Source: Paraspadella gotoi
Taxonomy: Eukaryota; Animalia; Chaetognatha
Reading direction: 5' to 3'
Assembly (NCBI GenBank): GCA_051294375.1
Contig: CM119264.1
Span: 5,077,045-5,141,044, forward strand
Length of the DNA: 64,000 bases
Shown here piece by piece: positions 1 through 64,000 of this stretch. The position numbers were made by a program, and so were the translations under genes. The stretch's first letter is position 1. Each line of letters begins with the position of its first letter. The notes beneath the pieces were generated by a model. That model was not told where the DNA came from and ran no database searches. It saw only the letters and a list, made by a program, of their open reading frames with translations.

Positions 1-278
1 TCTTGCTGAGAGCGTGAAGACGATGAGGAGTAGGACGAAGACGACTCAGATATCTCAGAAGTGAGGAGGTGAGTTTTATCAGTGTAAGATGCATCTTGGT
101 GGATGATTGGCGGTTGAGAGGTTGGGTGGAGTGGCTTCTTTGTGGGCGGTTGAGAAGGCTGCTGTGGAGATTTGGACGTCGTCATGGAAACCACGCCGGA
201 ATTGTCATCGATTGCTGAGTATCGAACGGCGTCGTTGCCGCTGACGACGCTAGATAAAGCTGGTCCGTCCGCTGACAT
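1..278 (-). CDS. 5' coding exon of an unidentified gene (S/P/Q-rich N-terminus), runs off the window edge
   Basis: ATG at 278-276 opens 92 stop-free codons to base 1 (MSADGPALSSVVSGNDAVRYSAIDDNSG...QQPSQPPTKKPLHP...DKTHLLTSEISESSSS). It is a GC-richer island in AT-rich flanks. Not in the ORF track because no stop lies inside the window. Confidence 0.65.
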   Translation of the reverse strand, partial: MSADGPALSSVVSGNDAVRYSAIDDNSGVVSMTTSKSPQQPSQPPTKKPLHPTSQPPIIHQDASYTDKTHLLTSEISESSSSYSSSSSRSQQ

Positions 279-698
279 TATGGCTTTTAGTATTGAGTAG
301 TCAAAAGAATTTTAAATCTTTTATTTAAAAGTTTAATTTTGGAAATGTTTAGGTCCATTCTGTGAAGCTGAAGTCGTTGATCATGAGTAAATCTAATAGG
401 GTTGGTCAAAAGTTTTTATTTTATTGTTTTCCTATTTTGGTAATCGGTCAAAAAACAGTCAAAATTTAATAAAAATGGCATTATCAGCATTATTGAATAA
501 CGATTCTAAATTATTTTTCGAACTTTTACTACTTTAAGTAGCCAACTTTTAATTTCTATCAGAATTCAGCTAAAACTTTTTTTTGCAATAAAAGTTATTA
601 ATAATTAGAGAATTACTGATTGACCGGAACGTTTTTGAAATTTTGAGATTTAAGTTTAAATTTGAGATTTAAATAAAATTTCTTAGTAAAGAGAATTT

Positions 699-747
699 GT
701 TTTTATTTCAACAACGATTTTTATTTTTTTGTTGTTGAAATAAAAAC
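699..747. repeat. Perfect 17-bp inverted repeat (hairpin)
   Basis: GTTTTTATTTCAACAAC (699-715) and GTTGTTGAAATAAAAAC (731-747). It overlaps ACAACGATTTTTAT, also seen beside the hammerhead at 29300. Confidence 0.8.
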
Positions 748-1799
748 TTTTATTGACAGCATAATCTCCAGATTTGTTGGTAATTTAAAAAAAATTATGT
801 TATTTTAGAAGAAACTAGTACAAATATATTCTTTAAGTTCACCAGTCCCCAGAATTGTTGCGCAAGAAGTAAGGGAAAACCAGTTTTACCCCTTTTACTG
901 AAGAAGGAAATTATGTCAACAGCCGAACGATCAAAAGTTCAAGTCACGACGAAACCGAAAAGGCTCTTAATCCTGGCTGCTTCGCTGCTAGGTGAACGGT
1001 TAAATAAAATTGTCACAAAATTAATTGTGGCGTATTCTATAGAAGTAGCAGCATTTATTAAATTAAAAAAGAAAATAAAAGGCATATTGATAGAAAAAAA
1101 ATATTTAGATTAATAGATACAAAGTTCTGCCTTGAATCTTATCCCCTAATTGATCCTCCCACATTAAATAGAAATGAACACGAAACGGCGATTTAAATGT
1201 TAAGCGACTCATTTTGTCACGCTTTTTGTCCTTTACAGATAATCACGTGAATACTAAAATTACAAAACTTGCAAAAACAAGCATCTTATAGTTAGTCTTT
1301 TATGTTGAAGTATTAACAAAAAAAAACCGAATTAAACTTCGACTTTTTAATTACGCGAGAACTCGAGGCGCCACTAAAAAGGGGAAAAATGAAAGAAACC
1401 AAAAAGCATTGAAAGAATTACATTTACATACGTACAAAAAAATAGTTTACAAAGACCATCCACGGATAAACTGGCAAAAAACAGCAGCTGGAACAAGAGA
1501 AAGATTGTACGTTTGTTGTTCTGATGATCAATGAAATATATCATGAGTAGATCGACGAAATAAAATTTTCTCCGTTGTCTTAGTATCAAAAACTTGTCTT
1601 TATTTTCTCAATATAAAATAAATAAGAATTCGTATCTCGCTCTTTCTTACTAAAAGAATAATTCTTTAACATATGGAATAGTAAGTCAATTGTTAATTAC
1701 GTCACCTACTCTCTTCTTTTAGTTATCTCCCAGGAAATTTTAACTAATAAATCGTTGGTGGTATCGTTTGGAAAAGGTCTGTCAGAACTGTTATAACGA

Positions 1800-1946
1800 T
1801 TTTAGCAGGAGGGTTACGCGCCCGTCCCTCTTAACTGCTAGGCGGCCACCGGGCTGAACCCGGACCTTTGGGTTGGGAGGCGAATGACTTGCCTCCGGCA
1901 CCAATGGCCGCTGATGAACGGTTGGTGATTTTAAGTCCACCATACT
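1800..1946 (-). mobile_element. Partial solo LTR of the TRIM family at 5027-5775
   Basis: Closely matches 5225-5362 and 5632-5775 (CCCGTCCCTCTTAACTGC...GGAGGCGAATGACTTGCCTCCGGCACCAATGGCC.CTGATGAACGGTTGGTG). Confidence 0.8.
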
Positions 1947-2260
1947 ATCAAGGGGGTCGGTGACCCGAAGGGAATAGGTAAAATGAAAAAAATACAAGCT
2001 TTGGAACCAGTTCCACGAGTTCTTCAAGTAAAAAAAGGTGCCAAAAGGATCAGATCATTAATCGATTGAAAAAATTTCTTGTCAATCAGCTGCTGAATAA
2101 GTCAACGACCAGGAAGACCGCGCGAGCGATATTAGGAAGGAAAAAAATGTTTGTATTATAATTATTTATTCTAGAAATTGTACAATCGGGATAAGAATGT
2201 TTAAAAGTATACAACAATAAGAAAATAACGTTCAACATTATTAGTACATAGTTAGCTTCA

Positions 2261-4837
2261 TCAGGTCTGAAACTCGGCGATGATTTCATTTACGGATGCA
2301 ATGGCGCCAGAAAAAATTGCAATGACACTGAAAACTAGGAAGAAAACTGTCCAACAAGATTCGCCACATAAGTCGATCACCATTCTCGGCTCTGAAAAGG
2401 AAGGAGAGAAGCAGGGAAGACAAATAGAGCATTAATGCTCATTTTATTATTGATTATGCAATTTACTTATTATTTAAACCAATGAAATATTGATTTTTTA
2501 TATTGTAAGATTTTTCGCTCGTAAAAATATCATTTCAGGAAAAACTCAAAGATTTCTAGGGACGATGATATATGTACGAAGAAAATAAGAATCTAGTTTG
2601 AGATTAAAATCATTTTCAAAATTTGTCAAACGCGCTGATGAAGGTTAAAAGAAAACAAACTCTTCTAGTTCTACTTTGTAGTAAACTGAGATAAAATCAA
2701 AATTCTTTTAAGAATAAATGTTAACTAAACTAAAGATTTCTAAAAATGATTAATATTTTATTTATACGATCTATATTATATATATTATTATTATTATAGA
2801 AGTTGTACAATTTTTATATAATATAATATACATCATAGAAAATGCAAAGCCGAGACCTTCAAAACAGGCTATCATTCAACTGAGAGTAGAGTTTACGGTT
2901 GCATAGATACGCCGTCACTTCGTTTTACAAACGAAAAAAATCGTTCTGTACAAAGGCAGCAAATGATTTTTATAATATTGCTCAATTTTCTCATCTCTCC
3001 AGGCAATGATTTACGTCAATAATCCATCCATATTCCTTCAATAACATAATTTTTTTACTTCAAAAATTATTTTAATCAACATCGACCATATTAATAATCA
3101 TACTGCAGTCAGACTCGCTAACCTTGTTGTTGTTCTTCGCAACAAATCGATAGCAACCGGAATCGAAATGGAAACTGGAATTCCAAAGATGGCACCGACC
3201 AGCGAAATGAAAGGCCCTTGATCATGAAAGAGTCAAGTTTAAAGTTGATATTAATTTGGTAAGAAATATATTTTAAAACTAATCTTATGACATGTATCTG
3301 TAATTTCCCTCTTCAAACATCACGACCAGAATCAACTCATGGAAACTGGATCCCAAACTCCCACAGCCCACCGATATGAGGAAGGAAGCGGCAAAGGCGC
3401 AGTGAAGACTACGACGGCTACTCTGACGAACGTAGTCCCAGACGTCAACTCGACGCTCGTTGACGATCCACTTCTTGATGCGACGACCGAAGAGGATCTC
3501 GTGGGCGACGAGGAATGGATGGCGTAGAGGAGATGACAACGACTGAGAAGACCATCTTCAGGCTAGAGTGGGTAATGGTCAGAGTTGGGAATAGTGATAT
3601 TTTTGGATTTGAATTGTACCTTTTTCTGAGAATGAAAAGTCTTGTAAGATGAAATAATCATACTATATGAATGATTACTACATTTTGTTATCTTTAGAGT
3701 ACTGCAGAGATAAATATTCAAAACTAACAACAATCACATCCGATCAATTCAAAAACTTTTTCTAAAAATGCACAGTTCAACCTATCGTAAAGCGGTTCAT
3801 TGGGTAAGTTGAGTGTGATGACGCCCATGGCCTTGTCACCGACTCTCATGTAGCCAAAAAAAGCGATGGCGAAGTAGAAGATGGTGACCAAACTGAGTCC
3901 AATATTGATGACACCGAATGAAGAGGTCATTCTTCCGGTTCCGCCATTTTGTTTTCCAGGGGAAGAACGACGCAGATACCTATAGAAAAGAATGGGTAAT
4001 GGACAAACGCGATTATTGATGACAAAAGAAATAATGAAAGTCACCTGAAAATCAAACAATCGCAATCAATTTTTTATATGGTTTACTAATTTTATATCAA
4101 AATATCTAAAAACTGTCACAACACGACCTTCAAATGAAAAGGCGACGGTAGAGATAAAGATTGGGTATTTGAAGGGATTGATCTCTACCAGCTTGACCTC
4201 GTCCAGTGGAAGAAACTCCTCCAGTAAAAATCCGAAGAAATGATGGTGCCTACGATTTGGACAGCAATGCCCACGATGGAGACCAACGCCAACACTTCGA
4301 CGTTTCGGATCAGATTGATAAGGATGATGACCGGAGAACAAGAGCAATGTAGGCCTGGACAAGGATTTAGAAAGTGGTAATTACACAGATAAAAAATTAA
4401 ATAATAAAAGTGTCACTTTATTGCGTATTCTGAGCTCTCACCTGTACTGGCCAATGTCAAGCTGTAATTATCTCGAAAGTATTCGTATAATGCATCTGAT
4501 TCATGTACAATATTCAAAGCTGTAATTGATGACTTCGCGAATATTTTCTCCTGATAATACAAATTAAATGCGATGAATATCAAAAAGAGTAATCAATTAT
4601 GTAGTAGACAATAAGTCAAAGATTAAAACAGTTAATTTTTTTAGTTTAAAAAATCCTCTTGTACTATAAAGACAAAATAAATAATGAGAAAGCCCATTTG
4701 CTGACGCACAAAATAGAATTCATAAATTTTTTGGCGTATTTTGAGAACCATTGACATTTTTTGGTCCATACTCAAACGCAAACTGTAGTGTGTAGCCATA
4801 GTCCATTCGATTACGACCCGTAAACTTGCAGAACAAT
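2261..4837 (-). CDS. SLC36: SLC36/PAT-family proton-coupled amino acid transporter (Aa_trans); multi-exon, 5' exons not found, several apparent frameshifts
   Basis: Exons at about 4837-4664 (MDYGYTLQFAFEYGP; MGFLIIYFVFI), 4551-4442 (ENIREVI), 4355-4128 (INLIRNVEVLA; PIFISTVAFSFEG), 3979-3782 (ICVVLPLENKM; FGVINIG; FFGY; VITLNLPNEPLYD), 3562-3372, 3219-3123 (PFISLVGA) and 2392-2261 (WRILLDS...ASVNEIIAEFQT*). These are SLC36 hallmark motifs in the right order. Confidence 0.9.
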
Positions 4838-5026
4838 CTAGAGAAACCAAAACAAATTTAGAATTAAAAAAAGCGTTTTTCTCTTAATGAACATTCAACC
4901 CTCCGTCTCTTCAAAGAACCTCTCCAACTTTAAAATCAATATAGTTTGTGGACAAAGCACTAAGTTAGTGAAAAGAGCTTTCCCAACTTCTTTAAATCGC
5001 TCTAGCAGCCTTGGAACGGGTCTAGG

Positions 5027-5775
5027 GCATGTCGCCTGATGTGTTGGGGGCGGAAATTGCAACGCCAGGTTGAGGCATGTTGCCTGAAAGTGTTGTTGTT
5101 GCTGTTGTGTCAGAAGTCGGGCTCACCAATGAAGAGAACAGTAAATTATTGTTATGAGTGTAGTGAAGAACCGTTCAATTATAAGCAGTCCCTGAGCTTC
5201 GGATCAGGCTGTAACACCATGTTACAGCGGGTTAAGCGCCCCGTCCCTCTTAACTGCTAGATCGACACGGGCTAGAACCCGGACTTTGGTTGGGAGGCGA
5301 ATGACTTGCCTCCGGCACCAATGGCCACTGATGAACGGTTGGTGGATTTTAGTCCACATACATCCCCCCTCCCGTAGGAGAAGTCTGTTGGTCTCTTCAG
5401 TGAATTGTTGTTGGTGGAAAGTTCGTCACCAAGTTGAGGCATGTCGCCTGATGTGTTGGGGGCGGAAATTGCAACGCCAGGTTGAGGCATGTGGCCTGAA
5501 AGTGTTGTTGTTGCTGTTGTGTTCAGAAGTCGGGCTCACCAATGAAGAGACAGTAATTGATTGATTGAGTAGTGAAGAACCGTTCAATATAAGCAGTCCC
5601 TGAGCTTCGATCAGCCTGTAAATAATGTTAAGGCGGGTTAAGCCCCCGTCCCTCTTAACTGCCAGACGACCAGCCCGGGCCTAGATACCCGGGACTTTGG
5701 GTTGGAGGCGAATGACTTGGCCTCTCCGGCACCAATGCCGCTGATGAACGGTTGTGGATTTATAGTCACCATAAA
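5027..5775 (-). mobile_element. Tandem miniature LTR retroelement (TRIM-like): LTR-PBS-180 bp-PPT-LTR-PBS-truncated internal region
   Basis: LTRs of about 233 bp at 5543-5775 and 5130-5362 (minus strand TGTA...TTCA). PBS TGGTGAGCCCGAC (5128-5116 and 5541-5529) is 1 mismatch from the tRNA-Trp PBS TGGTGACCCCGAC. PPT GGGAGGGGGGA (5373-5363) abuts the LTR TG. Confidence 0.8.
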
Positions 5776-6214
5776 TCCCTTTAAAACAATAAAAACAATA
5801 AAATACTGCAAATATATTAAGTATATTGCTTAAATTTATTCAATGTCTTACGATTAGGATTTCTATCGTGTTAATTTCAGTAATTTTAAGAATGTTAAGT
5901 ATGGCTTTTATGTCACAGAAGACTTATGTATATAAATTCTTGATCTCTGATATCATTTCCAGACATAAGATCTGCAATGTATTTGTAATCTTTAGAGGTC
6001 AGGCTCAGTTCGTTCGTATAATTTCAACAAAAGGTAAACGTTTGGCAGCACAATGTTCCGTTTAAACCGCCTATGGTGTTTCTATGGTAGAAATTCTACC
6101 ACTTGATTCTATGGATGTTGACCAATTTCAAAGTAAAATTATTGAAAATTGTTGATCATTGTGAAAAAACAATATTTTTTTTAATGCAACTATTAAATAT
6201 TTTTTTATACAATT

Positions 6215-6660
6215 AAAATAGGGCCAATCTTTGTCAATAGGGTGGGTCAGAAGTTTGATTCATGAACCTTCCCAAATGAAACTTCATACATTTCTGAGAA
6301 AACTTTCAATGGACCAAAATTTTCTAAAATGGCTAGAAGAATTAGTAATTATTTTTTAAATATTTATTTATATATAAGAAATGTCAAAATTTTTTTGGGA
6401 ATTTTTTATTTTTAAAAGCAGTTTCAGATAGCTTATAAAAGGTTGCCAACACAAAGTATAATTCTTTTTTTAACATTTTGATGATAAGTGGGTCAAAATT
6501 AGGAAAAACCTTAAAAAATAATAATCATCATCCAATGATTTTAGCAGTTTTTGATAATTTTCAGTAATAAAACATCAAAATTTTAAAAAGTTGTAATTAC
6601 ATTTTTTGCTTAACTTGTTGGGCTCTATCAGAATCAATTAAAAAAAATAATTTTTTTTTA
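6215..6660 (+). mobile_element. AT-rich dispersed DNA-transposon terminal sequence (family A)
   Basis: Diverged reverse complement of 12200-12645 (e.g. ACACAAAGTATAATTCTTTTT vs AAAAAGAATTATACTTTGTGT; GCTCTATCAGAATC vs GATTCTGATAGAGC). A third copy lies at about 59270-59560. Confidence 0.7.
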
Positions 6661-6787
6661 AAATTTGACATTTTATAGCAATATAATAATTTTAATTTTT
6701 GAATTGCGTCACTAACCGCTAATTTAAAATTAGGAGAAAGTGTTTGACATTTCATAGTTTCAAACCCCTTTCAAAATATTACCCCCC

Positions 6788-8314
6788 TAGAGCTCCCAGA
6801 AATACCATGAATTTTGAAAGTTCCTGATACCTGCAAAAAATCAGTATATTTTGAAAAATGAGCTTTGTTATTTCAGGCCAGCATACTTAAATTAATTCAA
6901 AATAAAGTTATTAATAACCTTATTACTAAATTTTTGTTGTGTTTATAAATAAGTTAAAAAATTATTATTACGAAATTAGAAATTATTTTTTTAACCAATA
7001 TCGTCCCTGACCCAAATTACTCTTACAATTCTAATAAGATTTTTTAAGAAAGTATGATTGGTTATACAAATAGAACTTTCTCTAAGGATTTTAAATATTT
7101 AATCCTTAAGCTAAGATATTGGCCTTTAAAGGTTTAGCCAAATGATAGCCAAAAAGAAAAGTAAGCTAATTAGAAAGCTTTGGCCTGTGGCTTAGCCAAC
7201 AACTTCCCACTCAACCTTACCCTTAAACTCTCCCCCAACCTAACCTAGCACAGGCCTTTTATCATTTGCAAGCCTCAACCCTAATCTTAATGTCCCTAGT
7301 ACAAGTAACAGAAAAAATTATCATTTAGGCCAGGTTGCCATGATTAAGTGCAATTTGACTGGCTCAGAAAAAGGGACAGGAAGCTTGGGTTAGGGTTAGG
7401 GAAGCTATGTGAGAAGGAAATTAAAGATTAAAGTTTAGCCTTAATTGATGGCCAGAGGCGGGATGCCTCAGTTAGGCTCAGAGGTGACCTCAGGCTAAGG
7501 TGAGGTTGTGTGAGAGGTTTCTGGAGTGATGCAGGGTTAGGGTTCTGGATGATATAAAACAGGAGGCCTAAGTTAGGGTTAGGCTAAGGAAGTGGCTCTC
7601 TCAGATGTTACCAGCCTGGGAAAACTGGTTAGGTTTGGATCAGAGACCGGTTTGGGGTTAAGGTTCAGCAGAATTACACTCCCTTGATTAAGGTTAGGAT
7701 AGAGGTTGCTGATTAAGATTCAGACTTAGGGTGAGACAAGAAGAGCCACGTTAGGTTAGGCTAGGGTTAGGTTAAAATTAGTTAGGTTGATATATATATA
7801 GCTGCAAAGGCCAAGTCGCCTCTCCATCTAATTCGCTTAAATTTATTTTTGCATCACTTGGTAAACTTTTAAGGCCAATTATCTCGTTTAAAGATTAAAA
7901 GATTTAAAACCCTTTGACAGTTCTATTTGGTTTAACCAGATAGTAAAATCTTATTAAAATTAGTAGAATTGTTTGCGTTAGGGCCGTTTGGCTTTTAAAA
8001 AAATTATGAATTTTAACTTGAAGCTTTCTGTAATAATATTTTTATAACCTTATTTATAAACCAAAAACAAAAAATATAATATAAGGTTATTGCGTAACTT
8101 TTTATTTTGATTTATTTAAGTATCTCATTTTTTCCCAAAATCTGAATTTTAAAAACCGGAAGTGGTTTGACGCAAAAAACTGGCGTGGAAAATCCATAAT
8201 GAGCATCCGGAAATTTTATTTTAATGTTGATATTCGTTTTCTCACTAAATTTGGCACAAGGAAACTTTTGCAGTATCAGTAACTTTCATAAATGTATGAT
8301 ATTCTGGAGCTCTA
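6788..8314. mobile_element. Non-autonomous long-TIR (foldback/MITE-like) element with a degenerate telomere-like core
   Basis: Left arm 6788-7136 is the diverged reverse complement of right arm 7862-8314 (ends TAGAGCTCC / GGAGCTCTA). The interior 7200-7790 holds many TTAGG(G)/CCTAA units. Confidence 0.75.
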
Positions 8315-9505
8315 CGGCCCCCCCCCGTCCACCTCACGATTCACGATCGCCATCGCCCTGTCTCGCTTTTCGCGTTCTCCTCCCTTATTTCCTTGTTCTC
8401 CATCCAACAGGCCCCTTTCCGCGCCAACCTTCGTTTCTTGCCATGTCCCTTCCCGCCACATTCCTTTCTCGCCACGCCCATTTTTGCACCACGCCCCCTT
8501 TCGCCACATCCTCTTTGACGCGCACGCGCGACGCGCGCGAGTCACGATTCCGAGGTGGCGCTTTCAACGGCGCCATCTCTCTTTTCTTTCTCTCTCTCTT
8601 ACTTTCTTTCCATCTTACATATTTTTTTATTTTAGCCCGGGTTTTACTGACAGCTTGTTCGTTTTTACGGTTTTAATTAATTACTGATATAATTCTATAT
8701 AACAAACGGCGAAGCATAATTTCATAATGATTTAAACTACCTATTTTTTTAGTTCAAATTTCTGCCTTACTTTAAACTTGTATTGTACGAAAAATTATTT
8801 AGTGAAAAAAAATCCTACTGTACTGTGTTAATAATATTTTTGTTTGATACAGAAGCGTGTCTCAGAAAACGTTTATAAATATTTAAACCAAAAAAAAGAT
8901 TACATGATTACTATATCAGTCGAGTCTAATGAGAGGCTGAATTTTTAAAAAAAATTATGGTACAACAAGACATTTTTTGATCAGTGTGATCTTCATTTAT
9001 TAAATCTTGAGACAAGTGATTCCTCTTCCAAAACTTCTGTCGCTTCATTGATGAGCCCTTCTCCCGAATACAACAGCACCTCATCCGCATTTCCGTTAAA
9101 TTGACAATTGCGATGCAAGAGATTCTATCAATGCTGAAAATGAATGTTTTTCTAATTTCAGTGACGATGGGACCTCAATACTTCTTGATATAATATTATA
9201 GTTGTATTACTTTTTCAGAATGAGAAAAAAGTTGAATAGCCCAACCTGCCGTCTAGGCCAAAAACATTTGCATCTCAAAACTTTAGAAGGTCTGTTGTCA
9301 ACTCATTCATTCGCGTTCAAAATCAATTCAACACGCCGGATTCATCCGCACTTTAAATACTAATCAATCAAATTTCTACGACCTCTTCTTCCAAGCTGTG
9401 GATTAAATATAAATCAAATAAAACTATACGAAACTAAACGGAATTAATCGGAATTATCAGGATTATTAAAAAAGTCACTACAACGTTCTTTATCAAAGTG
9501 GCGGC

Positions 9506-12500
9506 ATGTCAGAGACCCTCACCGCGGACGGACCGATCGAGCAGGTCACCTCTGCGACGCCGATTCTCTTGGCGGTCATCGTCTGCATCCATTGCGTAGA
9601 AGCGCTTGTCCTCTTTTTGGTCAGGATTTGGCCAAGGTAGGTTAGCATGATAAGAGAAGCTAGAGCAAAATGGCGGAGGAGCTATTGATTTCTCTTTAAT
9701 TTCCTTCTTTCTTCACTGTCCACCTCTTTTTCCTCCCGTTTCTATTAATATTTTTCCCCGATTTCCTCCAATACGGTCTCTGTGCAAAAAAAACGCGCCA
9801 CATTTATAACTTTTAATTCCAGACACTCTATAAAATATTTTTAAAAATTATAATATAAAAAATAAAATTTAAAAAAAAGAGAATCAATTATATCTAAATT
9901 GTATTTACAATCGGTAAACGGTTTAGGAAGATATGATTTTCATTAAACAATTGAAAAAGGTTATCATTACGGTTGTGAAAAAGCTTTTGACATTCAGATT
10001 GCTCAGACACATACTCCGTAAAATGAACCAAAATTTTAAAACATTTCATTTTTTTCATAAAAATAGAATTTATAACAAGAAGGTCCTATTTAAATACAAA
10101 AAAATATTTTTTTTTTGAAATTCTACCATGCCATTGACGAGCACAAAACTAAGAAAGTAAGCAAACTGGACTACTGGGAGTTGGAAAATAAAAAATCTTA
10201 GCGATTTTTTCAATAGGGTAAAAAATCTAAAGTCGTTATACCAGATAATTTAACTACAGTATTTGATCATTTAATTTACTCCTATTTAAAATCCGTGTTA
10301 AAGCTTCAAAATCATGGACCAGTCTTTCATTGTAAGTAAAATTATTATTTAGGGATCTGGGGCAATCCAGTTATCCAGCTATCCCTCCACATTTCCAATA
10401 TAACTATTTTTAATTTTTAATCTATTTCAAATATATCAGAAAAAAAATATTAGTCTTAAATTAATCAGTATTTCATTTAAAAAAATCATTGCTTCTAAAT
10501 GGATAGCCCAATTTTAATAAAATTTATGCCAAACTTATCATCTTTTAAAAACCTTTAAATCACTTTTAATTTTTTTTTTTAAAAATTCAAGTTTATAGGG
10601 GGAAATAAAGTGGGGCGTTTTTTTTGCACAGGACTGAACTTTGAACTTTTCTTTTCTCCTTTTTTGCAGATTTCGTTCCGTCCCAAAGCTCCCCCAGCAT
10701 TTCGAGTATCTATTGGATCTTCTCATTGTAGAAGCGGCGATGGTGATCAGCCTTCAGTTGACCAAATATCTCCTTGTCTCAACTGGGCTTACCAGCGACA
10801 TGTGGCAGTGCCTCAGGGGTAATGCGTTTCGGGAACTTTGTTGGACTTTGTAGGAGAAGCATTTACAATTTGATATATGGGAGTTAAATTAAGTAAGATT
10901 AAGATAGCAAAACATAAAAATGTGACAACTGATTACTGACTGAGGCATGAAAAGATAAAACGCAATACGCTCTTTTTACTGTATTATTTTTTCTTCCTTA
11001 CGGACCTCCCTCATAATCCTATTTATAAATCTATCTAAATCTAACCGTTTCCCCTCATCTTTGTGCACTCACTCCCTTAATTCCACCCTCTGTTTACAGG
11101 CCTCCAATCATTCGCCTTCACTTTCTTTGCTGTCTTCTGCGTTGATCTCCTTTTCACGGGATTTCTTTTGTCCACCATTTGTGATTCATTCACGTTTTCC
11201 ACTAGATCGTAAGTACACGTTAGTCAGTTATTTGCGAGCTTTCTTTAGTTTGCTTTTATATCTGTCTTTCCATTGCTATTTCGTGGCACAGGTCACCAAT
11301 CCTCCCACCAATTATCACAGGCAATGTCCACTGTCCAAACTCAAATATTTTGTTAATTCTCTCTCATTCCCATCTCATGTTTTTTCTTCTTGCTCGCGAT
11401 CTATATCCCTTCTTCCCTTTTTCTCATCATCTCTTCTCTTTCAGGTACTACTTTGAAATCACCCGCTATCTGTTGGGTCTGACGCTTAGCCTCTTTGTCC
11501 CTAACTTTCTCTGTGGACTTGTGGAGGCAAAAGAAAGCCCTGTCGTTTGCAGGATGCGTGATGACACGATGCAAAATCACTTTGGCATCATTGTTAAGGT
11601 ATGAGAACCGTAAACCTACAGGATTACTGATGTTGGTCAATTTATCACAACAGTTACAATGTCCTTTTAAAAAAATTTGATGTGCGTTTTTCTGCAATGC
11701 ACGCTTCCAAACTGCATCAATAGTTCCTATCTCCCTCGTTCCCTCCAGTCTCTCTCGATCATTATGTGCCTCCACTTCTTACACCATTACGACTGCTGTC
11801 GCCGCCGCGATGCACTACGCGGAGTTCATGTCATCAACCGCTGTCTGGTCCGACTTGTTTATGGACGCTTGGTAGTCAACGCTGCCATTTTGGCTGCCAT
11901 TGCTTCTGTGTCTTTTGGCGAGCACCACGATTTCAAGGTGCTTATTTTTTATATTAACGTTGGCTGTTGTGTTGTATAATTTCAGTATTTTCCTTTGTCA
12001 TCACTGTCTTTAAAAGCTCAATGAATTAACTACACTAATAAAAGATGTTGTTGTATACGCTATTATTATGAATCTACTATGAAATTAAATTCATTAGGGG
12101 CGGGGGTTCAAAACTTTAAAAAAGTTCGATTTTAATGCTTTTATTATTGCTATTAAAATGACAATATTACTATATAATGATAAAAATTTTTTTTAATCAA
12201 TCTTAACTTTTTTTGATAGATTCTGATAGAGCATAAAAAGTTAAATAAAAAATATCACTACAACTTTCAAAAATTTTTATGTTTTCTTGGTTAAAATTAA
12301 GAAAAAATAATAAAATTATCAAAAAATGATGATGATGATGATTATAAATAGTTTTTCATATTTTTCACACACTTATGATCAAAATATTGAAAAAAGAATT
12401 ATACTTTGTGTAGACAACTTTTTGCAAGCTACCTGAATCTGATCTTAAAAATAAAAAAATCCTAAAAAAATTTTTAGCCTTTTCTATTTATAAATAAATA

Positions 12501-13837
12501 TTAAAAAATTAATATATGGAATATGGAGTAATATTAAAATTTTTTGTCTATTCAAATTTTTTAAAAAATGTCTAAATTTTTGTTTGAGCAGGTGCTTAAT
12601 TCAAATTTCTTAACCACCTTACTGAGTTAGGTTCCCCCTACTATTATTGCTTTATTGTTTTTATTCCCACGGTCAGGCTCTCTGCTTCCACATCCTTGTC
12701 CACTTAAAGATGCACCTCAACTTTTTGTTGGTAGCCGAATTCCGTCCTAAACTCTGCAGGAGGAAGAAGAAAAAAGCGTCGGTGAAGAAGATCCTAAATG
12801 TGAGAGATGGGGAGGTAGAATTGAAGTTGATTTTATTTAATAGAGGATTTTGAAAGTACTGATATGTAGAAGGGTGATATGCTTTGCGTTATAAAAGAAA
12901 ATAAATATTAGGTACTAGGTAGTGTTTTTTCCGTAGCCTATAAAAAAATTTTAGCTTCGTTATTAGATACCAAAGGTGAAGAAGATAGAGATGAAAACTT
13001 TTCCCGACATTTTTACCTTTCTTTTACTCTCTTTTCATCTCTTTTTTTTCACAGAATCCTTCCAACAGTCCACCAACTTCTCCTCGTTCCCGAACTTCTA
13101 TTCCATCCCCTTATCGATCCCCAAAGACATCGATTCACCCTTCTCCCCACAGATCCCCCCTTTCCTCATCACTTATCACCGCCTCTCCCTCGGTCCACGG
13201 GGGAGGATTAGATCACTCCCCCTACCAGTCTGTCCCTTCACCCTCTTCATCCTATCCTAACCATTCCCCCTATCGTTCTCCTTTTCGAAGCTCCTTTACC
13301 CCAAACCACAGCGCCCATTCTCCCTCTAGTCACCCTTCTCAATCCCCATATCGCTCTCCATTTCGCAATTCCTTTACTCCCAATCACAGCCCCCGCCCTC
13401 CACCTGGTCACTCGTCCAAATCCCCTCATCGTTCCCCTTACAGGAACAGCCTAACCCAAAAATCCACTTACCCTTCCCAATCCCCTTATCGGTCTCCCTT
13501 TCATCACGCCATTACCTCTACTAAATGTAGCCCCCACTCTCCTGGTGAGGTTGAGCGCCCACGCCCCTCCCCGGGCTCCCGAAAAGCGGGCTCACTGCAT
13601 CGGGCTTCAGGCGAAGAATGCTTGGAGGATCGTCGCTCCTTAACGGGAACATGGTCGGGCTTGGATAAACGACGGGGCTCCGGTTCTGGCTTCTCTACGG
13701 CTACGGCGGCTGCCGGCTGGTGGAAATCTCCCGTCGGGCTTTCGCCAGGCAGAACCAGTGTCAATATTGGCATATACTGTGGCGAAAGGCCTATTACTCG
13801 TCACCTGCTGAAGAAACCTTCATCAGTTGGAGTGTGA
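9506..13837 (+). CDS. Four-exon gene for a ~401-aa protein with 3 predicted TM helices and a Ser-Pro/SPYRSP-repeat tail
   Basis: Exons 9506-9636, 10670-10818, 12672-12814 and 13055-13837. Intron phases 2, 1 and 0 all join in frame. All donors are GT; acceptors are AG except exon 3 (CACG). The last exon has 260 stop-free codons. Confidence 0.75.
12200..12645 (-). mobile_element. Family A transposon terminal sequence, inside intron 2 of the 9506-13837 gene
   Basis: Inverted diverged copy of 6215-6660. Confidence 0.7.
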
Positions 13838-15425
13838 ACTTAATTTTTGCTCAAAAAAATCTACAAATATTTTTTATTTTAGATTAATAGTTATGAAATT
13901 AACATGTTTATTATGTGAACTTAGATAAATTTCAAGCTACACCTTTGAGAATTTTAAGCTTGGTTTTCAAACATCTGAGCTCTCTGTATATCTCTAGCGC
14001 AAAAATTCAAAAATATTAGCTGTAATTAATGATTTTTTTTTACTCCTGTCATTAAATAAAATTTACGTAACTTTGAACAAGAACCAGCAAGTTAAACTCG
14101 TTGTGCTGCTGTGTCTTTCTTCTGTGGATGTTTCATGAAAATCTAGTGACTTTACAAGTGTGAAACATATGCACAAGAAGTATCTTATGGTTTATTACTT
14201 TTATGTGAGGTTTTAAGCAAGATAACCAAATATAATATAAAATATGCCGTGACCACTGACCACACTACTTATTTACAAATTTATTGTCAATGAAAACCGT
14301 TGCAATTTTTAGACTATGACGTAACTTCGATATACCGTTTGCAAAATCGCAGAGTGCAGTTTTTAATACTTATGGTTTTAAAGCCGTACATGCTTCGAAG
14401 TCTGAAACCTATGCACAAATAGCATTTACCCTGCGGCAAAAAAAAAGCAGTTACTTTTTCACATTCACAACCGTATTAGATGGCTAAATTCTATAAACAT
14501 ATAAAAAACATAAAATAAAGCTTATTTAAAGTGGAAGCAATTAATTCAAGCCCCAATAAAATGGACTAAAGCGTTCGAAAGTTATATGACGACAAACTCG
14601 AATGGTACAAAAATAGTAAAAAAAAAGAAATTAGTTTTCGTCTAAAAGAGTCAATGACTTTTCCCTATTAAAAAATAATTATATTATGATATTGTATGAA
14701 AAAATTCTGGGATAGGTATCAACTATTTTTAACCTAAATCAAAATAAAATAAGTAAGGAAACTATATAGAAAAACAATCAGTCAGAAAAAGAAGTATTAT
14801 CAACTTAACCTCCAAAAATTATTTTTTCTCAATTCCGTTTTCTGACTCAGACTTTTAAAGTATTGCTATATTCTACTGCCTTAACCAATTTTTTTCATGC
14901 ACCAATCGATTGCTTTATAAACAAGTTTGAGCAGACAATGTCGGATCTGCCCACGATCATTATCGGTAATTAATTAATTAATCCGACTAAAAATCTATAC
15001 TTTTCATAAATATTTTTTCAAAATTAAAAAAGATATAGAAGGGTATTTAAAGCTAACAAGTGGCTACTTTTTTTTGCGCCGCAGTCTACAAATGCCTTAT
15101 CAGTCTGCCGATTTTCAACTAAAATAATTTAAAATTTCAAGAATTTTGATGTGATCGCTTTTTAAGGTGAGTAGTATGCATATTATATAGAGCATATACT
15201 TTTGTAATATGAAAAAAGAATTATTTCAGTATTTAGTACTTCCAAAAAAATTTGGTAAAACTTACTTTGACGTTTAAAATCATATAAATGATAATTATGT
15301 TATTTGAATTTTTGCGTTTAAATAGCGACATTCAGCAATAAATAAATTCATTTTTGACAAATGTTGTTCATGAAAAGACCAAAATAATTGTAGTGAGTTA
15401 GTGACAGAACCGTTCAATATAAGCA

Positions 15426-16115
15426 GTAAGGAGGGCCAAAATTGATAACTTTTTATCATTAGGAGTTCTGTAATATAAAATTCATTTCTCCATCATATAC
15501 TTACTTTTTTAACTTGTGAGGCATAGTATAATATTGAAGCATTTAAAATATTTATCAATGTATAGTAAAGTGGAGCACTGGGGAACATAAATTTTANNNN
15601 NNNNNNNNNNNNNNNNNNNNNNNNNNNNNNNNNNNNNNNNNNNNNNNNNNNNNNNNNNNNNNNNNNNNNNNNNNNNNNNNNNNNNNNNNNNNNNNNNNNN
15701 NNNNNNNNNNNNNNNNNNNNNNNNNNNNNNNNNNNNNNNNNNNNNNNNNNNNNNNNNNNNNNNNNNNNNNNNNNNNNNNNNNNNNNNNNNNNNNNNNNNN
15801 NNNNNNNNNNNNNNNNNNNNNNNNNNNNNNNNNNNNNNNNNNNNNNNNNNNNNNNNNNNNNNNNNNNNNNNNNNNNNNNNNNNNNNNNNNNNNNNNNNNN
15901 NNNNNNNNNNNNNNNNNNNNNNNNNNNNNNNNNNNNNNNNNNNNNNNNNNNNNNNNNNNNNNNNNNNNNNCTGTAATATAAAATTCATTTCTCCATCATA
16001 TACTTAATCACTATTCATTATCACTTTTTTAACTTGTGAGGCATAGTATAATATTGAAGCATTTAAATATTTATCAATGTATAGTAAAGTGGAGCACTGG
16101 GGAACATAAATTTTA
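15426..16115 (+). mobile_element. MITE-like dispersed repeat (family B), split and duplicated across an N gap
   Basis: TAAGG.GGGCCAAAATTGAT.ACTTTTTATCATTA.GAGTTCTGTAATATA is shared with 54239-54372. 15468-15596 is repeated at 15971-16115. It is preceded by a TRIM-LTR fragment (GAACCGTTCAATATAAGCAGT, about 15407-15427). Confidence 0.7.
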
Positions 16116-17146
16116 TTTAAGAGAACAAACAAGGATATTAATTCGATCTAAAATTATCATTCTCAACGATTCACATATATAACTTATGTGATTGTATTAA
16201 ATTCAATAATTTTTTAAAATATATTTTCTCCTGGAGACGGATGCCGCGCTCTCTTGACATCCATCATATGGGTTTTACAATATATTAATTAACACAGACT
16301 ACCTACGATCTTATAAGGTTTCATGATAAAATATTTTGCATATTTTGTTTTTTCCATTTAGATTCTTCAATTGGCCTTTAACCATGGAAAAGAATTCTTT
16401 TCTTCTTGCTTTCGAAAGTATTTTTATTTATTATAGATTTTCACTAAACCAATAATGAATTGTAACTGGTAGAAGTCGTCAAAGAAACAGTTTTTAAATC
16501 GCATAAGATTAGAAATTCTCTTTCCTTTTTTCAATTGGTTTGAGATCACTTCAAATATATAGAGGAAAATTTGACGGATTTTTGTTTTATTATTAGGTAA
16601 ACAGACACATGTTAGAATAGACTGCTTTAGTTATCAGTAACATAATCAATCAAGAAAAAAAGATAATCGTAGGAATATGAAATATTTTGTGATTTTAAAA
16701 CTCAATACTAATAAGAAAGAAGAAATCATAATACCTTAATTCAAAAATTAACAAAATTTCTAATTAATCACAAGACTCGCTCCACTAATATATTAAGATA
16801 CGAATCAAATTTGTTAAAATTTCACTAATAATTTCAATCAATTTACTTATTATATTATTATTGTTATAAAACATTGCAACAGATTTGAAGTAGTAAGATT
16901 TTTTTTCTCAACTGTTTCTTTTCTTTCATTTACTTCTCTCTCTCATCTCACTCTCTATCTCTCTCATTTTCATCTCTTTATTCAATACCATTCTTCCACT
17001 TTTTTAAAACTTAACTCCTGTCCCTCGTCCTCACCCTAATTGACCGCTCTTTTTCTACACTCTGTGTTGGGAAAAAACCTCTGCCCTTCGTTCTCTCTTC
17101 TCTCTGTTTTTCTTTTTTCTCCTTTTACCAATTTCTCTTCAATTAG

Positions 17147-17201
17147 CTGATGAGGGCTTTGAAATCAAGCCCAGTCTGTCTTTACTAGATAAAAATCGTT
17201 G
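17147..17201 (+). ncRNA. Degenerate hammerhead-ribozyme remnant (Penelope-type)
   Basis: CTGATGA-G-GGCTT-loop-AAGCC with GAAA missing, followed by ATAAAAATCGTTG as in the copies at 26082 and 29274. Confidence 0.4.
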
Positions 17202-18339
17202 GGCTACAAAACCCAAGTTCAAAATTTCTTTATTTGCGTTTAATTAATAGGTTAAATATTTCAAAAGTCAAGGTAGTAAGGTTATAGTTTGTGAATATAT
17301 TTACTATAAATTCACTTATCCACATATATACAATTAAAATGATAACTGAGGCGACTTATCTAAAGAAAAAAAAGCTTACTGATAAGGTTAACAGGCACAA
17401 GATAACCTTTTGAGAAATCAGTTTTATATCTCTAAGAAATACAAAAAAACTTTATTAGATCATTTTCCCAAACCCCTTCAACTTCCTGTTTTATGAGCTT
17501 AAATTTTATATTCTTTTTAAAAACACAAGCTATAGCCACCGAAATCCATTCAGGTTTTTATTAAATTCTAACACAAAAGATAATTTTAAAAAAAAGATAA
17601 ATTAGTTACTCGAATTTATTTTTTAAGTTTTATAATAAAAGGATGTAAAAACACTTGGTATTTAGTATTATTGTAAATTTAGGGATTAGTTTTGGGGTTA
17701 AACTTCATTATTTTATGTTATTTTAATTGTCTAAATTTAAAATAGTAAAATTAGGAATTTTAAATTGTGTGCTAAAAAATTGGGAACCGACTTAATATTT
17801 AAAATACTCACTATCTCGCAAATAAATAAAAATCTTTGCATATGGACTTTAAAACAGTTTTTTAGCTCTTTTTAAGCTAACTATAAAATATTTTTTATAA
17901 CTTAATAATTTTAGTGAGGTTCAAGTTATTTTTGTGGCATTTAAAATCAATATTTCATACAAAATTATAACAATCAAAACACTTAAATATGCCGGAAAAA
18001 ACATCACCTCCGGCTAGGGCCACGCCCATAATGAATATATTTTTAATTTTAGTAAAACAAACAAGGGGGAATAAGCTACTGCGTGTTATTTTACCTAATA
18101 AATGGTGGAAAAATTTTAATATTATGGTTATTAAAATACTTGTTATTTAAAAGATATATCATGTTTTCAACCATCAATTTTTTTTTGCATCGAAGTACTT
18201 GTTCATTTGACGCTCGATTGGTTTTGAAAAAACATTTTAACCTAAACAGGCTTTAAAATCAAATTTAAGATAAGAATAAGGGAAAACCAGACCGAGTGAG
18301 AACTTAGTATGAGGTTTTACCGAGGCTGGGAACTCTATG

Positions 18340-18478
18340 GGTCGTCTGCTTGGTTGACAGCTTGGTCGCCTGCTTGGTGAAGCCTGGTCGTTTGGATGGT
18401 TGACAGCTTGGTCGCCTGCTTGGCTGATAGCTTGGTCCCCTGCTTTGTTGACAGCTTGTGTCGCCTTCAGGAGACACA
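18340..18478. repeat. 12/24-bp minisatellite (GGTTGACAGCTTGGTCGCCTGCTT)
   Basis: About 5-6 degenerate tandem units, which give the QAGDQAVN-like repeats in the ORF track. Confidence 0.8.
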
Positions 18479-19199
18479 AGGTCGTCTGCTCCTGAGCTAA
18501 ATTTTCCTTTTTTTCTCGCCAGTCTCATTGTTTGCGCCGCCGTCACGACGCCACGTGACGAGACACCGTAACATTGCGCCTTTTTTATCTCTTTTTTGTT
18601 GAAAAAGCGTCTCTTTCTCTCTCTCTCTCTCTCTTCTCATCTCTGCTCTCTCTCGTCTCTCTCTTTATCCTCCTTCGTTTTTTTTTCTTTTGTTTTTGGA
18701 TAAAGACGGTCGGGGGGGGAGATACAGAAGGAGGGTAAGGAAGGGAAGATAGAAAGATAGAAGAGAAGAAGGGGCGTGCGAAAGGCGAGGAGGATACCGG
18801 AAAAAAGGGGAGGACAAGAAATTAATGGCAGAAGGAGAAAGATTGAAGGAAGATTATGAGAGAAAGAGGAAATAAAAAGGGAGAAATTATAAGGAAGATT
18901 TTAGAAGAAGGGAAAAGATTAGAGAATAAAAATGCTTTGGAAAATCCTAAAAGGAAAAGGCATGGCACAGGAGTAAGATAAAGCGTGGGGTTGGCATGAG
19001 AGGGTTTAGGCATGTCGGACGCTGCGAAGAGGTGAGGGGCTGGACAATGCAGACATGGTAGGCATAAGGGGTGGGGTTTAATTCAATTTTTCCGCATTTT
19101 TCTTTTGAAAGCTTTTTGTGTCGTTGGTGTTCGGCTTTTAATTCTACGAAAAATATTTTCAAAACAAAACTATTGAAAAAAACCAAATTAAAAAAAGGT

Positions 19200-19600
19200 T
19201 TTTGTGGATTACAGTTGAGGCCATTTTTTCTTTTTTATTCACAGTTGAGGCTTTTCTTTTTTGATTTACAGTTTGAGGCCGTTTTTTCTTTTGATTTGAG
19301 TTGAGGGCCTTTTTTCTTTTTGATTTCATTGAGGTTTTTTGATTTACAGTTGCGGCTTTTCTTTGTTTGATTTAACAGTTGAGGGCCTTTTTTCCTTTTT
19401 TGATTTCATAAGTTGAGGCTTTTTGATACAGTCGAGGCCTTTTTTCCTTTGATTTAAGTTGAGGCCTTTTTTTTTTTGATTTACAGTTGAGAACTTTTTT
19501 GATTTATAGTTGAGCCTTTTTTGATTTACGTTGAGGCCTTTTTTATTTACAGTGAGGCCTTGTTTTCCTTTTTTGAGAATTTACGTTGAGGCCTTTTTCC
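19200..19600. repeat. ~25-30-bp minisatellite (TTTGATTTACAGTTGAGGCCTTTTT)
   Basis: More than a dozen variable-length tandem units are visible. Confidence 0.9.
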
Positions 19601-19924
19601 ATTAAATCCTTGTTTCTTTGTTTCAAATAGCGGGTTTTATGTTCGTGTTATGTAATGTTATTTTCGGAGTGAATATGTACATTATATATTTTTTAAATGA
19701 GTGTATTTGTATCAGAAAAATCAAAATTTTAAATTTTATGGCAGAGAGAGCGAAGAGAGGAGAGGAGGGAAAATAGAGGCACAAGGAAGAGAAGAGAGAG
19801 ACTCTTTCGCTTAGAAAGGCGACAATATAAAGGCAAAACTTGAAAGGTTTTTTTCGTCTATAAATTTATTTCTTTTGATGGAGAAGAAAATATCGAAGAT
19901 GAGCGAGCAATATTTGCAAGCTAC

Positions 19925-20056
19925 GCCGGCCGCCGCCTTCCGCGCTCGCCGCCTACCCTTCCCCGCTCCCGGCGCCGCCGCCGCGCCGCCTCCCGCCGCC
20001 TCCGCGCCGCCGCCGTCCCCGCCGCCGCCCCGCCTGTCCGCCGCCCTCGCCGCGCT
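19925..20056. repeat. (CCG)n-rich GC island
   Basis: Degenerate GCC/CCG triplets. Confidence 0.8.
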
Positions 20057-20077
20057 TCTGCATCATCGGTTTTTCAT

Positions 20078-20882
20078 TTTTAGTCGGATCTGCTTATCAG
20101 AAAATTCGCACTCTATACTCACTTTGGTGTCGCTTCGGGTCGTCCGGGCCCCCTCCATCTTGTTGGGCATTCATTTATATCATGTCAGAACATAATATAT
20201 GATAATTACTGGCGAAAAAAATTGAATGTCCGCGTCCTTCTGATCTGTTGTCCTCCGTGTCCGGCTGTTTGTCCCCCCTTTACAAACTCAAATTATTTAG
20301 ATTGTATGATTGGTATGTGTGTGGTAGGAAGTGTAGTGATTTGAGCTTGGATATCAAGTTTTGATAGAATGGTGGAGTGGAATGAGTTAAATGGAAAAAT
20401 TTCACGATTTTTGAATATTTTTACTAATTTTAACCCATCAATTACTAAAAATTATTCAATAATTAAATAGATAGAATGTAGAAGAAATTTTGTGTGTATA
20501 GGTAGGAAAGTGTGTGATTGAGCAGAAATATAACGTTCAGATTAATCAAGGAAGTAGAAATGAGTTTGCATAAGAACCAAAGTCAATTGATTTGAATTTT
20601 TAGTTATTTATGCTACTCATGAAATTATTTAATTAGTTATCAATTGATTATATACAATTTAAAAATTATGCAGTTGAAATATGCGCGAATTGAAAGGTTG
20701 AAAAATTATAATCAGAGATAGAAAATTTATTTTGTTTGTACCCATTGTTCCAGCGGGTTTTAGCATGTATTCAGGCGAGCAGCACACAATTTGGTTGGCA
20801 GTGGTAGATCTGTTATCATACTTGCAGGAAATTATCTGGATTAGGCTGATTTACGGCTTAATTATCGTAGGCAGATCCGACA
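20078..20882 (+). mobile_element. DINE-1/HINE-like non-autonomous Helentron element (family H1)
   Basis: 5' TTTTAGTCGGATCTGC and 3' GCAGATCCGAC subterminal inverted repeats, a GTCY-like tract, and the shared core TTTTGTGTGT..GGTAGGAAAGTGTGTGATTGAGC. Confidence 0.7.
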
Positions 20883-23800
20883 TATGTTTGCTCAACCTGT
20901 TTTTATTGAAAAACTAAAAAAAGATCTGTTTTCGCTTCCTCCTCACCACAAATGGAACGCTTAAATCTCTCGTCTTGAACCTATCTATCTCTGCTCTCGC
21001 GATCTTTAACTCGAATCAGTACTATTGCTGTCCTCCCATGATGTCGCATCTTTTCTAATCTTCGATGCATATCCCTCGTTTCCTCTTCTCTCGTCTCCCT
21101 CCCCTTTGATTCTGCTACTCCCTTCAGTATTCCCTGTTTCCTGATCACTCTGCCGCTCTCTCATAATCTAGTTCCCGACTTGCAGCCATAACTACGCTTG
21201 CCGCTGCGCACTCTCCTCCGCCGCTTTCTTCACGTAGTTATGCTTCTCGAAGCCCTGCTCTCTCTCTCTCTCCTCATCTCTCTGTCCCTGCTCCTTTTCC
21301 TATTCTCACTGTCCACAAAAAAATATCATTTTTTACTTTCGAATGGCGAACATCTTCTGTATATCAGTGAGTCCAGGCTCGGCTGAATTTTAATTCACAG
21401 CTCTTTTCCTGGCCAAAAATTTTATATCTGTGCCTTTTTACTCTGTCTGATACTCCTTGCCTTCTTATCGGACAAGTAGGGCTTTTTTTTAACCACCTGT
21501 TTTATTGGTAGATCGGACGATAAAATTGTAACAAAATTGAGAGACTGCCAAATAGCTAAACGGTACAATTTTCTATGCACTATCGTCTTGGACTTCTGTT
21601 ACCTTGTTGAAATTCGGTTATCATCACACTCATTGTCACACCAGAGTCCAGGGCTAGGTTTACCTACTTATTTTTCCAGTTTAAGAGGAATTTAAGAGCA
21701 ACAACGCATAATCGTCTAAATCAGAATGACAAAACAATCTGTTTCTAGTTTTTGGTATTACATTTTGTGCTGTGATTGTTTGCGGTTTAGAGATCTCAAG
21801 GGACATTTTGGGAAAGCATCGTTCTAAGGAACTTTAGGTTATTTTTTAAAGAGAATTGTGAACTTTAGAGCTATATAAAATGATTTTTATTAATTAAAAG
21901 TTGGAATATTAGTAATGTATCGGAAAAAACAACATTTGTTTGGAGAATGATAATAGCGAACTGAGAAATAATTTTGTTTTTGAGAAATCAATGTTTATGT
22001 TGCCAATCGATTATTGTCACTCTGATGTTTATTTTTTGATTTATTTATCTTTTTATGCAATTATATTCTCGTGAGTCTGGGCTGAGAAAAAATTTTTTTT
22101 TTAATTGTTTCGTTTTTTTCTTTTTTTTTTTTTGTTCTATTAGAGATATTGCAAGAGGAATTGGAGGACAGTTTCTTATACATTTGCTATTAATTTATTA
22201 TGAATCATTGGCTTTGAATAATACATACTGTAATGTGTGTATGGTAATTGATACGGAGTGAGCAAGTGATGGTTTAGTAAGAGTTGATGCAGGAAACAAG
22301 AGAAGCGACATACGAGAGAGTGAGGCACAAGAGTGAGAGCTCGAGAGCAAGCTAAAAGTGATGAGAGAAATCTGATCTGGTCTGTTTTAAGATGCAAGGT
22401 TGCACGTTCGAGGCTACCACAAAAATACTCTTTTTTTTCTCCGTAACCAGGAGAGTCAGATAAGAAAGGAATTTACTGTGACTGACAGTGGAAATGGGGC
22501 ATGGAGGAAGAGAAAGACAGAAAAAGAAGAGTCCAGCAACTGTTCGGACACAAGAGTGACATACAGATTACTCATATGGTAACTTTATGCCAGGACTCTA
22601 ACTATTCGATCACCAGATACAAATGACCTATGAATATGAATAATAGTAAGTGGTTGATTTATCAATAAATATCGTGTATTGCAGGACTACCCAATGGCCA
22701 CCTTTATAAATTAAACCTAATATTCACAAATGGAGGCACGTCTCATGATTCAATTGAAAAAATGACGCCACTAAAATATTAGCACTGAGGAGGGTAAATA
22801 TGGAAAAACTTTTTGATAGTAACAATATTTCTGCCAGAAGTATTACCAAACCTCTTGAGTACGACACAGTTAGCCAAAATTTTAAGAAAAAAATTTAAAA
22901 TATATTAGAGCTTAGCAGAGATTTTTTATTATAAAAAAATTTATGGACCCAACTTTTTAAGCTCGGTTTTAAGATTATTCTTTTTGACTTGCTTATAATG
23001 GCATAGCCAGACAACCAGGCAACGTCCTATAATCCTAAAAAGCCATTTATCCTATATAATGGAAAAGTTATCCCATGTGACCGCTCACATGAAGAGACAT
23101 GTCGTTGGGATGAGTTCGCGAGGTAGCGGTAAGTAATTATAAAGGTTGAAGATTAGCTTCTTAGGCTTCTCAAATAAAGATCGACGCGTATTAGTTCAGG
23201 GACAAGATAAAAAGTGTTTGGCTAGCATCTTGCGTGGCTCTTAATAATCTCGTAGGCGGCATCTAAAATATATTGAAAAAACTACAATTAATTAATAAAT
23301 TACAAATTGATCTTTTCTTCCTATTAAAACCTACTTCTACTGCTTGATTCCAGTTGGATGGAATTCCAGCTCAAATGAACTAATTTTTAAATCAACAGAC
23401 AAAATTTTCAACTCAATTGATTCATCAACGCATAATGTAATAAGAAGTCAAAGGTACATGGAGGATGAAGACAGGAGCATATGAGACAGACATCAATGTT
23501 TGAAGTTTTGAATATTCAAACGACAGGCTTAAACAGAGGAGATTCCGATTGCATTGTTTTTTAGAGATAATGTTGTTTACACATGTTAAAGATAACCAAT
23601 CTTCTTTTCTAGTGTTGAGAAGTTTATGTCAAGCATTTATGTACTTTAACTGGTATCTTGAGAGCTTTAAGGAGATTGTTCGATCTTAATTTTTCACTCA
23701 TAATACATTCAGCGGAGCTCAATGCCCACTAGGAATGAAGAAAAATAAAAAATGAAAAATCAACTGTACGGAAAATTATTTTTTCTTAACTGCATAGTTT

Positions 23801-24165
23801 TCTACGTAGACTGTACATCCGCGTCATAGTATCGTTAGTATATTTTAAAATGTTGTTTGTTCTAAATGTATACAGTCATACCTTTCTCCAAGTCGAGAGT
23901 GCGACCGCAGGTTTCTGAACATTTGAAATTAAACACTCCAGTTTCGTTTTGTCTTATTCTATGAAAGGAAAATTTGATTTTGGCATGTTATTTTTAACAC
24001 GTGCTAAATGTTTTTATTTATAACCAGGTCTTAGCTTAAATTTTAACCCCACCCAATAATTTTTAAAACCCTACAACCCCAAAGCTATCTGTAACCCAAA
24101 TCCCCAATCTAAATCATCAACTAATTAATGATAATAGATGTCAAAGGTATACTTTTACTCAATAA

Positions 24166-24375
24166 TGAAATGGGGCTTCCCTGGGGGCAAATAGCGCCGA
24201 AATGGAGGCGTTTCTGGTAAAATAAGGCCGAAATGGGGTATTCTGAGAAAACATGTCGAATGGAGTTCCGGAAAAATAAGGCCAACATGAGGGCGTTCTT
24301 GAAAAAAAGACGAAATGCAGGTGTTTTGGAAAAAATATGGTTGAAATGGGGATTTCATGGGAAAATTAGGCCAGC
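24166..24375. repeat. Degenerate ~30-bp minisatellite (GAAATGGGG...GGAAAAATAAGGCC)
   Basis: About 7 diverged tandem units. Confidence 0.7.
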
Positions 24376-26081
24376 CAAAAATGTTTTCTTCTTTTTTTTC
24401 GTGAATAGAAAATTAATTCCTCATTTTTTGCTTTTGTGTTTGTTTTTTATCCTTTTTTTTTGTTTTTGGTTTGTTTTATTAAAAACTTTGCAAAAAATTA
24501 GTTTCGGTTCCAATTATTCAAACTCTCTGACAAGTGTTAAATGATAGAAAACGGCCCCGAACCAGCCCCACCGCCAAAACTCGATCCTACCCTCTCGCAC
24601 CTATGACAGGTCCATGACCCGACCTTAATCGTGCATCGTCCCTCATCATTTGCCCCGCCGGTGGGAGCGGCGGGGGGGGGGCGCGCCAGCAATACAGCTC
24701 GCTAAAATTAGCGTGATTTTTTGTTTTTTTTGAGTCTCTTTCCCCTTTTACTTACTTTTCCATTATTTCTTCTTTCCTTATTCTATCCCTCACACTTATT
24801 TTTTTTCCCTGTACTTCAATTTCACTTTTTATTAAATTCTAACTAACTTATTAATTTCTTTAGTTAACGGGATTATTTTCAGTTTATGTTTTAAGTTTCT
24901 TCCCTCACCCCAATGGCACAAAAATACTCATTTTTCCCAGGGCGGAGAGTCAGACGTATGTGGAAGGTGGGGCCGGTTATCTGTTTTTGTTGTTCTAATC
25001 TTTTTTTTACAAATTATATCTCTCGTGTGTTGGGGTTGGGTAACAAGTATGCTGATGTATTGTTTAAGAGCAAAAAAAAAATTTTGTGCTGTTGGCTCTC
25101 TTCTCTCTCCTCACTCTCCCGCACTTCATTTTTTTTTTTTCTCAATAGGACCTTGTTACTCATTTCTACTCTTTCTTTTCCTATTCTCTTCTTGTGGCCG
25201 ATTGTTCCCTCATTGTTTCCTGGTTTCATTAATACATAATTTTCTATTTTTATACAAACAATAACGTTTTTTTTTAATCACATTCTTGTAACATGAATGA
25301 AGCCTAACATATCTAGGCGACCTGCATTTAATAGAAACCTACGTTGTTCGTTAAACCACTAATACACTTCTTTTAGGGTTTTAATTTCAAAACGAAACGG
25401 GAAAAAGAATTTAATCAGATAACAGATTACTACATACATATACTAACTTGTGGGATCTTTATAGTTTTTTCCTTTTCTGTTTCGGTTTGTGGGATTTGGG
25501 ATTTAGGGAAACAAAGTTTGGAAGAGAGTTTACATGAAATAAGAAAATCGTCTGCTTAAATCTTCTCAACTTGTTCTCATATACTACATATTCTAAATAT
25601 AAGAAAGATAATATTTCCCGACAAAACATTATAATAATAATAGAATACTCTGTGTAATCGTCGTAATCTGGTAATCTCTCAAACAACGATTGCTATCTCT
25701 TGACACCTTAGTCTGAAAGAGAGATAAACCGTAGTAAGAGAGAGAGCAGAGAGAGAAGAGATAGAGCGTTTTTGTTGGAGAAGAGAAGAGAAGGAGAGAG
25801 AGACGAAGAGAGAGGAGGAGAGAGAGGAGCGAGCTCCACAACTTTCAGTATCCGAGCACGCCTCGGTAATGTCCAGAAAAGAAAGCTTAACACAAAAGTG
25901 GGATTTGCGAAGTCGCAAATGAACATCTCTGTCCCCGGCCATCCTCAATTAATGTTGACTATCTTTCTACTCTCCGCTTGTCTCAGGTCGTCACTCTCCT
26001 CAATTGTTCACTCTCTCTCTTCCTCTTTCTCTCTCTCAAAAACTTACTTCAACAGAGACAAATATTGAGTTGTCTACAACA

Positions 26082-26152
26082 CTCGATGAAGGCTCTAATA
26101 ATGAAAGAGCCCGAAACATGTCTGACTAAAAATTGTGTAAATAATCGTTGTC
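26082..26152 (+). ncRNA. Minimal type I hammerhead ribozyme motif (Penelope-type)
   Basis: CT(C)GATGA-A-GGCTC-loop-GAGCC-(C)-GAAA-CATG-TC with palindromic stem III ACATGT, then AATCGTTGTC. The two extra C bases may be read errors. Confidence 0.6.
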
Positions 26153-28849
26153 AAACAAAACTGTTTTTCCTAAAATATGTTATTAAAAATTGGCAATGTC
26201 TTCAGCGTCAAAAATGAAAAAAAGGTCAAAATTTTCTTCTTCTTATTTATTATTAATTATTACTGGTACAACCAATATACCAATACAACCAATATATAAA
26301 ACTTTTTAATCATTTTTCATAGCTTTAACTAAAAATATTATAACATATTTTACAAAGGTTTTTTCAGTTTTTTTTCCGGCAAATTCAAAACTTTTCTTAA
26401 AATTTAAAAAATATGATTTGAAATTTTATATTTTTAGAAAGATATAACTATAGAAAAATTCAATTTATGATATTGTTATACAAAGGCAGCCAAAAAATAT
26501 TGTTCAATCGCTCAATCTTTTATGAAAGTTGCAAAATTTTATTTTTTTTTAGATTTAAAATAACTAATATATGATTTATTTATTTGTTAAATATTTTTGT
26601 ATTAAACAAACATTTAAATATATTATTTTTTATCTGTTTGGGATTGGGACGTTAGTGTTGTCTTCTGGAAATAGAGGGTGCATCTACACAACAACAGGTT
26701 AGATTACTTTCTGTTCCAGTTTTCTAATAGATAGTACATCCTTCCTGTTGGAAAATCATTAATGAGAAAACTCATATATCTACAAGGCCGAACAAAAAAG
26801 GGGGATGAAAAATTTTGGGGGGATTAAGATTATTTTTACCATAATACCATCATAACATTATTTTTATAGTTTTTGCTAATTTTAACCAATAAAACATAAA
26901 ATTTAAAAATTTTGTAATAATATTTTTTTTTCAATACTCCATTAATAATATAATTTTTTAGATTTAGATTATCAAAAACAAAAATTAATAAAAATTATTA
27001 ATAAATATGGAAAATATAGAATTTTTAATGTATAATTTTAATGAATTTTATAAAATCTAAGACTTAAAATAGTGAAACAAGTAATTTTGCAATTTCCGTT
27101 GGTCCGTATATAACTAAAATTTTAAAATTGGTTGTACCAAGTTCATTCTGTTTGAGTACTTAATAGTTGTAATGGAGCAAATACTGCTTCGTGATAGCCA
27201 TAGATTAACCAAATTTATACCAATAGTTTTTTTTTCTATAAATTTTATTCACTTATAATATCTTTCATTTTAAAGGAATCTAACTTGATTTATTTTTATA
27301 ATGCTTTTGGGTATTTTTTTCACAGGACAGTATATTTTTAAGCTGGAAATTTAAAATCTGCGTCTTAAATATAGTTTTTTATATTTTTGACCAACTTAAT
27401 AAAATAATTTTTAAAAAAGAATTAAATTTTTGCAAAGAATCCAAATCCGATCTTAAAATTTAGATATTTGCATTTTAAAATTGTAGCCTATTATATACTT
27501 ATTACTATATATAAATATAGCTCACTGGTGCCCACTAATGTATAAAATTAAAAAAATGATTTTTACTTTTATGTTTTATATGCTACTATACACTAAATAC
27601 ACACCCTTGCCTCAGGCGAGGATCACGGACACAGGGAGGCCCCAGTGAAGAGAGAAAAAAAGAAGGAAAGAAAAGAAGAAAAACCATATAACAGTATCTC
27701 TATTGCCGTTCATGGTTAAAAATAAACGCTAAATCTCATCTAGTCAGAGGGTTTAACAAATTTAGACTAGAGGAGAGGCAGAATGATTCTGGTTTTTAAA
27801 AAAATCAGTAAAACGCCAATGTCAGGTTGCAAGTCCTGGAGGCAGAAGTTTGATCACTGGAGGAATTTTCAAGGCAGAAAGTTGGTAATCGAAAACTAAA
27901 AACTAAAATTATGGAGAGCGGGGGGGGGGCGGCCAGGAGGCTATTTCTCTCGCCGCCCCTGGCGGTGACTCATACAATAGAGCAAATTCCAGCATTCACA
28001 GTAATGAGTTTAGATTTCCTCTGCACTCAAACAGGGAGATAAAAAAATTACCACGACGGGTCACAAAATACAAAGACTTCGTCGTTGTATTCGTCGTCGT
28101 CGTCTCTGTTCAAATCGTTTGAGCTCCGAAAATATATACTATATGATAGAGGGGTGTAGAGCGAAAATTAAATAAAAGGAATATGCATGATCTCACTTCG
28201 GCCCGTTCAACCTTTTTAGAGTTCTCACTTTTGATAAACAACCTTTATTTTCTTACCAATTCGCGCCCTCTTTTGTCAGTCTCGAGCTTCTTTCTTCGAA
28301 ACAGACCAAAGATCATCTGTAGGCGTCGCGTCGCCTCTCTCTCTCGAAAGAGCAAAAATGTTCCGACTTTTTTTATCGTTTTTTTTTTCCTTAAAAATAT
28401 TTCGGATTTATTTTCACGATCATTTAACAAAAAGTTTTTTTTTCTCTTTGGCGACCATCTTAAACTTTTACATTGCGTTTTGCAAAGCAAGTGACACCAA
28501 AGCAATAATTAATCTCAAAATTCTATTTTCAGTTTGATTTTTATTTCTTTTGTACTGTTTATTAAATTTTATCCTAATGTTAGTATGTAATGATGACAAA
28601 AAAATATATAGCATTATATAGGAATCAAGAATTTTAATCACCCTAAATATTACTTTGCTGTCACTTGTTTTGAAGTACATCGAGAGTCTATAGAATATTA
28701 ATTCATTGCGCTAAAGTGAGTAATCTGACTAATTTACAGTCAAAAGAATTTATCTTAAGCTGACCCTAAGCATGACGACGCTGTTTTTTAAACATGCGGG
28801 CGACGCCCAACAACCTTGGAGCTTGTTTTTCCGCAGAAATAAATTCTAG

Positions 28850-29240
28850 ATGGATTTCAAACTCATCAACGCAATCGTCGTGGTCGTCATGACGACGGAT
28901 ATTTGTTTTGGTCTGACGTCGAAGGAATTAAAGAGAGACGCGGGTTGGTTCGAAGAGGAGGCCGAGGATTTGCTGGGTGAGTGTCGGTTGGAGGGGGAAT
29001 TTGGGTTGGTTCGTGGGAGAGGTGAGTTTCATTGAAAATGGGTCATTTAAGGGGGCGCTGTATGAGTTTACAGTATCTAGTTTTTCGAGAGGCAAATTTT
29101 CAACTCCCGGAAGTCCCGGTTTTACATCTAAACCTAATGATCTATTTTGCAGATGGATTAGAAAGACTAAGAAATCGGATCCATCTTTTGCTTATGGAAG
29201 AAAAAATTCAGTACCAACCTCATGTGAGTGCGTGAATTAG
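28850..29240 (+). CDS. Small secreted Cys-containing protein (~129 aa if one frameshift near 29016 is corrected)
   Basis: Signal-peptide-like start MDFKLINAIVVVVMTTDICFG. ORF 28850 overlaps ORF 28977, and removing one G gives ...GLVRGEVSFIENGSFKGALYEFTV...LFCRWIRK...TSCECVN*. Confidence 0.55.
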
Positions 29241-29262
29241 AGAGAGAAACAAAAAGTATTAT

Positions 29263-29504
29263 AATTTATATAGTTTAAGGAAATATTTTTAATTGCCGAG
29301 ACAACGATTTTTATTGTTATTAAAACAGTACATGTTTCGGCTCTTTAATTCGAGCCTTCATCAGCATTTTGATGAAGGCTCGAATTAAATAGCCGAAACG
29401 TACTGTTTTAATAACATTAAAAATCGTCGTCTCGGCAATTAAAAATATTTCCTTAAATTCAAACTCACAACGAAAAGAGAGNNNNNNNNNNCAATTTATA
29501 TAGT
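29263..29504. mobile_element. Penelope-like element remnant: inverted terminal repeats each holding a hammerhead core, flanked by a 12-bp direct repeat
   Basis: Arms 29274-29363 and 29370-29457. Minus strand reads CTGATGA-A-GGCTC-GAATTAAA-GAGCC-GAAA-CATG-TA. AATTTATATAGT occurs at 29263-29274 and 29493-29504. Confidence 0.75.
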
Positions 29505-30681
29505 ATATGTAATTATGTATTTAAATATTCTATGTATCTTAGTATCATACAAATTGTCATAGTCAAAAAGTGAGAAATTAGTTTTTCTTTAATTTTTCGT
29601 TATATCAGCTGATGATTTTTTAAAACATGTATTATCTTTCGTATTTTGTAAAGAATTTTAAATGAATGTTTTCAATCAACCTCCTGGCAGAACAAAAACG
29701 ATAAAGAAAGAGAATTCTCGGCAAATTTTTATGCTCGACGGTCAGAAACGAGGTGAGAAAAAGAGGAATGGTAAGGTGAGGTAAGGTACAGGTAATGTTA
29801 AAGAGGGAAAGGAATGGGTTTGAATTATGCTAAAAACAACTTTGTAAAAACAGGACATTATTAAAAGTAACAAAGATGGGTGTGCGACGATGAGTATTGA
29901 TCAATTTATCTGATCATATGATCATGATAGCTACGTCAATACTCCAGATGATCTATGGTGATTATTGATGAAAATGCTTATGAGTAAATCTACAGCGCGA
30001 CAGAGATATATGTTTTAAGTATATCTCTCGCGACAATGGTCCTAGTCGTAGTAAAGCGGTGAACACAATACAATGAAGAGACTTGATTCGGTGAAACCAA
30101 ACGAAGTGTAAAAAGAAGAAGAGAAAGATGGAAATAAAAAGATCACTGAAAAATAAAACATTGCTGAGTCGAGACTCGAGACACGTCCTATTTCTAAATC
30201 TATAAAATTCGATAGCAAAATTGACGCTAATATAGCTGTAGTTATCGACTATGGGTATTTTTGCCCCTAATGACGGTTGCCAGGTCGACGCCCGACGCTT
30301 GCTAAGGAAAATCCGTTGCTAAACCGGTCGCCGTAGCTCCAAACTCAAACCACCATTGATCTTCATTCTTCTTAACCGTAGCACGGGGAAAATGTTTTGA
30401 AAAAGATGTTGCCCTCGCTTTCTATCTCTCGCTGCTTTGCCTAATATCAAATATTTTCCTCAAGGTTTTTCATTTCATTTTTTTAAATGCGTTTTGGAGT
30501 TACAATTGCACATTGTAAAACCGAACAATGGTTTCTCGACCCTGCTTTCCGACCTCGATCGTACCTTTAAACTTCTGTTATAAATTGAGGATAAAATTTC
30601 ATTTACAAATGTGTATTCGTCTAATTCAGTGAACAAAAATCTACGAGTAGTGCAGCGATACTCTCGTGTTACATCTGTTCT

Positions 30682-30686
<5 letters not shown>

Positions 30687-30780
<94 letters not shown>

Positions 30781-32411
30781 CTCTTCCGCAGGATCGGGGC
30801 GAAGATTGCAAATATTTTGCCATCTTTTTGTTTTTTCTTAAGAACCCCATTATGAAGATTTTCTCCTCACTCTCAAATCTCTGCTCTTCTTCTCTCTTTC
30901 TCTTTCCTCTACGTCTCTCTCTTGTCTCTCTCTCTCTCTCTCTCTTCTTGATTTTCCTCTCTGATTTAGTGAAAAAATTGGAAAAAACAGAAAATGGGAT
31001 AAAATTGGGTCCCGCCTTTGGAATATTTTCTTTTTTTTTCCTGTGGAAAGAGGAACGAAAATGCCGGTTTCCTGTAAATACACATAAGCAATTTTCTCCT
31101 CTGTGCAGGTACTTTCAATTTCTTCCGATCTACTTTCCTCCATCCATAACTCAATTTTACTTCGGCCGTTAGAGGCATGGAGCGGGAAAGAGCGATGGCC
31201 GAGCTAATATCATTTACTCCGCCGGGAGAGTTAATTTTAATCCGCTCTCGCCCAGGAGGGGGAGGTGAAAAAAAGAGAAAATGAAAGCCTCTCGCAAAAG
31301 GCGAAAAGGAACAAAGGGGGAAAAAGTTTGTTTTAAAGATGAAAAGCGATTAGGAAAAGAAAAGATAGTTAATTTCCCGACTAAATACAACTGATAGGGA
31401 GAAAGAGAAAGAAAAGACAAAACGGAGATCTGAAAAATATGATTACGCACCATACGTACGTGGAGCATTACACTTTCTCTATCGCTTTTCCTCCCAAAAT
31501 CGGTTTCTTACCAAAAACAATTGTTGACACTTGTGATTAGAAAGATTGCCATGTACAAACTTATGCAAACTTGAAGGGCGCAGGAAAAGCTACTTTTGCC
31601 AACAATTAGCTACAATTACCTCTTTTTGTCTAAGTAGTTTACGATCGTGATTGCATATTTTCTTTAAAAAGTAGGATCTCTCTCTCTCTCTTCCTCTCTC
31701 TCTCTTCTACCTGTCTCTCTCATCGTCCTTCTCTCTCTCTCTTCTCTCTCCCTTTTCCTCTCTTTTTTCTCTACAGATTTCACTTTTGTCCCCTCTTTTC
31801 TTCGCCCTCATAGGAAGAGAGAGAGAGAGAGAAAAGGCGCGAATTAATTCTTTCGGCGGAAACGGCGTCGTAACGAGAACGCCAACGATCGAATTTTCCT
31901 GTTTTAAGGAGGGAATTTCTTTTTTCTTTTTTTCTTTTTTTTTCTTTTTAGCGACCAAATCAAAAACTTTTTTATGAGTTAAGAAGGGAAAAGCGGGGGG
32001 GCGGGGCACGGGGAGGCGCGGGGGAAATAAAAGTGCAAAAGACGATTCTAAGGAGGAACGGAAAGTAAAAAGCTGAAAGTCTTTCTCTTTTCATTTTTTT
32101 CTTTCCTTTATCCTTTATTTAAAGCAGCTTGTTTATAGACTTCCTCCTTTCTTCTCTCAATCAACCCCCCCCAATGCCGGTTCCATCCCGGAGGGTCCGC
32201 CACCTTTTTAACTTTAATTTGAAGCGGCGAGCTTCTTTTCCTCCTCCGCCGCTCCGGACGAATCTTCGCAATAAAATTTCCTCTTAATTATAATAAATTT
32301 CTCTTTGGTCCCTTTTTATTCTCTACGAATCCTCGTCGCCCCTGAGAAAATGCGAGTAAAGCGTGTAGAGTCATCTCTCTGCTCTCCTCTCTCTCTCTCT
32401 CTCCCTCTCTC

Positions 32412-32462
<51 letters not shown>

Positions 32463-33050
32463 GGTCCCCCGTTTGCTCAGTCGCTAACGCCTCCTCATCC
32501 TCTAATGTATTTACTTATGTCATTAATGAATGACAGGTTTCCGTCGTCGTCGTCGCGTCTTCCTGTTCCGTAATTTGGTTCTCTCTGGAGTTGAACCGAG
32601 ACGGGAATTTAAATTAATCTTTTTTTTTTCTTTAAAAAAAAAAGACGCATTTAAATTTAATCTGCAAAAAAAAGACGGTTGCTACTATACACATATACAA
32701 AGCTTTGGGAAAGTGGAATATTTCCACGTATTCAATTATCTTTCCCATAATAGGAATCGAATATCAAGGAAAGAAAGAGAAGCCTTCGGCTTCGGGTTTC
32801 GTGACGAGGAATTGAGAAAAAATCCGATCCGAAAAAATAATTTGACAAGAAAGAGAAAAAATTAAGGAGGAGAAAGTTTAATTTATGTAATTCGGTTGCG
32901 TGTTTTTTGTTTTGTTTTATATGTATTTACGAATTAAGGAACGTTATAAAAGGGATTGGAAAAAATATATCTAATAGCAGGAAATGGAAAATGAGTATGA
33001 GGGGGTTATGAAAGAGAGAGAGAGAGAGAGAGGATGAGATGAGAGATGAT

Positions 33051-33084
<34 letters not shown>

Positions 33085-33180
33085 AGAATTTGAATGAATT
33101 GTTATTAAGAAACGGCTGGCCACATGCCCCAAAAGCTACATCAATTACAAATGAGAGAGGGAGGGAGAGGGAGAGAGAGA
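30687..33180. repeat. Cluster of (CT)n/(AG)n microsatellites
   Basis: Tracts at about 30687-30780, 30890-30945, 31677-31750, 32372-32461 and 33013-33087. Confidence 0.95.
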
Positions 33181-36100
33181 GAGGATCGAATGCGTACCGT
33201 CGGCGGTCGGACGTAGACGCGGGTGGCGTCAGTTGATAGGCGTGATGTACCCTGAATGTGAAGGAAGCCGTCGAGGAAGAGAGAGGAAGACGAGAAGAGG
33301 GCGCCGGCATGCCAAGCGGCGAGGCAGAGCTAGGGATGACCATGAGGAGGGACAACGATCTGGCTGAGAGAGTGGAGAGAGATAAAATGCTCGTTATAGG
33401 GTATGTGTTTATTCCTTACTCATCCCAGCCTGAGCTTTAAAAAAGGAAAATGAAAAAAAGAAGAAGAAAAAATACTCCGAAGACTAGAACGTTCTCATCA
33501 CGAAGGTGGCCCCCTATTTTTTAAAGAATGTCAGAGCGCGCATATTCAAATCAAACAAATTTATTTTAACCTCCGATGAAGGACTCCTTCGGGGCTGTTT
33601 CTCTAAAACGAATAAAGAATAAGATAAGAACCCTCTCTCTCTCTCTCTCTCTCCTCGTCTCGTGCATCCTCGCTCTCTGCGTTCGTCTGGCGGACCGTGC
33701 ATCAGTATGCTCCTACCAGCGTGCTCAGCTCTCCTGGCGTCTCTTCTCTACTCTCCTCCTACGTGCGCGTTTACATACTATTCCTTATCGCGTTAGCATC
33801 TCACGAGAGTGTGGCGGAAGATATATTAAAAGTCTCCCGAGAATTCCTATAAAGCTCGATTGGAGAGAGTTTGACGCGGTGTGGAGACTCCTGACGGCGA
33901 GAGAATCCGTATAATAGCCGCCGATTTAAGATAAGAAAAGAAAATCGGGAAAAAGGAATTCTTTAGTTCTTCATCCGTGAAACTCGAGAGAAACACAGCT
34001 GAAGTATAAATAAATAATCGGTCTGAGGAGATCGGCAATCAGATGCATTTTGTCGTTGTTGGTCTCTCTCTGAATTTACGGAAAAGGAGAATCGGACGTG
34101 GCTGGGCCATTGTTGTGAACTAGGCATGGAACGGGGCGCTTGTTTCATAAAAGAGCCTTACTTCTCACTCTTCTCTATGAAGTGCGCTCCGTGCGCGAAA
34201 TGACAGAGCGTAGTTTTATCACTCTCATCAAAAGCTTATTGGATATTTCTTTCGGGATGAAAATTGCTGGGTAGCTGGTCACAGGAATCCATTGGTCGAA
34301 AGGCTGGGTTGTGTCCAAAATATGTGTACGTCATTCTCGAGTAATCTTAAAACCTCTCTCGGTCCTCGGCGCGATGGATAGCCTGTGGCGCCACGTATAC
34401 ACATTAATAGAAATTGATGTACTCTCTCGAGGCACGCAACGCTGTATACACAACCTACTCCACTCTCCCCTGGTATATCAAAAGCGTTCAGCGGATTACC
34501 GGGCATACCGACGGAGCAACTGCTCAAACACAGTGTATAAGGAAAGGAAAGAAACCCCAACTGTTTTCCTTTGGTTATATACGCGGAAAATGCAAGACCA
34601 AATCAGTCGCGCACGACACGGCAGTCGAGGAAGGTCGAGCAAAAACGAGACGAAACTTACTCACAGAGCAGGGGGCGGACTCGGGGCAGCGGGCGGCGGC
34701 GGCGTGGGTGTCACGTGAGATGGGCGGAGGGAGGCGCGCGGTCTGAATCCTGTGACCTCATCGGAGCGTATCTCATATATGTATTATATAAAATAAGATG
34801 GAGTGTGACCAGAAGACGCTTGGCATGCGCTCTGTCTCTATCTATCATATACGAAAGTAAATGGCGAAGCGGTGGGCGCAGGTTTGGGCGACGGGTGATG
34901 TGGCAGAGCTACGATGAGCGAGAAAGAGTGGGCGCTGAAGATGGTTTGAGGCAGCTGGAAAAAAGTATGCTATAAAATATATCTTATCAAGACGTCGGAG
35001 CCATAGAACCGGCATAATATAATATGCTGCATCTCGCACGAAATAGATGAATAGGCTCGTGACAACGCTCTACTTAATATATATGATAATATATGCAGAT
35101 CACAAGGCTGAAAATTTGGGAGATGTCCGAGTTCCCAAATATCACTACGTTAGCTCGAATATACAATATATATTTTTGACGTGCGAATTTGATGCAACGG
35201 TGAGGCGGATATTTGTAACACGTGTCACTCACAAATATAATATATTATATGACAAAACTTAAGTCATGACCGTATATATATAATATCACTCTATATAATC
35301 TGAAAAAAATGGAAATTGTTCTAAATAATCTATACTCTAATCTCTCTCCTGGTTGGGTGCTCGTGTATCTCTACTCTATCATCTACAACTTAAATATCAG
35401 AATATTATGAGCGTGCGTGGTTGGGGTTATTATATCTCTATGGAAGACCTCATTGATGCGTTTTTGAGACTGCCGCTTACTATATATTGTTTTCGTTGTC
35501 GTTGAGAAGACTGACGTCTGTCGTCGGTGGCTTGGAATTTAGTTCCGTGCTCCCATTTCTGTGTGGTCTGCTCTCCTCTTCTCTCATAATATCCGTTAAT
35601 CTCTAAAATCTATATGAAAGTGGGAAATAAATATCCTCTGAATGTTTCTGTTGTCTGAGAGGAATATAAAGCCAAATATGCTATTCCTCATCTGTAATAT
35701 CTATATATATATATCTAATAATTAGAGTTATTCTATAATCTTAATTAATGGGCTCTAAAAAAATCAAGGTTGGTCGATGAGTATATAATATCTTATACTC
35801 TACTGGAGGACCAAGCTAAGCGTAAAGAGTAGGGGTAAATATATATATATATAAGAGAGATAAGGAGAGAGAGAGAAGGGCCGTCCAGACGAGGGCAACG
35901 ACTAATGTGTCCGGAAGATATTGACGGAGGATTGGTCGGCCCGAGAGGGTACTATCGAGCAATGGCCCGGCCACTGTCGGTGATATATGGAGATGAGGTA
36001 GAGGTTCGGCCTTTGCTTCCGAGAGGTTGCCCGGCACAAGGCCGAGGATTATGGCTCTCTAAAATATGCCGAGATGGAAGCGGTAAATATGGCGGAAATG

Positions 36101-39100
36101 GCTGGAATGAGAGGCGATGAGGGGCACGAGAGCGAAAGAAAAGATACCTGCCCATTGCTTCCCTAAATTGGCCACTCTGTCAGGCACTATGATGCCTGTT
36201 TGGTCACTCTCAATATAATACTAGTATAATACACAGGGCTGCGTAATATATAATAGCTGGAGCTCCGGGCGAACACGATTCTCTCTCGGAGGACGTATCT
36301 ACACTACTTCCACGTCATGAGGCGTCACTAATAAAACTCTCCTAGAGGAGCCGCCGTCGTGATATGGGTGACCTGAGCAATAAAATAGAAATGGAGCTTC
36401 TTAAAGGGAGAGAGACGTCTCGAGATGCTGATTAAAAAGTGTTATTAGAAAAAGGGGAAATAGCAACGATGACTATAGTCGTGGCGGCCCATAGGCATCT
36501 CTCTCTCTCATGAGATCTGCAACGTGGAGAACTCAATGATAAGGTCATAGGATATGGTATCTCTAAATATAATATCTATAATATGAGTATGTAATGAGGA
36601 ACGACAAATCTCGGGCGCTGGACACACGAGCTTCTAAGAACAGTGGAACATTGAGAATTGCGTAATATCATATATCTCTGATAACTAATTGAATAAAAAC
36701 TTGAAATTAAAAGTAAGATTCATAACAATATAAATGTAAAAGTATTATAATGAAAGTGAATGTATTCACAAGACAGATGAGCAAAGGGTTAGTGGTGGAA
36801 CTGTAATTCTGTAATAAGCAGATGAATGGGTCGAGTAGATATCTGCGTCGAACACCCGCTACTATCAAAATATAAATAATATCTGTATATGAGTCTTGAC
36901 GGCAATGGCGTGTGATGCTGTGGCTTCCTAAATAAAATGCGTGCTGCATCTAAAGCGTCTAACCTTTCGTGGGTGTATGCTGGTAAGGGTTAAAAATGTT
37001 AAAAGGAGGAGGGAAGTGGATTGATCAACACAATGCTAGGTACAGACTGTTTTCGTTATAATTATTTGTTGTAAGCATAGAGAAATATTTACAAGAGGTC
37101 TGGAAGTGCTTGGCCCAATGGAAGCTAAACAATTCACTTACTAATACACTGTGCGATCTAATGGAGCGTGTACACGTGACTTTGATCAAACATGAGTAGT
37201 CTTAATACTCGCATGACCATTGTGTTTTGCAAGGATAATTGAATTGAATCTCATGGAGGATAGCCTGAGACAGATATTTAACCAGAACACAAGGTTCTAT
37301 GACTACATAATTGAAGATCCTCTTAAGAAAGGTTCTCGTGAAACGAGAGAATTGAAGTAGAAGAGAAGCGAAATGAGGAAAGACAAAAATAAAACCAGCA
37401 AGAGCGAAAGAGATAACAAATGACCCAGGAGAGATAGTCCAACGAACCAGAAACATAAGGGGCGGGGAGGATGCCGTGCTCTCCATGCTGCATCCTCTCT
37501 GACTCCCATCTACCTCTCTCTGCGTCTGCATCACTCTTCCCTCTCTCTCTGACTCCCTGCTGCTCCTCGTCTCTTCATAACTCTCTCTCATTAACGGTGC
37601 TCTCTCTCCTCCTCCTGCACGAGGAAATTCGCTATGAGGCCCCCTCCCCCGCAACGGCGTTCTTACTCGCAAACAGGCTCGCTCGGCTTCCTCTTGGTTC
37701 GGCAACGAATACGGTGCTCTATTCCGATACTCGCTCGTGTCGGTGAGAAGATGAGATTCTGATCAGCTATGACTCGATCGCTCGGCAGGAGTGCCAATCC
37801 AGAAGACCGCTTCCGCTCCGCATTAGAACCAGCATCCTCCTCGCTCGCCACCACAGAGCTGGTGAGGCGGGCTCATCGGCACCCCCCACTTTATCTCACG
37901 CCCCCCTTCTATCCAGTTTTGGGGGGGCGGCTTCTTCTTAGTCTCCTTTATAGAAGCCTTGCTCAAGCCGAGACAACCCGTCGCCCCACCTATCCGTGCT
38001 TCCGTGGCGTATTGCCTCGCGACCTAATTGGCTTCCAAATGCTAGGCGTTACATTATCCGTGGTAGAACCGGGCGGCGGATCGTCCGACGCTGAATCGCG
38101 TCCGAGGGAGGGAGTTGCTGAAAGAAGGAATCGCCTCAGTTGGGTTGTTTGCCAGCTTTGGACTTGGCATGAAAGAAAAATGATAGGCTGATTCTGCCTA
38201 AAAGTGAGCCGTAGTATATAAGGATAGGCGTCACTGAATACGAAGATCGCCACGTGCAGAACGTGGTGGATAGGAGGAAGAACCATTTCGTGTGTATTTT
38301 GATGAGTTGTGTGGAATATATGGCTCAGAGTTAGCGATATGTGTTCTCGATAATGACAACTAGGGCGGACACTGGCACTCAGGAAGCGGATTGGCGTAGC
38401 CGCATCCTCAAGAGTGATCGGTCGGGATATAGAGAGACGGTCAGAGTATACACACGCTTTAGCTCAGTTCGGAGACAGTGCGGCCTTTGGCGGCGGCGGA
38501 GCTGATCTGGGGAAGGCGGCCGAGGTACATGCGTCCAAAGCGGAGGGATATTAGGCACTCCTCTTGAAAGAAAATACACCTCTGTGCAATCGTCGGGACA
38601 CAATATAATATCGGTCGTCATAATATAATGGATGCTCTAGTAACCACCTCCAAAGTGACTATTTTTTTTAATATTTGATTGTGCGTAGTAAGATTATGGA
38701 AGAACACGCGCAAAATATATAGGGTGTGTTATCTAAGAGAATTTTCAGAATCTTTTAAGCACCAGAATATCACATAGGTGGCTGGCAATAGTAAAGGAAG
38801 CTCTATGCTGCCGGGGACTACACAACAGGCAGGCGAGTATACAGAGTCTGCTCCCTTAAATATTGTTACGCAGGCTCCAGCACGCTCGTATGCAGAATAC
38901 AAGGACAAAACGGTATTAAAATCATTCACTCATCATCATTCTTCTGATAATTTTATCTAATTTTTTTACTATATTTCTAACTTAAGAAAGACGTTAAAAT
39001 TTTTTAAAAGCTTGTAATTTATATTCTTGTTTTAACTTTTTATGCTCTATAGAGAATCTATCAAAAAATTTAAGATTAAAAAAAACTTTGTACTTGTCAT

Positions 39101-41194
39101 ATATAATATAATATTTCATTTTACTATAAGCGAATATAAAGCTCAAGATCAACTTAGAAGCGGTTTTTGACAAAAATATACCATTTAACCATAATGCTAG
39201 GTCGGATCGCGCTTGAGATAGAGAAATTATGATTTTAACCCGCGCCCGCCGTATACGCGGATTAGCATTTAAAATGCATACTGCTGCAATCGACGCGCGG
39301 TACATGAGTGCTCCAATGACCAATAAATTTGACGTGTCCTATATGCATTCTTCCTCACACGCAATATTGAAGTTCATATGCGAACCCGCGATATCGATAA
39401 ATAAATAAAGAGCAAAATAATCACACAGGTCACACAAAGAGTAGTTACGTAATTTGAAGCTGACATGACAAGAAGCGACTTAGTGGTGAGAAAGGCAACA
39501 ACGCTTGTTGATCTGCATAAGCTTACGTCTCTCTACCAAAGGGCTTAAAATACAACAAAAAAAATATACTTAAATTCGGAAGCCTTTTCATTGATCTCAC
39601 AACGGCAATATGAATTCAAAATTGCGTAGGAACGATGTCTCCGCTGTCTCCCCTCTTCCCGCGTCACACTTTGCAGTAATGTCATCGCGCCAAAGAGGTG
39701 GACAGACGGGTTTTCCCAAAACATCTTTCAGGACAGAGAGAGATCTCGTTTTTGGTGGGCTGGCTCTTTTTGATGGCAAAAGACGAGGTAGAGCCTCTCT
39801 CAGGGCTATCAGGTGAGCTCTCGTCGCGCTGTATAGAACTCATTCGCGGCGGGTCTGCTTGTAGCAACGAGCAAAAAACCTTTGGTTCATCGTGCCCGTG
39901 CTCTCCAGTTGCACACAGAATTATTAATGGTGGAGGGTAGAGAGACTCAGTGTATCGCCGTTTAGATGCCACTTTCTTTTGGGAGGCGCGGGGCGGAATA
40001 ATATTTTAATGCTATCTTATGAGGCGTTTGGGCCTTCGGAAGCACGCCATCGACGGAGCCACTCCAGGCCGGCGCGTTAAAACTTTTCGTCTAGGAGTGG
40101 GTGCGAGAAATGATAACTAGATAAAGCAGGAGGCAACTCCCTCACGGACTGAGGTCCTCATTAAAAACAAGCGAGGGCGAACGGAGAAACGACCGCTACA
40201 CAAGGGCGAGGACTAAAAAAAAACCGCGTCAAAATGTCAATGCGACACAGTGACATCCAGAGCGACGGCCTGTGTCTGTATATGGGTCTGCTAGACACTC
40301 GCGGCGCCATTAAACATCTCTAGAAAATGTCGCAAGAGAAGTTAATCTGAGCCACGAATTACGAATTATTAGGAGCGCGATGGACGGGTCTCGTCTTGGT
40401 CGGCGTCGCGATACCCATTAAGAACAGACATAATACCGGAATGCAAGAATGGGTGTAGGAGTGCGCAAGAGGAAGATATTTCTCGAGCTTTATCGCCTTT
40501 ATTAATTAAATAGGATAGAAGCACTGCTTCGCGCCTTATATAGTCGAAAATGTGATCGTGGCCTGAAGTCTCTCTGCCTGTGATTTGTAATCCGGTCTTA
40601 AGTACAAGGAGGTTCACGGCCTCGCATCGGACGGTTTTGAAGCCAAGTAGTTGCGGATTTCTAAACCCTTCCGCCTTTCACTTGCTCTCTCTCTCTCTGC
40701 TGCGTCTATACTTCTTTGCTCTCTGGCCTCTCTGTGCTGTTGCGTGCCGCTCCTGCGTCTCTGTGCGCGTCCTGTTCGTCGATGGGCCGTGGCTCTCCTC
40801 TCCTCATAGCGTGACGAGCACTAATTCGCTTCGTCTCACTGTCGGCTCTATCGATCCCGTGTTAGGGTTCACGTTCTGTNNNNNNNNNNNNNNNNNNNNN
40901 NNNNTCACCTCTCCTCAACTACTCTCTCTCTTTCTCAGTCGCTCACCCGCATCAAAGATAAAAATCAGCAGTGAAAAGAGACGAGGGGTCAAAATATCAG
41001 AGGCCAGTGAGTCGCCTGTGAAAGGTCAGAAGTGAGAGGTTGGCCGGTCGCCTGTAAAAGGCATTCGGAATTTTCGCCCGCAAAATTCTAAGACTGACTC
41101 GCGTTTGGAAAGCAACGACGACAACAACAACAACATTAGTTCCTCAATCGCTCGAGCGAATCGATATCGAGTTGTCATGTCATATCTTGCTTTT

Positions 41195-41228
<34 letters not shown>

Positions 41229-42231
41229 ATCTCCCCTCTCTCTCCTCTCTACTCTCTCTCTCTACTCTCTTCTGCTCTGCCCACTTAAATTCTATCATTC
41301 TTATCAGCCCGCATCCTCGATCCCCTTTTATATACGATGTCCGTCCATCCTGTCCGTTCAACCGGAACACGTTTCACCCAGATTTTTCCCTCTTTTTCTC
41401 TGATTTATGTTTTCGGTCATAATTTTCGAGGGAAGTGGACGTCTTGGAAATCGCATGGTTGCTAGTAGTGGACGCTTTGTTTGTGGCCTTCCATCGCTGT
41501 TCTCTTTTTAGTTGAGCCGCGAGTGATAGAGAGCAACACTACGTATTAGTCAATTACTTGTGTAATATTGGTTTATTTTAATTAATAATCTGCAGATAAN
41601 NNNNNNNNNGGCAAATCGAGTTAATACGGCGAAACAGCTTGGAATTAAAGTTTTTTTTTGCTTCTAAGTATTCCTTACTTTTGAACTTATTTTTTCTTTT
41701 TTTTTCTCCGCCCTTTTCACGGCTTTTATTTCTCTTTTCGCTATCCATGTCCTACATTTCCCCGTTATTTCCTTTTTTTCCTTTTATCTTCAGTCCGCTC
41801 CCTCATTATTAACTTACCTTTATACCTAATTACCCATTCCTCTTCCCCACGCCTTCCCCACAACTTCGCCCTACCTGCCAACGCAAATTCCGCCCACGAT
41901 CTAATTTATTGAAAACCTCGACGTCGTCAATATTACCTCGAAGACGAATTTCTCGGAAATCGCAAAGCGAAGGAAACGAAGCGAAGATGAGCTGAAGGAG
42001 CCCGAGTTCTTGCAAGAAGCATTTATTTCTCAAGAACGTTAATTGTTTGGAAGGATGTATTATTCAAGTGTTATATTTTTACAAAAGATATTGGTGACAG
42101 TAGCCAGACAGCTTTTTGTATTTCGACTTGTTGATTTCATTGTTGTCAGTATAAAAAGTAAACAATTATTGCTTATTATACCTAAAGAAAAACGATCGAC
42201 AACAACATTGTAAAACAAGAACGGTAATTCA

Positions 42232-42405
42232 AATGTGTTGCGCCGCAGTGACTGCATTATCACGTGTATTTCTCGTGACATGACATGAGATGACATGACT
42301 ACAACGTAAGTGGGACAGTCCGAGGTACAGACATACCGACCGACAGACCGACCGAAAAGTGACTTATAGTGTTGCTCCGCGAGTACTATCGGCGCAACGA
42401 AAAAC
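42232..42405 (-). mobile_element. Short HINE/DINE-like element (family H2)
   Basis: Minus strand: TTTTTCGTTGCGCC...GGAGCAAC (local inverted repeat), then a (GTCG/GTCT)n tract and a 3' GGCGCAACAC subTIR. A related copy lies at about 43030-43270 (+). Confidence 0.6.
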
Positions 42406-43290
42406 AACTTTCGCTCGCTACTGATGGAATAGAGAGAATTGTGGTTTTGAGTTTAAGTCTGGAAAGTCGTTGATCCGAAATGGAATTTATTCATAGTTTT
42501 TCTTCTTTTTTGTCACACAAAAATTGTATATGTGAAATAGAAATATCGAATTCGTTTAAGAAAAAAAATTGCCGTTAGCCAAGTTTCGGAGCAGGAAAAG
42601 AATTGGTAAGTTAGGGTAGAAAGAAAGGGCGACGTCGGGATGCTGAAGACGCGGTTGGGTTGTGCGATTCAGAGGAGGAGAAATATTCATTTGGGTTTTC
42701 AAGAAATTTATATTTTACATGAAGATATCATTTTTTAAAGCATATACAGCGGAATTTTAAGAATAATTTCTCTACGTAGTAAATATATTGAGAAATATTG
42801 ACCAAAACTGACAACAAAAAAAACTTTAGTAAGACACAAATATTGAAAAACCCTTGCATGCGATATTATTACAAATTCTCTTTTCTAATTTTATCAAACT
42901 TTCTCAACCTTTTCGCATCCTCTCCCATTTTTCTTGCCATTTTTGTAACCCTCTTTTAAAAACTGCTATGTCTTCTAAACATTCAAAATTTTCCTCCTTT
43001 CATTCCTCACATGTGCTTCCATTCATTAGTTTCTCCCCGAGCAGTCTCGGCGTAACTGTAAAAATCATTTCTTGATCAGTCGGTCTGTATGCCTGTCTGT
43101 CTTTTTGTCTGCCTTTCTGTAAAATCATATGTTAGTTATTTCATTTAATACTAAACAGAGAAGTAATCAATTATTCAATCATAAGATGCTTCAGGTACAT
43201 ATGTTTTATACTTGTATAGTTATGTGATCATCTGGAAATGCATCCAAAAAGTTAATGAGGCGCAACACCTTGAACCTGCAGGTTTTTGTT

Positions 43291-43852
43291 TTTTAGCCGG
43301 ATCTGCTTAGTGCTTACAGCAGATTCCGGCTCTATAATTCATTTTGTCGGTCCGTCGGTCCGCTCCCAAAATCTTGTCAGAACATCGAATTATGATAAAT
43401 TATGCAAAATATGTCTGTCTGTCTCTCTATCTGTCTGTCTGTCCGTCCGTCTGCCCCACCTTAGCAAAAAACACTAATTACTCGTGATTTACAGGATGGA
43501 TTGGAATAAAATTTTGTGTGTGGGTAGGAAAGTGTGTGATTGAGCAGGAAAAAAAGTTTAGATGGAATCGTTCAAGTGGAAATGACAATCAATCTATTTC
43601 ACTATTTGATTATGCTTTTTTTATTTTTATATGAAATGTAAATTCAAGCTGCATTAATCAATTTTTAATAAATAAGTAAATAATTAATTATTTGTAATTA
43701 ATTAATTAATTAATTAATTTTGTGATCGAGATTGTTGTTTTGTGATTGAGAGGAGAGACAAAGTGGAAAACTATTTTGACACGAATAAAAAAATTAATAT
43801 TAATTATCTGATCAGCTCCTTACCGCTAATGATCGTAGGCAGATCCGGCTTT
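43291..43852 (+). mobile_element. Full-length DINE-1/HINE-like element (family H1)
   Basis: 5' TTTTAGCCGGATCTGC, nearby inverted partial copy GCAGATTCCGGC, (GTCT/GTCC)n microsatellite, and 3' GCAGATCCGGCT followed by T bases. Confidence 0.8.
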
Positions 43853-44074
43853 ATTTGTCCTTTCTTTTTATATATTACCGTTTAGTCATTTGTGCTATTT
43901 TATATGAAAAACTATAAACAGTTCTAAAAAATGTTTGAAACTTTCATTACCTTTGTTTCAACATTTTTTCTTTCTTTTCTTTTCCTCCCTCTACCATCCT
44001 CGACCTCGGCAGCCANNNNNNNNNNNNNNNNNNNNNNNNNGATAAAATTTGGTATTAGGTACGATCCCGCCACA

Positions 44075-44127
44075 GTAATAATAATAACAATTATTATATA
44101 ATTAATAATAATGATATATAATAATAA

Positions 44128-44167
<40 letters not shown>

Positions 44168-44790
44168 TAATAATAACAAATCGAGAGAAGATGATTCTTG
44201 GAAGATCGAGAGCTTAGAAGAGAAAACCAATTGGAAAGGCGTGCCTTCGCACTGAGATGTAGAAAGTCACTGGATGGTCGCGATATGGGCGAAAAAAAAA
44301 AGAAAGAAGAAAGAAAGAAAGAACATAAAGAAAGATATGAAGAAACAAATAAAGAAAGAAAAAAGAAAGAAAGAAAGAAAGAAATGAAAAAAAAACAGTA
44401 ACCGTAGCAATGATAAGATTTATTAGACATGAGGACTCGCAGAAAGAAAGTTGAGAAAGAAAGAAATGGTAAAAAAAGAAAGAGAAAGTAGGAACAGTAT
44501 AAAGGACAAAAAACAAAAACAAGAAGGGAAAGGAACAACAGATCTTGAAAGAACAGGAAAGAAGCAATACGTGAAAGGAGAAAAAGAAAGGGAAAATAAG
44601 TAAAAAAGAAAAAAGAAGAAGCGCAAGACCATATAAAAGAGAGAAAGAAAGAGAATAGCAGAAAGAAGAGAATATATAGCAAAAATAGAAAAGAGAGATC
44701 GAAAGCAATAAAGAAAAAAAAAGGAAAGTAACAAGAAAAAAGAGCGAGGAAGAGAGAATGAGAGAGAGAGAGAGAAGAGAGAGAGAGAAG
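44075..44790. repeat. (AAT)n microsatellite followed by a long A/G-rich (AAAG-like) low-complexity tract
   Basis: Directly visible; it explains the F/L/S-rich minus-strand ORFs here. Confidence 0.9.
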
Positions 44791-45736
44791 AATGTGTCCT
44801 TATCTCTGCGTTCGGAGAGATCCCTTTATTAATGGGCTGGTCGCCTGTAGGGAGAGAAGTGATGTGCGCGAGTAGGAGGGAGGGAGCAATAACTTGGTGA
44901 TGTTGGCGGAAATTGGGGAAGGTTCTGAGGGAACATTATATTTTAATTTGCAGGGACACGGAGAAGAGAGATTCTTAGAGAAAGAGGAATAGCAACAGCT
45001 AGAAAGCAATACGCAACTCCCCAACAGATTTGTCCTCGTGGTCATGGTGATCTGGGACCGAGCGAGGCAACGCTACTCCGCGGTCTCAGGTCACGTTCAC
45101 ACCCAGACTCACGCCCAATTGGAGCGAGACGTCATCGGGAAGGATTCTTAGAGAGAAGGGGGGGCAACAGACCGGATTCTATAAATATTGATCAGGGTCG
45201 CGACGGACAGGGTTGAAATGAAGTCGGTCCCACGTTGCGCCTGGCTCGCGGCCTTTGGAAGAAAAAACTGCCAAAGCTGAACTCATTATAATATAAAAGT
45301 CTGACAAAACAATGTCGGATCTGCGGCCTTACGATAATAAGCTCGGTTAATTAAATCTAATCCGGATGATAAATCACGTAGATTATCTCGGTGGCGACGC
45401 GCAAAGCTGAGGGAATAAGGACTGAGAAGAGGGAATCCGAGAAAAAATGAGTGGATGAAAATGGAGGAAAGCGGAGGAGTAATTATGCTGACGTGAACCT
45501 ATGAATAGGAGAAATAGTAACAGAATATAAAGAGGAATAGTAAGAGTGAACTAATAGAACATGAAAAGTGTGGTGAAGATTAAACTGGAGGGGCTTAATC
45601 ATAACAGAGTAGAGAATGGAGAAGTAAAACTTAAACTCTTAAAAAAAATTATGTATGAGGAAAGAAAGAAAAGAGATCTATGTGTAAATATCGAATAATC
45701 ATCTGTGAATCAAGTGAATCTCTTCGGAAGTACTTT

Positions 45737-46587
45737 GGCTGCGAGGTCGAATACTAGTGGTAGAGGCTCAGTGAAAAGAAAAGAAAGAAAGGCAAATGTT
45801 GAAACAAATGGTAAATTAACCAACTGTGAAACATTAAAATCAATGCTAATGTTCAAACATGGTTTTTTAGAACTGTGTTTATAAATTAGTTTTTCTATAT
45901 AATGAATAGCACAAATGAACCTAAACGGCGTAATATATAAAAAAGTATAATGAATACAGATAGAATCACGGATCTGTCCTTATACGATCATAAGCGAGAT
46001 AGGAATGCTGATCAGATATAATAATTTATTGTGCTTTATATCGTGTATCAATAATATATCAAGGTAGTTTGGCTCCACTTTGTCTCTCTCTCAATTCACA
46101 AAAAAACAATCTCGATCACAAAATTTAAATTAATTAATTAATTAATTACAAATTAATTAATTATTTACTTTATTTATTAAAAATTAATTAATTGCAGCTT
46201 GAATTTACATTTCATATATTTAAAAATAAAATAAGCATAATCAAATAGTGAAATAGATTGATTGTCATTCCACATCTGGAACGATTCCATCTAAACTTCT
46301 CTGCTCAATTCACACACTTTCCTAACCCTTACACACAAAATTTTATTCCAATTCCATCCTGTAAATTCACGAGTGAATTAGTGTTCTAAGGTGGGCAGTA
46401 CGGACGGACATGACAGACTAATTTATTCTTATGACCTTGGAAACATTAATTATCATAATCGTTGGATAGTTCTGACAATCAAGACTTTTTGGATGGACCG
46501 ATAATTTGGTCAATCAACGGCACCTCGAAGGGGCTCCACACAGAATGAGAATATGATTAGAGCGGAATCTGCTGTAAGAACTAAGCG
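45737..46587 (-). repeat. Indel-rich inverted copy of 43305-44015 (HINE plus its flank)
   Basis: For example TGGCTGCGAGGTCGA mirrors TCGACCTCGGCAGCCA, and ATAGCACAAATGA mirrors TCATTTGTGCTAT. Confidence 0.8.
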
Positions 46588-48699
46588 AATAACGACGACG
46601 ATACAAAACAAAAGGGAAACATGCTATGTGTAAAAATTCTCTCAAAAGGTGTTTTGTAATGGTCTTTTGGTTTTCTTAATTTAAACTTTTTGAATCCTAC
46701 GATTCCATCAAAAAAATTATATCCAAAGCTTAACCACATTACTTCCTGTACCCACACACAAAATTCATTTTTCAATTTATCTATTTCCAATTTTTTATCC
46801 ATCAATATAATAATTATGAGGTAAAAATACTTCAATATATGAAAATATTTGACTTAATTTTTTTTTCAATTTAAACTCATTTTCCATCCCGCACGATTTC
46901 ATCAAAAACTTTATTCCAGCCATAATTAGATTGTTCTGACGTGATTAAGTGGACGCGCTGGCCTGCCATTAAACTTTTGGATGCATCCAGGATCCAATAA
47001 GATTTAGGGGGAACGCGAGTGCGGGACTGAACAAAGTTTGGATTATAATTAGAGTCGAGTCTGCTTATAAGCAGATCAATCTTAATAGATTTTTCTATGG
47101 CTAAATAACTAATAAAAATACAAACTGAGGTGTATAACATTATGAAGACATCTTGAATCCAGAAGATTCTTGGGATGTATTAAAGTAGAGCATGACCAAT
47201 ATATTCTAAATTTTTTTAGCTTCCTTTGCGTTACACACTCTTTACGAAATTTGGTCAGCATACGTAACAGAAGATGAAGCCACTCTTATGCACGTAACAC
47301 AATTTGGGCAATTAGATCACAAAGGATTAGTAAGCAGCGGAATTACCTGATTTCTACCAAGTTTAGATATACTGGCCATAGACCAGAGATCGTGTAAGAA
47401 GCCCGTCATGGTACGAGGATAACATATGATTTTACAGATATTAAAGAGAAAAATTTATGCATTTATTACGCTAAAAGTACAGACAGGGTTGAAATATTTG
47501 TTATTCAAACAGTTCATGAACTTACGTATTTCTAACTTATCCTTTAACTTATTTTTAACAAACCGTTCAATGAATTTTTCAATTCATATGGTACAAAATG
47601 ATAAGGGGTATTCACTCGTTAAATTTCCTATATCTTTGTATAGTGTCAGTCCATGACAAATAATATGATTTTACAGTCTACTATGACCTGATGAGAGGTT
47701 TCTCTTGACCGAATCTCTTCGCATTCCCACAAATGTCTGTATCACTCCAAAGAGAGATTCATCATAAATTTCGATTGGAACGACTGATGAAGATGTTTCT
47801 GATTTTCGCTTCAGTAATAAACTATATTGGGTAGTTGGCCTATGCGTTTGTAAAGTGCGAGTAAATCGAGATTTACCTGGCATGGGATTTAAGGGGGTAG
47901 CAATAAACTTGTTATAAAAACAAATGTAGTTAAAATTTCCAAAAAATAGGATCAGTATAACAGACCTCTTATACTAAACAAAATTTACATGATAAGGCAC
48001 GAAAAATGAAAAATCAGTTTTGAAAGAACTTATTTATTAAAAGGAGAAAGGATCTAGAAAAAAGAAATTGCAGACATTTTAAATTTATAAGAAAGGAAAT
48101 TAACATATCACTCAGGTGAAAAATAAGAAAGGAGGAAATCAGGATATAAAGAAAGAGGAATCAGGTATAAAGATTAAGTTAGCAAATCAGGATAAAGAAC
48201 CGCCAGTAGACAAGGAATTCTCTTCAGCGCGAAACAACTTCAACCTTTATTTCTCTGACTCTCTCTCTGTCTCTCTGTCTCTCTCCTTCCTTTCTCTCTT
48301 TCTCTCGCTTTCGCTAACTCTGACAAAAAGACAAGAAGCAAAGACAAGATTTCCATGGAAAACATTTGCCCTTTGGCAAAATAGAATAAATTCTCCTGAG
48401 TTGAATTTGTTTGCTAAAGAATAATAACGATAAAAAAAATAATAATGATAATATTATTAATAATATAAATGATATTAATAATAATAATATTGATATTAAT
48501 GATATTGAAAACATTAATAATTTGGGAATAATTTGCTGAAAAAATAACGAAACCACCAAACTTTATGTTTTCTTTGAAGAATGCCTAAAATTTATCCAAT
48601 TTCATTTAACAAAAGAGAAGTGAAAATAGTAATAGAAAAACAAAAATTTTAATACATTCTGTTTTCATTTTCATACTATTTCCCCCTTTTCACCCAAAG

Positions 48700-51600
48700 C
48701 CGAACCCGTGCCGCTCGCGCCGTGCCGGCCAATCTGCCCGCGGCGGCACAGCACAATTTCGACAACGCCGACCCCAATTGGTGGAAGAATTTCTTCCATG
48801 ATTTCGATCCCTTCAAAAATCCTTGGCTGCAGAAAAAGACCAACGACAACGACGACGACGACGACGAAAACAACGTCGCTAAATTTACGGTGAGAAAGAA
48901 TTTCCTTTTCCCTTTTGTTTTTCCTGATTGCCTTTTGAATTTCTCTCTCTCTTTCTCTCTCTCTCTTCCTCTCTTCTTCTCTCTCTCCTCTCTCTGCTCT
49001 CTCTTTATCTCTCCTCTACTCTCTCCTCCTCTCTCCTTTCTTTCTTCATCTTTCTTTCTTTCTTTGCTTCTTTCTCTTAGTCTTTCTTACTCTTTTCTTG
49101 TCCTTTCTTTCTTTCCTGGTCTCCTGTCTGCCGTGGTTTTCTCTTCTCTCTGTCCACTGTCCTGCCTTTCTAACTTAATCCTAACATTGTATAAACTGGC
49201 ATAATTTGGTAACGTGGCTGATATCAATTTGGTTAACTGTCCATATTATGCTCAAATCAGGCAATAATTTGGTCAACTGGCATAATTTTATCAAAAGTGG
49301 CATGAATTTGCATCAATTTGCAGAAGTTTGGTGCACTTTGAATAAATTTTGTCAACTAGCATAATTTTGTCGTTGAATTCAATTCAATCAATTAACAATC
49401 AATTCAAGTCAGCAGAGAGTAATTAGATGAGGAAACTATTAAAATTCAATAAATGTGTTTTGTTTTACTAATTTAAACTCTTTTTCCACTTCCTACGATT
49501 CCATTCATTAAATTTCCCTATCCCAGCTTAGCAATTATACTTCCACACCCACACACGAAAATTTCATTTCCAATCCATGCCATCCTATATCACGAGTAAT
49601 TGGACAAGTTTAATGAAAGGCTTGGGACGACACTTCTGGACCAGCAGAGACAGACGACGACGACGGACACGGGAACGACGCAATCTTTATTTGCACACAA
49701 TTTATCATAATTCGATTTTCTGACTGATGTGTAAATGAGTACCCGAACAAATTTGAGGGGACAGCGACGGACCCGACAAGAGTGGGATTATAGATTCCGG
49801 GAATCTGGCTTGAAGCAGATCTCGACTAAAAGTTAAAAAAAAAAAAGANNNNNNNNNNNNNNNNNNNNNNNNNCTTTCTTTCTTTCTTTCTTTCTTTCTG
49901 TCTCTGTCTGCCCGTTGGTTTTCTCTCTCTCTCTGTCCCTGTCCTGCTTTCTAACTTACTCTACATTGTATAACTGGCATAATTTGGTAAACTGGCATAA
50001 TTTGGTTAACTGTCATATTATGCTCAACCGGCATAATTTGGTCAACTGGCATAATTTTATCAAGTGGCATAATTTGATCAATTTGCAGAATTTGGTCACT
50101 TGAATAATTTTGTCAACTAGCATAATTTTGTCGATTAATCAATCAATCAATCAATCAATCAATCAGAGAGAGATAGATTGAAGGAAACTATTAAAAATTC
50201 AAATAAATGTGTCTTTTGGTTTTCTAATTTAAACTCTTTTCCACTTCTACGATTCCATCATAAATTTCTATCCAGCTTAGCAATATACTTTCCTACCCAC
50301 ACACAAAATTTCATTCCAATCCATGCCATTCTATATCACGAGTAAAGTAATTGGGAGTTTAAAATGAAAAGGTTGGGACGACACCTTCTGGACCAGACAG
50401 ACAACAGACCAGACGGACGGACGGACGGACGGACGGGAACGGAAACCGGACAATCATTTTATTTTTGCATCAACAATTTATCATAATTCGATGTTCTGAG
50501 CTTGAAAATGTGTAAATGAGTACCCAACAAATTTACGGGGGGGACAAGCGACGGACCGACAAAGTGGATATAGATTCCGGGAATCCTGTTAGAAGCAGAT
50601 CCACTAAAAGTAAAAAAAAAAAAGANNNNNNNNNNNNNNNNNNNNNNNNNNNNNNNNNNNNNNNNNNNNNNNNNNNNNNNNNNNNNNNNNNNNNNNNNNN
50701 NNNNNNNNNNNNNNNNNNNNNNNNNNNNNNNNNNNNNNNNNNNNNNNNNNNNNNNNNNNNNNNNNNNNNNNNNNNNNNNNNNNNNNNNNNNNNNNNNNNN
50801 NNNNNNNNNNNNNNNNNNNNNNNNNNNNNNNNNNNNNNNNNNNNNNNNNNNNNNNNNNNNNNNNNNNNNNNNNNNNNNNNNNNNNNNNNNNNNNNNNNNN
50901 NNNNNNNNNNNNNNNNNNNNNNNNNNNNNNNNNNNNNNNNNNNNNNNNNNNNNNNNNNNNNNNNNNNNNNNNNNNNNNNNNNNNNNNNNNNNNNNNNNNN
51001 NNNNNNNNNNNNNNNNNNNNNNNNNNNNNNNNNNNNNNNNNNNNNNNNNNNNNNNNNNNNNNNNNNNNNNNNNNNNNNNNNNNNNNNNNNNNNNNNNNNN
51101 NNNNNNNNNNNNNNNNNNNNNNNNNNNNNNNNNNNNNNNNNNNNNNNNNNNNNNNNNNNNNNNNNNNNNNNNNNNNNNNNNNNNNNNNNNNNNNNNNNNN
51201 NNNNNNNNNNNNNNNNNNNNNNNNNNNNNNNNNNNNNNNNNNNNNNNNNNNNNNNNNNNNNNNNNNNNNNNNNNNNNNNNNNNNNNNNNNAAGGGTAAAG
51301 ACCCGAAGAATGACGGCGGGAAAATGGGCGTGGCTCGAGATAAATGACTTTTCGAATCACGACGCCGATGATCGGATGGAAACGCCGACGGCTTTNNNNN
51401 NNNNNNNNNNNNNNNNNNNNNNNNNNNNNNNNNNNNNNNNNNNNNNNNNNNNNNNNNNNNNNNNNNNNNNNNNNNNNNNNNNNNNNNNNNNNNNNNNNNN
51501 NNNNNNNNNNNNNNNNNNNNNNNNNNNNNNNNNNNNNNNNNNNNNNNNNNNNNNNNNNNNNNNNNNNNNNNNNNNNNNNNNNNNNNNNNNNNNNNNNNNN

Positions 51601-53538
51601 NNNNNNNNNNNNNNNNNNNNNNNNNNNNNNNNNNNNNNNNNNNNNNNNNNNNNNNNNNNNNNNNNNNNNNNNNNNNNNNNNNNNNNNNNNNNNNNNNNNT
51701 CTCTGCATTTCTTCCATTTCATTCTAATTTCCTTTTCTCGCTCTGGTTTTTGGTTTCTTGCGAATTTTTCTCTCCTGATAAACTTCTTCATCTTCGTCCT
51801 TAACATAAAAAAAAAGGGATTTGTGAGTCTTGAGTCAGTGATTCACGTGATTCAGTCAGGATTTACATGTGATTCAGTAAGAATTTTTAGGCGATTCTAT
51901 AAGCCTTTTAACGTTATTCTGTAAGATGTTTCACATGATTCAGTAAGACTTTTGACTAGATTCACCGTGGCTTTCAATCCATTCAGTGAGGCTTTTCACG
52001 CCCTTTGACGACGGTGACTTTCGCGAGTTGAATTTAAAATTTATTCGAGGTTCTTTGGGTTCTAAACGTACAAGTTGACCCTATCCATAAAACGGGACCC
52101 CGCCATGAAAAAAATGTCCTTTTCCTGCGGTTTGACCCCATAAAAAACAACCGAGTCGCAAAACGACGATGCAAGTCGTAAACAGAAATCAATTCTATTT
52201 TTTTCTATATATATTTTTTATGTTACCGCTATTTTTAATCCCTTAGTTTTCTATAGTTAATTTTTTACATAATATATTATATAATATATATTTACTATAT
52301 AATTTTACTTACTTAAATGGTACTTTGAATTTAAGAATCAGTTTTATGACAAAATACCTATTTTAACCAAAGTGTCAAGAAAAAAAAATCAAGGTCTGCT
52401 TTCATCTCCGACGTTTTTCTCTCTTAAATTCCAAGGATCTTTGGCGCCCGATGTTTTTGGCTTGTGNNNNNNNNNNNNNNNNNNNNNNNNNNNNNNNNNN
52501 NNNNNNNNNNNNNNNNNNNNNNNNNNNNNNNNNNNNNNNNNNNNNNNNNNNNNNNNNNNNNNNNNNNNNNNNNNNNNNNNNNNNNNNNNNNNNNNNNNNN
52601 NNNNNNNNNNNNNNNNNNNNNNNNNNNNNNNNNNNNNNNNNNNNNNNNNNNNNNNNNNNNNNNNNNNNNNNNNNNNNNNNNNNNNNNNNNNNNNNNNNNN
52701 GAAACTTTTGAAAGGTTCCAATTTTTCCTTCAATCTGCTATTTAGTTTTTGCCTAGTTTTAATGTTAATATAATATTTATTTTAAAAAAGTTCTTTGTTC
52801 TTTGATTGTAAAGATGTTAAAAATCGCGAAAATATCACGAGCGATTTACCGTGGATTTAAATCTGCGATATAANNNNNNNNNNNNNNNNNNNNNNNNNNN
52901 NNNNNNNNNNNNNNNNNNNNNNNNNNNNNNNNNNNNNNNNNNNNNNNNNNNNNNNNNNNNNNNNNNNNNNNNNNNNNNNNNNNNNNNNNNNNNNNNNNNN
53001 NNNNNNNNNNNNNNNNNNNNNNNNNNNNNNNNNNCGAGTTGAAATTGCATTTCACGCCCATCAGAATCGCTCAGTTGTCGTCGTCGTTGTCGTCGTTGTT
53101 GTCGGCGTCTCTCCCTCCGGACTATGTCGGTCTGTCCGTCTGAATGAAATCCTGTCGTTGCAAACGTCAGTAAACAAAGAGAAACTATCCCCGTCCCACT
53201 TTCTCTACCTCAGCCCTCCAGGGAACTTGGGAGTGGGAGAACGGCGCCTGGCGATGGCATCACGTCGGTACTCACGGCGCCGCCCACGACCGCGACGCCG
53301 CGTCGAAGAACGCCGCGAGGTGAGGACTCGGCGCCCCATGGAAAGTTAGTTCCGAATCAGCTCTAGTACCAAATTGAGAAAATCTGTCTGAAGGCTCAAA
53401 ACGCGAGAAGAGAAGAAAATATAAGCAGAATGAAAGTTTTTTTTTAAATCCGTCTGAAGCGAAAAGAGAGGGAATGATATCAGGTCTAGTGATAAAAAAA
53501 TAGGAGAGAGAAAGAAAAGAAGAAAGAAATGATGAAAA

Positions 53539-53578
<40 letters not shown>

Positions 53579-54119
53579 GAGAAAGAAAGAGAGAAAGAAA
53601 GCGAAAAAGGAAAAGCGTTCTATTTTTTCTTATTTTCCCGCCTTATATTCGCTCTACATCCCGACTTTTCTCTCAGTTTCTCCAACTCCATTCCTTCGCG
53701 TAACTCGAACCCTTTCCCCGCCGCCACCGCCGACGCCACCGCCGACGCCGCCTGGTGGAAAAAATGGCGACAGCTCAACTCGGGGTCCGACGTTTACGGA
53801 ATAAATCACAAAAACAACAACAACAACCACAACTTTAAACCTCCAAAAAACATCGGGCGAGTCACAGGCAAAAGCAGCTACCATGACGAATTTCACAACA
53901 TCAACAATAACAACAACAACATCGATCACGGGGACCGTGGAACGCATCTGGGCGCCGGCGCCAAACACGACAACGACCACGACGACGACTATTACTACGA
54001 CTACGACGATGAAGACGATTTTCGTAGCGGCGAATTGAAAACTGGCGTCGGTAAAGCGTCGGGCGTCAGAGACGACAACGGCGGCGACGTTGTCGGTAAA
54101 AAAGCCGACAGGATTAAAG
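48700..54119 (+). CDS. Partial multi-exon gene for a Trp-motif, Asp/Asn/His-rich low-complexity protein
   Basis: AG/GT-bounded open exons at 48700-48889, 53214 (or 53222)-53319 and 53677-54119 (147 codons), plus a coding-like island between gaps at 51292-51395. The 53319/53677 junction is in phase (AG|T), and 48889 can join 53222 in phase 0. Start and end are not resolved. Confidence 0.65.
49965..50130. repeat. 18-bp minisatellite (AACTGGCATAATTTGGTY)
   Basis: About 9 units; a noisy duplicate lies at 49190-49370. Confidence 0.9.
50165..50612 (-). mobile_element. HINE family H1, minus orientation (noisy duplicate at about 49410-49832)
   Basis: TTCCTACCCACACACAAAATT core, (GGAC)n tract and AGCAGATCCACTAAAA terminus. 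Confidence 0.75.
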
Positions 54120-54238
54120 GTTTGTTTATTTTTCTGCATCAGGTGAAGAAGGTTTAAATCAAAATTGGTTTTTGTCTCTTGTCGGTTATTGCTAGTCTGA
54201 TTTTTTTCATTTTTTAACATTTCGTGACAGTATATATA

Positions 54239-54372
54239 TTAAGGCGGGCCAAAATTGATCACTTTTTATCATTAAGAGTTCTGTAATATAATATTCATTT
54301 GTTCATCACATACTTAATCAATATTTAATATCACTTTTTAACTAGTGAAGCACAGTATAACATTAAAGCATT
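54239..54372 (+). mobile_element. Family B MITE-like fragment abutting the truncated Gypsy element
   Basis: Matches 15426-15545. Confidence 0.7.
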
Positions 54373-54375
54373 TAG

Positions 54376-57300
54376 TGAATCTGACGGACAGATGCAAGCC
54401 CGTACAACCTTTGCTGGAGCTGGTCACAATTGGTGGATGAACAAGCTACCAATGGGAAGCGTCACAGTGTCAACGTCCTCCAGGCCATCCTGGATGAAAT
54501 CTTAAGGACTTGGGCACCGATGTCAAAGTTTTTTGATCTATGTTGATGACCTCATCCTCACAGCTAAGTCACCGGAAGATATGCGGCAAGGCTCCGTGAT
54601 CTGCTGCAAAAAATGCAGGGACGAAAAATGTGGTCCTCAAGTGGACCAAGAGCGTCCTGCTACGCAAGAGGACATCAAGATCCTTGGATTCAGCATATCC
54701 AAGAACAAGCTCATGCCTCAAAAGGAAAAGCCTTGAGGCAGTGGAGTCAATGCTCAAGAAACTGAAAACCCAAAAAGAACTAAGGGCAATGCTGGCTCCC
54801 TAAACTACTACAGATGTTTTACCCACCGCTTCTCGTACATGGCCCAGCCACTTCACGCACTGACACTTCTTAGATAAAAAGGACTTCACAACTCACCGTG
54901 AGCACCTGCAAATGCTGGCAGCAACTGGTGGAGGAGATCAAAACCTCGCCTGGGCTAAACTTCCTGAATGACTCACGATCAACATGGAACATACAGAATC
55001 TACGCGATGCCAGCACAAGTGCAATGGTGGGTTGATGACTGCCACTGCTGATGGTGTCGAGTATCCTCTATCCTTCACTCCAAGTCATTTCCAGAAGAAT
55101 ATAGGATAAAACATATAAACATTCTGAGACCCTGGCCTTCAACTGATGGTCAGGAAGTTCAAGGCCACACATGTGGAGGAGGGTCACACTTGTCACTTGA
55201 CTCACAATATTTAAGAGAGTGATGGACCTTCAGCATGACAGGCGCAAATTCTGCCAACAAACGTTTTAAGATGGATCACAGAGATCCGCCAGGAGTGCCA
55301 GCCCCAAGGAAGTCATTCTTGTCAAAAGTGAGGACAATCCTGCAGACTTCCTCACACGCTTACAGAACAGGTCAAGTCAACCACTGGACACCCCCTTCTT
55401 TCCAGCGGCTTTGATGTCAATGGCGAGTATGAACCTGGCTTTGCCGAGAACCCTATAAAGGAATATGAAAACGCCGAGCACCTTGACCTTGTGACGGGAC
55501 ATGCCCAACATTGGCACTAATGGCACAAACTCTACAGGAAGAACCGAAAACCTCAGAGTCAAGTTCTTTAAATTTGTGCGCCGAAGATTTGCTGAAAGAA
55601 GGTCAAACATCGAGAAGTTGTATGGTAAACGAAAACCAAAACGCCGACACCTTCATAAGGACCATCTCAGCAAAGGATTGGAGCTTGGCCATCCAGAGCT
55701 TGAACTGCTAAGTGAGATGACTGGGCATCACATTGGCATTTGGACGAGGACTCTGCCGCGAGAAAACTGGCTGCAATTTGAAAGGATATATGGTCCTCCA
55801 GAAGGTGACAGAAAAATCAAAATCTTTAGAACAATACCGGGCCAAGTCAGCCTTGTCAGCGATGAACACAATCAACCAACTCTCCGCCCCATCAAAAATG
55901 ACCAATCCAAAACAATTGAAGTAGCAACTTTAAGGCGGCCTGATCCCGTGGAAGGCCCAGGAGACTTCAGGTCAATGCCATCATGTCAAACACCCTCCCA
56001 GATGACCTTGTCAGCATACAGATGATAATGAAGAACACGCCCACCCTCAGGCATATACCCAAAATGGATAGCTGCTGTGGAGGGTTGAAACAAGATGGCC
56101 AGGCGCCGAGAGAAAAGTCATGGTAGACAGCACCCTGAGGCCGGACATCGATGCCACGGAGCTGAGGTCGAGGAGGAGATTGCTAAAACGCCCAAGAAAG
56201 AAAAGAAGAACTTGTCCCAATAGCCACTGAAGTTAAGGCATGGCAACAAGAAGATGAATCCTTCAAACTTGTAGTTATGCTCTCATAAAGCGATCAAGAA
56301 GGTGCAAAGAAAAAGCTTGATTAAAAAATGCAAAAAGGAAACAGTGACAGAAAAATATCTTCCAATTGCCATCGCGATCTGATGTACCAGCAAGGAATCC
56401 TCATCCTCAGGGGCTACAAAGCTGATGCTCCCAACAAGCAAATTTGTCGTCCCACCAAACAGAGCTGAGGAAATCACCAAGCAGCTCCACAAGCATTTTG
56501 GACATCCTGCCGAGACAGGAACAGCCTTCATCACAGCCCAATCATTCGCACCAGGATTGTCAGCAGCAGCAACAAAATGTTTAAGAAACTGTGAAACTGT
56601 GCCAAGGCTACTGATGCCCAAGCACAATGAGACACCCTCAGCACCCAACCTGGCCATTGCACCCTGGAATCCCTCAGCATTGATGTGATGCACCTCCCCC
56701 AGCGCTGGATATCATGTCACTAATGCATCTGAATAATGCATCTGCCTACACCTGGGCCATCCCCTGCGGCCGCGCAGATGCAGCGACAATCGTCAAGGCT
56801 TTGGAATGAAAAGATTTTTTGCAACACGTTCCTATTTAGACCGTAAACTTGATGGTGCCACACACTAAATGGAATTGCCATGAGATCAATATCAATCTAC
56901 TTGAATACAGTTGGCAGACGCGTATAGTGGGCCAAAGGACAGCAATAGGGCTGAGAGAGACATTGGCAGGATCCGCCAAGCCTGCCGCAAAGCTGTGGAA
57001 GACAAACCCAACAAATGGCTAGAGCAGCTTCCGCACCTAATGCTCTCCTCAACGCGACGCCCATAGTTGGAATGGAGACAGATATGTCGCCGCATGAAAT
57101 ACAGTTTGGTCACCGACCACGAATGTAAGAGCGCGGACGACTACACAAAAGAAATCTCATTGACTTTATCGACAAAGGGCTGATAAGCAGGAAAAGCACA
57201 AGCCAACTGGCAGAACAAAGACACAGGCTTTATCGCCAATCAGCACGGAGAAATCCCTACAGACGGCCACAAGACATCAAAATCGGGGACCTGGTACTCA

Positions 57301-57480
57301 CGAGGCGAGACCTGATAATGACAGGCGCTGCGCCAACTGAAACAGGTTAAACGGATTTATTCTGGGCCCCATAAAGTGATAGAAAAAGATGGAAATCACT
57401 ATACGTCATGATCGCCGGCAAAAGCATGAATATCACAGACGCCGGCTAAAGCTGCACACAGGAAAAGTGGCGCAGTAAAC
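54376..57480 (+). pseudogene. Degraded, 5'-truncated Ty3/Gypsy pol: RT - RNase H - inserted domain - integrase
   Basis: KLPMG and IYVDDLIL (RT, 54539); DAS and VKSEDNPADFLTRL (RNase H, to about 55365); HKHFGHP...CET(C) zinc finger (56487-56605); RAERDIGRI (integrase core Glu); YSGPHKVIEK (GPY/F-like, 57358). RT-RH-IN order indicates Gypsy. Many frameshifts. Confidence 0.9.
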
Positions 57481-57827
57481 CAACTGATTAGAAATAAAAC
57501 TGTAAATATTTTGTACATAGCCTTATCAACATGTAGATAATCAAATAGTTTGTGAATAAAGCTCATAATTTCGCAGCCGTAAATTAAACAACGAAATTGA
57601 AATCAGAACAAAAACTCAAAATAAACCCTAAGAAAGAAATTCAGTAAAAAGAATAATAATAACAACAAAAAACAAATGACTCTTTCTCAAGATGACAACG
57701 GAAACCGCTTTTCTTCAAAAGTCGCTAAACGATAATAGCGACGATAAGGAGACAAAGAGATCCCCTCCTTTAAAAGTCAAGACAGAAGCAACACTCCGGC
57801 TACCGACTGACCGCGTCGCCGTCATCT

Positions 57828-58160
57828 GAGGAGGGGGGGACGCATCACAGAGGAATGAACCCGGAAACAGAGGAAAGGATTAAGGAAGAGGATTCCGGAA
57901 GAGGAAGAAGATTCTGGAACGATTTCGAACGGGATTTTGGAAGCCAAATCAGAAAGGAACAATACTTTCCGGAAGAGGAAAAGAAGAGGAAGAGGAGGAT
58001 TCCGGAAGAGGAATCTGGCTTCGTCTACTTGTCCATTATAAATAGCCTCTGTTTCTGCTTTGATTCACTCTGTCTGAAAATTGACACCGTCTTCTCTTGT
58101 CTATTTTCTAATAAAATTCCACCTTGATTTCATATCGAAATCCCTGTCTTCTTACTTAAA
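57828..58160 (+). mobile_element. Polypurine tract and 3' LTR of the Gypsy element
   Basis: GAGGAGGGGGGGA (57828-57840), then a ~320-bp block with repeated TTCCGGAAGAGG, TATAAATAG (58037) and AATAAA (58110). The canonical TG start appears as CG. Confidence 0.7.
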
Positions 58161-58424
58161 TGATATATATATATACTTTATTTTTGTCAGGCGTTGCCGA
58201 TTCGTCTAAAAAAAACGAGTTTGTATAAGAGGGTATATTCCTTTCAGATGAGATAAATTTGTTATTTTCTTTCATTTCGTTGGTGTAAGTTTAAAAAAGA
58301 AAATATTGAATTTCACAACGAATTTTTGTTTTTAATTTGCATACATGTTCGAATAGTTTTCTATTCATGTCAGTGCAAAAACATTTTATGAAATTACAAG
58401 TTTAGGCAATATTAAAATTAAGTT

Positions 58425-58432
58425 TGAGAGAG

Positions 58433-58480
<48 letters not shown>

Positions 58481-58510
58481 TAACAGAGACAGAGAGACAG
58501 GCAGACAGAG
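58425..58510. repeat. (AG)n microsatellite
   Basis: Directly visible. Confidence 0.95.
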
Positions 58511-59709
58511 TCAATAAGATAAAGCTTCCAACAAAGGATTGAGGGAAAGTTGAACAACAGAAGGGAAGACAGCTGAGTTTTGAGGTCAGGATTGAAGAGT
58601 AGAGGAGGAAGATAGAAAATGAAAGGTCGAGGGAGAAAAGGTAACCCAGGAGGAGGGTGAATGAATTTAGGATTGGTAGCATTGCAGAAGTCGATGTACC
58701 ACAGCAATAAAAATATGTTTGACTTAAAATGGATGAAAGATGAGCAATAACGAAATTAAATAGATATGTGTAGATTATACGTTGTTGTAGTAGTTGGTAA
58801 TGGGTGAGAAGGAAAGTGAATTAGTGAGGTGAAAAAGAAAGTTAAAGAAAAAAGCTCAAAGTAAGCTGGCTGTGCTGACTGGCTGGTGTTGGCTGGCTGG
58901 CTGGCTGCAGGATGAAGGTCTTGTCGACATAAGGGATCGCGTTGGGTGCTTATTCCTTGACACCTCCGGTCACAAGGCAATGACCGTCCCATGACCAGCC
59001 CTAACCTGCACTGTGCGGCCTCACCTGACGGCGCTACGAAAGGAGTGTAGGGGGCCATCTCACTCAAGACCAGAGACCTTCGAAACCGACTAGTCATTAA
59101 TCTTTGTTAAATTTTGCGGTTGCATAGATATTAGGGTCGGAATAAAGTAAAAATTTAAGAGTTCTGTAATTAAATAATGTTAGAAGCATCGCCTGTGGGA
59201 TGACGAAATTAAAAAAAAATTAAGATTTTATGTATTGTTAATAACATAGAAAGCATTTTAAAGTTTATCTGTACTACTATATAGAATCGATCAAAATTTT
59301 TTTTCAAAATAAGAATTTTTAAAAACGTAGAGATTAAAAAAAAATATTACTACAAACGTTTCCAAATTTTTTTTATTGCTTAAAATTAGCAAAAACTATA
59401 AAAATTATGGTCCGACGATAATGATTTTAAAGAGTTTTTCAAAATATTGAAAAACGCATTATACTTTGTGTAGACAACTGTTTTATGGGCTATCTGAATC
59501 CGTTCTGAAAAAATAAAATTTTTTAGAAAAAATTTTTTTTATTGTCTATGCATTGATAAATATTNNNNNNNNNNNNNNNNNNNNNNNNNNNNNNNNNNNN
59601 NNNNNNNNNNNNNNNNNNNNNNNNNNNNNNNNNNNNNNNNNNNNNNNNNNNNNNNNNNNNNNNNTCCTAAATTCGCCTCCCATATAGCTTGGTGAAATTC
59701 AGCTCGTCC

Positions 59710-59900
59710 CGGTCCCTTTGGCTTGGACACCTAAGTACTCGTTCACCAACCGTGAGTTCCGGGTTCAATCTCCTCACGGTCACGCTGGTTAAAGTGTGAT
59801 GGTGTTGGCATAGACACGCCAGTGACATCGGGTATTCACTGCAGGTCCAAAGCCCTGAGCGCCACCTGTCGGGAGATGCCTCACACCCCGGCCATCACGT
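59710..59900 (+). mobile_element. Probable tRNA-derived SINE head and body
   Basis: A-box-like TGGCTTGG and B-box-like GGTTCAATCTC about 45 nt apart, with CCGTGAG pairing to CTCACGG, followed by a GC-richer body. Confidence 0.4.
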
Positions 59901-62001
59901 ATTTCCCACCGTTGTTGTTTTTTCTTTGTTTGAGCGACGTCATGGGTCGGGTAAGGCTGACTGGAACTGCTGGTAGGTAAAAACGAAGTTAATGGTGGCA
60001 AAGAGGGAATGTATATATATATTATATAATATATATATATCGTAAGCGACTGAGAGAAACGGTGAGAGAGGCTGAACGGGAGAAGACCGGTGAGAGGGAA
60101 AGAGAGAAAGAGCGTGAATGAAAACCTAAACCCTGGACTCGACCCTGGATCTCCGAGAGGAGGGGGAGTAGGATGAAGAAAAATGACGCATGTTGAATCG
60201 GCTCTTTCTAGAAGTAAAGTTAAGTCTTTCTTGTCTTCTCGTTCGATGAACCCGGAACAATTTAATTATATTATATCTGTAACCATTAACTTTGGGTTCA
60301 TTAAAGGTCGCCGGAGAGTTTTTCATTAAGTTAAATTAGATTAAAATTTTCGTTTTACGTCTCGCAGTGATAAAAAAATTAATCATCCTGAAACCCTTTT
60401 ATGATTTTATTTCACTCAGTCAGTCGAAGATGGTGTTTTAGATTGTTTTACTACTGTTAATCCATTTTGCTATGAAAGAAGAAAAAAACATCAGAAGCAA
60501 GATTAGGATATTGCCATTAAAGTATATTACGATGAAGGAGAGCTAAGGGAAAGGTAAAAATAAAGAATATCCTCAAAAACACCTCTCTTTTCCATTTTAC
60601 TAACTAAGGAAAGAAATTGGCATCTTTGAGTGATGGTAAAGCGGCCTAAATTGCTTTTTCCGTTCTCCATTGGATAAATATTTTATTTGGAATTATTATC
60701 ACGCTTTTTTTCTGTGATATCTATGATCTATCTTAAAATCCTGGTAAGCAGGAGTAAACTTTGTTTTATGTTATTTAATTCAATATTTAATTTAATACCT
60801 TGGGATGGTGTGTTCCCCCTCTGAGCCAATGGTATTGGCTGAACGATGGTGAACGTGAGGCGGTGTGAATATACCGCCACAAAAGGTTTATTGTTATTCG
60901 CCGCGAGAAACTTTTTTTTTCAACCTTCACCCCTGGAACAAGTTAATCAAAAAACGTGTCAGCGAAGACTTTTTTTTCTGAGAGATGCCCTTTAAAATTA
61001 GTTATAGTGACGACAAAGATTACGAGGCCACGGGGTCAATGCCCTGTCGTCATTGTGGTCCTTGGGTCCTTTGGGTAGTGCCGCGATTAATTCCTTAACG
61101 ATATCTCTTTTCGTCCGCACCATGTTTTTGTTTAAAATAAAATTCTATTTTTGTTTAAAAAATAGTATAAAATTTTCATAATGACTTTATATTTTAAATA
61201 TTAAAAAAACAAAAACAAGCAACTCTGAATTTTAACTCGCGAACTGACTCCTTCATTTTCTTCATTCGACTTAACTTTTATTTTCACGCTTTTTAATTGA
61301 CTCGATGATTCGCTTTGTCGGTCAGTCATTCCGCCCATATTTTTTGGTCGGTAAATCTTTTAGAACATCTCAGCATATATCGCATTCTCAAATATACATT
61401 TTGTGTGTGCATTTTGTGTGTGCATAGGAAAGTGGGGGAATGAGCTAGATGCAAATGGAAATTGGGAAAAACAAACACTATTTGTTATGAATATCTAAAA
61501 CAACAGCCCTAATAATCGAAAAAAATTACTAAAACGACTTCGCCAACCAACGAGATAAAACCTTACAACCTTACTTGTGCACGAATCGTTGGCGCTGTCG
61601 CTGATTAGATGAACAACTAATGCTTAAGGGATGAAGACAATGATGAACAAAACAACAACAAAAACAATTAAGTTCACCGTTATCATTTGACGACCTGAGA
61701 AAATGNNNNNNNNNNGCAGGGCTCAGAGGAGGAACGCAACATCCCAAACGGGCGTTCTACCCGCATGTGGATTCCACTGTCCTTACCGCGCCAGTGACAG
61801 TTGGCGTCACTCTCAGAGTTTAGGCCTTCTTTTCTCACTGGGGAAAAATATTTAAAACTTTTCGGTTTTATTTAATACCCAGGAGCTTGACTTGTTAATT
61901 ACGAATATAAAAAAATGTTTATCTTTATCTCTAGCAATTTTTTTCTTTTTTAAAATAAAAATTACATTAAAAATCCTCATTCTTTTAGAATTTGTTATAA
62001 A

Positions 62002-62082
62002 TACTATCTAGGAAAAAAGTTAGAAACATTTTCGAGTAGATTTTTCAATTAAAAATGTTTCTAACTTTTTTCCTAGATAGTA
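62002..62082. repeat. Perfect 31-bp inverted repeat (tiny MITE-like hairpin) just upstream of the NAT start codon
   Basis: TACTATCTAGGAAAAAAGTTAGAAACATTTT, a 19-nt spacer, then AAAATGTTTCTAACTTTTTTCCTAGATAGTA; TA at both ends. Confidence 0.9.
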
Positions 62083-62132
62083 AGTGATATATAATCGATC
62101 ATTTTCTTTTTTATGCAGATCTTACGCAAAAA

Positions 62133-63839
62133 ATGAAAAGACTTGCATTGACCTCCCTTCAGAATCGATTTTTAGTGGAGCACCTTGTCTTACCGGATTT
62201 TGAAAAATATTTGCAACGAGATCGATTAGGATTTCTTAATTTGCTCGTTCAATCGTTTAGAGGTAAGCAAATATTGGCGCTGTTTTCCGAAAGCGCCTCA
62301 TTTCAGTTCCTAATCCCTAAACTTAATTTTAACTGAATTCTAAATTTAAGCTGAAATGTGGCGCTATAGAAAAAGATTTCCCAAGTGTTATTATAGCGAT
62401 TCATTTTGTTTTCATAGTGACGTGGGGATCAGATTAAAAATCATGTAAAAAAGATTCAAAATAAAAAAACAGTCTTAGAGAGAACACAACTATTTTTCAC
62501 GCATAATTTAATGTTAACTGACGAAATATTTCAGCAACGGTCAGTTTGCCGGTGACACCCATAGTACGGGATATTTCACCAACTGGCGTTGGGGCTTTTA
62601 ACTTTCAATGACTGCTTTCTGACACTGACACTAAAACAAAACAAAACAAACTAACAAAACACTGTTTTTCATTTACGTACAATAGATTTGTTCAACGCTG
62701 TTCCCTTTGACATTTAAATCTTGTCTTCTGGGTATTTTTTTTAAAATCGCCACAAAAACTTGCCACAATTTGACTATTTAAAAATGAATGATGAGTTTTA
62801 ACGTAGATTCACTTTTGAAAATAATAAATTATTAAAAATTAATATTGAATTTTTTCCCTTTTTTAATGTCCTATTTCCTACGAAAAAAGTAAAAGTTCCA
62901 TTCAATTCTCTTCAATATACATCATTGGTTCAACGAAGTTCCGGAGTCACACCAAGCATTGATTCGGATGCTCTTACAACTGAAATTCTGCGAGGCCATG
63001 GGGCGTCGTGTGCTTCAGCCAATGTCTTCATGGCTGACCTTCTGCGGCGTTTTGGCTTTGATGCTGGCATTATTGCTGGTTTTCCGGCTTCGGCACCCCG
63101 CCTAATCCCATCAGCGCTTCACTTAGCCGTTGTTGTAAACGAGAAACCTGGAGTTTTTCACTATATTGATGTAGGATCGACACTGCCAATTATTCAAGCA
63201 GTTCCAGTTGATATTTTCGCCTCTGAAATGGGTTCAACGGCGTCTGGATTTGTCACTAATTTTTGCTTCATAACCAAGAATAGCATGGAGAGTTTTATCT
63301 TAAAACAACATCACATGCTTTCTGAAAAAGATGTGACTATGGCTCAACAATTGTTATCGCGAATTAGTAAAAGATGCCCAATTGAAGGGAAAAAAGAAAA
63401 TAATTCCTGGATTATCAATTTTGTCGTCAATGATGAATGGCTATCTGCCGGGATTCCATTATTTGAAAGAATTCCTCATGGTGTTTGGTTTCCCTATCAG
63501 ATATTTCCATCAACAAGCCCGTTAACCCCGGAGAGAGTAAGGTCAATATTTGGGCGATTCCACATTAGCGGTGCTGAAAGTGCACGGCGCCAATGTGTTG
63601 TTTCTGGTTTTGGCGATAAATGGGGCGACTTCGTGATGTTCACTCGAGATAGGCGGGTTCGACGCGTCAATGGGTCAACGATCCCGATGGTAGAAGAAGC
63701 GAAAAATCTTGAAGAGCACAGCTCCGCTTTCAATGAAGAGTTTCCACGTTTGACGGATCAGTTCAGAGAAAATTTGATTTATTTGTCTAAATTTGAAAAT
63801 AAATTTTCAGAAAAGCTAGCTGTTGCTAGACAAAATTGA
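62133..63839 (+). CDS. NAT: Arylamine N-acetyltransferase family protein, two coding exons (62133-62262 and 62890 or 62896-63839), about 359 aa
   Basis: Phase-1 intron (AG|GTAAGC) joins in frame to KVPFNSL (cf. NAT PFENL). Catalytic triad motifs RGHGASCASAN (Cys), LHLAVVV (His) and YIDVG (Asp) occur in NAT order and spacing. Confidence 0.88.
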
Positions 63840-64000
63840 TAATGTGTTATATGTTGCATGGATATATTTATCAAAAAATTTGTAGTACTTCACTGTACAT
63901 TAGGGTGGAGTGATGAAAAGATTAAGCAAGTTAACAATATTTTTTGTTGCCTCTGCATATGTTATTAAAGATAATCATCCCTTTCAAAAATTTTTTTAGC

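What the first reader, a model, noticed from the sequence alone, without database searches (positions are those of the whole stretch)
53214..53319. Exon encoding a natural tryptophan-zipper hairpin (TWEWENGAWRWH)
Seen: an AG/GT-bounded exon missed by the ORF track reads LQGTWEWENGAWRWHHVGTHGAAHDRD and splices in phase to the 53677 exon. Established: the designed beta-hairpin trpzip2 is SWTWENGKWTWK; all four Trp and the ENG turn match in register. Bacterial WXXGXW repeats have a similar pattern. Inference: an autonomously folding mini-domain in an otherwise disordered animal protein, possibly for self-assembly or ligand binding.
Basis: partly seen in the sequence, partly recalled or inferred. 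Interest (0 to 1): 0.7.

Follow-up and report, generated by a model that had tools for sequence, protein, structure and literature searches.

The report
Trp-zipper-like hairpin in orphan animal protein
A short animal exon, matched end to end by one likely transcript fragment, likely encodes a 12-residue stretch that matches the lab-designed "tryptophan zipper" at 7 of 12 positions and is predicted to fold the same way; it would act as a sticky patch in an otherwise predicted-floppy orphan protein, but the same motif also occurs in bacterial repeat proteins.

Summary
53214-53319 has canonical splice sites, and one contig of run X1 matches it with 0 mismatches, stops at the GT donor and runs on elsewhere. 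The join to 53677 is phase-compatible but was not seen. All three frames are open; the Trp frame is favoured (about 0.88), with one contrary codon test.

The 12-mer matches trpzip2 at 7 of 12 positions, including all four Trp and the ENG turn. AlphaFold2 predicts the same hairpin. The flanking exons are Asn/Asp/His-rich, predicted disordered, and have no homologues. The genome is probably an arrow worm's (earlier unreviewed note).

The motif is not unique to design. Exact W-x-W-x-N-G-x-W-x-W occurs in bacterial WXXGXW repeats, PAS kinases and other proteins, about ten times above chance, and the repeats are predicted to fold in the same register. The exon fails WXXGXW membership, so the likeness is probably convergent.

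Best reading: a self-folding aromatic sticker in a lineage-specific structural protein. It has Ala at trpzip's anti-aggregation Lys8. Secretion, folding and function are untested. The scan's notes showed no earlier copy of this finding. Interest is modest.

The parts
53214..53319 (+). Exon B (106 nt, phase 1 in, phase 2 out): hairpin motif followed by a His/Ala/Asp-rich tail
   Evidence: Splice signals; X1 contig matches 53213-53319 exactly and leaves the genome at the donor; in the Trp frame C3 is 0.50 and RNY 0.44
53225..53260 (+). Trpzip2-like 12-mer (T-W-E-W-E-N-G-A-W-R-W-H); predicted two-strand hairpin with an Asn-Gly turn
53219..53221 (+). Alternative CAG acceptor (exon start 53222, phase 0 in the Trp frame); would join exon A directly in the Trp frame
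   Evidence: Sequence. The one X1 contig does not use it, since it includes 53214-53221
53320..53676 (+). Predicted GT-AG intron, 357 nt, containing an AGAA repeat
   Evidence: donor supported; acceptor use inferred
53677..54119 (+). Exon C: Asn/Asp/His-rich, with a WWKKW motif and an acidic Tyr cluster. 3' end uncertain (donors after 54050, 54095 or 54119; stop at 54155-54157 if terminal)
48700..48889 (+). Exon A, likely an upstream exon of the same gene: R-x-x-R site, WWK motif, Asp/Asn run; phase-0 donor
   Evidence: Splice signals; codon bias like exons B and C; link to exon B inferred, not shown
51291..51395 (+). CpG-rich island between two N gaps with a G-K-W-A-W half motif; possibly part of a hidden exon with indel errors
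   Evidence: CpG o/e 1.9; weak frame switch; below threshold in the exon scan

Best explanation
The stretch is a likely spliced coding exon of a lineage-specific Asn/Asp/His-rich animal protein, and its four-tryptophan 12-mer is predicted to fold as a trpzip-type beta-hairpin that would act as an aromatic sticker, likely cross-linking copies of an otherwise disordered, likely extracellular structural protein. Shown: splice sites, one contig that leaves the genome at the donor, the motif, and its 7/12 match to trpzip2. Predicted: the hairpin (Asn-Gly turn, Trp pairs 2:11 and 4:9 by analogy, a possible Glu3-Arg10 cross-strand salt bridge) and the disorder of the rest. Inferred: Ala at position 8 removes the Lys that is proposed to keep trpzip2 monomeric, so hairpins would stack; the His/Asp-rich spacers would bind metal such as Zn; the product would serve in a chitinous or epidermal matrix such as arrow-worm grasping spines. 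The likeness to trpzip2 and to bacterial WXXGXW units is likely convergent. Component odds: real exon 0.9, Trp frame 0.88, hairpin populated in solution 0.65, self-association role 0.4, spine or teeth location 0.12.
For: X1 contig boundaries. Frame: codon model from the spliced SLC36-like gene gives +36 bits for the Trp frame over the rival; position model +2.6 against -6.3 and -14.8 bits; RNY 15 of 34 codons, P = 0.03 over the best of three frames; NCG codons 0.09 against 0.37 in the rival frame; exon C is open only in this frame. Fold: AlphaFold2 strands 4-9 and 12-17, turn at Asn-Gly, pLDDT 86 and 84 over residues 1-20 and about 50 after; top PDB sequence hit is the peptide APT, 2mnu_B, E 0.0016. 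Disorder: FoldIndex -0.22, -0.13 and -0.21 for exons A, B, C against +0.21 for the control ORF (formula recalled). Composition of the 244 residues: N 13.5%, D 13.1%, H 5.7%, W 4.1%, no Cys or Met. Lys8 as aggregation gatekeeper: PMC10593748 section 6. Zn-rich granules in chitinous spines: PMC11836706 passage. Novel genes mark chaete and epidermal cells: PMC12460157 passages.
Against: The codon model trained on the AT-rich NAT-like ORF favours the rival frame by 42 bits, and pooling all three genes by 6 bits. Exon A's donor is phase 0 and the acceptor used by X1 is phase 1, so the Trp frame needs a hidden exon in the N gaps or the 53222 acceptor. The contig's first letters are compatible with a direct exon A join, which would give the rival frame. 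No signal peptide or start codon was found, so secretion is not shown. There is only one hairpin, whereas sticker proteins usually repeat theirs. No homologue exists to show conservation. AlphaFold2 may have memorised trpzip-like entries. In PMC10593748 Val, not Ala, was the best fibre-forming residue at position 8, in simulations on Trpzip1. The transcript evidence is one contig at depth 2.3 from one study. The taxon comes from an unreviewed note.
Confidence: 0.38

Rival explanations
1. The hairpin folds, but it is a docking motif for a partner protein or an intracellular condensate sticker in a non-secreted disordered protein.
For: No signal peptide found; a single copy of the motif; the best PDB sequence hit is the 26-residue peptide APT (its being an engineered binder on a trpzip scaffold is recalled); W-x-W-x-N/D-G half motifs occur in animal binding domains NKG2D and DTX1 (E 1.4 and 4.6, not significant).
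Against: The R-x-x-R site near the start of exon A and the acidic Tyr cluster in exon C resemble secretory-pathway processing sites (recalled consensus; sequence).
Confidence: 0.22
2. The protein is a precursor cut at basic sites into Trp-rich peptides, and the hairpin peptide is a released antimicrobial or signalling product.
For: An R-x-x-R site and several KK pairs in exons A and C; Trp/Arg/Lys-rich segments; synthetic Trpzip gels are reported to be antimicrobial (PMC10593748 introduction passage).
Against: No dibasic site flanks the hairpin within exon B; there is no repeated amidated peptide core; exon B is near neutral (pI 6.4); exons A and C show no significant similarity (E 7.7).
Confidence: 0.12
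3. The exon is coding in the Trp frame, but the trpzip match is a coincidence in a Trp- and Asn-rich protein and the hairpin is not selected or not populated.
For: About 1 chance match is expected in 250,000 windows in any frame; the protein has other Trp clusters; 86 of 124 bacterial genome matches lie in frames shorter than 150 codons, so the pattern often arises off-frame; no conservation data.
Against: Per-residue chance in a proteome is about 6e-11; beyond the searched pattern it also has Glu5, an opposite-charge pair at 3:10, and the Gly two residues before the first Trp that bacterial units carry.
Confidence: 0.15
4. The exon is translated in another frame (Pro/Thr/Arg-rich, ending at the TAA at 53802-53804), so the Trp peptide is never made.
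For: That frame is open through exon B and 41 codons of exon C; exon A's phase-0 donor joined to 53214 gives it; the NAT-trained codon model prefers it.
Against: It would leave 104 stop-free, C3-biased codons as 3' UTR (shuffle P = 0.011 for the open frame alone); it has 37% NCG codons against 3-9% in accepted coding sequence; models from spliced genes reject it.
Confidence: 0.1
5. The exon descends from a horizontally acquired bacterial WXXGXW repeat.
For: The best bacterial unit shares 9 of 14 core residues (L188); the fold register is the same.
Against: No Pfam WXXGXW hit at E up to 1; one unit, with no Pro-rich linker or flanking strands; no hit at E up to 0.001 among 1.84 billion representatives. 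The match to my own HMM is circular, because the units were picked by the same pattern.
Confidence: 0.03

Closest known systems
Trpzip2, designed 12-residue hairpin (sequence read in PMC12271999 Table 1; related PDB chains 2mnu_B and 32mp_A)
   Same: 7 of 12 identical; Trp at 2, 4, 9, 11; ENG turn; same predicted register.
   Different: Natural and embedded in a larger protein; Thr3/Thr10 replaced by Glu/Arg, Lys8 by Ala, Lys12 by His; folding not measured.
Bacterial WXXGXW repeat proteins (Pfam PF12779)
   Same: They contain exact G-x-W-x-W-x-N-G-x-W-x-W units; AlphaFold2 puts the turn on the same Asn-Gly in L041 (strands 24-28 and 31-35).
   Different: Tandem multi-strand meanders with Pro-rich linkers; the exon has one hairpin, does not hit PF12779, and sits in a spliced animal gene.
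Pneumococcal LytA choline-binding repeat hairpin LytA239-252 (PMC4471590, passages)
   Same: A natural short aromatic hairpin that folds alone (about 100% populated, 227 nm CD band) and binds a small ligand.
   Different: Part of a repeat solenoid; less stable than trpzip3/4 according to that paper; no sequence relation was tested.
His-rich invertebrate hard-tissue proteins (Nereis Nvjp-1, chiton RTMP1, sponge glassin; all recalled, no call)
   Same: Low-complexity His/Asp-rich or Trp-containing orphans tied to metal- or mineral-hardened matrices.
   Different: Compositional resemblance only; here His is 5.7% and Asn/Asp dominate; no homology was tested or found.

Membership tests
Tryptophan zipper (trpzip2 type) | Four Trp at positions 2, 4, 9, 11 of a 12-mer | tested here: met
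Tryptophan zipper (trpzip2 type) | Asn-Gly turn at 6-7 in a two-strand hairpin | tested here: met
   Sequence; AlphaFold2 strands 4-9 and 12-17. Prediction only, possibly memorised
Tryptophan zipper (trpzip2 type) | Edge-to-face cross-strand Trp pairs giving the 213/227 nm CD couplet and cooperative melting as an isolated peptide | not testable with these tools
   Needs CD or NMR; side-chain geometry of the model was not available
Tryptophan zipper (trpzip2 type) | Monomeric and soluble (Lys8 gatekeeper) | tested here: not met
   Ala at position 8; the oligomeric state itself is unmeasured
WXXGXW repeat (PF12779) | Reaches the Pfam gathering score (18 bits) | tested here: not met
   0 families for the exon at E up to 1; 4 of 14 bacterial motif carriers passed
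WXXGXW repeat (PF12779) | Tandem copies forming a multi-strand meander | tested here: inconclusive
   One motif in the window, but 1,364 N bases lie between exons A and B and the island holds a half motif
Secreted structural or matrix protein | N-terminal signal peptide | tested here: inconclusive
   No convincing first exon in the exon scan; the assembly is indel-rich
Secreted structural or matrix protein | Expression in matrix-forming cells | not testable with these tools
   Only one contig-level run was available
Chaetognath-specific orphan gene | No homologue outside the phylum | tested here: met
   each search is weak for short or low-complexity queries
Chaetognath-specific orphan gene | Host is a chaetognath and orthologues exist in other chaetognaths | tested here: inconclusive
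   Taxon from note e1-10588039; CpG loss on the retroelement only (0.53 against 1.4-1.8 in exons A-C) fits the transposon-only methylation in PMC12460157 but also nematodes and ctenophores; no orthologue found

The most novel reading that the evidence does not exclude
Arrow worms independently evolved the chemists' tryptophan zipper as a stand-alone mini-domain, already lacking the anti-aggregation lysine, and use it as the self-assembling cross-link of a His/Asp-rich, zinc-binding matrix protein of grasping spines or epidermis: a natural, genetically encoded trpzip hydrogel or fibre former.
Probability: 0.12. Interest if true: 0.75.

Novelty: new variant of a known kind. Interest (0 to 1): 0.4.

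Why it matters
If the peptide folds, it is a natural stand-alone counterpart of one of the most studied designed peptides, in an animal orphan gene, and a clean case of evolution and design reaching the same 12-residue solution. It is cheap to test with one synthetic peptide and CD. It would also give a first sequence handle on an arrow-worm structural protein. The surprise is limited because the fold is known, bacteria carry the same motif in tandem repeats, and no function is shown.

Tried and rejected
No whole genome is held, so paralogues and other copies could not be searched. The run search listed no holder on record as RNA; X1 is 'RNA?' by guess. Only 53036-53500 was laid with X1, so exons A and C and the junction were not examined with reads. 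The flanking intron had no cover apart from unrelated microsatellite contigs at 53068-53115; this is not used as evidence.

Homologue searches were empty: exon C against proteins of 280-2000 aa, exon B against 1.84 billion representatives, exon A against 112-2000 aa, Pfam and NCBIfam (one below-cutoff dioxygenase hit for exon A, rejected), and the NAT-like ORF meant to give the taxon. Foldseek against PDB gave nothing at E up to 0.001; the wider structural search could not be run. The two-copy complex job gave no verdict (score 0.01) and is not counted either way. Rfam: 0 matches.

The first codon test used one SLC36 piece partly in the wrong frame; it was redone. The minus-strand reading was rejected because the contig's ends fit GT-AG only on the plus strand. 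A possible last exon near 57690 was rejected because it seems to lie inside the retroelement.

Literature: no description of a natural animal trpzip or of this protein in the listings; YXWGXW 0 papers; WXXGXW 1 paper; chaetognath spines with zinc and silicon 0 papers. The library is open-access only and no supplements were read, so gene tables of the chaetognath genome papers may bear on this. The scan's own notes gave nothing by sequence, words or near place and two unrelated notes.

Full report
Observation. The window is animal-like DNA with 1,943 N bases in 12 gaps and many indel errors; even the SLC36-like transporter gene shifts frame inside exons. At 53214-53319 there is a 106-nt stretch between a polypyrimidine tract with AG and a GAG|gtgagg donor. 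The motif W-x-W-x-[ND]-G-x-W-x-W occurs once in the window, and in 0 of 100 shuffles with up to one mismatch allowed. The expected count is 4e-6 per window for the strict Asn-Gly form, but about 1 over 250,000 such windows in any frame, so expression and frame had to be tested.

Is it an exon? One public run, X1, holds 0.24 of the words of 53040-54400; the tool only guesses that it is RNA. Laid on 53036-53500, one 152-letter contig (depth 2.3) aligns to 53213-53319 with no mismatch or gap. It has two unaligned letters before and 43 after. It therefore starts at the acceptor's G and leaves the genome exactly at the GT donor, which is what a spliced transcript does. It also confirms the exon's letters in an error-prone assembly. 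The 43 letters were not displayed, so the partner exon was not seen. This is one contig from one study.

Which frame? All three frames are open in the exon, and one rival frame stays open into exon C until 53804. For the Trp frame: exon C is stop-free after 53804 only in that frame (0, 1 and 8 stops; shuffle P 0.011). A synonymous-codon model from nine pieces of the spliced SLC36-like gene favours it by 36 bits, a second gene at 1-270 by 16.5 bits, and exon A by 26 bits. RNY codons are 15 of 34 (P 0.03), and the rival frame has 37% NCG codons against 3-9% in accepted coding sequence. Against it: the AT-rich NAT-like ORF as training set favours the rival by 42 bits, and the three genes pooled by 6 bits. 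The likely upstream exon A (48700-48889) ends in phase 0 while 53214 needs phase 1. The Trp frame therefore needs a hidden exon in the 1,364 N bases between them, where a CpG-rich island with a G-K-W-A-W half motif sits, or else the second acceptor at 53222. I put the Trp frame at 0.88.

The protein. Exons A, B and C give 244 residues: Asn 13.5%, Asp 13.1%, Ala 11.1%, His 5.7%, Trp 4.1%, with no Cys or Met. FoldIndex is negative for all three and positive for the control ORF (formula recalled). No Pfam family, no NCBIfam family above cutoff and no homologue was found, and these searches are weak for such queries. No first exon or signal peptide was found. An unreviewed note on the same genome calls it very likely an arrow worm. 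I checked this only indirectly: CpG o/e is 0.53 on the neighbouring retroelement against 1.4-1.8 in the exons, which fits the transposon-only methylation reported for chaetognaths, early nematodes and ctenophores (PMC12460157, passages).

The hairpin. Trpzip2 as printed in PMC12271999 Table 1 (passages) matches at 7 of 12 positions. The best PDB sequence hits are the 26-residue peptides 2mnu_B (E 0.0016) and 32mp_A (E 0.19), 2 of 4 hits at E up to 10. Single-sequence AlphaFold2 gives strands 4-9 and 12-17 with the turn on Asn-Gly; pLDDT is 86 and 84 for the first two blocks of ten residues and about 50 after. Memorisation of trpzip entries cannot be excluded. The differences from trpzip2 are informative. 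Thr3/Thr10 become Glu/Arg, a possible cross-strand ion pair (inference). Lys8, described as an aggregation gatekeeper, becomes Ala; Val was the best fibre former in those simulations (PMC10593748, section 6 read and passages).

Is the motif unique in nature? No. The strict pattern is estimated in about 2,100 stored stretches of the prokaryote genome set, against 86-225 expected by chance, and in about 3,000 metagenome stretches. Of 124 matches in 120 genome loci, 38 in 34 loci lie in stop-free frames of 150 codons or more; of 124 matches in 119 metagenome loci, 37 do. Of 14 carriers that I picked for Pfam, 4 pass WXXGXW, 1 matches it below cutoff, 1 is a PAS/HWE kinase, 1 Big_8, 1 DUF6600, 1 DUF4185, 1 FG-GAP, 1 has VWA below cutoff, and 3 have no family. 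The closest unit shares 9 of 14 core residues. A WXXGXW repeat from L041, folded with a six-row alignment, gives a meander whose strands 24-28 and 31-35 turn on the same Asn-Gly (pLDDT 80). PF12779 is listed without a template in PMC8078820 (one table passage). The exon itself does not hit PF12779. A natural 14-mer hairpin that folds alone is known from LytA (PMC4471590, passages).

Mechanism. I commit to a sticker-and-spacer reading at 0.38: a self-folding aromatic hairpin that associates with other copies, set in His/Asp/Asn-rich disordered spacers that could bind metal, in a lineage-specific structural protein. The context is permissive only. Chaetognath spines are chitinous with zinc-rich granules (PMC11836706, passage), and novel genes mark chaete and epidermal cells (PMC12460157, passages). 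Nothing here places this gene in those cells. The rivals are a partner-docking or intracellular motif (0.22), coincidence (0.15), a peptide precursor (0.12), another frame (0.10) and bacterial transfer (0.03).

Verdict. The exon is real, the motif is real and the hairpin is plausible. It works like a trpzip by sequence and prediction, it is not a WXXGXW family member by test, and its function is unproven. I saw no report of an animal trpzip in the search listings (open-access library, no supplements). PMC12460157, PMC11836706, PMC12271999, PMC4471590, PMC8078820 and bioRxiv 10.1101/2025.01.31.635879 (no mention of tryptophan or histidine) were seen as passages only. Novelty: new variant of a known kind. 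Interest 0.4.

Noticed in passing
L041:178-1632 (also L013, L081, L110, L189, L207, L226): Bacterial WXXGXW repeat proteins carry tandem, near-exact trpzip2-like units and are predicted to form Trp-rich beta-meanders with Asn-Gly turns. I found no paper linking PF12779 to trpzips. They may be the better natural trpzip system.
   Followed up: partly
window 62802-63839 +: Highly diverged arylamine N-acetyltransferase-like ORF (Pfam E 4e-4, below cutoff) with apparent Cys, His and Asp triad motifs (recalled), no homologue, and AT-rich third positions unlike neighbouring genes.
   Followed up: partly
window 2262-4380 -: SLC36-like amino-acid transporter exons (Aa_trans) with several in-exon frameshifts; likely consensus errors, showing that the assembly is indel-rich.
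   Followed up: partly
window 54400-57850 +: Broken LTR retroelement remnant (integrase zinc-binding hit below cutoff) right after exon C, CpG-depleted (o/e 0.53 over 54400-57400) while exons are not.
   Followed up: partly
window 49100-49848 and 49874-50625: About 750-bp near-duplicate on either side of a 25-N gap, differing by many small indels; probably an assembly overlap rather than a real duplication.
   Followed up: no
window 53975-54015 +: Tyr cluster inside an Asp/His run in exon C, resembling tyrosine-sulfation or metal-binding sites (recalled consensus).
   Followed up: no
window 12995-13837 +: 280-codon Ser/Pro-rich ORF with repeated S-P-Y-R-S-P units (78-nt period); no Pfam family.
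   Followed up: no
L001 and related Bradyrhizobium loci: A conserved HWE histidine-kinase protein with a PAS domain carries the exact four-Trp Asn-Gly motif just before or at the start of the PAS fold.
   Followed up: no
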